This document shows, in pieces, positions 1-64,000 of a stretch of DNA of 64,000 bases. The stretch covers positions 14,818,001 through 14,882,000 of the forward strand of contig OX597835.1 in assembly GCA_951406725.2 (NCBI GenBank). Reading direction: 5' to 3'. Every line of letters begins with the position of its first letter. The first letter of the stretch is position 1. A program made the position numbers and the translations under genes. Below the pieces are notes generated by a model, which did not search any database, had not been told where the DNA came from, and saw nothing but the letters and a program-made list of their open reading frames with translations. Source of the DNA: Octopus vulgaris. Lineage: Eukaryota.

Positions 1-53
1 TTCGTGTCTTACTTTTATTTTTGCAGTATTGAAGATAAACGAAGAATTAGTAT

Positions 54-250
54 TCTCTTTTACTCTTTTACTTGTTTCAGTCATTTGACTGCGGCCATGC
101 TGGAGCACCTCCTTTAATCGAGCAACTCGACCCCGGGACTTATTCTTTGTAAGCCCAGTACTTATTCTATCGGTCTCTTTTTGCCGAACCGCTAAGTGAC
201 GGGGACGTAAACACACGAGCATCGGTTGTCAAGCAATGCTAGGGGGACAA

Positions 251-302
<52 letters not shown>

Positions 303-458
303 GACGGGCTTCTTTCAGTTTCCGTCTACCAAATCCACTCACAAGGCATTGGTCGGCCCGGGGCTATAGCAGAAGACACTTGCCCAAGATGCCACACAGT
401 GGAACTGAACCCGGAACCATGTGGTTGGTTAGCAAGCTACTTACCACACAGCCACTCC
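54..458 (-). mobile_element. SINE family A (tRNA head, CORE-like ccttgggcaag, internal TA/CA microsatellite, LINE-like tail)
   Basis: Near-identical to many other copies in the window; TSD gaagaattagtat at 41-53 and 465-477. Confidence 0.9.
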
Positions 459-530
459 TACGAAGAAGAATTAGTATCTTTTCATTATTTCATTCGTTTT
501 TAAGGAATATTTATATTTATCTCAGTTATA

Positions 531-747
531 CGAGGGGCTACTGAAAAGTTCTTGGTTTTAAGGGGATCGTGAATGGCTTGGATGGAAGCCCAGCCTTCCG
601 AGTTCTTTTACGGGTCTTAGAAAAAACTGAAGGACTGCTTCAATGTGTGTGCGAATCTGAGAAGGGATTATGTTGGATAAAATCATAATTAATTGATCCT
701 CCTGTATTTTCGTTTACCCAAAACCAGGAACATTGCAGCAACCGTCG
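531..747 (+). mobile_element. Mariner-derived MITE (CGAGGG-type TIR)
   Basis: Imperfect TIRs cgaggggctactgaaaagttcttggtttt / aaaaccaggaacattgcagcaaccgtcg with TA flanks. Internal remnant of a mariner C-terminus (...KKLKDCFNVCANLRRDYVG*). Confidence 0.75.
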
Positions 748-837
748 TATATGTGTATGAGAGAGAGAAAGAGAGAGAGTGTGTGATACATACACTCACA
801 CATATATATATAAAGAGAGAGAGAGAGAGAGAGAGAG

Positions 838-1090
838 CTGCGTGGCCTAGTGGTTAGGGTGATGCAATCACGATCGCGAGATTGTGGTTTCAATTCCTAG
901 ACCGGGTGGCGCGTTGTGTTCTCGAACAAAACACCTGATCTCACGTTACTCTGCAATCATTTCGACACATGACCCGAGTTGCACCCCGTGCATCTGATCA
1001 GGCAACATCGATTTGATGGAGGGAGTCAGCTGATGTACGACACATACATTTGCTCACTATAAACAAATCATTTGAGCCGGTCGTTTAACA
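838..1090 (+). mobile_element. SINE family D (tRNA head, gttgtgttcttgagcaa core), diverged
   Basis: Colinear with 38849-39148 and with the reverse complement of 18750-19090. Confidence 0.7.
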
Positions 1091-1120
1091 AAACACACAC
1101 AAAAAAAAAAACTGAACACT

Positions 1121-1510
1121 AGGCGCAGGAGTGGCCGTGTGGTAAGTAGCTTGTTTACGAACCACATGGTTCCGGGTTCAGTCCCACTGCGTGGCACCTT
1201 GGGCAAGTGTCTTCTTCTATGGCCTCGGGCCGACCAAAGCTTTGTGAGTGGATTTGGTAGACGGAAACTGAAAAGAAGCCTGTCGTATATATGTATATAT
1301 ATGTGTGCGTGTATGTCTGTGTTTGTCCCCCTAGCATTGCTTGACAACCGATGCTGGTGTCTTTATGTCCCCGTCACTTAGCGGTTCGGCAAAAGAGACC
1401 GATAGAATAAGTACTGGGCTTACAAAGAATAAGACCCGGGGTCGAGTTGCTCGATTAAAGGCGGTGCTCCAGCATGGCCGCAGTCTAATGACTGAAACAA
1501 GTAAAAAGAG
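1121..1510 (+). mobile_element. SINE family A, full length
   Basis: ggcgcaggagtggccgtgtggtaag (A box) ... ggttcagtccc (B box) ... atggccgcagtctaatgactgaaacaagtaaaaagag. Confidence 0.9.
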
Positions 1511-2102
1511 TACTCATAAGTCATTTCCGTCGGGAGATTCCATCACATACGCACACACTTACAAAGCACTGATTGGACCAAGTTGTCACACAATCGGACC
1601 GAACTCGAAATCACGCCGTGGCAAAGCGAGCTTGTTAAACATACGGCCATGCCTGCACCTACAGTGCGTGTGTGTAGTGTGTTGTAGACGCGGGTACGGC
1701 TGTATAATTTATTCTGTATGACGGAGGAAATTGCCAGAACAGATAAATAATTAGAGAATCAAAATCGATATCCAAAGAATAAAACATCTCCTTGCCTGTT
1801 AGATTATCGAACTCTTAAGTAAAAAGTGTCAGCAGAATGATGTCGAGGGATGCGAGGGTCTATAAACTTCAGCAGAAGAGATCAAAGGCATTGAAATCAA
1901 TCAAAATAGACAAGTTCGAAGCAACGAAGTTGGGTTGGAAAAATATGAAAAATGGTCTGACGTAAAGGAAATTAAGTGTTCAATGAAATAATCGATAGGT
2001 GAGATTATACAGCATATTAAATCAGCACTAATTGAGCTATAGATCCGTGAGTTGTGAACGACGTTGGCAACAAATAGAACCCAAACAAAACACCCACACA
2101 CA

Positions 2103-2151
<49 letters not shown>

Positions 2152-2170
2152 CATACATATACACACATAC

Positions 2171-2535
2171 AGGCACGGGCGTGGCAGTCATAAGTAAGTT
2201 TGTTTCCCCAATCATGACGATCACAAAACTTCCGGACAAATATAATCTATCATAGCATCGAGTCGATCAAAGTTTTGTGATGGGATTTGGTAGACGGAAA
2301 CTGAAAGAAGTTCACCTGTGTGTGTGTCTCCAACAACCGCATAACAACTGGTGTTGGCGTTGGTGTGTTTACGTCCCCGTAACTTTAGCGGATCGGCAAG
2401 AAGCAACTGGCAGAATAAGTGTCGAGCTTTGAAAAAAAAAAAAAAAAAAGGACAGGGATCGATTCGTTCCATTAAAATCATTCCTTCAAATCGGTACTCC
2501 AGCATGGCCGAAATCCAATGACCCAAGCAAGTTCA
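2171..2535 (+). mobile_element. SINE family A, diverged copy
   Basis: Colinear diverged match to the family A consensus seen elsewhere in the window. Confidence 0.7.
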
Positions 2536-2613
2536 AATATATATATATATATATATGTAGTTAAAAATCTAATACGATAATTTTTGATTTGTACGGACTG
2601 TTAGCTCTTTTTC

Positions 2614-2659
<46 letters not shown>

Positions 2660-2869
2660 GTTGTATACTGTCAACTTAACGTGACAGTCCTGTAAGGGAA
2701 TTACAACATCGCTGTTTAGCCCTAGGAAGCATCAACGCTTCCTGTCGGCCTTGACACATTTCCTGTGTCCTTATATATTTACGAAGGGGAGACAAACACC
2801 CCCAACAGCTAGGCCTGCATCTAGATACATATATATATAATTACATATAAAGACATATATATATAATTA

Positions 2870-2965
2870 CAAAAGATGAAGACAGGTGTAAGAACAGCAA
2901 GCAGGTGTATTAGTTTAACGCTGGGGAAGAATAGAAAAGTCTTTTATGTTTCGAGCCAGTGCTCC
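2870..2965 (-). mobile_element. Truncated Penelope-like terminal fragment
   Basis: Minus strand gagcactggctcGAAAcataaaagac...acacctgtcttc is related to the 23.4 kb and 56.5 kb fragments. Confidence 0.4.
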
Positions 2966-3522
2966 GGTTTCCAATACTTTAGAGTTCCTAGTTTTCCATC
3001 ATTGACAGATAATCAGATCGGAAATGTGCGACTCAGGTTACCGGAAATTGTGACCTTTCAGATATAATGTATTTAAGAATGCTCTACATTCATGGATTGA
3101 GTCTTATAATTTATCGCTTCTGGTGAACCAGCAGATTTGTGTGTGTTTGTGTGTGTACGCTTTATGAGAGAGAAAGAAAGAAAGAGCGTGTATATGTGTG
3201 CGTAGCGGGTTGTCGTCTCAACATGGTTCCGAGTTCATTCCCACTGCGTGGCAACTTCCTTTTGCTATAGACCGGTAGAATACGCACCAGAATTTAAAAA
3301 ATAACTACCGGGATCGATTTGTTCGACCAAAACACTTCAAGGTGTGCCCTAGCATCCTCGCAACCCAATGACTGAGGCATATATAAAAGATAAGCATGTT
3401 ATATATATATATATTCAGCCGAAATTGCGAGGATGATCCGGTTCTTGACTGAGGATTGAATGCTTCTGTGTTTTTGTATCGTCTTCTAAATGTTTTGCAT
3501 TCTTCCAAGTTTGTATTTTTTT

Positions 3523-3553
<31 letters not shown>

Positions 3554-4086
3554 CTCTTTTACTTGTTTCATTCATTTGACTGCGGCAATGCTGGAGTACC
3601 GCCTTTTAGTCGAGCAAATCGACTTATTCTTTGTAAGCCTAGTACTTATTCTATCGCTGTCTTTTGCCGAACCGCTAAGTTACGGGGACGTAACCACACC
3701 AGCATCGGTTGTTTGGCACAGCACATATAACACTGACTAGCAGTCGAAACATATGTAGGTCAGAGTTGTAAATCCTGTAGAAAACTTCTTACAAAAACGG
3801 TTTTGAGATGTAAATAAACCCCCACTCTTCACTTCGTTATCAATTATATACTCTACGGAATATTTGCAGTTCCGGATAGGAACACGGTACTACCCAATTA
3901 GTGAAACTTCCCAGTGCCAATATCTCTTTTTAAGCTTGAGTAAGATGTAATTGGACCGATGTGGATAGACTGCGTTTATATCAGTTTCTGAGATAATACG
4001 CTATCCGCCAGGATGATATATGTATGGATGTATATATATATATGTATACATACGTGTATATGTATACACACACGCACACATGTATA

Positions 4087-4429
4087 TTCTTTTAATTTTT
4101 GTTTCAGTCATTTGACTGCGGCCATGCTGGAGCACCGCCTTTTAGTCGAACAAATCGACCCACAAGACTTATTCTTTGTAAGCCTGGCATTTATTCTATC
4201 GGTCACTTATACCAAACCGTTAAGTTACGGGGACGCTAACATACCAACATCGGTCATCAAGCGAGGGTGGGGGGCCCAAACAGTTTCCGCCTACCAAATC
4301 CACTCACAAGGCTTTGGTCGGCCCGTGGCTAAAGTAGAAGACTCTTGTCTAAGGTGCCACGCAGTGAGACTGAACCCAGAACCATGGGGTTAGGAATCCA
4401 ACTTCTTACCACACAGCCACGCCTGTCCC

Positions 4430-4460
<31 letters not shown>

Positions 4461-4503
4461 CATCACCAGTTGAGAATTGGCCGTGGGGAACAAAGGGGCA
4501 TAT

Positions 4504-4588
<85 letters not shown>

Positions 4589-4750
4589 CATACGACAGAC
4601 TTCTTTCAGTTTTCGTCTGCCAAATCCATTCACAAGGTTTTAGTTGGCCCGAGGCTGTAGTAGAAGACACTTGCCCAAGGTGCCACGCAGTGAGACCGAA
4701 CCCAGAACCATGAGGCTGGGAAGCAAGCTTCTTACTAAATAGCCACACAC
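4087..4750 (-). mobile_element. Two adjacent family A SINE copies/fragments
   Basis: 4087-4428 is a near full-length copy with an internal deletion; 4590-4750 is a head fragment. Confidence 0.75.
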
Positions 4751-5096
4751 ACACGCCTACACGTGTATATTCCGTGCATGCGCGTCCGTATATGCGTGGG
4801 CGTATTGCGTAAGCAAGATTAGAAATTGTTATCAGTCGCCGCCTTTTCGATCCTTTGATGTGTATATTTGGCCAAACAGGACTGGCTGTGCGCTATCTTT
4901 AGATAAGGTTTTTGCATTCCTATTGACCACACGCACGTTTTTAGGTTCTGCAGACTTTAATGACGACCTAGGCCAAAACAAAGAAAACCACGATCACGCA
5001 TACGTATGTGAAGGTGCCCGAGGACTGTACCTCATGACCCTTTCAGGAGTACTGAGCTGGGAAAATATTGGGAATGATTATTGATATAAATATATA

Positions 5097-5485
5097 TAGG
5101 AGTAGCTGCATGATAAAGTAGCTTGCTTACCAACCACATGGTTCCGGGTTCAGTCACACTGCGTGGTACTTTGGGCAAGTGTCTTCTACTATAGCCTCAA
5201 GCCGATCAAAGCCTTGTGAGTGGATTTGATACATAGAAACTAAAAGAAGCTTGTCGTTTATAAATATATGTGTGTGTGTGTGTGTATGCACGGGCGCGTT
5301 CTGTGTCAATGTTTGCCCACCACCATAACGTGACAACCGGTATAGGTGTGTTTACGTCCCCGTAACTTAGCGGGTCAGCAAAACGGAGCGATATAATATG
5401 TACCAGGCTTAGAATAAAATTAAGTATTGGAGTCGATTCTTCAAGGCGATGCCCCAGCTTGGCCGCAGTCTGAGTGAATCAAAAG
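5097..5485 (+). mobile_element. SINE family A, diverged
   Basis: Head, core and tail are all recognisable. Confidence 0.75.
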
Positions 5486-5764
5486 ATATGTACGTATATA
5501 TTGTGTGTGAGTGAGTGATGGCTGTCAGATTTATTTGAAACCGTGCAATATATGTGCATTCCATCTCTAAAAATAAATACCAGTTATTAACTAGGGTCGA
5601 TTTAATTGTTTTCGCAATAGTTGCGACCTTGTACCAGCAATGTCAGAACATGTATTTTTAGAACACTCCATGTCCCAACATATGTTGCATCGAGGTTTTG
5701 ACTGCCAGAGTATTATTAAGACGGGGCGGTACGGTATGGGGCAGACAGCCCGACACAGACACAC

Positions 5765-5817
<53 letters not shown>

Positions 5818-6751
5818 CGACAGACGGAGTAAAAGTGCGTAAGAGACAGACTAAAGGATGCTGCGATGCTGCTAATCTTGTATCTAGAACACACGATACG
5901 TGTATTTTCTCTTCCACCATTGTGTTTTTTTCTTCTTCTTCTTCTTCTTCTCCGACATTTAATGCAATTCCTTTTAGTACGATTCTTACCCCTCCCTAAG
6001 TAACAGTTGGCCAGGAATCTAGTCTTATTTTCGGTTTTTCGCTCCTACTACAACCGAGACATTCTCTCTACGCCTCTCTCTCTCACTCACTCCTTCGCTT
6101 CTGCCATCTTATCTAATGCCTTTCAAATCCAGGTCATTCGTTCCTTCGTCTTATTTTCATAAAAAACAGAATGAAAATAAAAATAATAAATAAAAACTTT
6201 GGAGCAGGGATAAGAATACTGATTCCCACGTGGTTAGTTAAATGTTAACGAAAAAAGATATTAAGTTTTTAATTTAGTTATAAATTCGTTTACTTTTCAA
6301 TAACGCTTTCAAGAGGTTTTACACATTCTACTTGAAATTCACTTAAGTCTTTTACATTTTAATTTTTAATCTTTTTACAGCCCAATGTTACTTTTATAAA
6401 ATATTCTTTCTTAATAATTCAAATTTTCAATAATAACATTAAGCGAAGAAAAAACTACGTTTCTTTATAATCATTTTGTTTCATTTTCTGTCTATTTTCG
6501 TTGTCAATTTAATTACATCTACCGTGAAATATATTCCTTTTACTTAACAGTCGTCAATAAGTTAACTTAGATGTCAGGGAAGCTCAGTGAATCTATTTTC
6601 TTATAAGCTTTAGATGTCAACTAACATTTTATTGAAAAATAGCCGAAAATAAACATTTCACACATACACTTAAAACGATTTCAGGTTAGCAATAACATTG
6701 AGGTTTATTCGAAACAGTTACCGCAACTCAATATATTCGGGCTTTAAACAT

Positions 6752-6917
6752 AGGCGCAGGAGTGGCTGTGTGGTAAGTAGCTTGTTTACCAACCACATGG
6801 TTCTGGGTTCAGTACCACTGCGTGGCACCTTGGGCAAGTGTCTTCTACTATAGCCTCGGGCCGACCAAAGCCTTGTGAGTGGATTTGGTAGACGGAAACT
6901 GAAAGAAGCCTGTCGTA

Positions 6918-6957
<40 letters not shown>

Positions 6958-7178
6958 TGTGTGTGTTTGTGTGTCTGTTTGTCCCCCTAGCATTGCTTGA
7001 CAACCGATGCTGGTGTGTTTATGTCCCCGTTACTTAGCGGTTCGGCAAAAGAGACCGATAAAATTAAGTGCTGGTCTTACAAAAAGAATAAGTCCCGGGG
7101 TCGAGTTGCTCGATTAAAGGCGGTGCTCCAGCATGGCCGCAGTCAAAATGACTGAAACAAGTAAAAGAGTAAAGAGTA
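6752..7178 (+). mobile_element. SINE family A, full length
   Basis: Complete head to (taaagag)n tail. Confidence 0.9.
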
Positions 7179-7875
7179 TAGACGCTGTGTATTTAACGCC
7201 CTCACCAAAATATTCCTAAATGTAAAGCATATGCTAGCGATTACCTATTTAGACTTAACTGTTTCACTGTTCTTTGTCTCATACCAAACCCACATTTGCC
7301 AGTAACCCACTTCGCTCGTGATTCTGTTAGTCCATATCTTCTACTTCCATACCGTTACCATTCACTTCAAACATCCCTTTTCTCCTACGCTCATACGACG
7401 CTCATTAATCTATTTACTTCTTATAATACTTTTTACCTTTTTATTTTTAGCGATTCTCTTTTTTTTTCTTCGCCGATCTACATGACTGCTTGCCCCCTAT
7501 TCGCAATTCTTTTTTCTTTCTTTCATCTGCTTCTACAGTCAGGTCGTCCCTTAAGGGGGTTCTAAATCTGTTATTTACTGTTTTGTCTACTACAAACGAA
7601 CCTGAATTCACAGCTACGTCATTAAGGGAGGGACGCTGAAGAAATAGAAATAAACCCACATCGATCAAGGAAACTTGTTTGTTGAGGAGTATAAGGCCAC
7701 CAACGCAAATATCCTCTTTCCACAGAAATGTTGGGGGCAGGGGGGTACAATCCCCTTCCTATAGCGGTCAAATTGGTGCAGCGGCAGATGAAATATGGGT
7801 ATTGGTTTTTAGTTCTCATGACACTGGGGTATCTTTCAGAAGCGGTTTCATTCTTTTATTCTTCGGCTTGTACAA

Positions 7876-8112
7876 GGCGGCGAGCTGGCAGAAACGTTAG
7901 CACGCCTGGCGAAATGCGTAGCCGTATTTTCGTCTGTCGTGTCGTTACGTTCTGAGTTCAAATTCCGCCGAGGTCGACTTTGCCTTTCATCCTTACGGGG
8001 TCGATAAATAAAGTACCAGTTTCCAACTGGGGTCGATGTAATCGACTTAATCCCTTTGTCTGTCCTTGTTTGTCCCCTCTATGTTTAGCCCCTTGTGGGC
8101 AGTAAAGAAATA
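7876..8112 (+). mobile_element. SINE family B (tRNA head + Nin-domain-like core)
   Basis: ggcggcgagctggcagaaacgttag ... gagttcaaattcc ... gcctttcatcc...gtcgataaa...gtaccag ... gtaaagaaata; 15-bp TSD tattcttcggcttgt at 7857-7871 and 8113-8127. Confidence 0.9.
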
Positions 8113-9450
8113 TATTCTTCGGCTTGTTTCAGTCATTCAACTGCGGTTATGTTTCGAACATTGCTTTGAAGGGATTAAATCTAGTGGTACTCAACCAGGG
8201 TCCCTTATAACCACCCTTCTGGGTCCAGATAAGATTTTGTTGTAAAAGTTTATCTGCAATAAACTGGTTACACTTCTACAGTAAACAGTATATTTTAACT
8301 ATACGCGCAGGCGTGGCTGTGTGGTAAGAAGCTTGCTTCCCAACAAGGTTCCAGGTTCAGTCCCACTGTGTGGTACCTTGGACAAATAACTTCTACTATA
8401 GCCTTGGGCGGACCAGAGCGTTGTGAGTGGATTTGTTAGACAAAAACTGAAAGAAGCCCGGATCTTTTCGCTTTGACCGGCAGATTTTTAAAATAATTTC
8501 TTTGTAACTAAACACTTTTAAATTTCGTATACTGGTAGAATGTGTTACAAAAAAAATCTTTTGTCTTGAGAAAATTCTGTAGTCTGTAAGCTATTTGTTG
8601 TTTAATTTCTTGCATTTCGGCAATTTCAACCAATCAATGACGTCTGTTGAGGTGAACATATAATACAAGCTACATCTTGTATTTATCATACCTCTCTCTC
8701 TCTCACTCACACACACACACACACACAAGCTGGTTGTTCTACATCGTCACGACACGGCAGGTCAATTACAGTTTTAATGGCATCCGTCTAAGATGATTAC
8801 AGGAGACACCCCACTTGCAATTCTCAGTGTAATTTAGCTGGGATTAATTATGAACATGTCAGATAAGGGTGGGTATAAAAGACACTCGATTCTTTGCAGA
8901 CAATTCCAACTGTTTCACAAATATCAACTGAACGAGAAACCATTCTACTTTACCAACTGTAGTGGCGCAGTGAGATCATAAGTGGATCATTCATTAGATT
9001 AAACGATAAGAATAACAATATTCTAAGAATATCATCTGTGTCTTCAACATGTCTATCATGAGTATGTGTGTTACTCTGTGCATGACTTGTGTAGAGAGTT
9101 TTTTAAAAAATCGTTTGAAATTCAGATGAATACGGTCGCGGTTCCATTGGAACGTTGGATGAGTATCTTCTGCAATAGACTCGTGGAGACCAAAGCTTTG
9201 TGAGGGGATTTGGCAAAACATGTGTGTGTTATAATCCTTTCTATTATAGAGGATAAGGCCTGAAATTTTGGGAATGGTGAGGGCTAAATTTTGGTAGCGA
9301 TAATGTGGGCACAAAACAGACACACAAACATATACATATATACATACGAGGCTATTGTAGAAGACACTTGCGCAAGGTGCCACGCAGTGAGACTGAACCC
9401 AGAACCATATGGTTGGTAAGCAAGCTACTTACCACACAGCTCCTCCTGCG

Positions 9451-9487
<37 letters not shown>

Positions 9488-10728
9488 TTAGTTTTGACTG
9501 TAAGAGTCCCTCCTAGTGTGAGGCATTTATGTATAGTAATGCCCTTAATATAAATAAATATATATTTAAAGGGAATAATAAATTTTTCCCTTACGAGGTT
9601 TTTCCCGCTAACTACTTGATAAATTCTTATAAAGATTGCATCCTATTTTAAAATTATGCATATATATATATATATAATAAAAATAATGTACCGCTGAATC
9701 CTTGGCAATGTTTTTTTTTGATTAATTTACTCCACCACCTACACCACTAAACGGTATATACAGGTGACAAGTTACAAGGTACTCAGCTATTCTTTTGGGG
9801 GATAAAAAAAACATAAAAACAGAAAAAAAGGGGTCGACTTTAAGGTTTCGATCAAGAGGGATCGTAAAGGAATGAAAAGAACAAAAAAAATAAAATAAAT
9901 AAAATAAAAAAGAAAAAAAGAAAAAGAAAAAAAAGAAAAGGAAAAGGAACAAAATAGATAGATAGATAGATAGATAGAAAAGGATGCAAACGATAAAAAA
10001 AGAAAAGATGTCTAGTTTAGGAGGAAGGTGGTTATGGAAGTAAGAAAAACGGGAAACTGATTTGTCAAAGGCCAAGCGATGAATAGTAAAAGAAGCTGTA
10101 ATATCTTAATCCAAAAAGCACGCAAAAAGGATCTGGGAAGATGTTCCTATTCTCTTGTTTGATGCCACACAAGAAGCTGCTGTTGTCAAAATTAATATCA
10201 ACTGTCTCAGCAGAAGAGACAGTGTGCCGCCGCGCGGGAGGATATCGCAGTGTTTTTAAGCAGGATGACGTGTCGGTGAGTTCTAGATAGTGTCAGTGTG
10301 TGTGTGGGAGGATGTGAAGCGCTGTGAATAGGAGCTTTGCTTGTTAGTCGGGGTGTGTACTGCATGTAACAGCTAATTGGGAGGAATTCCGGTCGTGTGA
10401 GCTGTTGTTGTGATGCGAATGGCGGTTGTTCTTCTCCAAGGATGTGTGAGAAAGTCATTCAACAAAGCTGGAAGATATATGAATGAATACATACACACAC
10501 ACACACACATATTCATTCATTCACACTTGTTTTACTCATTGGGAGGGCGGTTATATTGAGGTACCACCTTGGAGTATTTTGTCATGCAAATCCACCACAG
10601 TACTTAATTTTAAGTCAAGATCTATTGTATTGGTTTCTTGTAACCGAATCGCGAAGTTACAATGGACCTAAACAATTAACACTAGCGTCGAATGATGGTA
10701 GCAAGCACAGTAAGACACACACTAATTG

Positions 10729-10831
<103 letters not shown>

Positions 10832-12096
10832 CCTCGTGTGTACCGTTGGCGATTTTTCCCCCTCCGTCTTTCCGTCTATACATACATACATACATACATA
10901 CATACTGAACCTGAATTCACATAGTTATAACAAAAGTATGAATATTCACTGTTAACTAAGTCTAAGCTTTCTGAGTTCAAATCCCGTCGTGGACAACTTT
11001 GCTTGCCCTTATTGCAGGGTCGATAAAAAATGGGCCAGCCCAGAGTGAAGGATTGGGTCTACAAGAGGTCAGGCGAGATACCTTGTGGTGCTTATTCTGC
11101 CTCCCTCTGACAAATCATAGCAAATAAAAAATAAAAAAAACAAGCTGAGATAATTGCAAAATACTGAAAAAATTAAGGTAATTTCTTCAACTTAGTTTGC
11201 TCACAGGTGGCTTGTTATGAAAATTTGAAAAAATTCCAAGAACGTTTCTTTAGAATGTATGAGGAATGGTCCAAGGAATTCAAATATCCGTTCTCCGACG
11301 AAACGCAATAAGTCGACTGAGTGTGCATGGCCGGAGGGCGGCAGTATTCTAGGTTTTAGGTTTCTGACAGTTAAACCGCTGATGACACTGTTACCAAGAT
11401 CTCTCAGCCCAAGTCCCCGGCTTTTCTACTAGATAAACATTGACGCCATGAAATGAAGGGAGACTCATATGCTTGGACAACTTGCCAGCCTCCCTCCAAA
11501 CAATCTTAACCTGATCCGTACAAACACAGTTGTGATGATCAATTAGCTTTGACCCGACATATGTGAAAACGGCCACTCGAGTGAGGGGAGACTCGTGTGT
11601 TTGAGCAACTGCCAGCCTTCCTAAGAACAAACCTAGCCAAGTCTGTACATACACAGGGTGATGAATAGTTAGCCTTGACCAACGGCGACCCGCCGCACGT
11701 AAAAACAGCCACTCAAATGAATGAAATTAACTAAGAAATCGGACAAAACGAGCATTTAATCTCAAAGTGGAAGAGATCAAGGCAGAATTATTCAAATTGG
11801 TGTAAACACAGGAGTGCACATAGTTTGAGATTCATATGATGTATACAAACAAAATAACAGTTGTAGATGAAAGATGCAGACTTATCGATTCATTATAACC
11901 TTTCCACAGACAGTGCACCACAAAAATAGATAATTCAACAGATTTGAAAGTGAATTTCTCTGCTTCTACATAATAAATGTCATCGTGAACATTCGCTCAG
12001 AAAGGACACATCCTGTCTAGCTTACATTAGCCCATCTATAAGTCAACTTCACTCTTCTTTCTCTCCCTATTCCGTTCTTTCCTTCTCTCCCACTTA

Positions 12097-12131
<35 letters not shown>

Positions 12132-12647
12132 CCTACTCATTTCTTTACCTATGTCTCTCTTCCCTCTCTCTCTTACATGCATTTATATATATACACACAC
12201 ACACCTATGTACATACACACATATATATTTCTTTTTACTACCCACAAGGGGCTAAACACAAAGGGGACAAACAAGGGCAGACAAACGGATTAAGTCGATT
12301 GTGCGTAACTGCTACTTATTTAATCGACCCCGCAAGGATGAAAGGCAAAGTCGACCTCGGCGGAATTTGAACTCAGAACGTAACGGCAGACAAAATACTG
12401 CTACGCATTTCGCCCGACGTGCTCACGTGTCTGCCACATATATATACGCACATATACACACACATGTGTAAATGTATTACGTGCATATATATTTGTGTAA
12501 AGTGTATATAAATTATCTTTATATATTATATACGCATCTCATTTACATATACCTATAATATATATGTGTGAATGATATGCATCATATAAATGTATATATA
12601 TACAATATAATGTCTGTGTGTAAAACGGACTCCGTAAGAACAATATA

Positions 12648-13053
12648 AGGCGGCGAGCTGGCAGAAACGTTAGCACGCCGGGCGAAATGCGTAGCCGTAT
12701 TTCGTCTGCCGTTACGTTCTGTGTTCAAATTCCGCCGAGGTCGACTTTGCCTTTCATCCTTTCGGGGACGATAAATTAAGTACCAGTTACGCACTGGGGT
12801 CGATGGAATCGACTTAATCCCGTTGTCTGTCCCCTCTGCATTTAGACCCTTGTGGGTAGTAAAGAAATAGGTATTTCATCTGCCGTTACGTTCTGAGTTC
12901 AAATTCCGCCGAGGTCAACTTTGCCTTTCATCCTTTCGGGGTCGATAAATTAAGTACTAGTTACGCACTGGGGTCGATGGAATCGACTTAATCCCGTTGT
13001 CTGTCCTTGTTTGTCCCCTCTGTGTTTAGCCCCTTGTGGGTAGTAAAGAAATA
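12648..13053 (+). mobile_element. SINE family B with tandemly duplicated body
   Basis: One head followed by two ~185-bp bodies joined at gaaata|ggtatttc. Confidence 0.88.
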
Positions 13054-13654
13054 CAAATATATATTGAAGATGTATGATATGTATTATATACGCGGGAAGG
13101 AGAGAAAGTACATTTTTTAAATATATCCTAGCTTAGTAAGGTATTAACCTCGTACGACTGCGATAGCTCGACATTTTCCTTTCGTTTCTGTTAAATAATT
13201 GGAAGAAATATGTAGCCTCCATTTCATCCAATTCGTGAATTTTCTTATCCGGACTTGAGTGTTTCATTGATAACTGCCAACGGATAAAAGCGAATTAGTT
13301 TTGAGCCAACGTTAAATATTCGCCTTCTGGAAACATCATCGAAATTTCTATAAAATTACATCCTACTGTCTTAAACACGCTCTGTTTCAATAAAAGTAAA
13401 TAATGATCTGAGCTGGGACGCCTTTGATCGTACGTTTACTAGTAATGGTCTGACCAGTGGCTAAAGAACATAAAAGGAATCATTAAGCTGCTAAATAAAT
13501 GTCTGTGTGTAAAGCGGACTCGGTCAGAACTTTCGTAATATATAAACGTTGGATTGAATTAGCTGTGAATTTATTTAGATACGTAGCAATGTCTGTCTGT
13601 ATGTATCTATGCACACAAACATCAAAATAAATATAAACGCATTGACTAAAGAAT

Positions 13655-14270
13655 ATTCTTTCTAATATACGCACAAGCCTAGGAACTTTGGGGGGAGGGT
13701 GATAGTCGATTGCATGGACCCCAGAATTCGACTGGTACTTAATTTATCGAAGGCAAAGTCGACCTCCGCGGAATTTGAACTCAGAACGTAACGGCAGGCG
13801 AAATACCTATTTCTTCACTACCCACAAGGGGCTAAACACAGAGAGGACAAACAAGGACATACAAACGGATTAAGTCGATTACATTAACCCCAGTGCGTAA
13901 CTGGTACTTAATTTATCGACCCTGAAAGGATGAAAGGCAAAGTTGACCTCATCGGAATTTGAACTCAGAGCATAACGGCAGACGAAATACGGATACGCAT
14001 TTCGCCCGGTGCTGTAACGATTCTGCCAGCTCGCCGACTTCTTTATCATCATAATAACAATAATTTCAAATTTTGCCACAAGGGAAGCTCCTTGTGGGAG
14101 GAGAAAAGTCGATTACATCGACCCCAGTGTTTCACTGGTACTTAATTTATCGACCCCGAAAGGCTGAAAGGCAAAGTCGACCTCGGCAGAATTTAAACTC
14201 AGAACGCAGCGACGGTCGAAATACTGCGATGCATTTCGTCCACCGTGCTAATGATTCTGCCAGCTCGCTG
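13655..14270 (-). mobile_element. Family B SINE cluster (composite copy 13655-14035 and older copy ~14108-14270)
   Basis: Matches to family B; the same gaaata|ggtatttc junction occurs at ~13800-13813. Confidence 0.8.
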
Positions 14271-14710
14271 CCAATTGTTTTAAATTTAGACACAAGACCG
14301 GTACTTGTTCTCATCGAATCGATAGAGGGGAAAGGTCGAGGTGCCGCGCTTTATTTTGAAACCGAAATTACGTGAACGCAGAGCGGGTTTCTCAACCCCA
14401 CAGCTTTCACGCCTCACAGAGAAACATTATACGAGGAACTATACTTTTCAAAGCTGACAAGAAATGAGTGCAGCTTCTCTTTGTCCTCAACGAGTACAAA
14501 CCAAGAGCTTCATTATCAACCGAAAGAATTTTTAGGTGTGGCCGTGTGGTTAAATGCTTGCTCCCCAACCACATGATCATGGCTGGGTTCAATCCCATTG
14601 CACGGCACCATGGCCAAGTGTCTTCTATTATAGCCCGAGGATAACCAAAGCCTTGTAAGTGGATTTGGTGGATGAAAACTAAAAGTTGCTTGTATGTGTG
14701 AGCGTATATC

Positions 14711-14936
14711 TATTTCTTTACTACCCGCAAGGGGCTAAACACAGAGAGGACAAACAAGGAGAGACAAACGGATTAAGTCGATTACATTAACCCCAGTGCG
14801 TAACTGGTACTTAATTTATCGACCCCGAAAGGATGAAAGGCAAAGTCGACCTCGGCGGAATTTGAACTCAGAAGGTAACGGCAGACGAAATACGGCTACG
14901 CATTTCGCCCGGCGTCTTAATGTTTCTGCCAGCTCG
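14711..14936 (-). mobile_element. SINE family B nested in an old family A copy
   Basis: High identity to family B; flanked by family A head (14535-14700) and tail (14940-15170) pieces. Confidence 0.85.
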
Positions 14937-15439
14937 TATGTGCGTATATCTATCTGTTTGTTTGTGCGCATGTCTGTCTGTCTGTCCCCCACAACCTCTT
15001 GATGACGTTGGTTTGTTTACGCTCCCGGGTTCGACAAAAGAGATCGATAGACTAAGTACCAGGCTTAAAAAAGTACTGGGGGTCGATTCGTTCGGTTGAA
15101 ACTTTTAAAGGCGATGCCCCAGCATTGCCGCAGTGCACGCAGTGCAATGACCGAAAACAAATTCAAGATAAACGATATGGCTAAAAGAAAACAAACAAAC
15201 CTAGCTAGGATATTGCAACGACATGGGAATTAAGTTCGCAAAACACAGTTTGAGAAAGAAAAACAGAAAAAATGGGGGTGGAGCGGGGTGGGTGGGTGGC
15301 AATGAAGAATGGTCTTCTGCCCTGTTAATTAAATGTTTCGCATGTTTGAGAGATTAAAATATAAACAGTCCATTATTTAAATGTCAGCGAGGGGAGAGGA
15401 CATGAAGGGAGGAGATATGGAGCGATGCTTACACATAAC

Positions 15440-15580
15440 TTTATATGTATATGTATGTGTGTGTATGTATGTATATGTATGTGTATGTCTATGTATGTAT
15501 ATGTATATGTATGTATGTATATGTATGTATATATATGTATATGTATGTATATATATGTATATGTATGTATATGTATGTAT

Positions 15581-15611
<31 letters not shown>

Positions 15612-15850
15612 TGTATATATGTATATGTATGTATATATGTATATGAATGTCTATGTATGTATATGTATATGTCTATGTATGTATATGTATGTATGTATAT
15701 GTATATGTCTATGTATGTATATATATGTATATGTATGTATATGTATGTGTATATATGTATGTCTATGTATGTATATGTATGTTTATGTATATGTTTATGT
15801 ATATATATGTTTATGTATATATATGTATATATGTGTTTGTGTGTATGTGT
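15440..15850. repeat. Compound (TATG/TA)n microsatellite
   Basis: Direct inspection. Confidence 0.95.
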
Positions 15851-16217
15851 GTTGCAACGAATGAACAGCATTCAATAGTGCAACGGAAGCGGTAAGTCTG
15901 CGGAATTGGTATGTTGCGACTCTATTTCAGTCACATTCAGCTTGTTAGAGAAATTGATAGTAGAGTGGGGGTGGGGAGTGAAATAAGAGACATAGTCCTA
16001 ACTTGCCCCCCCCACACACACACACACATAGTTTAGAGTTCTGTTAATGATAGGATCGACAAAAAAGTACTCCATCCAGTAAGCGATAAATATCACATAA
16101 TATAAGCTATTTACAAACGAGTAGTTTACAAGTAGTTACATGCTTTGGGCAAATTATTGTAACCCTGATGCATGAAACTATAAGTAGCTGTTTTGTAAAT
16201 TGCGTATATTAAATATT

Positions 16218-16570
16218 TAGGTGCAGGGGTGGCTGTGTGGTAAGAAGCTTGCTTGCCAACCACGTGGCTCCGGGCCGACCACAGCCTTGTGAGTGGATTT
16301 GGTAGACGGAAACTGAAAGAAGCCCGTCGGATATATATATATATATATGTATGTGTGTGTATATGTTTGTGTGTCAATGTTTGCCTCCCCAACATCGCTT
16401 GAGAATCGATGCTGGTGTATTTTCGTCCCCGTAACTTAGCGGTTCGGCAAAAAGACAGAATAAGTACTAGGCATACAAAAAAATAAGTACTCGGGTCGAT
16501 TTGCTCGACTAAAGGCGGTGCTCCACCATGGTCGCAGTCAAATGACTGAAACAAAGAAAAGAGTAAAGAA
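16218..16570 (+). mobile_element. SINE family A with internal deletion
   Basis: The head jumps from ...ctccggg to gccgacc, losing the B box and core. Confidence 0.8.
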
Positions 16571-16910
16571 AGTATATAAAATTAATGTTTGTCATTACGC
16601 TGTAGCCATGCTGGAGCATCGGATTGAAAGGTTTAAGAAGAACAAATCGATCTCAAATTTGGTATTTACTGTATTGTCATTTTTGCCGAACTCTTAAATT
16701 GTAGAAACGTAGACAAACCAACATCGGTGGTCAAGTGCTAGGATGGGTCACACAGTCATACACACATCAGATGGGCTTGTTTTCAGTTTCCATCTACCAG
16801 TCCTCTCAAAAGTCGTTGGTTTGCCCGTGGGCTATAGTAGATGACACTTGCTCAAGGTACCTCACAGCAAAACCGAACCAGAAGCCATGCGGTTACGGGA
16901 AAAAAAAAGC

Positions 16911-17248
16911 CTTAAAAATGTTTTAGCCCGAAGGCCGCGGCCATGCTGGGGCACCACCGCTGAATGAGCTACACTAATATGTGAATCCACCTCTGATACG
17001 TGGCACTTGGTCAACAAGGGAGTTCGATGTCGCTGCCCGCATCTGTGTCTCCTGTCGTGAGGTAGTTTCATCTGGGACTCCCGACAAGAAGAGATCCAGT
17101 TTAGTTTTAAAGAAACCCACATCCACACCATGCAAGTCTCTCAGGCATTTAGGGAGGATGTTAAAGAGCTGTGGTCCTCTGAAACCCAAGCTGTTGCAGT
17201 ATCTGATCCTGTATTTTGATGGTGATGTTGGAATCTTCGGTGCCACGA
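16911..17248 (-). mobile_element. 5'-truncated CR1/L2-group LINE (ORF2 C-terminus + 3' UTR) inserted into an old family-A SINE
   Basis: ORF ...NSLGFRGPQLFNILPKCLRDL...FKTKLDLFLSGVPD...* has the typical CR1/L2 ORF2 end, followed by a short 3' UTR with a terminal stem-loop. The interrupted SINE stops at ~16890 and resumes at ~17250. Confidence 0.85.
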
Positions 17249-17324
17249 AGGCAACTTCTTAACCACGCAGCCACGCTTGCGCCTTACATACACACACACG
17301 CGAACACATGTGCGCGCACACACA

Positions 17325-17726
17325 TACTCTTTTACTCTTTTACTCGTTTCAGTCATTTGACTGTGGCCATGCTGGAGCACCGCCTTTAGTCGAGCAAATC
17401 GACTCCAGGACTTATTCTTTGTAAGCCTAGTACTTATGCTATCGGTCTCTTTTGCCGAACCGTTAAGTTACGGGGACGTAAACACACCAGCATCGGTTGT
17501 CAAGCGATGTTGGGGGGGACAAACGCAGACACACAAACATATACACACACATACATATACATATATACGACGGGCTTCTTTCAGTTTCTGTCTACCAAAT
17601 CCACTCACAAGGCTTTGGTCGGCCCGAAGCTGTAGTAGAAGACACTTGCCCAAGGTGCCATGCAGTGGGACTGAACCTGGAACCATGTGGTTGGTAAATA
17701 AGCTACTTACCACACAGCCACTCCTG
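17325..17726 (-). mobile_element. SINE family A, full length
   Basis: High identity to other copies. Confidence 0.9.
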
Positions 17727-18195
17727 AATTACATAATATGTAATATAAGAATTACAGCTTGCAGTTTATAAATTTTGCGAAACAAAAAAATATGTCAGAA
17801 ATAAAATAAACGTTAAAGCAATAAGTAAATAAAATTAAGCTCGAATAATAGAGATTTTGATAAAATTAGCAGCGGTTTAAAATAATACATTGAAACAGTG
17901 GCTGCATTTAGTCCAGTTTGGTTGATTTCTTACAAATATCTGGAATTCTTTAACTAAACATTATGAGGAATTCTTTCTATCTTGTTACATGGAAGTAGTC
18001 ACGAGTTTAGTTAGTGTAGATGTGAACTTTCACCATGCCTGGACCTAAATGCTGAGTGCGCGTGCAGACGTGTATACGTTTGCTTGTGTGTCTATATGCA
18101 TATACGTGTATATGTTTATATATATATATATATATATATACGTCAACTACCACCCTAGAACCAACACACACACATATATATATATATATATATGT

Positions 18196-18361
18196 AGGCG
18201 TAGGAGTGGTAGTGTGGTAAGTTGCTTGCTTATGAACCACATGGTTCCGGGTTCATTCCCACTGCGTGGCACCTTGGGCGAGTGTCTTCTACTATAGCCT
18301 TGGGCCGACCAAAGCCTTGTGAGTGGATTTGGTAGAAGGAAACTGAAAGAAGCCCGTTGTA

Positions 18362-18400
<39 letters not shown>

Positions 18401-18607
18401 CTCTGTTTGTCCAACCATCATCGCTTGACAACCGATGCTGGTGTGTTTACGTTCCCGTAACCTAGCGGTTCGGGAAAAGAGACCAATAGAATTAGTACTA
18501 GGCTTACAAAGAATAAGTCCTGGGGTCGATTTGCTCGATCGACTAAAAGGTGGTGCTCCAGCATGGCCACAGTCAGATGACTGAAACAAGTAAAAGAGTA
18601 AAGAGTG
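18196..18607 (+). mobile_element. SINE family A, full length
   Basis: High identity; inverted relative to the copy at 17325-17726. Confidence 0.9.
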
Positions 18608-18749
18608 TATATATATATATATACACACATGGATATATATATAAACAAACATACGTATATGTTTATACGTATGTATATTTGTGTGTATATATGATGGAAT
18701 CTGCTGTCGAAGTCAATATGGGAGTGTTCTCTCTCTCTCTCTCTCTCTC

Positions 18750-19090
18750 TCGTTGAACAACCTGCGCACAAATAATTTGTTTGTAACGATCATACCTATG
18801 TGCCACATATTAAACTCCCCCACTCCACCCGCCATCAAATCGACATTGTCTGAACAGGTGCCACGTTGTGCCACGCGTTAGGTGTCGCAGAGCAATGTGA
18901 GATGAAGTGGTTTGCTCAAGAACACAACGCACCGACCGGTCTACGAACTGAACTCACGATCGCGCGGTAATCAGGTGTCGCAGAGCAATGTGAGATGAAG
19001 TGGTTTGCTCAAGAACACAACGCACCGACCGGTCTACGAACTGAACTCACGATCGCGCGGTAAGCTCCCGAACCACTAGGCCACGCACCT
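18750..19090 (-). mobile_element. SINE family D containing a perfect internal tandem duplication
   Basis: A 93-bp period duplication at 18880-19063 lies inside an otherwise diverged copy. Confidence 0.7.
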
Positions 19091-19862
19091 ATTGTGTGTG
19101 TGTGTGTACAAGTGAGCGTATATAAATGCAAATACGTACATTTTATATCAAACACCATGTATATAAATCTGACTTTTGTCCTCCACACTTAATATATATC
19201 GGTGTAACATTTCGATAAATTATTCACATATTTTCTTTCTACAAATAAATATTATGCATCGATTTCTGAAATAGAGTTTATTCTTCTAACTTATAAATCT
19301 CTTGATGTGCATAAGAAATCCCCCAGTATTCACCAATCAAAGACTTAGACAATGCTATTAAATTATTCATTAGCTAGCTGTTGATTTATTTTAACAACTT
19401 CAACCTCGCTCCCTGGAGCACGAAACTAGATAGGAAAAACCACAAAGTTTCTTCACTTTATGCTAACCCATCCACCTCAAAGCATTGTTAAGAGTCAGCT
19501 CTATACCACCGTCTGGCCTGCTAGTAATACAAGCAAATCCTCTCTCAAGTCATATCTTGTCATGTTAAAAAAAACTGTGTGTGTGTGGCTTTGATATAAT
19601 GGTTAGAACACCGGTCATGTTCACAGAAGGTATGGGTTCGTGTCCCAGAGCAATCTTCGACTTTTTCCTCTCTTTTTTTTTTCTAATCCAATACACGCCA
19701 TCCATTACTTACACGTATAGTGTTACCTACTTTGATATTATAGTTTGTGTTGTAACTCAAACAAACGATCGGATGTCGTTATATGATGCGCGTTACAAAG
19801 CACTCCGCACGGTTGTAGATTTCGAATAACACCCCGCTGGTTAGGCATGGAAGCAGACATGA

Positions 19863-19914
<52 letters not shown>

Positions 19915-19920
19915 GTATAT

Positions 19921-20200
19921 GTAAATATAATATGTGACAATTATTCGGTAACAAAGCTCCGAGTCTCGGATGTCGGGGCGGAAACCCACGCCGCCATCTC
20001 TTCAGTTATCGGCCATAACATTTTTTTTTTCGATGGCCGGATAACTGAAGAGGTGGCGGCGTGGGTTTCCGCCCCGAGATCCGAAACTCGGAGTTTTATC
20101 ATGGCTGCCAAATAACTGTCATATATATTTACAGATAAATTCCTCTATTTACATAACATCGAGGTCTCTGTCATTCTTTTGTTGTCTTACTATTTCTATC
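19921..20200. mobile_element. Inverted pair of Penelope-like terminal repeats (foldback)
   Basis: 19921-20016 is the imperfect reverse complement of ~20033-20132, separated by a T-rich spacer. Both arms carry the hammerhead-type module. Confidence 0.7.
20040..20100 (+). ncRNA. Type I hammerhead ribozyme motif (Penelope-like end)
   Basis: gataa-CTGAAGA-[stem II containing gcgg...ccgc]-GAAA-CT-CGG-AG-T-T|ttatc. Core boxes are intact, stem I gataa/ttatc is a perfect 5 bp, stem III is short, and predicted cleavage is after 20095 (GUU). Confidence 0.7.
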
Positions 20201-20247
20201 AAGATATACATACATACTTACACACACACACATACATATATATATAT

Positions 20248-20617
20248 ACTCTTTACTTGTTTCAGTCATTTGACTGCGGCCATGCTGGAGCACCGCCTTT
20301 AGTCGAGCAAATCGACCCCGGGACTTATACTTTGTAAGCCCAGTACTTATTCTATCGGTCTCTTTTGCCGAACCGCTAAGTGACGGGGACGTAAACACAC
20401 CAGCATCGGTTGTCAAGCAATGCTAGGGGGACAAACACAGACACACATATATATATATACGACAGGATTCTTTCAGTTTCCGTCTACCAAATCCACTCAC
20501 AAGGTATTGGTCGGCCCGGGGCTATAGCAGAAGACACTTGCCCAAGATGCCACGCAGTGGGACTGAACCCGGAACCATGTGGCTGGTTAGCAAGCTACTT
20601 ACCACACAGCCACTCCT
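20248..20617 (-). mobile_element. SINE family A, full length
   Basis: High identity to other copies. Confidence 0.9.
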
Positions 20618-21251
20618 GTATTAAAGAGAGGATGACCGTAACATCTTTTTGCCGTTGGGTCTCTTCAATCAGAATTGACCTGGGCCAAAGCAACAATAAG
20701 TATTGTATTTTTCGTTTGAAAGCTTTATGGACTCTGACGCGAAGTAACTCCTAAATGTAACAAAGTGATGATAAATCAAATATAATTGCACAGAAGAGAA
20801 TTTATGTGCAAGAAAAGAGAAAAAAAAATATAAGTATAAAACAAAAAAACAACGGGGGAAAAAATAATAATCTTGAGTCAATGTATTATGGTATGAAGGA
20901 AAGGAAGAGATATGGACGTTTGGATATTTGCTTTGTCGAGATTGATAGGGCTAGGAGAGAAACCCAAATATTAGAGGACACAATGTGTGTGTGTGTGTGT
21001 GTGTGGTTTGCAGAAACAGTATGGGTCAAAACAAATTACATTAATTTCCTCGAATTCTTTTTTGAAAAAAAATCTTTAGTTATAGAAAGGTACAAGCATG
21101 ACTGTGTCATAAGAAGCTTGGTTCCCAAACCACATGGCGTAGGATTCAGGCTCACTGCACGGCATCTTGGGCAAGTGACTTCCACTACAGGCAACCCGAC
21201 CAAAGCCTTGTGAGTGGATTTGCTAGACGGAACCTGAAAGAAACCCGCTAC

Positions 21252-21291
<40 letters not shown>

Positions 21292-22071
21292 GTTGTGTGT
21301 ACGTGTGTGTGTCTTTTTGTTTCTTTGTTTCCACCATTAATTAGTATTGGTATAACTTTGTGGTGTAGCAAAATGGCCCGATAGAATAAGTACTAGATGA
21401 GCACAAGGGTAGATGTAAACTACTTAACATGTACCAAAATTTGAAACCAATATTATAATTATATGCCAGCTGCTGCAAAGAATTAAATTCTAGTGCATTA
21501 AATTCTAGTGCCTATGTGCTTCCATATTCAGTGTTGCATAATATGTTACTTCCTAAGCTGCAAGAGGATAAAATAGTAATTATATCACAAGATTGCAAGT
21601 CTTAAACGTTTGTGCTGAGAATCTGCTTTTGAGATATGCACCTAAATTTACAGCAGCGAACGCCTGCAGCTTGAATGTACTAGTTACTATATATCTCCTA
21701 TCTTAATAGTTTTAATAATAACCACAATGTATTGCAACAACTTAACAGCGTTGAATGAATCAACTGTTTATTAAAGCTTCGTTCTCTTTCCTCAATTTGT
21801 TCTTGTAAAAATATTTCTAAGACAACTCTAACACCCAAAGCGGCCGTTAGTATTATATTCATATCGTGGTTTACATAATCTCAATACATAATCTCAGTAC
21901 TCTGTTTGTAATGAGAAAAGGAATTTTAGTTTAACATAAATAACCAACAGTGAGAAACATAATCTCAGTTAACGTACATAGATAGATTTCAGTGAAATTT
22001 AAACATATTACGATGTTTATTCTTAATGCGTTCTGGAAGATTCGAACGTGACCAGCTTTTTTTATGATGAA

Positions 22072-22463
22072 CTAGCAGTATCGCCCGGCGTAGCTCGGGT
22101 TTGTACGGGAAATAACTATAAGGCATTTTTAGAGAGTTATAGCCAAAAAATAGCAAAAGAAATGGAACAAAAATTATGGTAAATTTTTTTTGAGAGTTAA
22201 AAAAGGTAGAGTTGCGTCCCCTAGACAGTCTGCGGTTTGTGTTTCTGATTCTCGACCCCATGTCGAATTTATCGATTTTTTTTCAGAACTGGGGGAACTT
22301 TTCAAAATTTTCGCTGCATTAGTTTTGAATTATGACATTGGGCTATGTGTGTGTCAAGTTTCATCAGAATCGGTTGAAAGCAGTGGTCAGGGTGAGGGTA
22401 CAAGCAAACAGACACACAGAAACACACACAGACAAACTGCCGTTTATATATAGAGAGAAGAGA
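22072..22463 (-). mobile_element. Non-autonomous Helitron
   Basis: Minus strand reads A|TCTC... with an internal (tgtc/tgtg) microsatellite, a 3' GC hairpin cccgagctacgccggg and a terminal CTAG|T. Inserted between A and T with no TSD. Confidence 0.8.
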
Positions 22464-23307
22464 TATGTGTGCGTAACACTCGTTTCATTAGCATAAGAGA
22501 TTCTGCGACAATCGGTGTTTCAACATTGTTCTCCCTCCTCAGCCAAAGGCATTACCAGAGAGAGAGGGAGAGCCGATAGTTTTGCTTATAATTTCAGCAA
22601 ATTATTCATTGTTCCGTGGTGATATCTACCAAGCGATAATAAATCGCCATAAGCACAGTGAAAGACTATTTTATTTGTTTTTTACTTGGTGCATCTGGAA
22701 GAAGGTGGAGGCACATGGCCTAGTGGTTAGAGCAGTCGAGGGATCGCGGGTTCGAATCTCACACCGAGTGATGAGTATGTTTATTAGCGAAACACCTAAG
22801 CTCCATGCGGCTCCGGCAGAAGGTAATGGCGAACTGGTTAAAACAATGAATGTTGTTTTGGGTTTTCTAGAACTTTCTCGCGAAGAATTTCTTACTCAGT
22901 CGACAAAACTAAAAGTGATCAGTGTGTGTGTGTGTGTACGTACGTGTGTCTCTGTGTTCGTATGTGTGTGTGAGTATGCAGGTATTTGTGCATGCGAGAA
23001 TTGTACGTGCGCGCCTATGTACCATTGTTGAACATGTATGGAAACGATACAAGAATGCGTCCATACACACGAGTAAGATATCAGCCCGCATAAATATGTA
23101 TAACAAAACTATACCTATGCCAGCATAGATATGGTTTCTCTCTCTCACAAACATATATATGGATGTATGAATTCTACATCCATACAAGCGCACTCACATC
23201 CCAAAGTATCAGCAAACGTGTGCACGCACGAATATATATGTGTCGCCATTGATACAGAAACATATCTTCAAGCAAACATATACACGTATCGATACTCATT
23301 CATAACC

Positions 23308-23364
<57 letters not shown>

Positions 23365-23365
<1 letters not shown>

Positions 23366-23640
23366 AATCCAAACGGGAAACAAAAAAACAACAACAAGGG
23401 AACAATTACAGTATTATTATTAATAGGCGCTCAGGAAATGGAAGCAGGGAGGTATGACGTTTCGAGCGGAGCTCTTCGTCGGAAACATAAAGAAGGAAGA
23501 GAGAGGAAAGAAAGATCCCGGAGCGGGCAACGGAGATAGAGAAAAAAACGGCTGGTGTTAGCAGAAGCACATGGTGAAAGGCGGATGTTTACGATAACAA
23601 GAGCAAAGTGGGTTTTTAAAGGCAAAAGAGTGGAGACAAG
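23365..23640 (-). mobile_element. Penelope-like terminal repeat fragment with degenerate hammerhead-like motif
   Basis: Minus strand reads tttcCGACGAa-gagc-tcc-gctc-GAAAcgtc followed by pyrimidine-rich sequence. A related truncated copy lies at 2870-2965. Confidence 0.45.
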
Positions 23641-23649
23641 GTTGGTAAC

Positions 23650-26280
23650 GCAACAGATGTGTGTGTATGTGTGAGTGTGTGCGTGTGCGTGTGTGTATGT
23701 GTGTGTGTGAGGCGAGGTAAAAAAACAAAAAATATATGTATGTGTTAGTGTGTGCGTCTGTGTGTAGGCGTGTGAGGTAGGGCGAGACGGTGGTCAGCAT
23801 AGCAGCAGCATAGCAGACAAAGGTCAGTAGTGAGAAAAGGGAGGAAGGAGGAAGGGAGGGAGGGGAAGGGGTGGGGGCGTATGTAGCGTGCCAGCGTGTG
23901 TTGAGTGGTAGTGTGTGTGTGTGTCCAGTGTCGTGGTAGTATTAGTGGCGAGTAGATTGAATGTGTGTAAGAGTGAGGTATATGTTTAAGCAATGTGTGT
24001 ATATGTGTGCGCGTGTGTGTAACGAAAAAAAAGGGGGGGGGGTTTAGGAAAAGGACTCCAGCGGAGGGGAAGATGGAGGAGTGGTCCCGCGGAGACGGGC
24101 GTGGGAAAACCCAACGACACGCGACATCCCAGGAACGGGCGGGAGGTCTCGTCGGATCCAAGGGCGAGGTGCATGCGGGCGCATGCGTGCGCGAACCGGC
24201 GCAAACGCGTGTGTGCGCGAGCCTGCGAGTGTGCGCGTACGTATGTGTGCGTGTGGATGTGTGAGTGTGTCTGTGTGTATGTCTGGGTGGCAGTGTGTCC
24301 GATGAATGTATGTGAGTATGTGTGTATATATGTGTGTGCATAGATGTATGTCCGTGTGTGTGTGTGTGTGTGTATGTGTGTATGAGTGTGTATGTATGTA
24401 CGTGTGGGTGTGGGGAAGTGTGTGTATGTGCATGTGTGTGCGCGAACATACAGGTGTGTGAGTGAGTGCGTGTGTGTGTATGTATGTGTGAGTGTGTATG
24501 TATGTGTGTGTAGGATGCATGTATGTGTATGGGTGTATGTATGCGTGTGTGTATGTATGTATGTGTACGTGCGTGTGTGTGTGTGTATGCGTGTAGGTGT
24601 GCGCGTGTGCATGCGTGCATGTATGTGCGTATGTGTGTGTGTGTGCATGTGTGTGGGTATATATGTGTGTGCGTATATGTGTGTGTATGTGCGTACATGT
24701 GTGTGTGTGTGCATGTGTGTGTGTAGGTGTGTAGGCGTGTGTGTATAGGTGTATGTATGTAAGTATGTATGGGTGTGTCCGTGTATGTGTGTATGTATGT
24801 GTGTGTATGTAGCTGTGTGGGCGTGTGTATATGTGTGTGTATGTAGGTGTGTAGGCGTGTGTATATAGGTGTATGTATGTATGTCTGGGTGTGTCCGTGC
24901 ATGTTTGTGTGTGTGTGTGTGTGCATGTGTATGTAGGTGTGTGTGTACGTGTGTAATGTATGTGTGTATGCGTGTGTATGCGTGCGTGTGTGTATGTAGG
25001 TGCGTGTGTATGTGTGTGGGAGTGTAGGTGTGTGTGTGCGTGTGCGTGTTTATGTTGGTGTGTGCGTATGTGAGTGTGAGTGTATGAGTGTTTGTCATGC
25101 ATGTGTGTGCGCGTGCAGGTGAGTGTGTGTGTAAGTATGTGTGTGTGTATGTTTGTGTGAGTGTGTATGTGTGTATGTCTGTGTGTATGTATGTGCGTAT
25201 AGGAGTATGTAGGTATGTGTGTGTGTATGTATATGGGTGTATGTATGTGTGTGTGTGTGCATGTGTATAAGTATATGCGTGTGTGCGTATGTGTGTGTAT
25301 GTGTATGTGTGTGTGTTTATGTATGTGTGTATGTATGTGTGTAGGCGTGAGTGTGTAGATGTATCTATATATGGGTGTGTGTCAGTGTGTGTTTGTGTGT
25401 GTGTAGGTAGATGTGTGTGTCTGAGTGAGGGTATGGCTGTGTAGGTGTGTGTGTGTATGAATGTAAGTGTGTGCGTATACAAGTGTAATGTATGTATGTG
25501 GGTGTGTGTGTGTGTGTATGTGTACGTGTGCGTGTGTATGTGTGTGTGTGTATGCGTGTGAGTGTGGGTGTATGGGTGTATGTCTGTGTGTGTGTATGTC
25601 TGAAGTGGGTATGTGTGTGTATGTATGTATGTGTGTGTGTGTGCGGGTATGTGTGTGTGTGTATGTGTGTGTGTGAGTAGGTGTGCGTGTATGTATGTGG
25701 GTAGGGATGCATGCGAGTGTGTGGGTATGTATGCAAACATACGCAAGCGCACATCCGAAGCAAGCCCACACACACGAAGCGCGCTCACGCACACAACGCA
25801 CAAGCAGTGCAACGCAAGCCCAAAGGGGCCGACCGAGCCCCCAGCGCGCGCCAAGGCGCGCGAGCGCAAAGGCCCTCGAGCGCTCCGCTACGCGGGAACC
25901 GAGGATCCATCAGCCAAAACCGGAAAGCAGAAAAGAGGGGGGCTGCCTGGATGCAAAAAGGTGTATGTGTGTGTGCATTCAGTGTACGGGTGTGCATGTG
26001 TGGGTATGTATGTATGTATGTGCCTACATGTATGTGTGCATGTGTGTGTGTGTGAGGTATGTACGTGCGGTGTGTGTGTGTGAGTGTGTGTGTATGTATG
26101 TGCGTATGTATGTGTGTGTGTATGTGTGTATGTATGTCTGTGTGTGTGTGTGTGTGTAAGTATGTATGCGTGTGTGTATGTATGTGTGTGTGTATGTGCA
26201 TGTGTGTCTGTAAGTGTGTGTGATTAAATGTGTGAATGTATGTACGTAGATGGGTCTACGTATGTGTGTGTGTGAACAGG
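23650..26280. repeat. Large degenerate (GT/GTAT)n microsatellite field with embedded GC-rich islands
   Basis: Direct inspection; this is the source of the His/Thr-rich and Val/Cys-rich ORFs. Confidence 0.9.
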
Positions 26281-26440
26281 CGTATATATATCTACAGACA
26301 AACGTTAGCTTCTGCTTTATGCTACATGCATCTATTTAGCCTGTCAATCAATATATACATCTACTCCTTTGCGGAAATTTACCAATTCTTTCCCCTCACA
26401 GATTAATAAAAACACACGATCGTTTACAAATATATATATA

Positions 26441-26977
26441 CAGGGTGTCCCAAAAAAATGTATACACTTGCTGCAACAGTCTGTTATTGCCAAGCATTAG
26501 AGAGGACTTTGAACAGGAAGAGTTTTATTTCCAGCAAGATGGGGCACCTCCACACTACCATCGCGATGTTAGATCCTTTCTTGATGGGATCTTGCCAAAC
26601 AGGTGGATTGGACGGAGAGGTTTTGTCGAATACCCTCCACGTTCACCAGACCTCACACCACTAGACTTCTTTTTATGGGGATACCTAAAGGACAAAGTCT
26701 ACGCACAGAAACCTGCAACAGTCGTTCAATTGAGGGCAACCATTGAACATGAATGTACGAATATCCCAAGGGAATTGTTCCATGATGTGTGCCATTCCAT
26801 CGCTTCGCGTTGTCAGCAGTGTCTGGAGCAGAACGGACATCAGTTTGAGACCATGCGATAACAAGACAATAGAATGATATTTGTAAATTCTTTTACCTGT
26901 TGAAAATTATTCGAGTTATAATAAACCCCAAATTTACAATTATTTAAGGTGTGTATACATTTTTTTGGGACACCCTG
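26441..26977 (+). mobile_element. Internally deleted Tc1/mariner-superfamily element of the DD41D (rosa/Visitor) type
   Basis: Perfect 27-bp TIRs cagggtgtcccaaaaaaatgtatacac with TA flanks. Retains an open C-terminal transposase half (FQQDGAPPH...PPRSPDLTPLDFFLWGYLKDKVY) with 41 residues between the last two catalytic Asp. Confidence 0.92.
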
Positions 26978-26984
26978 TATATCT

Positions 26985-27387
26985 TTCTCTTTAACTTGCT
27001 TCAGTCATTTGACTGTGGCCATGCTGGAGCACCATCTTTAGTTGAGCAAATCGACCCCAGGACTTATTCTTTGTAAGCCTAGTACTTATTCTATCTTTTG
27101 CCGAACCGCTAAGTTACGGGGACGTAAACACACCAGCATCGGTTGTCAAGCGATGTTGGGGGGACAAACACAGACACACAAACATACACATATACGCACG
27201 CACACACACATATATATATACAAACATACGACGGGCTTCTTTCAGTTTCCGTCTACCAAATCCATTCACAAGGCTTTGTTTGGCCCGAGGCTATAGTAGA
27301 AGACACTTGCCCTAGGTGCCACGCAGTGGGACTGAACCCGGAACCATGTGGTTGGTAAACAAGCTACTTACCACATGGCCACTCCAA
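26985..27387 (-). mobile_element. SINE family A, full length
   Basis: Abuts the right TIR of the DD41D element. Confidence 0.88.
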
Positions 27388-27814
27388 CGCTTAGGGGATG
27401 CCGAGTCCGACGCCAACGCTACAGCCCCGTTCCGGTTTTGCGTGAAGACGTGTTCCGGTTACGACGATGAGGGCTCCAGTTGATCCAACCATCGGAACAG
27501 CCTGCTCGTGAAACTAACGTGCAAGTGGCTGAGCATTCCACAGACACGTTTACCCCCAACGTAGTTCTCGGGGAGATTCAGAGTGTGACGAGGCTAGTCC
27601 TTTGAAATACAGGTACAACAGAAACAGGAAGAAAGAGTGAGGGAAAGTTGTGTGAAAGAGTACAGTAGGGTTCGCCACCATCCCTGTCGGAACTTCGTGG
27701 AGCTCTAAATATTTTCGCTCAATAAATACTCACAACGTTCGGTGCTGGGAATCGAAACCGTGATCCTATGACCGCGTGTCTGCTGCCCTAACCACCGGGC
27801 CATGGCGCTTCCAC
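27388..27814 (-). mobile_element. SINE family C, older copy with a different 3' extension
   Basis: Colinear with family C from 27814 to ~27455, then a distinct GC-rich 3' segment. Confidence 0.8.
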
Positions 27815-27844
27815 GTATATTATATATATGTTAATATGTGTGGA

Positions 27845-28065
27845 GGCGGCGAGCTGGCAGAACCGTTAGCACGCCGGGCGAAATGCGTAGCCGTATTTCG
27901 TCTGGGTTCAAATTCCGCCGAGGTCCACTTTGCCTTTCATCCTTTCGGGGTCGATAAATTAAGTACCAGTTACGCACTGGGGGATCGATGTAATCGACTT
28001 AATACCTATGTCTGTCCTTGTTTGTCCCTTCTGTGTTTAGCCCCTTGTTGGCCAGTAAAGAAATA
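27845..28065 (+). mobile_element. SINE family B
   Basis: 15-bp TSD gttaatatgtgtgga at 27830-27844 and 28066-28080. Confidence 0.9.
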
Positions 28066-28439
28066 GTTAATATGTGTGGAAATAGTAGAGTTTTATGGAA
28101 GTTCACATACGTAAAGAAAATATGGAACAGAATCAAAAATAAATAAATGGAAATATGAAATTTAAAATTGAAATTCGTCAATTATTATTGCAAGTATTAT
28201 AGAATGTTAACCTGCTTGTAATAGGTCTCTGCGGACAAGTGGTAATAGTAGACGTGAGCAAACGCACTGAAATACAAATAGTTTTACTGACTTCAATGCA
28301 TTCGCTGGCTGCTTTGTTTTGTTGGAGAGCAGAGGCCGCTGAGAACGAACACTTTATGAATACAGCGATAGAGATCTATACAGACAATTGTAAACGCATA
28401 TGCACATGGATATTTCTATGTACATACACATAACACAGC

Positions 28440-28507
28440 TCTCTCTCCATATATATATATAATGTTTATGGATATGAATATTTTGTATGAATGTGCACGT
28501 TTATATA

Positions 28508-28557
<50 letters not shown>

Positions 28558-28704
28558 CACGGGTATACATGTTTTGTATGAATATGCACGTTTATATATA
28601 TGTGTGTATATATATATATATATAAACACGGGTATACATGTATATGCATATATATATAATGTTTATGGATATGAATGTTTTGTATGAATATGCACGTTTA
28701 TATA

Positions 28705-28746
<42 letters not shown>

Positions 28747-28921
28747 AATACGGGTATACATGTATATGTATATATATATATATGTTTATGGATATGAATA
28801 TGCAGGTTTATATATGTGTATATATATATATATGTTTATGGATATGAATGTTTTGTATGAATATGCACGTTTATATATGTGTGTGTATATATATATATAT
28901 AAACACGGATATACATGTATA

Positions 28922-28970
<49 letters not shown>

Positions 28971-28997
28971 ATATGAATGTTTTGTATGAATATGCAC

Positions 28998-29043
<46 letters not shown>

Positions 29044-29200
29044 ACGGATATACATGTATATGCATGTTTGTATATATATATATTCATGTATATGCATGTG
29101 TATATATTTATGTATATGCATGTGTATATATTTATGTATATGCATGTGTATTTATATATATATTCATGTATATGCATGTGTGTGTATATATATATATGTG
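28440..29200. repeat. Minisatellite: ~100-130 bp unit with variable internal (TA)n
   Basis: Recurring atgtttatggatatgaatgttttgtatgaatatgcacgtttata...aaacacgggtatacatg. Confidence 0.9.
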
Positions 29201-29590
29201 TGTGTGTGCACATGAATACATATACTAATTTACATATATACATACAAGCGCACACACGCATATATGTATATATTATTGAGTGCTTCTGCATAGATACTTA
29301 TAGAAATGTCTTTATCCACATAACACACAGCCTGACATTCAGCCAATGAGGGCATTCTGCTTCTCATGTTTCCTCGTACGAAATATTTGCTACATAGAAA
29401 TGGAATACAATGGAGTCTTTCTAGTAAACTCACACGAAAAAGAAAACACACACTCACGTCACTCTACAGAGTTCTGTCTGAAAGATTGGCAAGGAATTTA
29501 CCAACAGATTGATATAAATAGTAAGAAAGAGGTTTATTTCTTTCTGCCAATATTCTACCATAATTTGTAGCATTAAAAGGCAAGAACTAC

Positions 29591-29917
29591 GGTTTAAACA
29601 TTTAGTAATTTTCTCGGTGATTTTTACAGGGATAACCAGCGAAAGGGATTTCTTTATCGTCAAGAACAATGAAATAAAGACACACCTATGAACTACGAAT
29701 AGATTCCCTTTTGTCTTTTACGGCTTTGTGTCATTAGACTGCGACCACGCTGGGGCACCTCTTTGAAGGGTTTAAACATTTTCTCGGCGATTTTTGCAGG
29801 GATGACCAGCAAAAGGGATTTCGTTATCGTCGAGAACAATGAAATAAAGACACACCTATGAACTACGAGTAAATTCACTTTTGTCTTTTACGGCTGGGGC
29901 ACCTCTTTGAAGGGTTT
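29591..29917. repeat. Imperfect tandem duplication (~170 bp)
   Basis: ttctcgg.gattttt...gaacaatgaaataaagacacacctatgaactacga...ctggggcacctctttgaagggttt occurs twice. Confidence 0.85.
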
Positions 29918-30082
29918 TGTCGACCCCAGTAATTTTTTTTCTTTTCTTAAGTTGGGTGTTTATTTATTGATCTGTTACATAACATAAACAAATCAAAACC
30001 GATTGTCAAACGGCATGTGGACACACACACGCGTGCCGGACTTCTTTCGGTTTCTGTCTACCATTCACAAGGCTTTATTGTC

Positions 30083-30263
30083 CAGTGCTCCACAACCGGT
30101 ATCCTGCGGCACACTGGTTTGCCGCAGTGTAACCTGAGTATAATTTTTTCTCCCTATACATTTAGTTACATCTTTAGATCAGGTGTGCCGTCGAATTTTG
30201 ATAAGAATGTGTGTGCCGCAAGGAAAAAAAAAAGACAAAAGCAAAATATGTTGCGGAGCAATG
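30083..30263. mobile_element. hAT (Charlie/Tip100-like) MITE inside an old family-A SINE
   Basis: TIRs cagtgctccacaacc / tgttgcggagcaatg with subterminal gtgtgccg/gccgc repeats. No TSD recognisable. Confidence 0.55.
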
Positions 30264-30909
30264 GCAGAAGACCCTTGCCCAGCGTGCAACGCAGTAGGAC
30301 TAAACCAGGAACATTACAATTGACAAACAAATCTCTTGGCACTCGTCCATGGCAGCGCCTATCATATCCACTTAATAGAAACGAAAATACTGTTTTACCT
30401 CGATTCCTCTTTTTCTGAATACAAAACATATTTCCAATAAATCAGTTTAACCTATATTTATAAAAAAAAAAGTCTGAATTCACTTAGCGAAATGTTATGA
30501 ACAGCTACATTATTCTTATTTACATATTATGCATATTAAATTTATTAACAACTATATAATGTTCGTAATGTGACTTTGAAATGTCAAATAAATCATTAGG
30601 ACCTTGCTTTACTCATTGTTATAATGTCTCACAAGATGTTTAGTTGTTATTAGTAAGAGTTTAGTGTGATAATGTGCACTATATTTTGAATAGATATTTT
30701 GCTTAAAAAAAAAAGAAAAATCTGCAGAAGTTCGAAAGTTCAGGGAAGCGTAGTATTTCCGTCTCTCTTTCTCCATCTAATTCTGTCTCACATAGACTAT
30801 CATTCTTTCTACGTTTTTATTGTTAAAAAGAACCTGATTATATAGCGGTATCTGTCAATCTGTCATTCGTGTTAAACGTTATTTATCTGTCTACGAATAT
30901 TTTATATAC

Positions 30910-30960
30910 ATTATATATACATACACACACGCATATATATATATATATATATATGTATTC

Positions 30961-31001
<41 letters not shown>

Positions 31002-31500
31002 GTATATATATGTATGTGTATGTATATATATATGTACATATATATATATATGTATATATATGTATATATATGTATATATATGTATATGTATATATATATG
31101 TATATGTATATATATGTATATGTATATATATGTATATGTATATGTATGTATATGTATATATATGTATATGTATATGTATATATATGTATATGTATATATG
31201 TATATATATGTATGTATATATATGTATATATATGTATGTATATGTATGTATATATATGTATGTATATGTATATATATGTATGTATGTATATGTATGTATA
31301 TGTATGTATATGTATATATATGTATGTATATATATGTATGTGTATATGTATATATATGTATGTATATATATGTATGTGTATATGTATATATGTATGTATA
31401 TATGTGTATATGTATGTATATGTATGTTTATGTATATATGTATATGTATGTATATTATATGTATGTATAAGTATATGCAATATATATATATATATAATGT
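30910..31500. repeat. Compound (TA/TATG)n microsatellite
   Basis: Direct inspection. Confidence 0.95.
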
Positions 31501-31662
31501 TCTGTCAGTAGTCTGTCTGTCTGTCTTTTAACTTTTTGTTTCGGTCATTGAAATGCCGCCTCGAAGGGTTTCAGTCGAACAAATCGACCCCGCCGCACCT
31601 ATTCTATCTCTTTTAGCGAACTGCTACGTGATTGGAGCACGCAAATCAACAGCGGTTATGGA

Positions 31663-31694
<32 letters not shown>

Positions 31695-31855
31695 TTATAT
31701 ACACCTTAGTATTCTACCAGTTTCCATCTACCAAATCATGCTTCAGTTGGCCGTGGCTACAATAGAAAACACTTGCCCAGGGTGCCATGCAATGGAACTG
31801 AACTCGAAATCGTGTGGCTTTGAAGTAAAGCTTTTACCACACAGCCACGCTTGCG

Positions 31856-31904
<49 letters not shown>

Positions 31905-31906
<2 letters not shown>

Positions 31907-32276
31907 ACTCTCTTTACTCTCTTTTACTTGTTTCAGTCATTTGACTGCGGCCATGCTGGAGCACCGGCTTTAGTCGAGCAAATCGACCCAGGGACTTATT
32001 CTTTGTAAGCCCAGTACTTATTCTATCGGTCTCTTTTGTCGAACCGCTAAGTGACGGGGACGTAAACACACCAGCATCGGTTGTCAAGCAATGCTAGGGA
32101 GACAAACACAAACATATACACACACACACTTATATATATATACGACAGGCTTCTTTCAGTTTCCGTCTACCAAATCCACTCACAAGGCTTTGGTCGGCCC
32201 GAGGCTATAGCAGAAGACACTTGCCCAAGATGCCACGCAGTGGGACTGAACAAGCTACTTACCACACAGCCACTCC
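31905..32276 (-). mobile_element. SINE family A with small head deletion
   Basis: High identity, with a deletion between gggactgaa and caagctac. Confidence 0.85.
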
Positions 32277-32278
32277 TT

Positions 32279-32310
<32 letters not shown>

Positions 32311-32970
32311 GCATGTAAGCTGTATGTGTATGTATATAATATATACATAATTTCATTGAATATGTATAAATTGACACCATTACAAAGACTAATATTTCTC
32401 ACCTTAAATCAGATGTGCTCAGTAAGCTAAAATTTCACACACATTTTACAACCTTGCATTTCCAAGATAATAATAATAATAATAAGAACAATAATAATAG
32501 CTATACTTGCTATTAGTTTATATCTTGCCGTGGCCTTCGTTAATTTCTTTTTTATTGAGTATAGCATAATAAATAGGTGTATATATATTTCTATACTTAT
32601 GTATATAAGCATACATATATGCATAAATATGGATGTATATGACTACATTTGCATATATTCATTTGCTTAGATGTATACATGTGTGTATCAGTGTTATATT
32701 TCTAAATGTTTCACATGTATATTATGTACGTATGAGCATATTGTGTGTGTATGTACTTACTATATTATATTTATCATTTTTTAATACTTTGTGGTTAACA
32801 ATTTTTTTTTAAATAAATTAAATTATTAAAAATTTTTAAATAAAAAAATTTAAATTTTAAATTTTATATATATATATGTTATATATATTATATTAATTAT
32901 ATTTATATTATTTGTTATTTGTGTCTGAGTTGCCTAATAGTGGTTTTATCTCTAATTCATATATATAATA

Positions 32971-33013
<43 letters not shown>

Positions 33014-34742
33014 TTGTGTTTCGTATGTATATTATATACGTATGTGCATGTTCTTATGTATGTATATAATAGATATATTTGTATATTTCGTTCAGGCACA
33101 TAATCTGATGTTAGAACTTAATACTTGTATTCTTCAGAAAGAAGCGTTAGTCGAGTACGGAGCGTAATAGAAATTAAATAAAGGACAAAAGATCAAGAAA
33201 TTATGTAATATAAAGTAATATGTTCATAGACACACAGACACGTGAGAGAGTCCGTGTGTGTATAACTGCTGAAAGAAAAATTAGGTAATTTAGGTATTGT
33301 TAATGTATCGTGCGCTTCGTAAGAAAAGGAAAATGGAGGCAAGGATAAGATTAAAAAATATTAATGATGAAAGAAATATTAGAGTATGTTGACGAATGTT
33401 AAGACTGACCGGAAGTTAGAGATGACAATTAGTTATAGGGAGAGTAAGAAGTTTCACACGTACAAGGACAATAGAAGAGGTTAATTAGAGGACATTAATT
33501 AGAGGACTTTGCTTGAGAGTGTGTGTGTTTGTGTAGCTGTGTTCCGTTAAAGCCACGGCTGTGTTTTGGCGAGGGGCGAACATGTCTGCAGCCAACATGT
33601 ATGTTGGTTTCTCGTGACATTAGTGTGGCTAAAAGGCGCAGTTAGGGTTGGTTGTATGGTCAAGAAGAACGCTTTGCAACCACGTGGCTTCGGGTTCATT
33701 CACACTCCGTGGCACCTTGGGCAAATATCATCATATATAGACACCCCACCCTGGGGTTGAACAAGGCATTTTGTGAATGAATTTGAGAGACGAAAACTGT
33801 GTGGAAGCCCATTGTGTATGTGTATATATATACGTGTGTGTTTGTGTATGTCCTCTCTCACCACAGCTTTACAAACGCTGTTCATTTGTTTACGTTCCTG
33901 TCATATAGCGGCTCGACAAAGGAGTACCGATAGAATAAGCACCACACTTGTTCGATTAAACATTTCAAGTCGGAGCTCCAACATGACCGCAATCCAATGA
34001 CTTCAAAACATTTAAAGCTAGCATGCATGAATGCTTTGTGCTTGTTGTGTGTAGGCGTAAATTAAGCACATGGCGGTGGTTATCTTTGTTGCAGTCCTGG
34101 TGTGTGTCTCTCTGTGTGTGTGTGTCTGTGAGCGTGTGCATTTATCTACACGCGTATGTTCTACAGTTAACCCTGTTCATGGTAATGGATAACACAACAT
34201 ACTGTTCACACAACAATTTAAAGAATAAATTCAAAAGAAATGAACAAACCTTATTCATCAAATCAAATATCATTGTATTCCTTGTCCATTCCGCAGAGGT
34301 CGACTTTGCTTTCCAGCCTCTTGGAAGTCGATAAAATGAGTACCAGTTCAGCCCTGGGGTCGATGTAATCAGTTAACCCCCTCGTCCAAACTTTCAAGCC
34401 TTTTCGCCTTTAGCACAGAAAATTGTATTCCTCACCTCTTTTCCAACGGATTAATATATTTCAGATTATTTATTAATTCCCAATTATCGAAGAATTTTCC
34501 AGAAATATCAATGCCATTTGATATTTTGTCAGTCTAATTTCTTTCGCAATGCAATTAACAGTAAAATCGTATAAAACTTATAACGAAGATATTTCGTGAA
34601 TATTCATATGCAGGCGCAAGCATGGCTATGTAGTAAGCAGTTTACTTGCCAACCGTATGGTTCCGGGTTCAGTCCCGCTGCGTGGCACCTTGGGAAAGTG
34701 TCTTCTATTATAACCTCGGGTCGAAAACTAAAAGAAGCCTGT

Positions 34743-34786
<44 letters not shown>

Positions 34787-35008
34787 CCGATAGAATAAGT
34801 ACTAGGCTTACAAAGAATAAGTCTTGGGATCGATTTGCTCGACTAAAAGCTGTGCTCCAGCATGGCCGCAGTCAAATGACTGAAACAAGTAAAAGAGAGT
34901 GTATAAAATAGCTTTTATACAGATTTTCTTTCACCCAAAAGAAAAACCATCTCAATTCGAACTCAGAACGAGAAGAAATACTACAAAATATTTTTCCGAT
35001 GCTCTAAC

Positions 35009-35080
35009 GCAGCGTTTCTCAAGCGGGGTTCCCCATAATCCTAGGGTTCCGCAAAAGGTTTCTAGGGGTTCCGCGAGAAA
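35009..35080 (+). mobile_element. hAT-like transposon left-end fragment
   Basis: cagcgtttctcaa followed by repeated ggggttcc subterminal motifs. Similar end fragments occur at ~8182, ~44224, ~48110 and ~63055. Confidence 0.45.
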
Positions 35081-35301
35081 GAGTGAGAAAGCTAATGCTA
35101 ATTTCATGATCGTAATATATATATATATATATATATATATACACTACGGGCTTCTTTCAGTTTCCGTCTACCAAATCCACTCACAAAGGTTTGGTCGGTC
35201 CGAGGTACACTTGCCCAATGTGCCACGAAGTGGGAATGAACCCGGAACCATGTGGTTGGTAAGCAAGCTACTTACCACACAGCCACTCCAACGCCTATAC
35301 A

Positions 35302-35338
<37 letters not shown>

Positions 35339-35906
35339 GCAGGGGGTTCCTTGAGATACGTAATATATTTTAAGGGTTACTGCTCTAACGATTCAGCCAA
35401 TCCAACACCGTACAATAACCCTTTCTACTTAAGGCCCAATGCCAGCAAATTTCGGGGGGAGGGATTAGGTGGATTACATCGAGCCTAATGCTAAACTGTA
35501 ATTCATTTAATTTCATTAACTGTAAGAGGATGAAACGCAAAGTCGACTTTGGCAGCATTTGGACTCAGAACGGAAAGACGGACGAAATGCCGCTAAGCAT
35601 TTAGTCCGGCATGTTAACAGTTCGCCAGATCGCCGCCGCCTCTGGGTAACCAGTTGTAATGAGTGTGGATGTATGCCACTATTTCCCGTCACAGTATTTC
35701 AGGTTAAGTTTTATTTTATTAGTAACAAATATACCAATTGTGGAAAGCTGGAGCAAACAAGAAAAAAAAAAACATGCAAAGATGCGGTAATGCAAAAACA
35801 TGAAGAACTAAAGAGCGGTTCCAAACCAAAAATTCGGGGCCAGTTTAAGCTTGGTGAAAGGAAGAAGAATCAATAATGGGAAAATATTTTTTTTTAATAA
35901 ATATTC

Positions 35907-35912
35907 TTTATT
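35907..35912 (-). promoter_or_regulatory. Candidate polyadenylation signal (AATAAA) for the tincar-like gene
   Basis: AATAAA on the minus strand ~350 nt after the stop, in unique AT-rich sequence. Further AATAAA hexamers occur at ~35710-35720. AT richness makes chance matches likely. Confidence 0.25.
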
Positions 35913-36258
35913 TTTAATTATCAACATAACCAATTAACAAGACTTGTTTGTAAATATAACACAGATGTATTTTCCAAGTTTAATTTGCAACCCTCGAATT
36001 TTGTGTTTTAGCTTTCGTCTGAGCACCCAGCATTTATATACATTTTTTCCTTTCTCCCATAACATAGGATTTTGGTTTAATTAATTAGTTAATTAATTTT
36101 TTAAAAAAACAGAAAGAAATTTCATGTGGAGAAAAATATATTAAAACAAAATCACATTAAAGAATGCATGCAAGCGGCACATGCGGGTTAGTGTTCGGTA
36201 GACATCACAGGGGGGGTAAAAGCAGAACCATGATGGACATAATTGGATGAGTAGCGGC

Positions 36259-38276
36259 TCATACTTGGCTACACAACCGACCATGTTCTGACTGGCATGA
36301 TGACGTAGCGTGCAAGGACGTCACCCAAGAATTAGCGGAATTACGACGAAGGACTTCAGCGTTTTTTGCAACGAAATAAATCTGTCTTGGTAAGGACTTA
36401 CTGTTGGCATCATTTGGCACGATATCAGGTCTGTTGAGGTGACCGTTCTGAAGAGGCATGACATCATTAACCAGAGATGTAGACGCGTGTCGAATTTTTT
36501 CCGTCGAATAAGGATATTTAAAAGTACTAAAGTTTTTCTTGTCCTTCTCCAGTAAGGAGATCTTTTCCGATTTACGAACCGAAGCAGCGCTATTATCGGT
36601 TGGTTGCACAACAGCACCGTTAAGCTTGCTCTTATAAACTTCGTTGTTATTATTATTATTACTGCTAACCACACCAGTAGATGTGTTCCGTTTACTGGTG
36701 TTGTTAGCACTATTCATTTTATTGTTTGACGAACGATCAACTTTTTGCTGATTGTCATTAGCAATTCCGTTTAAGTGGACATTTTCTTCCTCTTGGACGG
36801 CATGCAAATGACTATCAGGCTGGGGAGTTAAACAATTTCGATTGAAATATTGGTCACATTTGTTCCGCAAATCCATTTTATAGTCATGAGATAAGCTGCC
36901 ATCTCTTGACTCCAAAGCTCTGTTTTCAATGACTGATGTTGGTGAGTTTTGTGTTTCTAAAGTTTTTTCATATTCTTTTGTAATTTGACTCCAGTCCATG
37001 GACGGGCTGTGTACCTCAGCAGAAATGTTATGTGATGTGTCGCTAGCAGAACTTCCTTCACCCAAACTCTGATTGCTTCCATGGTTTCTTATACCTGATT
37101 CGTTTTCCGAGGCAGCAACATTAGCTTCGAGGCGATTAACTACGTCTTGGATCATGTCTATGTTTTTCTGTGCTTCTCTGTCTTCGGAGACAGAATTTAC
37201 TGACTCATCAAATGTCACTCGTGCCATTCCAGCTTTACGCGATTTATTCATCTTGCGTACCAAAACACTATTCGGAAGAGTCGATTCTTGTTCATCTCGA
37301 GGATGTTCGGCAATGGGCGGTAATTGAGATAACGTCTCTTCTTCGATAGTACCAACTGTGTCGGTGTCACAGCAGTCACTGTTTGTTGACATGCTAGGTA
37401 CCGACCCGTGGTGCCGTCTCCTTTTGCGCCGGTGTAACTCAGCTAGCTCAATCTGGTCGAAACTTGGGTTACGTACAATATGGTCACTCGGAACCATGAA
37501 GACTGGGTGACCTGCAGACACGTAGTCCAGGATTCTGAAGCGCCAACTTTGTTTCAGAGTTAACACCGACCAAAGGGCCACCCATAGAACCATATACGTG
37601 ACGTCAATGATGGCACATATCAACACGAACCTACTATGCGTCAATCTGTAGACATTGATTAAATCATAAATAATGGGTCCTTTACATAGAGCCAGAAATA
37701 CTAGACTGACCATTGCACACGAGTGCGGAATGTAACCTTGACACGTAGTGCGATTGATCGGAAAATAATCTTTTCCAAAGGCAGGGTGATGTCGTTGAAG
37801 AACGAGGCGGAATTTCTCCTCGAAGAAATGAAGGCCATACTCAAAAATTGTAATGGTAGATATAATCAAGAAGAATCCCCCGACAAGATAAAGTCCTAAA
37901 ACAGCTTGAGAAGGAAGCAAAAGTGGTATATCAGGATAGGCCCACCTGTTGAAGGCGACTTTATAGAGAATAGTCATACCACAGAAGGTAAAAAGAGAGT
38001 GAACTGTGAGCCAAAACAGCTGTAATGCAAATATGCAACTAAGTACTTTGTTAGTGTACCAGAAAATGGCTGAATATCTGGTGGAGAAGGCAAAAAATGC
38101 AGTTGTGAAGTAACAAAAGTTCAGTGATACTGGTTGTTCTGGTAAAATTAGAACATGACTGCCAACGAATTGTGTAATGTTAGGAAAGGAAGATAAATTT
38201 GTTTCGGGACGTGGGATGTTAGAATAGATCTTTCTTGGATGAAACAGGAAATCTAGATCCGTTGTCCAAATGGCAT
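36259..38276 (-). CDS. tinc: Terminal coding exon of a tincar-like multi-pass transmembrane protein (~670 aa encoded here; upstream exons not identified in window)
   Basis: The 572-aa ORF (36259-37977) stays open 299 nt further upstream to a canonical acceptor, adding AIWTTDLDFLFHPRK...TRYSAIFWYTNKVLSCIFALQLFWLTVHSLFTFCG before MTILYK. It has several hydrophobic helices followed by a long hydrophilic Ser/Asn-rich tail ending CSQV*. The motifs IWxTDLDFL and RYxAxFWxTNK...GMxxLYK match my recollection of tincar-family proteins; no database search was run. Confidence 0.8.
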
Positions 38277-38310
38277 CTGAAAATATACAGAGAGAGAGAA
38301 AGAAGGAAAA
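38277..38310 (-). promoter_or_regulatory. 3' splice acceptor (polypyrimidine tract + CAG) of the tincar-like last exon; phase-1 intron
   Basis: The minus strand reads ttttccttctttctctctctctgtatattttcag|AT GCC ATT TGG, and the frame stays open to the stop at 36259. Confidence 0.8.
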
Positions 38311-38848
38311 ATAGCATTAGATATTTTGATCAATCATTGAATCACTTTACCTCATAAGCAAAATCAACAGCTAGAGCAAAAATTCAATTATTTACATCAA
38401 TACAGCTTAACAACTAACAAGTTAATTTAGCTTCCATCTTAAAGCGTTAAATCTTTATATAAGTTAAATTGGCACCTTTCATGGGTTATATAAAAGATAT
38501 ACGCCCTGCTTAGTGAAATTCAATAAATTATCCCTAGGAAGAGTAACAACCATAATTGTGTGCTTACATCAAGCAGAAATTCTTCGATGCACCTTCAGCT
38601 GCGGAAAAAGCAGCCAAAAGGAAACTGTGGCTCATGAAACACTTTTAAAAGAAGAGGGTTGACAGTGACTTCAAAGTTTTGGTTTGTTAGCTTTCGTCGG
38701 ACTGACAGACGAAGAAACTGTCACCGCGCTTCTTTGTACACATATAAGAAATATATATATTCTTCCAAAAAATATTGAGTACTTACCCAGTTTATTGATA
38801 AATTGGTTTTATAATAATTCGGCATAAAATGTGTGTGTGTGTGTGTTA

Positions 38849-39148
38849 AGGCACATGGCTAAGTGGTTGGGGTGTTGCACTCACGATTGCGAAATCCTGG
38901 GCTCGATTCCCAGACCGGGCGTTGTGTTGTATTGTGTTCTTGAGCAAAGCATTTCATACCACGTTGCTCTGCGATCATTTTGACATCAGACGTGTGGCAC
39001 CCAGTTGCACCTGTACAGATGATATCGATCTGATCGAGGGAGTGATCTTATGTCTACACAAACATTTGATCTGTGTAAACAAATCATTTGTGTGGTCGTT
39101 CCGGCAAAAAATCTGTCGAAACCTCAAACGTCGTTTTAACGACAGGTG
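38849..39148 (+). mobile_element. SINE family D
   Basis: tRNA-like A/B boxes; body shared with the 0.84 kb copy. Confidence 0.7.
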
Positions 39149-39759
39149 AGTCAATCATGTACATACATAAACACCGCCCACACACACGCATACACACACG
39201 CCCACATAACAATATGCATGCAGATATACATACGCACACGAATATATTTAAATTAGTTTTCTGTGATTGTAAACGAAAAGCTAATTTCAAATCTAGAAAA
39301 TAAAATTAATATCATGTCATTGATACGACATTTCTCCCTTGTCAAGACACAGCAAAACTGTTCAATTAACTTTCAAAATGAAAAGCAAATTGTTTTTTTT
39401 AATTGGCAAGATGTTTCAACCACGGTGTACGCAGTCTCACCTCGACTCATTTGATATTCATGCTCACTCCAAAATTAATACAAAACGCATGGAAGGAAAT
39501 CAGTAAAAAATTTATTATCTTCGTTTAATGAGAAATCGCTTCTTTTATTTATTTAATTTATTTATTTTATTTATTCATTTTTTTTTTTTTAATTATGTAA
39601 AGATAAACCTCCCACTGCCAGAAGATGGCTCAGAAATGATATCTGCTGATTGCTTGCGAAAACCTGTGGAGTCGCTTAAAATAGAAATCATGAAATTGTT
39701 TAACAATAATAAATAGAGCAACTCCATTAATATACATCCCTGATATGACAAATTGTTGA

Positions 39760-40257
39760 ATGCGTGTGTGTACATTTGTGTGTGCGTGTTTGTGTATACA
39801 CTCAAACATACACACATATATACATATATATATATACACATATATATATATATACACACACACATAATATATACACATATATACATATATATATAAACAC
39901 ACACACACACATATACACACATATATACATATATGTATACACACATATATATACACATATATATACATACATACATATACACACACATACATATACATAC
40001 ATATACACACACACACATATACATACATATACACACACACACATATACATACATATATACATATATATATATATACACACACATACATACATATATATAC
40101 ACACACACATACATACATATATATATACACACACACATACATACATATATATATACACACACACACATACATACATATATATACACACACACACATACAT
40201 ACATATATATATACACACACACATACATACATATATATATACACACATATACATACA

Positions 40258-40293
<36 letters not shown>

Positions 40294-40520
40294 CACACAC
40301 ACACATACATACATATATATATACACACACACATACATACATATATATACACACACACATACATACATATATATACACACACACATACATACATATATAT
40401 ACACACACACATACATACACATATATATACACACACACATACATACACATATATATATATACACACACATACATACACACACATATATATACATACATGT
40501 ACACACACATGTATACACAC
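39760..40520. repeat. Higher-order (CA)n(TA)n(CATA)n minisatellite
   Basis: A ~26-30 bp unit (acacacacatacatacatatatatat) repeated many times. Confidence 0.95.
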
Positions 40521-41114
40521 GTAAATATTTGTCAGAGTATATGGTTCCAAGTAACCCGGTAGTACTCATAAAAACAGCTCCTTAATGTATCATTGACCAA
40601 ACCATATAGAATATATATTAATATATATATAAGAGAAAAAGATAGACAGATATGTTATTATAATTTGAAATTCTCTCTCCTGCGAGTTAAATTGGGATTC
40701 TTTAACGACAATGTAACCTTCGTATAATTAAGGTATCTTCGGTCTGGGGAGTAGCTAGGTGAGTATCGTTCGTCGAGTAATTATTACCTCAGAGGATCTG
40801 CTAACTAGGAAACATATGTAGGCTGGATTTTACCTGCTCCACTCCTTTAATTTGGATATACATACATACACACACACACACACGCACCTCGGTATAGTTT
40901 ATTTTTATCGATCCCAGTTTCCATTTTATCGATCCCAACATTCTGTCAGTTTGCAGGGCTCATGGCCAGCAGTCTTTGATGGGGAGGCACAGGTCGATTA
41001 CATCGACTCTATACTTCATCGGTATTTTATTTTGCGGATCCTGAAAGGCTAAACGGCTAAGCTGACTTCACTGGGGTTTGAACTAAGAACTCAAAGAGGC
41101 GGAAGAAATGCAAT

Positions 41115-41517
41115 TACTCTTTTACTTGTTTCAGTCATTTGACAGCGGCCATGCTGGAGCACCGCCTTTTAATCGAGCAAATCGACCCCGGGACTTATTC
41201 TTTGTAAGCCCAATACTTATTCTATCGATCCCTTTTGCCGAACTGCTAAGTGACGGGGACGCAAACACACCAGCATCGGTTGTCAAGCAATGCTAGGGGG
41301 ACAAACACAGACACACAAACACACACACATATACATATATATATAGATATATACGACGGGCTTCTTTCAGTTTCCGTCTACCAAATCCACTCACAAGGCT
41401 TTGATCGGCCCGAGGCTATAGTAGAAGACACTTGCCCAAGGTGCCACGCAGTGAGACTGAACCCTGAACCATGTGGTTGGTAAACAAGCTATTTACCACA
41501 CAGCCACTCCTGCGCCT
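41115..41517 (-). mobile_element. SINE family A, full length
   Basis: High identity to other copies. Confidence 0.9.
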
Positions 41518-42431
41518 ATTAAGCATTTTTTTTTTGCGACTTGTTAACGATTCTGCCAGTTCTGCACCCTTTTTTTTTATATATAGTTTCTATCTATGAC
41601 ATTCTACCCCTAAAGTATCAGCCCACGTGTCTCTATAGCCACGCAATGGTATCGAACTCAGAACCACGTAATTGCATAATATCCTAATCACTGCGCTACA
41701 TACTGGTTCAATGGCTTTGACGAAGAGTTAAATAAATAGAATTATCGATAAAATAAGAGTAATGTGGTATATAGCTGAACTGTAATGATTTATAGAGATG
41801 CAGATTCAGATAAGCAAACACAGGAGACGTGTTGGATATTGGCGAGAGAATCAGATGGCAGGCCATTGTTTGAGGAACGGTTTCGATTTTATCTCTACAA
41901 CAATACCGTATTTTAAACTATTTCCGAACTTTCTGTTAATTGCAGTGTATTATTCTACAAGAATTGTCTACTAACATGACCACTAACTAATGGAACAGTT
42001 GAAGTGAAACTCTGAATGTTATTCGAATGTCTCTAGATGAAACAGAAGTTAGTTTACCAGACGAACAAATAAATACAAAAACATAGGTATTTTGACAATC
42101 AGGCAATTTCACATTTTAGCTACTGCTTAATTATACGTTTTTAGTAATAACTTTTACACTAGACAATTTCTATTACCTGAAGAATATCCTTATGAAGTTA
42201 TATCAGCTTTTAATTCGTTTTTTAATTTGAGACTTTATAAAATTCTGTCCATTTGCTTATTGCCTGTTATTAATGAGTATTTGTTTGATGTTTGAAATAC
42301 GATACATGTAACGTGTTAGTGTTTCCGTCTCTCTACGTAGATAACACAAACGTGATTTCGTGCGAGAGAAGAATGAAAGAGAGATAGAAGTCACGAATTT
42401 CTGCTAAAAGATTTCGTGGCGATTTTGGTTT

Positions 42432-42797
42432 TTATTACCTCCCCCTTAGTGGAGGTATTGTTTTCAGTTGTGTTTGTTTGTTTGTTTATCCTTGGACAAG
42501 ATATCTCAAGAATTGCTGGATGGATTCGGATGAAACTTCCAGGGATGTTTAGCCTCGTGACTGACACGAACTGATTAGATTTTGGGATCGATCTTGTACC
42601 GGACAAGGGTTCTGGATTATTTTTCTGGTTTTTTTTTTTTATTAATTTTTGAGAGCAATCAGTTTCATTTTTAGTATTCACGTTTGTGAGAGCAGTCGAG
42701 TTTATTTCAGATATTCTCATTTTAAAACTCATCTCTGGCTAATCATTGAGAAGACATTGGTGTTGCCTTGGAGGAGGTTTGCACTCTCTGAGTGCTA
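42432..42797 (+). mobile_element. Helentron-associated (DINE-1/HINE-like) non-autonomous element
   Basis: Starts ttattacctccccc with a short palindrome and a (tttg)n microsatellite. Has a subterminal inverted repeat ggaggaggt and a 3' stem-loop gcactc-tct-gagtgc in T-rich flanks. Confidence 0.7.
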
Positions 42798-43847
42798 TTA
42801 TTGTTATTATTATTATTATTGTTATCTTTTACTTGATTCAGTCATCAGACTGCGGCCGTGCTAGGGCACTGCCTTGTAGAGTTTTAGTCAAATGAATGGA
42901 CCCCAGCACTTTTCTCTCTGGTACTTATTCTATAGGTCTCTTTTGCCGAATCGCTAAGTTACGGGGACGTAAACCAACACCAGCTGTCAAGCGGTGGTGG
43001 TATGAACACGCCCCCCCACACACATATATATATATACACGACAGGCTTTTCACAGTTTCCGTCTAACAAATCCCCTCGCAAGTCTTTGGCCGACCCAGGG
43101 CTGAGCTGTAGTAGAAGACACTTGCCCAGAGTGCCACACAGTGGGATTGAACCCGGAAACACGTAGTTGGGAAGCAAGTTTCTTACCACACAGCCACTGT
43201 ACCATTTAATTATCATTTCTGATTGAGTCCTAATGTTAATTTCCAAAGGTTCTACATCTACCCCTAAAACATTACTGATACTTACTTTATTGAACCCCTT
43301 ACCATCACCACCACCACCACCACCACACACCCTACTTGGTTCGACTTTAACATTCATTTAAAAGAAACTAACCAAACTGCGAGACAGTTAGTACGGCGCT
43401 TTAACACTTCTGTCAGCTCCTCGTTAAATTCATAACTTCGACGAGTCTCATACATATTTGGGAAAGGTGAGAGAATATCAGAAATAACATAGTAGAATAT
43501 TAAATACTTTGTTATTTCGTTTCTCTTTCCAATTCATTATTTAAATCTCACAGCATCGTCTTCGCTATTCAGTTGATAAAATCTGTAACAATTGTCTACA
43601 TATACAATAGTTTCGGCGGATTCCATACCCTCGCCACTCACCCGAAGTTTTTATGGCGCAACGCAGATATAACAACAAATTACATATCATTATAAATGTA
43701 TTACAGTTATAGAATTATAGTTTTTGGTAAAGCCATTAGCTCTCATTCTTTCACGGATTCTCAAGTGTATCTATGGTGCTCTAAAACACTGCGTCACTAA
43801 TTCAAATGCTTTGGGTTTCTTTTGTTTTAAGCAGTAACACAATATTC

Positions 43848-43879
<32 letters not shown>

Positions 43880-43887
<8 letters not shown>

Positions 43888-44095
43888 TATTATAAAATCC
43901 GTTCTGTCTGTCTGTGTGTCTTCTAGGATCTCGGGCATCCTCCATCCGATTGCGCTCAAATTTGATATGTAGATACCGACGATATCAGGGTGTGTATAAG
44001 TCTTGAAAAAATTACAAAAATCGATTCCAGGCGAGAATGCGATCGGTAAAGCCATGGGAACGTGCATTTGTACGCGCAAGTACATCAGCTGTTGC
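43880..44095 (+). mobile_element. 5' fragment of a Helitron-like element
   Basis: tatattataaaa...ctgtctgtctgtgtgtc...ccgattgcgctcaaatttg has the same architecture as the 5' part of the 22.1 kb element. No 3' CTAG was found. Confidence 0.5.
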
Positions 44096-44340
44096 GATGT
44101 ACTTACTGGTACTTTAAACTCTTCTGTTGCATATTTTTGTGAATAAAATCGTTTTTCTTTGGATTAGAAAAAAAAGTCTATCTTTATTTCTTCTTTTGTT
44201 GGTGTCTCAAATTTAGGTTATATCAGTGTTTCTCAAAGGGGAGGCCTATGGGACGGTCAGACAAGTTGTTTTGAGAAAATTTAGATTAAATGTTTGACAA
44301 CTCAGCACCGTCCATTGGACGGGGGGCTGGCGTTTTGCTC

Positions 44341-44384
<44 letters not shown>

Positions 44385-44586
44385 TGACTCTTTGGAATCT
44401 TAGGGTTGGCTAATCGGTCTCCGTGTCGTGTAACTCACTGGGATCAACGAAACGTCAGTCTACCGCAAGGTTACGCATTTATAGCCGAGTGGATTGGAGC
44501 CAAATATCATAAAGCCCGAGGCTACAGTAGAAGACACTTGCCCAAAGTGTCACGCAGTGGGACTGAACTCGGAGGCATGTGGTTGG

Positions 44587-44694
44587 TAAGCAAGCTTCTT
44601 ACCACACAGCCACTCCTGCGCCTAAGCAAGCTTCTTACCACACAGCCACTCCTGCGCCTAAGCAAGCTTCTTACCACACAGCCACTCCTGCGCC
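44587..44694. repeat. Three perfect 36-bp tandem copies of the family A SINE 5' end
   Basis: taagcaagcttcttaccacacagccactcctgcgcc x3. Confidence 0.95.
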
Positions 44695-46723
44695 TATAGT
44701 AAGACCATAGAAACAGAAAATATAGTCCGAACATTGTTCTTTCATCACACAGCGTCGAACTACTTCTCAGTTTGGTTTATTACTACGCCAGATATACATG
44801 GTTGACCTCAAAGAGATGAACTGTATTTGATGTGGTTTGTGGATGGAAGAAAACAAATAGCGATAAAAACAAAATAATGAAAATTCAAGAGTAATTAGTG
44901 AAAATGGTATTAATCACCAAGAAAATATTGTTTTCCTTTCACTACATCTCTCTCCCACCTCTCTACTGTGTGTGCGTCTCTCTCTCCCCCTATGTGTATC
45001 TCTCTCTCTCTCTCCCATGTGTGTGCGTCTCTCCCTTCTCTCTCTCTCTCTCTCTCTCTCTCCAATGTATTTTCCCTGTTTTGCTGGCATCGGTAATCAT
45101 GGTCCTCCATGACAAAATCTGAAGCGCCATAAATTTTCCTAGGGGAAGATAAAATAGCGGTTTTCTGTTGTATCTTGCCGGGTTATTTACGGTTTACTCT
45201 GCTCTGCTATTCTCCCCCTCTTCTAAGTTTGCTTTGGAGTACAGAACCTATTTGACCCTTAGGTAAAGGGATTGGTTCACGTTAGTTTGTGCGACATGTT
45301 TAGGGACCATTCTCTCACCCTCCGAATCCAGAATCTATTTGACCCATAACTGGTGCTCTTGACAGTGCTACCACCCTGGCTCAAAGTGGGCCTGGGAACG
45401 GTTCTACTCCAAAACCCATACACTCCCTGACTAGTCCCTCAAAACCTGATATAGTTTAATATATTACTCAGAATGTTATCGCACATTCAAATCTTTAGTC
45501 GTTAAATATTCTCTAGTATACACAACTGCTTTAGCTTTATGATGATGACGTCCCTGGGTATTTTTCATAAGGAATTGATACAATTTACAAAAGCAAAAAT
45601 CTTTGCATAAAATAGAGAAAAAGGAGAAAAGCAAATATCTAACATGAAACGAGAGACACTCCTATATTTAACAAAAAATTAAACAGTTGAAGAGAAACAG
45701 TTTCAGAAGAGGAGAAAGTATAATGTGTCTGCTAGGCATCATAAAAACAAGGAATTTGGGAGGTGCTTGCTAAAAATGGCGTTTAGAATAAATATTTTTC
45801 AAGGTAAAAATATCTTATTACAAGTAAACTAAGCTTACTTCAACGATGGTGAATCTCTGTTTGGGAAACCTTTTTTTTCATTTCCACCGCTCATAGAGAA
45901 GTTTATGTTCCACTACATTACAAACATCAATCAAAGCGGTCTTATATCTAAGTCAAGACATAAGCCACGGAACGACGTGAGCGGATAATCCTCATTAAAT
46001 TGAGACTTGTGGCTTAGTCTTTCAGCAGTATATTAAATCCATCATCCGGTTTTAATATCAGTGCATGGCAAATTGGACGCCTTCAGCCGAGTTACAAAGC
46101 ATTCTAGTGAAGTCTCCGGTTCGAAGCTACCTTTCCTTCCGTCTGTCTTGAATATTTGCAAAGGGTCAAGGTCTCTGCGCTTCCTTCTTCACTAAAAGAT
46201 GAACACTCGGGAAAGTAAATAAAGACCTAGCGATACGCATGGCTGTGTGGTAAGAAGTTTGCTTTCCAAGCGCACGGTTCCGTGTTCAGTCCCATCGCGT
46301 GGCACTTTCAGTAAATGTTTTTTACTACAGCCACAGGCTGAGCAGTGCTTTGTGAGTGAATTTAGTGAACGGAAATTGTGTAAAAGCTTATCGTGTGTGT
46401 GTGTGTATTTATTTATTTTATATGTGTTTCTCTTTGAGGTTTTTGTTCCTTGTACCACCGCTTGACAACCGGCGTCGGTTTGTTTACATTCCCCTAGGTT
46501 AGCGGTACGGCGAAAGAGACCGTAAGAATGAGTAACAGACTTTTAAAAGATAAAACGCTGGGCTTGATTTCATCGAGTAAACTCTTCAGGAGATGCCCCA
46601 GCATGACCTCAGTCCAAAGTCTAAAGCATATAATTGACCTTTTATATATCTTCATTCGTTTAAGAGGAAGTCTAAATTTTATTTGTAGACAAAGAAAACA
46701 TCTACAGACTTTATTATTATTAT

Positions 46724-46757
<34 letters not shown>

Positions 46758-46777
46758 GGTGGTATTTTGACCTCCGT

Positions 46778-46980
46778 TAACCCTTTAGCATTCAAACCGG
46801 CCATATCTGGCCAAGATATTTAACCTGTTATATATTGAAACTGACCAGATCTCAGCCCAACCATGTCATTCTAAAACTAAAAAAATCACATCACCGAAAT
46901 CTCTAAACTACAAGATAATGCATGATTAATTCAAACCATTTCAAATAAACAAAACAGCACATTTGACAAAATAATCTAAG
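46778..46980 (+). mobile_element. piggyBac-like MITE left end
   Basis: Starts TTAA|CCCTTTAGCATTC; no intact right end was found. Confidence 0.4.
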
Positions 46981-47427
46981 GAAATTGCAACCAACAGGAA
47001 AAGTGCTTTTTAAAGGCTTTCAATACATAATGGTTCCCACTTATCCAAACAAATGCCATTGGTTCACTTGAGTTATTTCCCTTACCTCATACTTTTTTTT
47101 CTTCTCTAATTACGATATCAGAACAAATGCTGAGGATTATGCTGCGCAAATTAGTTTATTAACTTAAGCCGTTCTACAATTTATAAAACACAAATAAAAT
47201 GAAATCCTTAATTGCACTTTCCAACATATTTTACTGATAAAATCTTCCCAATAATGAAGTTAACAGAGCTTCTGTTAACACGTTTCACACGGTTATACTT
47301 TCTGTGAAATCTCTACTGATGGAATCACTTAAAGAATCTCATTTGCAGCTTCTACAAATAATGAGAAACCGATAACCTATAATGAAACAAGAGATCGAAG
47401 CAAAAATAGTGTCGGAAAGAGAGATAA

Positions 47428-47486
47428 TGGCGGTGCCCCAGCATGGCCACAGCTCATGAGCTGAAACTAGAATCAATCAATCAATC
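47428..47486 (+). mobile_element. Extreme 3' tail of a CR1/L2-like LINE with (AATC)n terminus
   Basis: ggcggtgccccagcatggccacagctcatgagctgaaactagaatcaatcaatcaatc carries the same tail motif as the 16.9 kb LINE, plus a short tandem-repeat end. Confidence 0.65.
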
Positions 47487-47609
47487 ATAGAATGGCCGAA
47501 AAATCAGGAAAATTTTTCCGACTTTGTTGACCCGATGGTGAACTGTGTGGCTGTGTGGCAAGGAGTTTGCTTTTCATAGCGTGACCCCTTAAGCAAATGT
47601 TTCCTATCA

Positions 47610-47795
47610 TTTGTTTCAGTCATCTGACTGCGGCCATGCTGGAGCACCGCCTTTAGTCGAAACAAATCGACCCCAGGACTTATTCTTTGTAAGTCTAGTA
47701 CTTATTGTATCGCTGTCTTTTTGCCGAACCGCTAAGTTACGGAGATGTGAACAAACCAGCATCGGTTGTCAAGCGATGTTGGAGGACGACCACAG

Positions 47796-47849
<54 letters not shown>

Positions 47850-48010
47850 GACGGGCTTCTTTCAGTTTCCGTCTACCAAATCCACTCACAAGGCTTTGGT
47901 CGGCCCGAGGCTATAATAGAAGACACCTGCCCAAGGTGCCATGCAGTGGGACTGAACCCGTAACCATGTGGTTGGTAAGCAAGCTACTTACCACACAGCC
48001 ACTCCTGCGC
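47610..48010 (-). mobile_element. SINE family A, full length
   Basis: High identity to other copies. Confidence 0.88.
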
Positions 48011-48817
48011 TTCGAAAGAAGTGTCTATCAAACTAGCTTCTAAATATCGAATGAGGATCCATAAGAGTAAAACGGAAGATCAAAGGGGTCTATAGTCTAA
48101 AAACTGGTTGAGAATCCCTAGTCTATAAAATTTATACCAAGTTCACAAAAATGTTTCTGTATAAAGGATAATCAAAAAAAAAAAAACCTAAATGCTTACA
48201 GAAAACCTGTTTATAAATGTTTACGTCGTACTACATAAAGAGAAACTGGTTTCAGGTGTTTCCTGTCACATGACGTTGGCCGTTCAGAAGCAACCATGAC
48301 GGAAGCACTTGTTTCATTGTCATCTTCAAAACAGCGAAAGCTTCGTTGCAGTTTGATTGAAGACACGTGATCTGTCATCAGCCAATGAAATGCGGCTAAA
48401 ATTTAGAGAAATCATATTACCTCCAATTACACCAAACTAAACTTTTTATCTGTATCTTTTATGTGTTTCAGTTATTGAACTGCGGCCATGCTGGGGCACG
48501 TCCTTGACAGGTTTAGTCGAACAGGTCGACCCCTGTAATTATTTTTAAGTTTGATACTTAGTATTCGGTCTCTGGTCAAATCGCTAGGTTACGAGGACGT
48601 AAACAAGCCAGCAACGGTTGTGAAGCGGTGGTGGGGGAGGACAACGCTCCCCACCATATATATATATATGACGAGGTCATTCTAGTTTCCGTTTACCAAA
48701 TCCGCTCACAAGACTGCGAGCTATAAGATTTGCCAAGGTGCCACTGATCTTGGAACCATATGGTTGAGAAGCAAACTTCTTCCCACAGGCCAACGCCTTG
48801 AAATTGTCATTCACTTC

Positions 48818-50125
48818 GGCTCTCATTGTCCAAGCGTAAATTCGATCAGGTACTGCCATCATTGTCCAAGCGTAAATTCGATCAGGTACTGCCGTCCAAC
48901 CCGTGCTAGCGCGGAAAACGGACGTTAAACGATGATGATGATGATGACTTCGTTCCCTTTGGTTAAAAAGAAGAAAAAATGATTTCCTGAAGGCTGGGAT
49001 GGGATGGGGATTTGCGCTGAGTTTCTTACCAGTCGTGATATGGAATTGTTTCATTGCAGACATAGAACCCGGTAAGTTCTCGAAAAGTCGCAAAGTAGTT
49101 TTTATAGTTCGTGGATAGAGGTTAGAAGTTTCACAGTTTTTCTACAAAGACTCGGCGGAATTCTGTTTCAACATGGCTTTATCTACCAACCTATCCATCT
49201 AATTATCTCTATATCTGCGGTTTACCTCTCTGCCTACCTATCTACCTATCTTACGCGCACACATAATGCTATTGTCTAAATTTGTTCAGACGTGAACCAA
49301 ACACTATATCAATCAGATGACTACTTGAATAGTTCAAAAGCTTGACCTAACAAACACAACGTTAACGTCAAAAAGTCAGTCATCTAGTAAGTGGTTAGCA
49401 GTTTTCATAGCATCTATCTATAGAATACTTGAAGTAGGTGTATGAGCCTGAAACTTGAGGACACTTACTGTCTCAAAATGGCTGACTCTACAAGAGAGTT
49501 GGAGTAAAATATGAAAGCGTAATATAAACATAGAAGGCTGTGTATTTATTAAGAAACCACCAAGACATTGCAGTGACTGACTCAGTGCATTTATCTCTGT
49601 TTTGTCTCTCGTCTATGAATTATAAATGAAGTGGCTGTTAAGATACTTGTTGCAGAGAAAACAAGAATAGTTAATTGATTAAAATTACACCATTAGCGAT
49701 GAGGTCATTATTTAAATGATTAATTGTACACAACGGAAGCAGGAATATATACTAAAGTTAATTTAGTGTAAAGTGCTATAGGAAGTGAAGTGGAGCTTTA
49801 GTAGTAAGAACGATAATTCCGGATATATTACAAAATTATTAGACTTCGTTCGGGAAACTTTCACGGTCATTGGCTCTCATTGTCCAAGCGTAAATTCGAT
49901 CAGGTACTTCGTTCCTTTTGGTTAAAATGAAGGAAAAAATCATTTCCTGAAGGCGGAGATGGGGATTTGTGCTGAGTTTCTTACCAGTCGTAAAATGAAA
50001 TTGTTTCAATGCAGACATAGAACCCGGTAAGTTCTCGAAAAGTCGCAAAGTAGTTCTTATAGTTCGTTGATAGAGATGAGAAGTTTCACAGTTTTTCTAC
50101 AAAGACTAGGCGGGATTCTGTTTCA
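48818..50125. repeat. Dispersed direct duplication: 48818-49170 and 49872-50125
   Basis: Colinear ~250-bp match (ggctctcattgtccaagcg ... gcagacatagaacccggtaagttctcgaaaagtcgcaaagtag ... aaagact). Confidence 0.9.
48891..48946 (+). mobile_element. Very short 3' fragment of an RTE-like LINE ending in (GAT)n
   Basis: gccgtccaacccgtgctagcgcggaaaacggacgttaaac(gat)n is absent from the paralogous site at ~49908 and flanked by act/act. Clade assignment is inferred from the tail type. Confidence 0.6.
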
Positions 50126-50563
50126 TGCACGGCCTATAATCCCTCATAACTTCTTTTATTTTTTGGAGTTTTCAGAAAATATTTGCGAATTATATTCTAC
50201 TTTTTAAAAACTTTTCGAAATTTTTTGTTGAATTTTTGAATTTTTTTTTCCATCACAGATTAAAATACAGACAATCGAAATGTTTATTTAAATCTCAGCA
50301 ATAGACCATTAAATGTGTTTATGGGGACAAAGATATCGACTGACAAACAAACGAAGAGGGTATGAGTAGCCATGAGCTGCTAAAAATAACAGCTAAATAG
50401 CCCTTAAATCACGCAGCAAAACTTTTTTTTTATTTTGGTTTTTGCATAATCGTATGAAATCCCGTGTGTAGAACACAAATTCGCCAAACATTTCTGAGAA
50501 TTCCCCAAAAATTAAAAAAAAGTTATGATGGGTTATATGCGATGCGTATAACAGAATCCCGTC
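50109..50563. mobile_element. MITE with ~80-bp imperfect TIRs and 8-bp TSD (hAT-like)
   Basis: ggcgggattctgttt...ataacttcttttattttttgg is inverted relative to ccaaaaattaaaaaaaagttat...aacagaatcccgtc. Flanks are aaagacta (50101-50108) and aaagactc (50564-50571). Confidence 0.75.
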
Positions 50564-50924
50564 AAAGACTCAACGCTTCAGTGAAGGACACATACACACG
50601 ATAAGTTTCCACACATTTTGTGCCTGCCAAATTCACTTACAAGGCATAGGCCAGACAAAGGTTATTAGTTGAAGGCACCCTCTGAAGGTGAAGCGAACTC
50701 CTCAACCACATAGCCATAAAAAAAAATTTGTAATCCTTTCCAGTCAGACTGCGGCCATGCTAGAGCACCGCCTTGAGGAATTTTTATTTGAATGAGTCGA
50801 CTCAAGTACGTTTTTTTTTTAAAGTCTAGAAACTTATTCTATCGGTGTCTTTCGCCGAACTTCTAAGTTACGGTGACGTAAACACACCAACACTGGTTGT
50901 CAAGCGGTAGTGAGGGACAAAAAA

Positions 50925-51154
50925 GGCGGCGAGCTGGCAGAAACGATTGCACGCCGGGCGAAATGCTTAGCGGTATTTCGTCTGCGTTACGTTGTGAGTT
51001 CAAATTCCGCCGAGGTCGACTTGGCCTTTCATCCTTTCGGGGTCGATAAATTAAATACCAGTTACGCACTGGGATCGATGTAATCGACTTAATACCTATG
51101 TCTGTCCTTGTTTGTCCCCTCTGTGTTTAGCCCCTTGTGGGCAATAAAGAAATA
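50925..51154 (+). mobile_element. SINE family B nested in an old family A copy
   Basis: 16-bp TSD ggtagtgagggacaaa at 50906-50921 and 51155-51170. Confidence 0.9.
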
Positions 51155-54128
51155 GGTAGTGAGGGACAAACAAACACAAACGCATAGATTATATAGATAC
51201 GACGGACTTCTTTCAGTTTCCGTCTAACAAACACGCTCGCAAGGTTTTGCTCGACCCGAACTTACAGTAGAAGGCACTTGTTCAACTTCCGTTTTGTTTT
51301 CCTTTGCTGCTCAAGGGATGTTCGGAGTGAAACGGAAGTAGTAAAATGTAACCGGAAATTGAAATCATGTCAGTTTCTCGACTTGATAGGACTTTTCACT
51401 AGTTTTACTGCGAAAGCAGATTAGATATAGATCAAGGTGGAGGCGTTAATACCGCCAAAGTTCAAGGCCTCAAATAAATTAGAGAAAATATTCTGAACGT
51501 CAATGAACTCAACATAATTATTAGTCAGCCAGGAAAAGTGAAGCAAAATAGATTAAAGAGAAAAAAACATACTTTTAATTGTAAATTGAATATTTTGTTT
51601 TTAATTCAAGATATCAGGATTTAATTAAGATATCAAGAGACACCAGAAAATTGTTAAATAATTAACTGTGACTGCAATCAGTGTATGTAAGTGCTAAATA
51701 GTCCACCCACACACACTACACATTAACACTACCTGTGCGTCCATTAACATACCAAATTACGCCCACGTATGTAGGTCAGAGCAGTGTAAAATCTGTGCCA
51801 AACATCTGGCTGGAATAGCTGATACGAAAGGAAACTGGTAATAACAGGAATTTCTTAATTTTCACAAGATGTGTATTTTGTTGTGAACTAGGATATTTTC
51901 GTCCTGAAGAAACATGAAGGAAAGACAGATGGAGAGACTGCTTTTAAAGGTGGACGTCAAAACCAACGGAAGCTTCACGCAAGAAATTCAGTGACCTTCA
52001 AACAGTTTTGCTTTGTTTATTTGCATACTTATTTATGATTTGACAAGTTTGATCTTTGAGCATTTTGGCTAGTTCTACAAAATTACACCATGAAAATTTT
52101 AAATGTTAAAATAATAAAGTTACGTTAAAGCATTTTATGGCGGTGGACTGACAGAATCGTTAGAGCGTTGGGAAAAAATCCGATTGCACCATTTGTCCCC
52201 GTTCTTCAAGTTCTGCGTTCAAACTCCGCCGAGGTCAGCTTTGCCTTTTACTCTTTCGAGGTCGATAAAATAAAGAACTTGATTTAATGTAATCGACTAA
52301 CTTTCCTCAATCTAAAATTGCAGAACTTCTGTCAAAATTTTAAACAAAGGCAGCGAGCTAGAAAGAATCTTTTTTTCAGGCTACTTAGGTTCCGATTTCA
52401 AGTTTCGCTGAGGTCAACCTTGCTTTCATTCTGACGGGTACGGTAAAATAACGCAGCTGTCAAGTGCTGGGGCAACTAACCCATACCCCTGGAATTTCTA
52501 ACCTTGTGCCCGAATTAGAAGCTTGATTTTTCACCCTCCGAAAATTCGATAAAATAAAGTACTTGTCTAGTGCTGGGGAGGAAGGGGACAGTCTAACGGA
52601 CTCAATCTCTCCCTTTCAAAATTACTGGCCTTGTGCTCAAATTAGAAAGCATTATTTTAAGTCAACTTCATCTTCTCAACGAAGATGAAAATTTAAAATT
52701 TTGAACTTTGAGAAGTTTAGAAAATACAAGATGGAGATGTGAGTGAAGATTTTGTTTTATAGGATTTAGCTTTTCGAAACTTAGATTAGTGGGTGGGTGA
52801 GAGTGACGATCAAAGACTTTATTTTCGGTCAGTTCTACTTAATCGAGGAAATGTAAAGAAGGGAACATATTGTAATGTGCCCTTTTCCTCTAGATAATGT
52901 ACGCTTTCGTCGAAGGAGGTATAATGCCTCTCTCCCCACTACATTTCCATTGTTTTACTCGAAGGAAGAGGGCTAGCATGCTACCAACAACCATGACCCC
53001 TGTTCAGGGATCACCATGAGTGGTGCGAAGGAAGGAAACGGACGTCAAGGGTTACCGCGAAAAGAAGTGGCCTCACAGAAGCAAGTTCTCTCGTCTTAAA
53101 ACGGAGATGCGGAACATTTGAGAAACGGACATGGAGCTAAAGGAAATTACAGGAAAACTTTTAAAAAACGGGAAAGGGGGGAAAAAAAGTGCGGACGGAA
53201 GATAAGGAAATTATAGAAGAAGGAGTTATTCTTGGAAAATGTATAGTGAGAAAAACAAAGCAGAGGGGGTGAAATACTATAAATGCAGCGACCGTGTTTG
53301 TACGGTTAGTGGTTCGTTTGGCCTCCAGGGGTTAGGGGTAGATACAGTTGAGAAAAGATTTTGAATATGGAACAACAATAAAAAAAAAAATCATAGGCGC
53401 AGTCATGGCTGAGTGGTTAAGATACTGGCTTTGTACACATATGGTTTCGTGTTCAGTTTCCCTGCGCAGCACCTTAGTCTGGGGTTATCGTAGAATCACT
53501 TGTCTAACTAATGTACTTTAAGGGAATTTAGTTGGCAGAGACTGTGTAGAAACCCGTCGTGTGTGTATAAAAGATTAAAGTGGAAACGTTATTAGTTGTA
53601 TCTCCCCCCCCCCCTAATTTTCAGTCTTAATATCAACTTGCATTCACTAATCCATTCACTATAGAATACGAGATAACTGCTTGGTTGGTTGGTTGGTTGA
53701 AATCGCGATAGTTTCGTTCCCAGACCAAAATCGTTTCATTTAAAAATTGAAATATAAATAGAGGGGGAAATGCATGAATGCTCCAAAATCTCATCCTTGA
53801 AAACAGGGCTCTACAGTTGATGTAATAGTAGTCGGAAGCAGTTATTGGGGGTAACCGGCGTCAAGAGACGAAGCAAGTAATTTTGTAGTGACGACTTCTA
53901 CTAAATGTAAGATGCGTAAATTGCTCGTTAAAGTTTCCGATTTCACAGACCCCCAATTTAACTAATCCCACAGACTCTAATGTGAAATATAATCAAATCA
54001 GATTAAGGGATTTCTATAAAGGGGAATCTGATAAAAGTCAAACCTTTACCCTAATTTTAGATTAAGATCTTTGTTCTCACTTTTATTCTATAGATAGAAC
54101 GGTTCTTTATTAAATTTTGTAGAGATAA

Positions 54129-54594
<466 letters not shown>

Positions 54595-55106
54595 TAACCT
54601 TCTCCATCTTTCGTAATATCAGCTTCTTTCGTGTTTTCTTTAATTGGCTTCATAATTACTCTCTTCATGGACAGCTATGAAGAGGTTTACAGCATGAGCA
54701 AAATGGGGGCCAGCTGAGCCATCTTCAATCGACAAAGATATTGTTTATAGAGACTGGACTGCGGCAATGCTGGGGCAACGCATTAAACGGTTTACTCGAA
54801 CAAATCCATCAATATTTTTAAGTGTGCTGTTTATTTTTACCCACCACTTTTTCTAAACCGGAAATGTAAACTAGGAATGTAAACAAACTAGTACCGGTTG
54901 TAAAATGGTAGTATGGAAGGACAACCATAACACACACACACAATATATATACTATACACGCACACAATACATATACGCAAGCCAAATTTATTTGCAAAGC
55001 CTTCTTCAACTAGGTGGGCTACAGTAGAAGATAACTTGGCCAAGGTGCCGAAATCATGCGGTTGCTAAGTGAACCATGCCACTAATAAAATACATAATAT
55101 AATATA

Positions 55107-56351
55107 TTGGGTTGGCAACTAAGTTCCCGCCGTTTTTTAAAATTTTGGAATTTATTGCGTTTTTAAATTTTGGAATTTTTCTCTCTAGTTAATTTTAGTT
55201 AATTTTTGTTTACTTTCAGATTATTAAAATGGAATGTCAAGTTAAGAAAAACGAGCATTTTCGACACCTCCTTCTTTTTGCTTTAAATCAAGGTTCTAAG
55301 GCTGCTAAAGCTGCTCGCGACATTTGTGCTATGTATGGAGAGGGTGTCATAGCTGAAAGAACCGCTCGTTATTGGTATGCCAAGTTCAAAAGTGGAAATT
55401 TTGACCTCAATGACGCACCTCGTTCTGGCCGTCCAGTTGAGTCCGATGAAGAGCGATTAAACCAACTTTTGCATGAAAATTCTCGTCAAACGGCAAGGGA
55501 ACTGGCAGAGAAAATAGAATGCTCCCACACTGCTATAGAGAAGCATCTTCATTCGATGGGAAAGGTCAGAAGTATGGAGCATGGATTCCGCATGCTTTAA
55601 GTGACAACAACAAAAATCAACGAGCCACAATCTCCTGCTGGTTTGCTTGCTCGTCACTGCTCAACTCATGGACACAAGCAACGATTTCTTTTCCGAATCT
55701 TTACTGGCGACGAAAAACGGTGCCTGTACATCAATATAAAGCAGCGTAAGGAATGGCTTAGCTCCGGTAAACAAGCGACACAGCGCGTGAAACAAGAGCT
55801 TCATCCGTGTAAAACGATGTTGTGCGTATGGTGGGACTGGGAAAGGATTATCTATTACGAATTGCTTGAACAGAACCAAACTGTCAACGCGGAACTCTAT
55901 GTTCAACAGATGGAACGACTCAACACGGCTATTCAAGAGAAAAGACCTAATCGGCAGCATGGAGTTCTTCTGCTGCACGACGTCCGCCCTCATATCGCCA
56001 ATATGACCAAGGAAGCCATTCAAACGCATGGTCGGGAAATGCTGCCACACCCGCCGTACTATCCTGATTTGGCACCAACGGATTGCCACTTCTTTCGATT
56101 TCTTTAAAATGCTATGCGCGGAGTTTCGTTCAATACTGATGCAGAATTAAGAGCTTGGTTGGATCAATTTTTCGAGTCGAAATCGGGTGATTTCTACCAA
56201 CGAGGTATTGAAAATCTTGTTGAACGTTGGGAAGAAGTTGTAAACAACAAGGGTGAATACATTATTGATTAATTAGCTGTTATTTTTTTTTATTAACCCT
56301 TTAAAAAAAATTAAATTTAAAAATACGGCGGGAACTTAGTTGCCAACTCAA
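55107..56351 (+). mobile_element. Full-length but decayed mariner (DD34D) transposon, mellifera-subfamily-like
   Basis: TIRs ttgggttggcaactaagttcccgccg / cggcgggaacttagttgccaactcaa, TA on both flanks, ~1.25 kb long, with transposase remnants inside. Confidence 0.95.
55229..56272 (+). pseudogene. Mariner transposase pseudogene
   Basis: MECQVKKNEHFRHLLLF...RSGRP HTH region, WIPHAL (cf. WVPHEL), TGDEK, HDVRPH (cf. HDNARPH), HPPYYPDLAPTD, ending ERWEEVVNNKGEYIID*. Frameshifts near 55570 and 55635 and an in-frame stop at 56105-56107. Confidence 0.93.
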
Positions 56352-56424
56352 TATATTGACAATAGTGTTATTACGAAGTAGCATAGCATTACTTTTAACT
56401 ATATATATACAGTTTTGCATAGAC

Positions 56425-56462
<38 letters not shown>

Positions 56463-56750
56463 GAAATTTTCAGAAAACAAAAGACAAAGACAGGTGCGGG
56501 AAAAAAGTAGGCTTTCCTATCCGCGTGTAATAGTAACACAGTCGCGTTAACAAAGGGATGTGAGTTCGTGTCCCACGCAGATAGGAAACCTACTTTTTTT
56601 CTGTCGAGGGCTTATATGCCCCATTATTAGACTATTTTTCTTAGTCATTGCACGGTGATTGCCATAAGCTTTAGGTTTATACAAATACCATTATTATTAA
56701 TTACAGGATTGTAAAACCCAGCACTGTATTACAAAACCATTCGCACCGAA

Positions 56751-56785
<35 letters not shown>

Positions 56786-57174
56786 CATAACTATATATGT
56801 AAATACGCTTACATGCATATTAAACATTTGCAAGTGTAATTACGTGTGCGTGTGTAAATAGACACAAAGTACTTCCACAATGTGGTGTGTCATGAGAAAA
56901 ATCAAAAGCTATTGTCAGAATTTATTCCACTCTCGCTTCATACAGATTTTACCGCAAAAAGACCATTTCCAGTTCTTTCCATATCACAGCACTCCTTTAT
57001 TTCTGTCAATACTTTAACACAATTCTATTGTGAGATTTGAAAATCTTTTCCCTTTCAAATTAATGCAATACACACACACACTCATATATACACACACGCA
57101 CACATTAAATGCATAATATCAGTTGAAAGCCTGAGGATAGTCTTTGACAGAGTGATCTGTGTGTATGTGAGTGT

Positions 57175-57558
57175 GGAGGCGCAATGGCCCAGTGGTTAGG
57201 GCAGCAGACTCGCGGTCGTAGGATCGCGGTTTCGATTCCCAGACCGGGCGTTGTGAGTGTTTATTGAGCGAAAACACCTAAAGCTCAATGAGGCTCCGAC
57301 AGGGATGGTGGTGATCCCTGCTGTACTCTTTCACCACAACTTTCTCTCACTCTTACTTCCTGTTTCTGTTGTACCTGTATTTCAAAGGGCCGGCCTTGTC
57401 ACTCTCTGTGTCACGCTGAATATCCCCGAGAACTGCGTTAAGGGTACACGTGTCTGTGGAGTGCTCAGCCACTTACACGTTACTTTCACGAGCAGGTTGT
57501 TCCGTTGATCGGATCAACCGGAACCCTCGTCGTCGTAACCGACGGAGTGCTTCCACAC
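57175..57558 (+). mobile_element. SINE family C (tRNA-derived head), full length
   Basis: A box tggcccagtggttag and B box gtttcgattccc; 10-bp TSD atgtgagtgt at 57165-57174 and 57559-57568. Confidence 0.9.
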
Positions 57559-58161
57559 ATGTGAGTGTATATAGTGTAGGGCATGGCTGTGTGATAAGAA
57601 GTTCCTTCCCAACACCGTCGTTACGAGTTCAGTTTCACTGCGTGGTCCCTATGCGCAAGTGTCTTCTACTATAACCACGGGCTAGGCAATACCTCATGAG
57701 CGAATTTGTCAGATGGAAATAGAAATAAGCCTATATATACGACGGGCTTCTTTCAGTTTCCGTCTACCAAATCCACTCACACGGCGTTGGTCGGCCCGAG
57801 GCTATAGTAGAAGACACTTGCCCAAGGTGCCTCGCAGTGGGACTGAACCCGGAACCATGTGGTTGGTAAGCAAGCTACTTACCACACAGCCACTCTTGCG
57901 CCTATACATAGCCATCTTTAATCTTTCAATTTTCTAGTGACTAGACTGCGACCATGCTGCAGCACCGCCTTGAAGGATTTAACCGAACAAATCGACCCCG
58001 GTATTTACTTTTTTAAAGCTTGGCATTAATGTTATCGGTTTTATTTGTCGAGCAATTAGGTTGTAAACAAAGCGACACCGGTTGTTAATTGGTGGTGAGG
58101 GACAAACACAGCTACACTCACACACACACACGCTTATACGAACAGGCTTCTTCAGGTTTCT

Positions 58162-58576
58162 TATTTCTTTACTGCCCACAAGGGGCTAAACATAGAGGGG
58201 ACAAACAAGGACAGACAAACGGATTAAGTCGATTATATCGACTTCAGTGCGTAACTGGTACTTATTTAATCGACCCCGAAAGGATGAAAGGCAAAGTCGA
58301 CCTCGGTGGAATTTGAACTCAGAACGTAAAGGCAGACGAAATACCTATTTCTTTACTACCCACAAGGGGCTAAACACAGAGGGGACAAACAAGGACAGAC
58401 AGACGGATTAAGTCGATTATATCGACCCCAGTGCGTAACTGGTACTTATTTAATCGACCCCGAAAGGATGAAAGGCAAAGTCGACCTCGGCGGAATTTGA
58501 ACTCAGAACGTAGCGGCGGACGAAATACCGCTGAGCATTTCGCCCGGCGTGCTAACGTTTCTGCCAGCTCGCCGCT
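58162..58576 (-). mobile_element. SINE family B with tandemly duplicated body
   Basis: One head and two bodies; same junction at ~58338-58351. Confidence 0.88.
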
Positions 58577-59161
58577 TCTTCCAGATTCTGCCTACAAAAA
58601 AACCCACTCATAAGGCTACGGGCGCTTGAGGACTATAGTAGAAGACAACACTTGCTTAAAGTGTCATGCGGTGGGACAGAATGCGAGACCACATGGTTAG
58701 GAAGCAGGTTTGTTAAACATCTCATGCACAGCTGCGCTTGTATCGAATAATTAGTCATAAATGTTGTATATTCAACAGGAAAGAAACTTGTAGCATTCCT
58801 CCTGCCTTTCCTGACATGCCGACTGCTTTAAATCTTCCTGCACGGCGCTCGTCAGCATGGTAACGATTTAGGAAACTATTTTCAGGTAGGAATAATTTCA
58901 AGAATTGTCGTTTTCTATTCCATCTATAATATAGCATGCTGTGTTCTCTTATTTTGATGTCACCAATTAAAACCAGCACTTAAATTACTACTTTGCATAA
59001 CCGCCATTCATGCGATTTATTTCAATTATCTCTGCAACTAATTAACCATAGTCTTCCTTCGTCTTTATTAGTATTAATACTATTTTTACTGTTAATTTAT
59101 ATTTTTTCTGAAAATACTCTTCGAAAGCAATGCGACGGAGTTTCTGTAAATGAAGCAACAT

Positions 59162-59563
59162 AGACGCAGGAGTGGCTGTGTGGTAAGTAGCTTGCTTACC
59201 AACCACACGGTTCCGGGTTCAGTCCCACTGCGTGGCACCTTGGAAAAGTGTCTCCTACTATAGCCTCGGGCCGACCAAAGCCTTGTGAGTGGATTTGGTA
59301 GACGGAAACTGAAAGAAGCCCGTCGTATATATGTGTGTGTGTATATGCTTATGTATCTGTGTTTGTCCCCCCCCCAACATCGCTTGACAACCGATGCTGG
59401 TGTGTTTACGTCCCCGTAACTTAGCGCTTCGGCAAAAGAGACCGATAGAATAAGCACTAGGCTTACAAAGAATAAGTCCTAGGGGTCGATTTGTTTCGAC
59501 TAAAGGCGGTGCTCCAGCATGTCCGCAGTCAAATGACTGAAGTAAATGTAAAAGAACAAAAGA
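59162..59563 (+). mobile_element. SINE family A, full length
   Basis: High identity to other copies. Confidence 0.9.
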
Positions 59564-60409
59564 GCATCTCAAATCCACAGTCAGTTGATTTTGCAGGAGA
59601 AGAGGTCTTAATGTGGAAGGAAAGAGAGCTGAGATAATGACTTGACCTTAAGGCAAGTTGTCAAGTTTTGGTTCTTCTGCGCTGACAACTATCGTGCTTG
59701 CATGAACAGGCGTAGGATTTATTAGTTGACACCACAATTCTAATCTATGGAGAATACTTAGAAAAGCCCAATTCAGCCACAACAGATTCTCTATTTACTG
59801 ATATTAATTTTGCATCAGCTGATATATATACATACATATACATACATATTCATATACATACATACATACACATACATACATATATATACATATACATACA
59901 TATACATATATATAATGTGTATGTGGGCATTAAGTATTTATGTATTATATATGCGTGTATGTGTACATATGTATATGTATGAAGAGAGACAGACAGAGGG
60001 AAAATCGCAGGAAGAATCGCAATTCAAACAAATTGACATATAGTTATATATGTATATAGACGTACGCACACACTTTCATACATACACATAAACACACACA
60101 TCTACAGACACATCTTTGATGGCTGTTTCCGTTCTGCAAATTTTAACAAAGACTTGATTTGAAATACTCTATATTGAATAAAACAAATTACGAGATGATC
60201 GCTTAGTCTTGGGTTCAACAGTTGACATTGTAACTGCGCTATTATTATTCTGTTGATACAGGTTTTCATTGTTGTAGGCTCAACATACACATTGTATAAG
60301 CACTTCAGGTCTCAACATTCAGTTTTAGAGTGTCCCCCCCCCCCAAACTCATACTCATTATACACGGATGAAATGCTCGTAATACAAATTTCGGCAGCAA
60401 TTACATCAA

Positions 60410-60850
60410 ACCCGAAAGGATGAAAAGTATAGTCGAACCCGGCGGAATTTGAACTCAGAACGTAAAGACGGATGAAATACCGCTAAGCGTTTTGCCCGGC
60501 GTGCTAACGATTCTGCCAGCTCGCCACCTTAATAATAATACCTATTTCTTTACTATCCACAAGGGGCTAAACACAGAGAGGACAAACAAGGACAGACAAA
60601 CGGATTAAGTCGATTACATCGACCCCAGTGCGTAACTGATACTTACTTTATCGACCCCGAAAGGATGAAAGGCAAAGTCGACCTCGGCGGAATTTGAACT
60701 CAGAACATAACGCCAGACAAAATACCGCTACGCATTTCGCCCGGCGCGCTAACGTTTCTAACAGCTCAATAAATAATAATAATCCTTTCTACTGAAGGCA
60801 TAAGGCTTGAAATTTTTTAGGAGGGAATTAGTCGATTACATCGTCCCCGA
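60410..60850 (-). mobile_element. Family B SINE cluster
   Basis: Copies at ~60410-60528 and 60543-60767, plus an older-type tail extending to ~60850. Confidence 0.8.
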
Positions 60851-61300
60851 AAGATGAATTAAGTATCAGTGAAACACTGGAGTCGATGTAATCGTTTATT
60901 CCCCACCCCCAGGAAAACAAATGTCCTTATTTACTTTCTTTTCTGTCGCTTAATCTTTATCGTTTTAAATATTTCGGTTATTGGGCTACGCCCACCCTGG
61001 GGTACCCCCTTGACGGGTTTCAGTAGATCAAATCGATACCGGTATTTATTTTTATGTGTGATACCTATTATTTCGGTCTCTTTTGTTGAACAGCTAAGTT
61101 ACCGGGATGTAAACACAAACACACACATATACAATACACACACACACTGTCTTCCATATAGTTTTTTATTTCTTTATTGCCCACAAAGGGCTAAGCATAA
61201 AGAGGACAAACAAGGACAGACAAAGGGATTAAGTCAATTACATCGACCCCAGTGCGTAACTGGTACTTAATTTATCGACCCCGAAAGGATGAAAGGCAAA

Positions 61301-61711
61301 GCACTTGCTAATCGTAAAGTCATTGTCTTCCATCACTACAAGGCCAGACTGCTCCCTTTTATGCAGACGCAGCAGATGTTATTGGGACTTGGCTGGTAAG
61401 TTTTAACAACACCTTCCATGTTCGCTCCCACCTTGCACCTTCATATTTCCACCAGTTTGGGTCTCTTCAAGATTCATTTAATAGAGAAACTTTCATCTCT
61501 GAAGATGATGTACGTAAAAATTCACTAGGATGTGTTTTTCGCCAATAAAGACAAGAATTTCTTTGAGCAAGAAATAATGGATCTGCGCACAAATATGGCA
61601 GAAAATACTGAAAGAAACAGTAATTATATCACTGATTGAATAAATCGCTTTGCGCTTAAAACTTCTGTCTATTTTTACTTAAAATACGAACGCACTTTTT
61701 GGCCAACCCAA
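61301..61711 (+). mobile_element. Degenerate 3' half of a mariner element
   Basis: NRKVIVFHHYKAR (cf. NRKGVVFHHDNARPH) plus a decayed C-terminus and a right TIR ...ttttggccaacccaa resembling that of the 55.1 kb element. Confidence 0.7.
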
Positions 61712-62432
61712 CAGCATTTGCCTTCGATACGAAATAACTCTTCGTTGAAAGTTCAACAAAAGATTCAAATTAAAGCATAATATTTTTTAGAATCCTTCAA
61801 GTCTTTCTTTGTATTGTTGCTGACTGAAGTAAAACTAATTAGTGTAAACTTATTTACAAGTTCTACGGTGTATACTAGATTATTAAAATAGCAAAAAAAC
61901 AAACAAACAGAAAAAGCTTATCGCGATGGAGAATGAATATTAATAAATGCAAATCCAGCTCAAAGGCTGAAGTGAGTTGTTTCTATTAATGAAACTAGGA
62001 AGAAATGGGTCTCAGTTTTGGAATGCTAAAAGAGATTACGGGGAAAGAACAATAATGTTGAGAAGCCAAACGATTGTGTTAATAAGTAGAAAACTCAACA
62101 CGCAAAAAGCAGAGAATATAGTGGAATAATAATAATAATAATAATATATATATATTTTTAACGGAATGTATAGAATCCGGTGTGTGTGTATGCGTGCGTG
62201 TAGAATGTTATTGAATAAATAATTAAAGTAAAATATTTAATATTCTAAACTGGCAACAAAGAGCAGAGAGTGGGGAAAATGAAAATTTTTAATAATCTGT
62301 TCAATAGATGTTCAATGCATTCGTCTTTGAGATCATTTGGAATTGAAGATCAATACGAGAACAAATAGACGAAGTGAAATGGTAGTAGTAGTAATATATC
62401 GGTTCACAGAGAAGAGGGTGACTGTACTACAT

Positions 62433-62814
62433 GTGGAAGCACTCCGTCGGTTACGACGACGAGGGTTCCGGTTGATCCGATCAACGGAACAGCCTGCTCG
62501 TGAAATTAACGTGTAAGTGGCGGAGCACTCCACAGACACATGTACCCTTAACGCAGTTCTCGGGGATATTCAGCGTGACACAGACAGTGACAAGACCGGC
62601 CCTTTGAAATACAGGTACAACAGAAACAGGAAGTAAGAGTGAGAGGTTTTGGTGAAAGAGTACAGCAGGGATCACCACCATCCCTGCCGGAGCCTCGTGG
62701 AGCTTTTAGGTGTTTTCGCTCAATAAACACTCACAACTCTCGGTCTGGGAATCGAAACCGCGATCCTACGACCGCGAGTCCGCTGCCCTAACCACTGGGC
62801 CATTGCGCCTCCAC
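62433..62814 (-). mobile_element. SINE family C, full length
   Basis: Highly similar to the 57.2 kb copy; TSD actgtactacat / actgtattacat. Confidence 0.9.
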
Positions 62815-63209
62815 ACTGTATTACATAACACATTAACTAATATTCTTTTCTACTCTAGCCACAAGTGCTGGCGTGGATTCATTCGTTCGACTAAAAATTC
62901 AAGGCGGTGCCCCAGCATGGCCGCAGTCTAATGACTGGAACAAGTAAAAGAGAAGAGAAATCCGAAATAATAGGAATTTTTTTTATCTTCGTAGAATGGC
63001 ATTGGAGGGTTCAACCGAACAGAATTGGAAACAAAGGGATCCATAGGCAAAAAAATGGTTCGAGAACCACTGCTACAATAGAAATATTGTCGTTATTTAA
63101 TTCGTTAACATTTGACCAATTAATTAGTTAATTGCTTGCTTAATGAATCGTTCTGTCATTCATTAGTGGCATAATGACCCTCCCGAGATTCAACAAAGTC
63201 AGTTCTTTT

Positions 63210-63418
63210 CAACTCTAGGCACAAGGCCTGAAATTTTTGGGGAGGGGGCCAATCGATTAGATTGACTCCAGTAAGCAACTGGTACTTAATTTATCGAACC
63301 CGGAAAGGATGAAAGGCAAAATCGACCTCGGCGGAATTTGAATTCAGAACGAAGCGGTAGACGAAATACCGCTAAGCATTTCGCCCGGCATGCTAACGTT
63401 TCTGCCAGATCGCCGCCT
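63210..63418 (-). mobile_element. SINE family B, older tail variant
   Basis: Family B head and core with an aaatttcaggccttgtgcctag tail. Confidence 0.8.
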
Positions 63419-63859
63419 TCATAACACATAATTAATAGCGATATTGCTAGATATACATTGGATAGCACTAGTTTTAGCGTAATCTCATTTTAAAGTGCGG
63501 GAGGGATGTCCATAGGTTGAAAAATTAAGGATAAATTATTCCAAGCCTTAGAGATTGTATAATTGATATAACAACACTCGGGAGATTTTTATACGCGTGA
63601 GCTTATTCATGTTTTTAATTCGATGGAATTAATGTGTGTATTTAAGAAGGAAGCCGTGCGATTTAGTTTTCGAAAGATTTACAGTTGGTATTTTCGAAAA
63701 GATTATCAAATGCATATACCTAAAAAGACACATAACCAAATATCGGGCTCGGTAGTGAGTTTCACACTCCATTCCAGTATAGTACGACACGGGGCATCAA
63801 CCTTGAGACTGGCTCGTATCCTTCATACTAGCCTAATAATAAAACAGAAAACGAGTATC

Positions 63860-63950
63860 GGACGTACACGCGTTTCAGCAAAACATCGAAATAATTACAT
63901 AACAGTTGTATAAACATTATGTAATCTTGCACTCGAGTTCATCAGTGTCC
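63860..63950 (-). ncRNA. Type I hammerhead ribozyme motif with long stem II
   Basis: Minus strand: ggaca-CTGATGA-[~60 nt stem II incl. attacataa...ttatgtaat]-GAAA-C-GCGT-G-T-A|cgtcc. The core is canonical, with one mismatch at the stem I closing pair. Confidence 0.6.
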
Positions 63951-64000
63951 TGCAGTATATATTGGGGATTTTGATGAAACAGGTGTATGTTTTACGAAGC

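What the first reader, a model, noticed from the sequence alone, without database searches (positions are those of the whole stretch)
19921..20132. Hammerhead ribozyme paired with its own inverted, core-mutated copy
Seen: the right arm (+) folds as a complete type I hammerhead. It has stem I gataa/ttatc (extendable via tggcc/ggctg across a small internal loop), CUGAAGA, a GC-rich stem II, GAAA, a short stem III and a GUU site after 20095. About 17 nt upstream sits an inverted copy whose minus-strand version has GAAA->GAGA and GUU->GCU, so it should be catalytically dead. Established: minimal hammerheads occur in the terminal repeats of Penelope-like elements and in retrozymes, and Penelope insertions often have inverted termini. 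Inference: this is a non-coding Penelope/retrozyme-type element. A read-through transcript could form either a ~95-bp foldback (ADAR/Dicer substrate, ribozyme masked) or an active ribozyme, giving two mutually exclusive folds.
Basis: partly seen in the sequence, partly recalled or inferred. Interest (0 to 1): 0.72.

Follow-up and report, generated by a model that had tools for sequence, protein, structure and literature searches.

The report
Decayed back-to-back Penelope retroelement ends
This mirror-image repeat is two cut-short ends of a common Penelope-type jumping gene lying back to back in a TA repeat; each end has a hammerhead (self-cutting RNA) motif, both are damaged by what is likely random decay, and any RNA read through the pair is predicted to zip into one long hairpin, so it is an ordinary insertion of a known layout and likely not a ribozyme switch.

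Summary
The hammerhead motif and the inverted copy are real. They are two 5'-truncated 3' ends (pLTRs) of a Hydra-clade Penelope-like retroelement, joined head to head in (TA)n. The right arm runs on to about 20203 with a one-sided tail. The same end abuts an RT/GIY-YIG ORF elsewhere in the genome, so the family is coding and is not a retrozyme. The layout is common (18 of 30 loci have a head-to-head partner) and is in print. The 'dead partner' is not a family trait: of 38 pairs 15 have two intact cores, 14 one and 9 none, and the left arm's pair of core changes occurs in no other arm. The right arm is damaged too (stem II). The foldback is predicted to beat the ribozyme fold by about 84 kcal/mol, so there is no two-state switch. 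Side results: the youngest sister subfamily (3,432 pattern matches) and a young Neptune-type element at 23322-26283 carry a U4C core, and paired arms share rare alleles and have a tail on one side only. This scan noted the same layout and the U4C cores before on other DNA.

The parts
19865..19920 (.). (TA)n tract, the insertion target; it hides any target-site duplication
   Evidence: related copies lie at (TA)n or similar microsatellites
19921..20016 (-). Left arm: 5'-truncated element 3' end, short form without tail; hammerhead broken (A14G at 19965, U16.1C at 19956, 6-nt deletion in the stem I 3' strand, 1-nt deletion in the stem I 5' side)
20014..20016 (.). Junction of the two arms; 3 nt (CAT) fit both arms, a possible microhomology
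   Evidence: read from the sequence against family copies; microhomology not counted across loci
20014..20203 (+). Right arm: 5'-truncated element 3' end (pLTR), long form with tail
   Evidence: 79.5% identical to the 3' end of an intact 2,590-bp sister element
20040..20100 (+). Type I hammerhead motif: stem I 20040-44/20096-100, CUGAAGA 20045-51, long irregular stem II 20052-82 (proximal pairs damaged at 20053 and 20078), GAAA 20083-86, near-palindromic stem III 20086-94, predicted cut after 20095
20133..20203 (+). About 70-nt tail, present on this arm only, followed by a decayed TA/CA tract
   Evidence: tail on exactly one arm in 17 of 18 pairs (15 full, 2 partial), on both arms in 0 of 18

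Best explanation
The locus is two truncated 3' ends of a Hydra-clade Penelope-like retroelement lying head to head in a (TA)n tract, likely made in one insertion event and likely inert today. Shown: the arms belong to a dispersed family whose end abuts an RT/GIY-YIG ORF; pairs have a tail on one arm only; the two arms of a pair share rare alleles. Inferred mechanism: the element's endonuclease cut both strands of the TA tract, and each DNA end primed reverse transcription at one of two start sites on the element RNA, one on each side of the tail. Both cDNAs stopped early, just upstream of the hammerhead, and were joined 5' end to 5' end. The hammerhead is simply part of the element's end. In an intact tandem element it would likely cut slowly, as a dimer formed through its palindromic stem III. 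Here both arms have since decayed at random (9 and 10 differing positions in about 100), and a read-through RNA of either strand is predicted to form the long hairpin, which masks the ribozyme.
For: Family: 867 exact matches to a 25-nt pattern, control 0; 1,498 first-look candidates. Link to ORF: L037 and L033 carry an arm 86-89% like the window's directly before the ORF start; L068 carries aa 1-703 of the ORF followed by the hammerhead end. [quoted passage not shown]. Layout: 18 of 30 loci from an arm-only query have a head-to-head partner; 26 head-to-head pairs against 1 tail-to-tail among 100 listed young copies; junctions differ between loci. One tail per pair in 17 of 18, matching the two RT start sites that bound the tail in vitro. 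Shared minor alleles 36 of 69 site comparisons (52%) against 12% mean and 28% maximum in 2,000 shuffles. Decay: 15/14/9 pairs with 2/1/0 intact cores; independence predicts about 12.7/18.5/6.7 (by hand). Foldback -143 against -59.5 kcal/mol.
Against: No tree with named Hydra elements was built, and Pfam gives no hit for the ORF; clade placement rests on motifs. Shared alleles within pairs could come from gene conversion inside the palindrome instead of a shared template (5-10% differences between arms argue against strong recent conversion but do not exclude it). Covariation across 13 copies does not exceed shuffles, so the fold is supported by identity with the known consensus and by conserved stems, not by compensatory change. 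No intact ORF of the window's own subfamily was found among 44 matches (only best candidates are scored). Cleavage was not tested.
Confidence: 0.9

Rival explanations
1. A regulated two-state RNA: the inverted, dead copy is kept to mask an active ribozyme, and the RNA switches between foldback and hammerhead.
For: The left arm is broken at two core positions while the right arm keeps all core letters; the foldback is very stable.
Against: The A14G plus U16.1C pair occurs in 1 of 145 distinct arms, the window's own. One-intact pairs are not in excess (14 of 38, about 18 expected). Tail-less arms like the left one are intact in 27 of 41, tailed arms in 17 of 35. Masking needs complementarity, not a dead core. 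The right arm's stem II is damaged, and the energy gap is about 84 kcal/mol.
Confidence: 0.03
2. The 283-bp foldback is itself a non-autonomous mobile unit (retrozyme-like or MITE-like) that is copied whole.
For: 29 other loci match the whole structure at 84-87%. A tandem array of about 1.4-kb period carries the same motif at G000:C2:102.04 Mb, so non-coding derivatives may exist.
Against: The junction differs at every locus and the spacing between arms runs from 0 to over 1,200 nt; ends are asymmetric, unlike terminal inverted repeats; the arm is contiguous with an ORF in longer copies; there is no tandem monomer array at this locus.
Confidence: 0.04
3. The palindrome arose after insertion, by local inverted duplication or foldback repair of a single copy.
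For: The arms of a pair share rare alleles.
Against: The left arm ends at the family's short end, which also recurs in solo copies and in young, over 99% identical insertions; the head-to-head form is already frequent among the youngest copies.
Confidence: 0.03

Closest known systems
Hydra clade of C-terminal-endonuclease Penelope-like elements, incl. Hydra-1_Obim of Octopus bimaculoides (Craig et al. 2021, PMC8557442; seen: passages, section 11, supplement passages and part 2 of 59)
   Same: Unit under 3 kb with one ORF, RWK, DKT, CxCX5C, (TA)n targets, hammerhead near the 3' end. Stem III of the ACTC-N-GAGT type and a GUU site occur in several Hydra rows of their file S2. An inverted 5'-truncated copy and a one-sided tail are described in their Fig. 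2 legend; Penelope-13_HM has an inverted copy with a hammerhead on each strand.
   Different: A different family from Hydra-1_Obim (28 of the first 44 residues identical, counted by eye; different stem II). Tail about 70 nt against the 30-40 bp stated. Stem II is long and irregular, with one extra nucleotide before GAAA. The youngest sister subfamily has CCGA where all Hydra rows of file S2 have CTGA.
[quoted passage not shown]
   Same: Type I, long helix II, palindromic unstable helix III, monomer expected inactive; the paper reports dual motifs 100-700 bp apart on opposite strands and many solo motifs from truncated elements.
   Different: Here helix III has 3 bp plus a 3-nt loop, and the unpaired nucleotide lies on the 3' side of stem II instead of after A9.
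Poseidon PAc element of Anolis, in vitro (Frangieh et al. 2024, PMC11167929; seen: passages)
   Same: Two RT start sites bound the tail, both target strands are cut and extended, AT-rich targets, hammerhead mutants still insert.
   Different: Another clade. The passages seen do not tie the two start sites to the two arms of an inverted insertion; that link is my inference from the pair counts.
Metazoan non-LTR retrozymes (bioRxiv 10.64898/2026.07.22.740005; seen: part 1 of 5)
   Same: Type I hammerhead related to PLE pLTRs.
   Different: Retrozymes are non-coding tandem repeats; this arm is the end of a coding element and lies in an inverted, not tandem, pair.

Membership tests
Hydra-clade Penelope-like element | End sequence joined to a single RT + C-terminal GIY-YIG ORF, unit under 3 kb | tested here: met
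   L037, L033, L068 link the arm to the ORF; sister unit 2,590 bp with 708-aa ORF
Hydra-clade Penelope-like element | RWK and DKT motifs, CxCX5C linker, no CC pair inside GIY-YIG, CxxC and CxH near the C-terminus | tested here: met
   on the intact sister ORF; RWK also in an ORF piece next to a window-type arm (L021)
Hydra-clade Penelope-like element | Insertion in (TA)n; tandem and inverted 5'-truncated copies; one-sided tail | tested here: met
Hydra-clade Penelope-like element | RT groups with named Hydra elements in a tree | not tested
   named sequences were seen only as text in a supplement; no tree built
Type I hammerhead ribozyme | CUGANGA, GAAA, NUH and stems I-III | tested here: met
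   right arm has all core letters; core intact in 64 of 104 family arms; not met by the left arm
Type I hammerhead ribozyme | Stem II closes the core with G10.1-C11.1 and no insertion | tested here: inconclusive
   family has one extra nucleotide before G12; the window copy lost two proximal pairs
Type I hammerhead ribozyme | Compensatory changes in the stems | tested here: inconclusive
   89% of cells pair against 32-51% when slid, but covariation 0.116 equals shuffles (336 of 500 reach it)
Type I hammerhead ribozyme | Self-cleavage at the predicted site | not testable with these tools
   needs an assay; RNA read ends were inconclusive
Non-LTR retrozyme | Non-coding monomers in direct tandem, each with a hammerhead | tested here: not met
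   inverted pair here; arm contiguous with an ORF in longer copies
Non-LTR retrozyme | Abundant circular RNA | tested here: inconclusive
   no back-joints listed in three RNA runs, which may come from another species
MITE / foldback DNA transposon | Fixed length, symmetric terminal inverted repeats, shared interior | tested here: not met
   variable junctions and asymmetric ends

The most novel reading that the evidence does not exclude
The locus itself is ordinary, but its family shows two things worth a test. (1) The newest waves of two different Penelope clades in this genome (the Hydra sister subfamily and a Neptune-type element) both spread with a U4C hammerhead core while keeping the stems, so these elements are selected for a slow or non-cutting hammerhead fold and not for fast cleavage. 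(2) Each inverted insertion is made by twin priming: the two cut DNA strands start at the two different RT start sites of one RNA lineage, which gives exactly one tailed and one tail-less arm.
Probability: 0.45. Interest if true: 0.45.

Novelty: new member of a known kind. Interest (0 to 1): 0.2.

Why it matters
As a locus it matters little: it is one of many decayed inverted Penelope stubs. It is a useful negative, because a ribozyme beside its inverted, mutated copy looks designed but follows from how these elements insert and decay. The family matters more. An apparently active sister subfamily with many intact ORFs and a natural U4C core, next to an older subfamily with the canonical core, gives a matched pair for the open question of what hammerheads do for Penelope-like elements. 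The frequent inverted insertions are also a likely steady source of long double-stranded RNA in an animal group known (recalled, not tested here) for heavy A-to-I editing.

Tried and rejected
Rfam: no hammerhead family at gathering score in the window or at E up to 10 around the locus. Pfam: no hit for the 708-aa ORF; 1,027 unnamed homologues, best 42-52% identical, gave no name. Run search: no RNA holder listed. Raw RNA reads of three runs (6% of each read; organism B, possibly another species): 163, 181 and 90 reads lie on the stretch, only 2 of 434 at 99% or more; none shows this copy's letter at 20053; depth over the junction is under 1; no joint is listed. So expression and editing of this copy stay open. 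In one of three runs 7 molecules begin at 20098, 2 nt from the expected 3' product start (20096); too weak to count. The same runs hold almost no reads of the young subfamily's ORF or hammerhead, so its cleavage could not be read. Rejected idea: that U4C builds a helix between the core and the 3' strand of stem II; the pairing is possible on paper but has 1-4% probability. In one search the constraint for the window's right arm and for the two-arm sequence was placed wrongly; one search replaces those numbers. One row of L086 is a false pair and is left out of all counts; the 30 loci were selected by the foldback query and so were not used for the one-tail count. Lunse et al. 2017 (small hammerhead variants of Penelope elements) is not held, and supplement file 1 of PMC4209133 could not be searched; either may already report U4C cores. 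Searches for U4C or CCGANGA with hammerhead found only PMC3088659; 'Penelope-like' + 'twin priming' + 'inverted' gave 2 papers, seen as listings only.

Full report
Observation. It is the only such canonical pattern in the window. The inverted copy covers 19921-20016 and has the two core changes (19965, 19956). The whole folds into one hairpin at -146 kcal/mol, z -18.6. Three corrections follow. The right arm alone does not prefer the hammerhead fold; that fold is 7 kcal/mol above the MFE and about 1e-6 of the ensemble, against 2e-4 to 6e-4 for three copies with an intact stem II, because two proximal stem II pairs are lost (20053, 20078). The left arm also has a 6-nt deletion that removes most of the 3' strand of stem I. 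And the element goes on to about 20203. Rfam lists no hammerhead here.

The family. The host is likely an octopus (inferred from the 2.8-Gb assembly and the kinship of the ORF to an Octopus element). The arm is a dispersed repeat: 1,498 first-look candidates and 867 exact matches to a 25-nt pattern, 0 for the reversed control. Longer copies show what it is the end of. L037 and L033 have an arm 86-89% like the window's just before an ORF start, and L068 holds a broken ORF over residues 1-703 followed by the hammerhead end. A sister subfamily, about 79% like the window arm, has a 2,590-bp unit, an intact 708-aa ORF, tandem and inverted copies over 99% identical, and 3,432 pattern matches. [quoted passage not shown] 2021. 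It is not Hydra-1_Obim itself (28 of the first 44 residues identical by eye). Pfam gave no hit and no tree was built, so the clade call rests on motifs. No intact ORF of the window's own subfamily turned up among 44 matches; its arms differ from the commonest letters at about 4% of non-CpG sites, so it looks older and inactive.

The inverted layout is the family's habit. Of 30 loci found with one arm only as query, 18 have a head-to-head partner within 1.5 kb (the window included). Among the first 100 listed young copies there are 26 head-to-head pairs, 7 of them short foldbacks like this one, and 1 tail-to-tail pair. Junctions differ from locus to locus, so these are separate events and not one mobile foldback. 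In 17 of the 18 pairs exactly one arm carries the roughly 70-nt tail (15 full, 2 partial), one pair has none, and no pair has two. Young insertions show the same two end points. Arms of a pair share minor alleles in 36 of 69 comparisons, against a mean of 12% and a maximum of 28% in 2,000 shuffles. In print: inverted 5'-truncated copies and a one-sided tail, dual hammerheads on opposite strands 100-700 bp apart, and two RT start sites that bound the tail, with both target strands extended.

The dead partner is decay. Among 38 pairs in which both arms cover the ribozyme, 15 have two intact cores, 14 one and 9 none; independent damage predicts about 12.7, 18.5 and 6.7. Tail-less arms are intact in 27 of 41, tailed arms in 17 of 35. 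The A14G plus U16.1C pair is found in 1 of 145 distinct arms, the window's own. Core positions change at 3.3% and other non-CpG positions at 4.4%, so there is little sign of selection after insertion.

How it most likely works. Shown: anatomy, family, link to the ORF, one tail per pair, shared alleles. Inferred: the endonuclease cuts both strands of a TA tract; each end primes cDNA at one of the two start sites; both cDNAs stop early and join at their 5' ends, here over three letters that fit both arms (20014-16). In the intact tandem element the hammerhead likely works as a dimer: stem III is unstable as a hairpin (+2.1 kcal/mol) but self-pairs between two copies (-9.7), as described for Penelope hammerheads. 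At this locus, forcing the ribozyme fold costs about 84 kcal/mol (-59.5 against -143.1). Because the arms are head to head, the antisense copy comes first in a transcript of either strand. So the prediction is one fold, not two. Covariation across 13 copies did not exceed shuffles, so the fold is backed by its match to the known consensus, not by compensatory change. RNA runs showed reads of the family but not of this copy, and may come from another species; expression, editing and cleavage remain untested.

Side result. The young sister subfamily reads CCGAAGA (U4C): 99 of the first 100 listed matches, also in copies only about 90% like it over the whole element, while stem I, the proximal stem II and stem III pairs are unchanged between the subfamilies. 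All Hydra rows of Craig's file S2 have CTGA. A second, unrelated young element at 23322-26283 in this window (99.3% like a 6.2-kb tandem unit with a 1,009-aa frame and Neptune-type motifs, named from recall) also has a CCGA core: 8,703 exact matches against 3,851 with CTGA; the six CTGA loci read are 74-82% like the young end. Some CTGA copies may be CpG decay of CCGA. U4C is reported to lower activity in vitro yet allow viroid infection, and hammerhead mutants of a Poseidon element still insert in vitro. I did not find U4C reported for Penelope elements, but one key paper was not held.

Earlier notes. A look-up by sequence found nothing. Look-ups by words, made after my reading was set, show that this scan has filed the same inverted Hydra-type layout and U4C cores several times on other DNA. 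These are unchecked notes and are not counted as support.

Verdict. New member of a known kind; the switch reading is not supported. Interest 0.2.

Noticed in passing
window 23322-26283 (-): 3' part (2,966 bp, 99.3% identical) of a very young 6.2-kb tandem Penelope-like element with Neptune-type motifs, a long CA-rich 3' region and a minimal hammerhead with a CCGA (U4C) core near 23482-23455; 40 of 40 scored copies are 100% identical over 196 bp.
   Followed up: partly
L051-L055, L057-L062 (G000 C1, C16, C11 and others): Young Hydra sister subfamily: 2,590-bp unit, intact 708-aa ORF in many copies, tandem plus inverted insertions, U4C core; likely recently or still active.
   Followed up: yes
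G000:C2:102041900-102046112: Four matches of the window-type hammerhead pattern in direct tandem with a period of about 1.4 kb; possibly a shortened non-autonomous tandem derivative.
   Followed up: no
window 36262-38316 (-): 685-aa stop-free frame that looks like a membrane protein; no Pfam hit; nearest atlas clusters are named 'tincar' at scores 0.81-0.84, a lead only.
   Followed up: partly
window 26340-26858 (+): 173-aa frame resembling the C-terminal part of a mariner/Tc1 transposase (by eye, recalled motifs; no Pfam hit), directly beside the young element.
   Followed up: no
window 17339-17731, 18202-18602, 20252-20623, 21128-21247: Several copies of a SINE-like repeat in both orientations around the locus; they could form further long double-stranded RNA.
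   Followed up: no
window 18880-19063: Exact 91-nt direct duplication, spacing 93.
   Followed up: no
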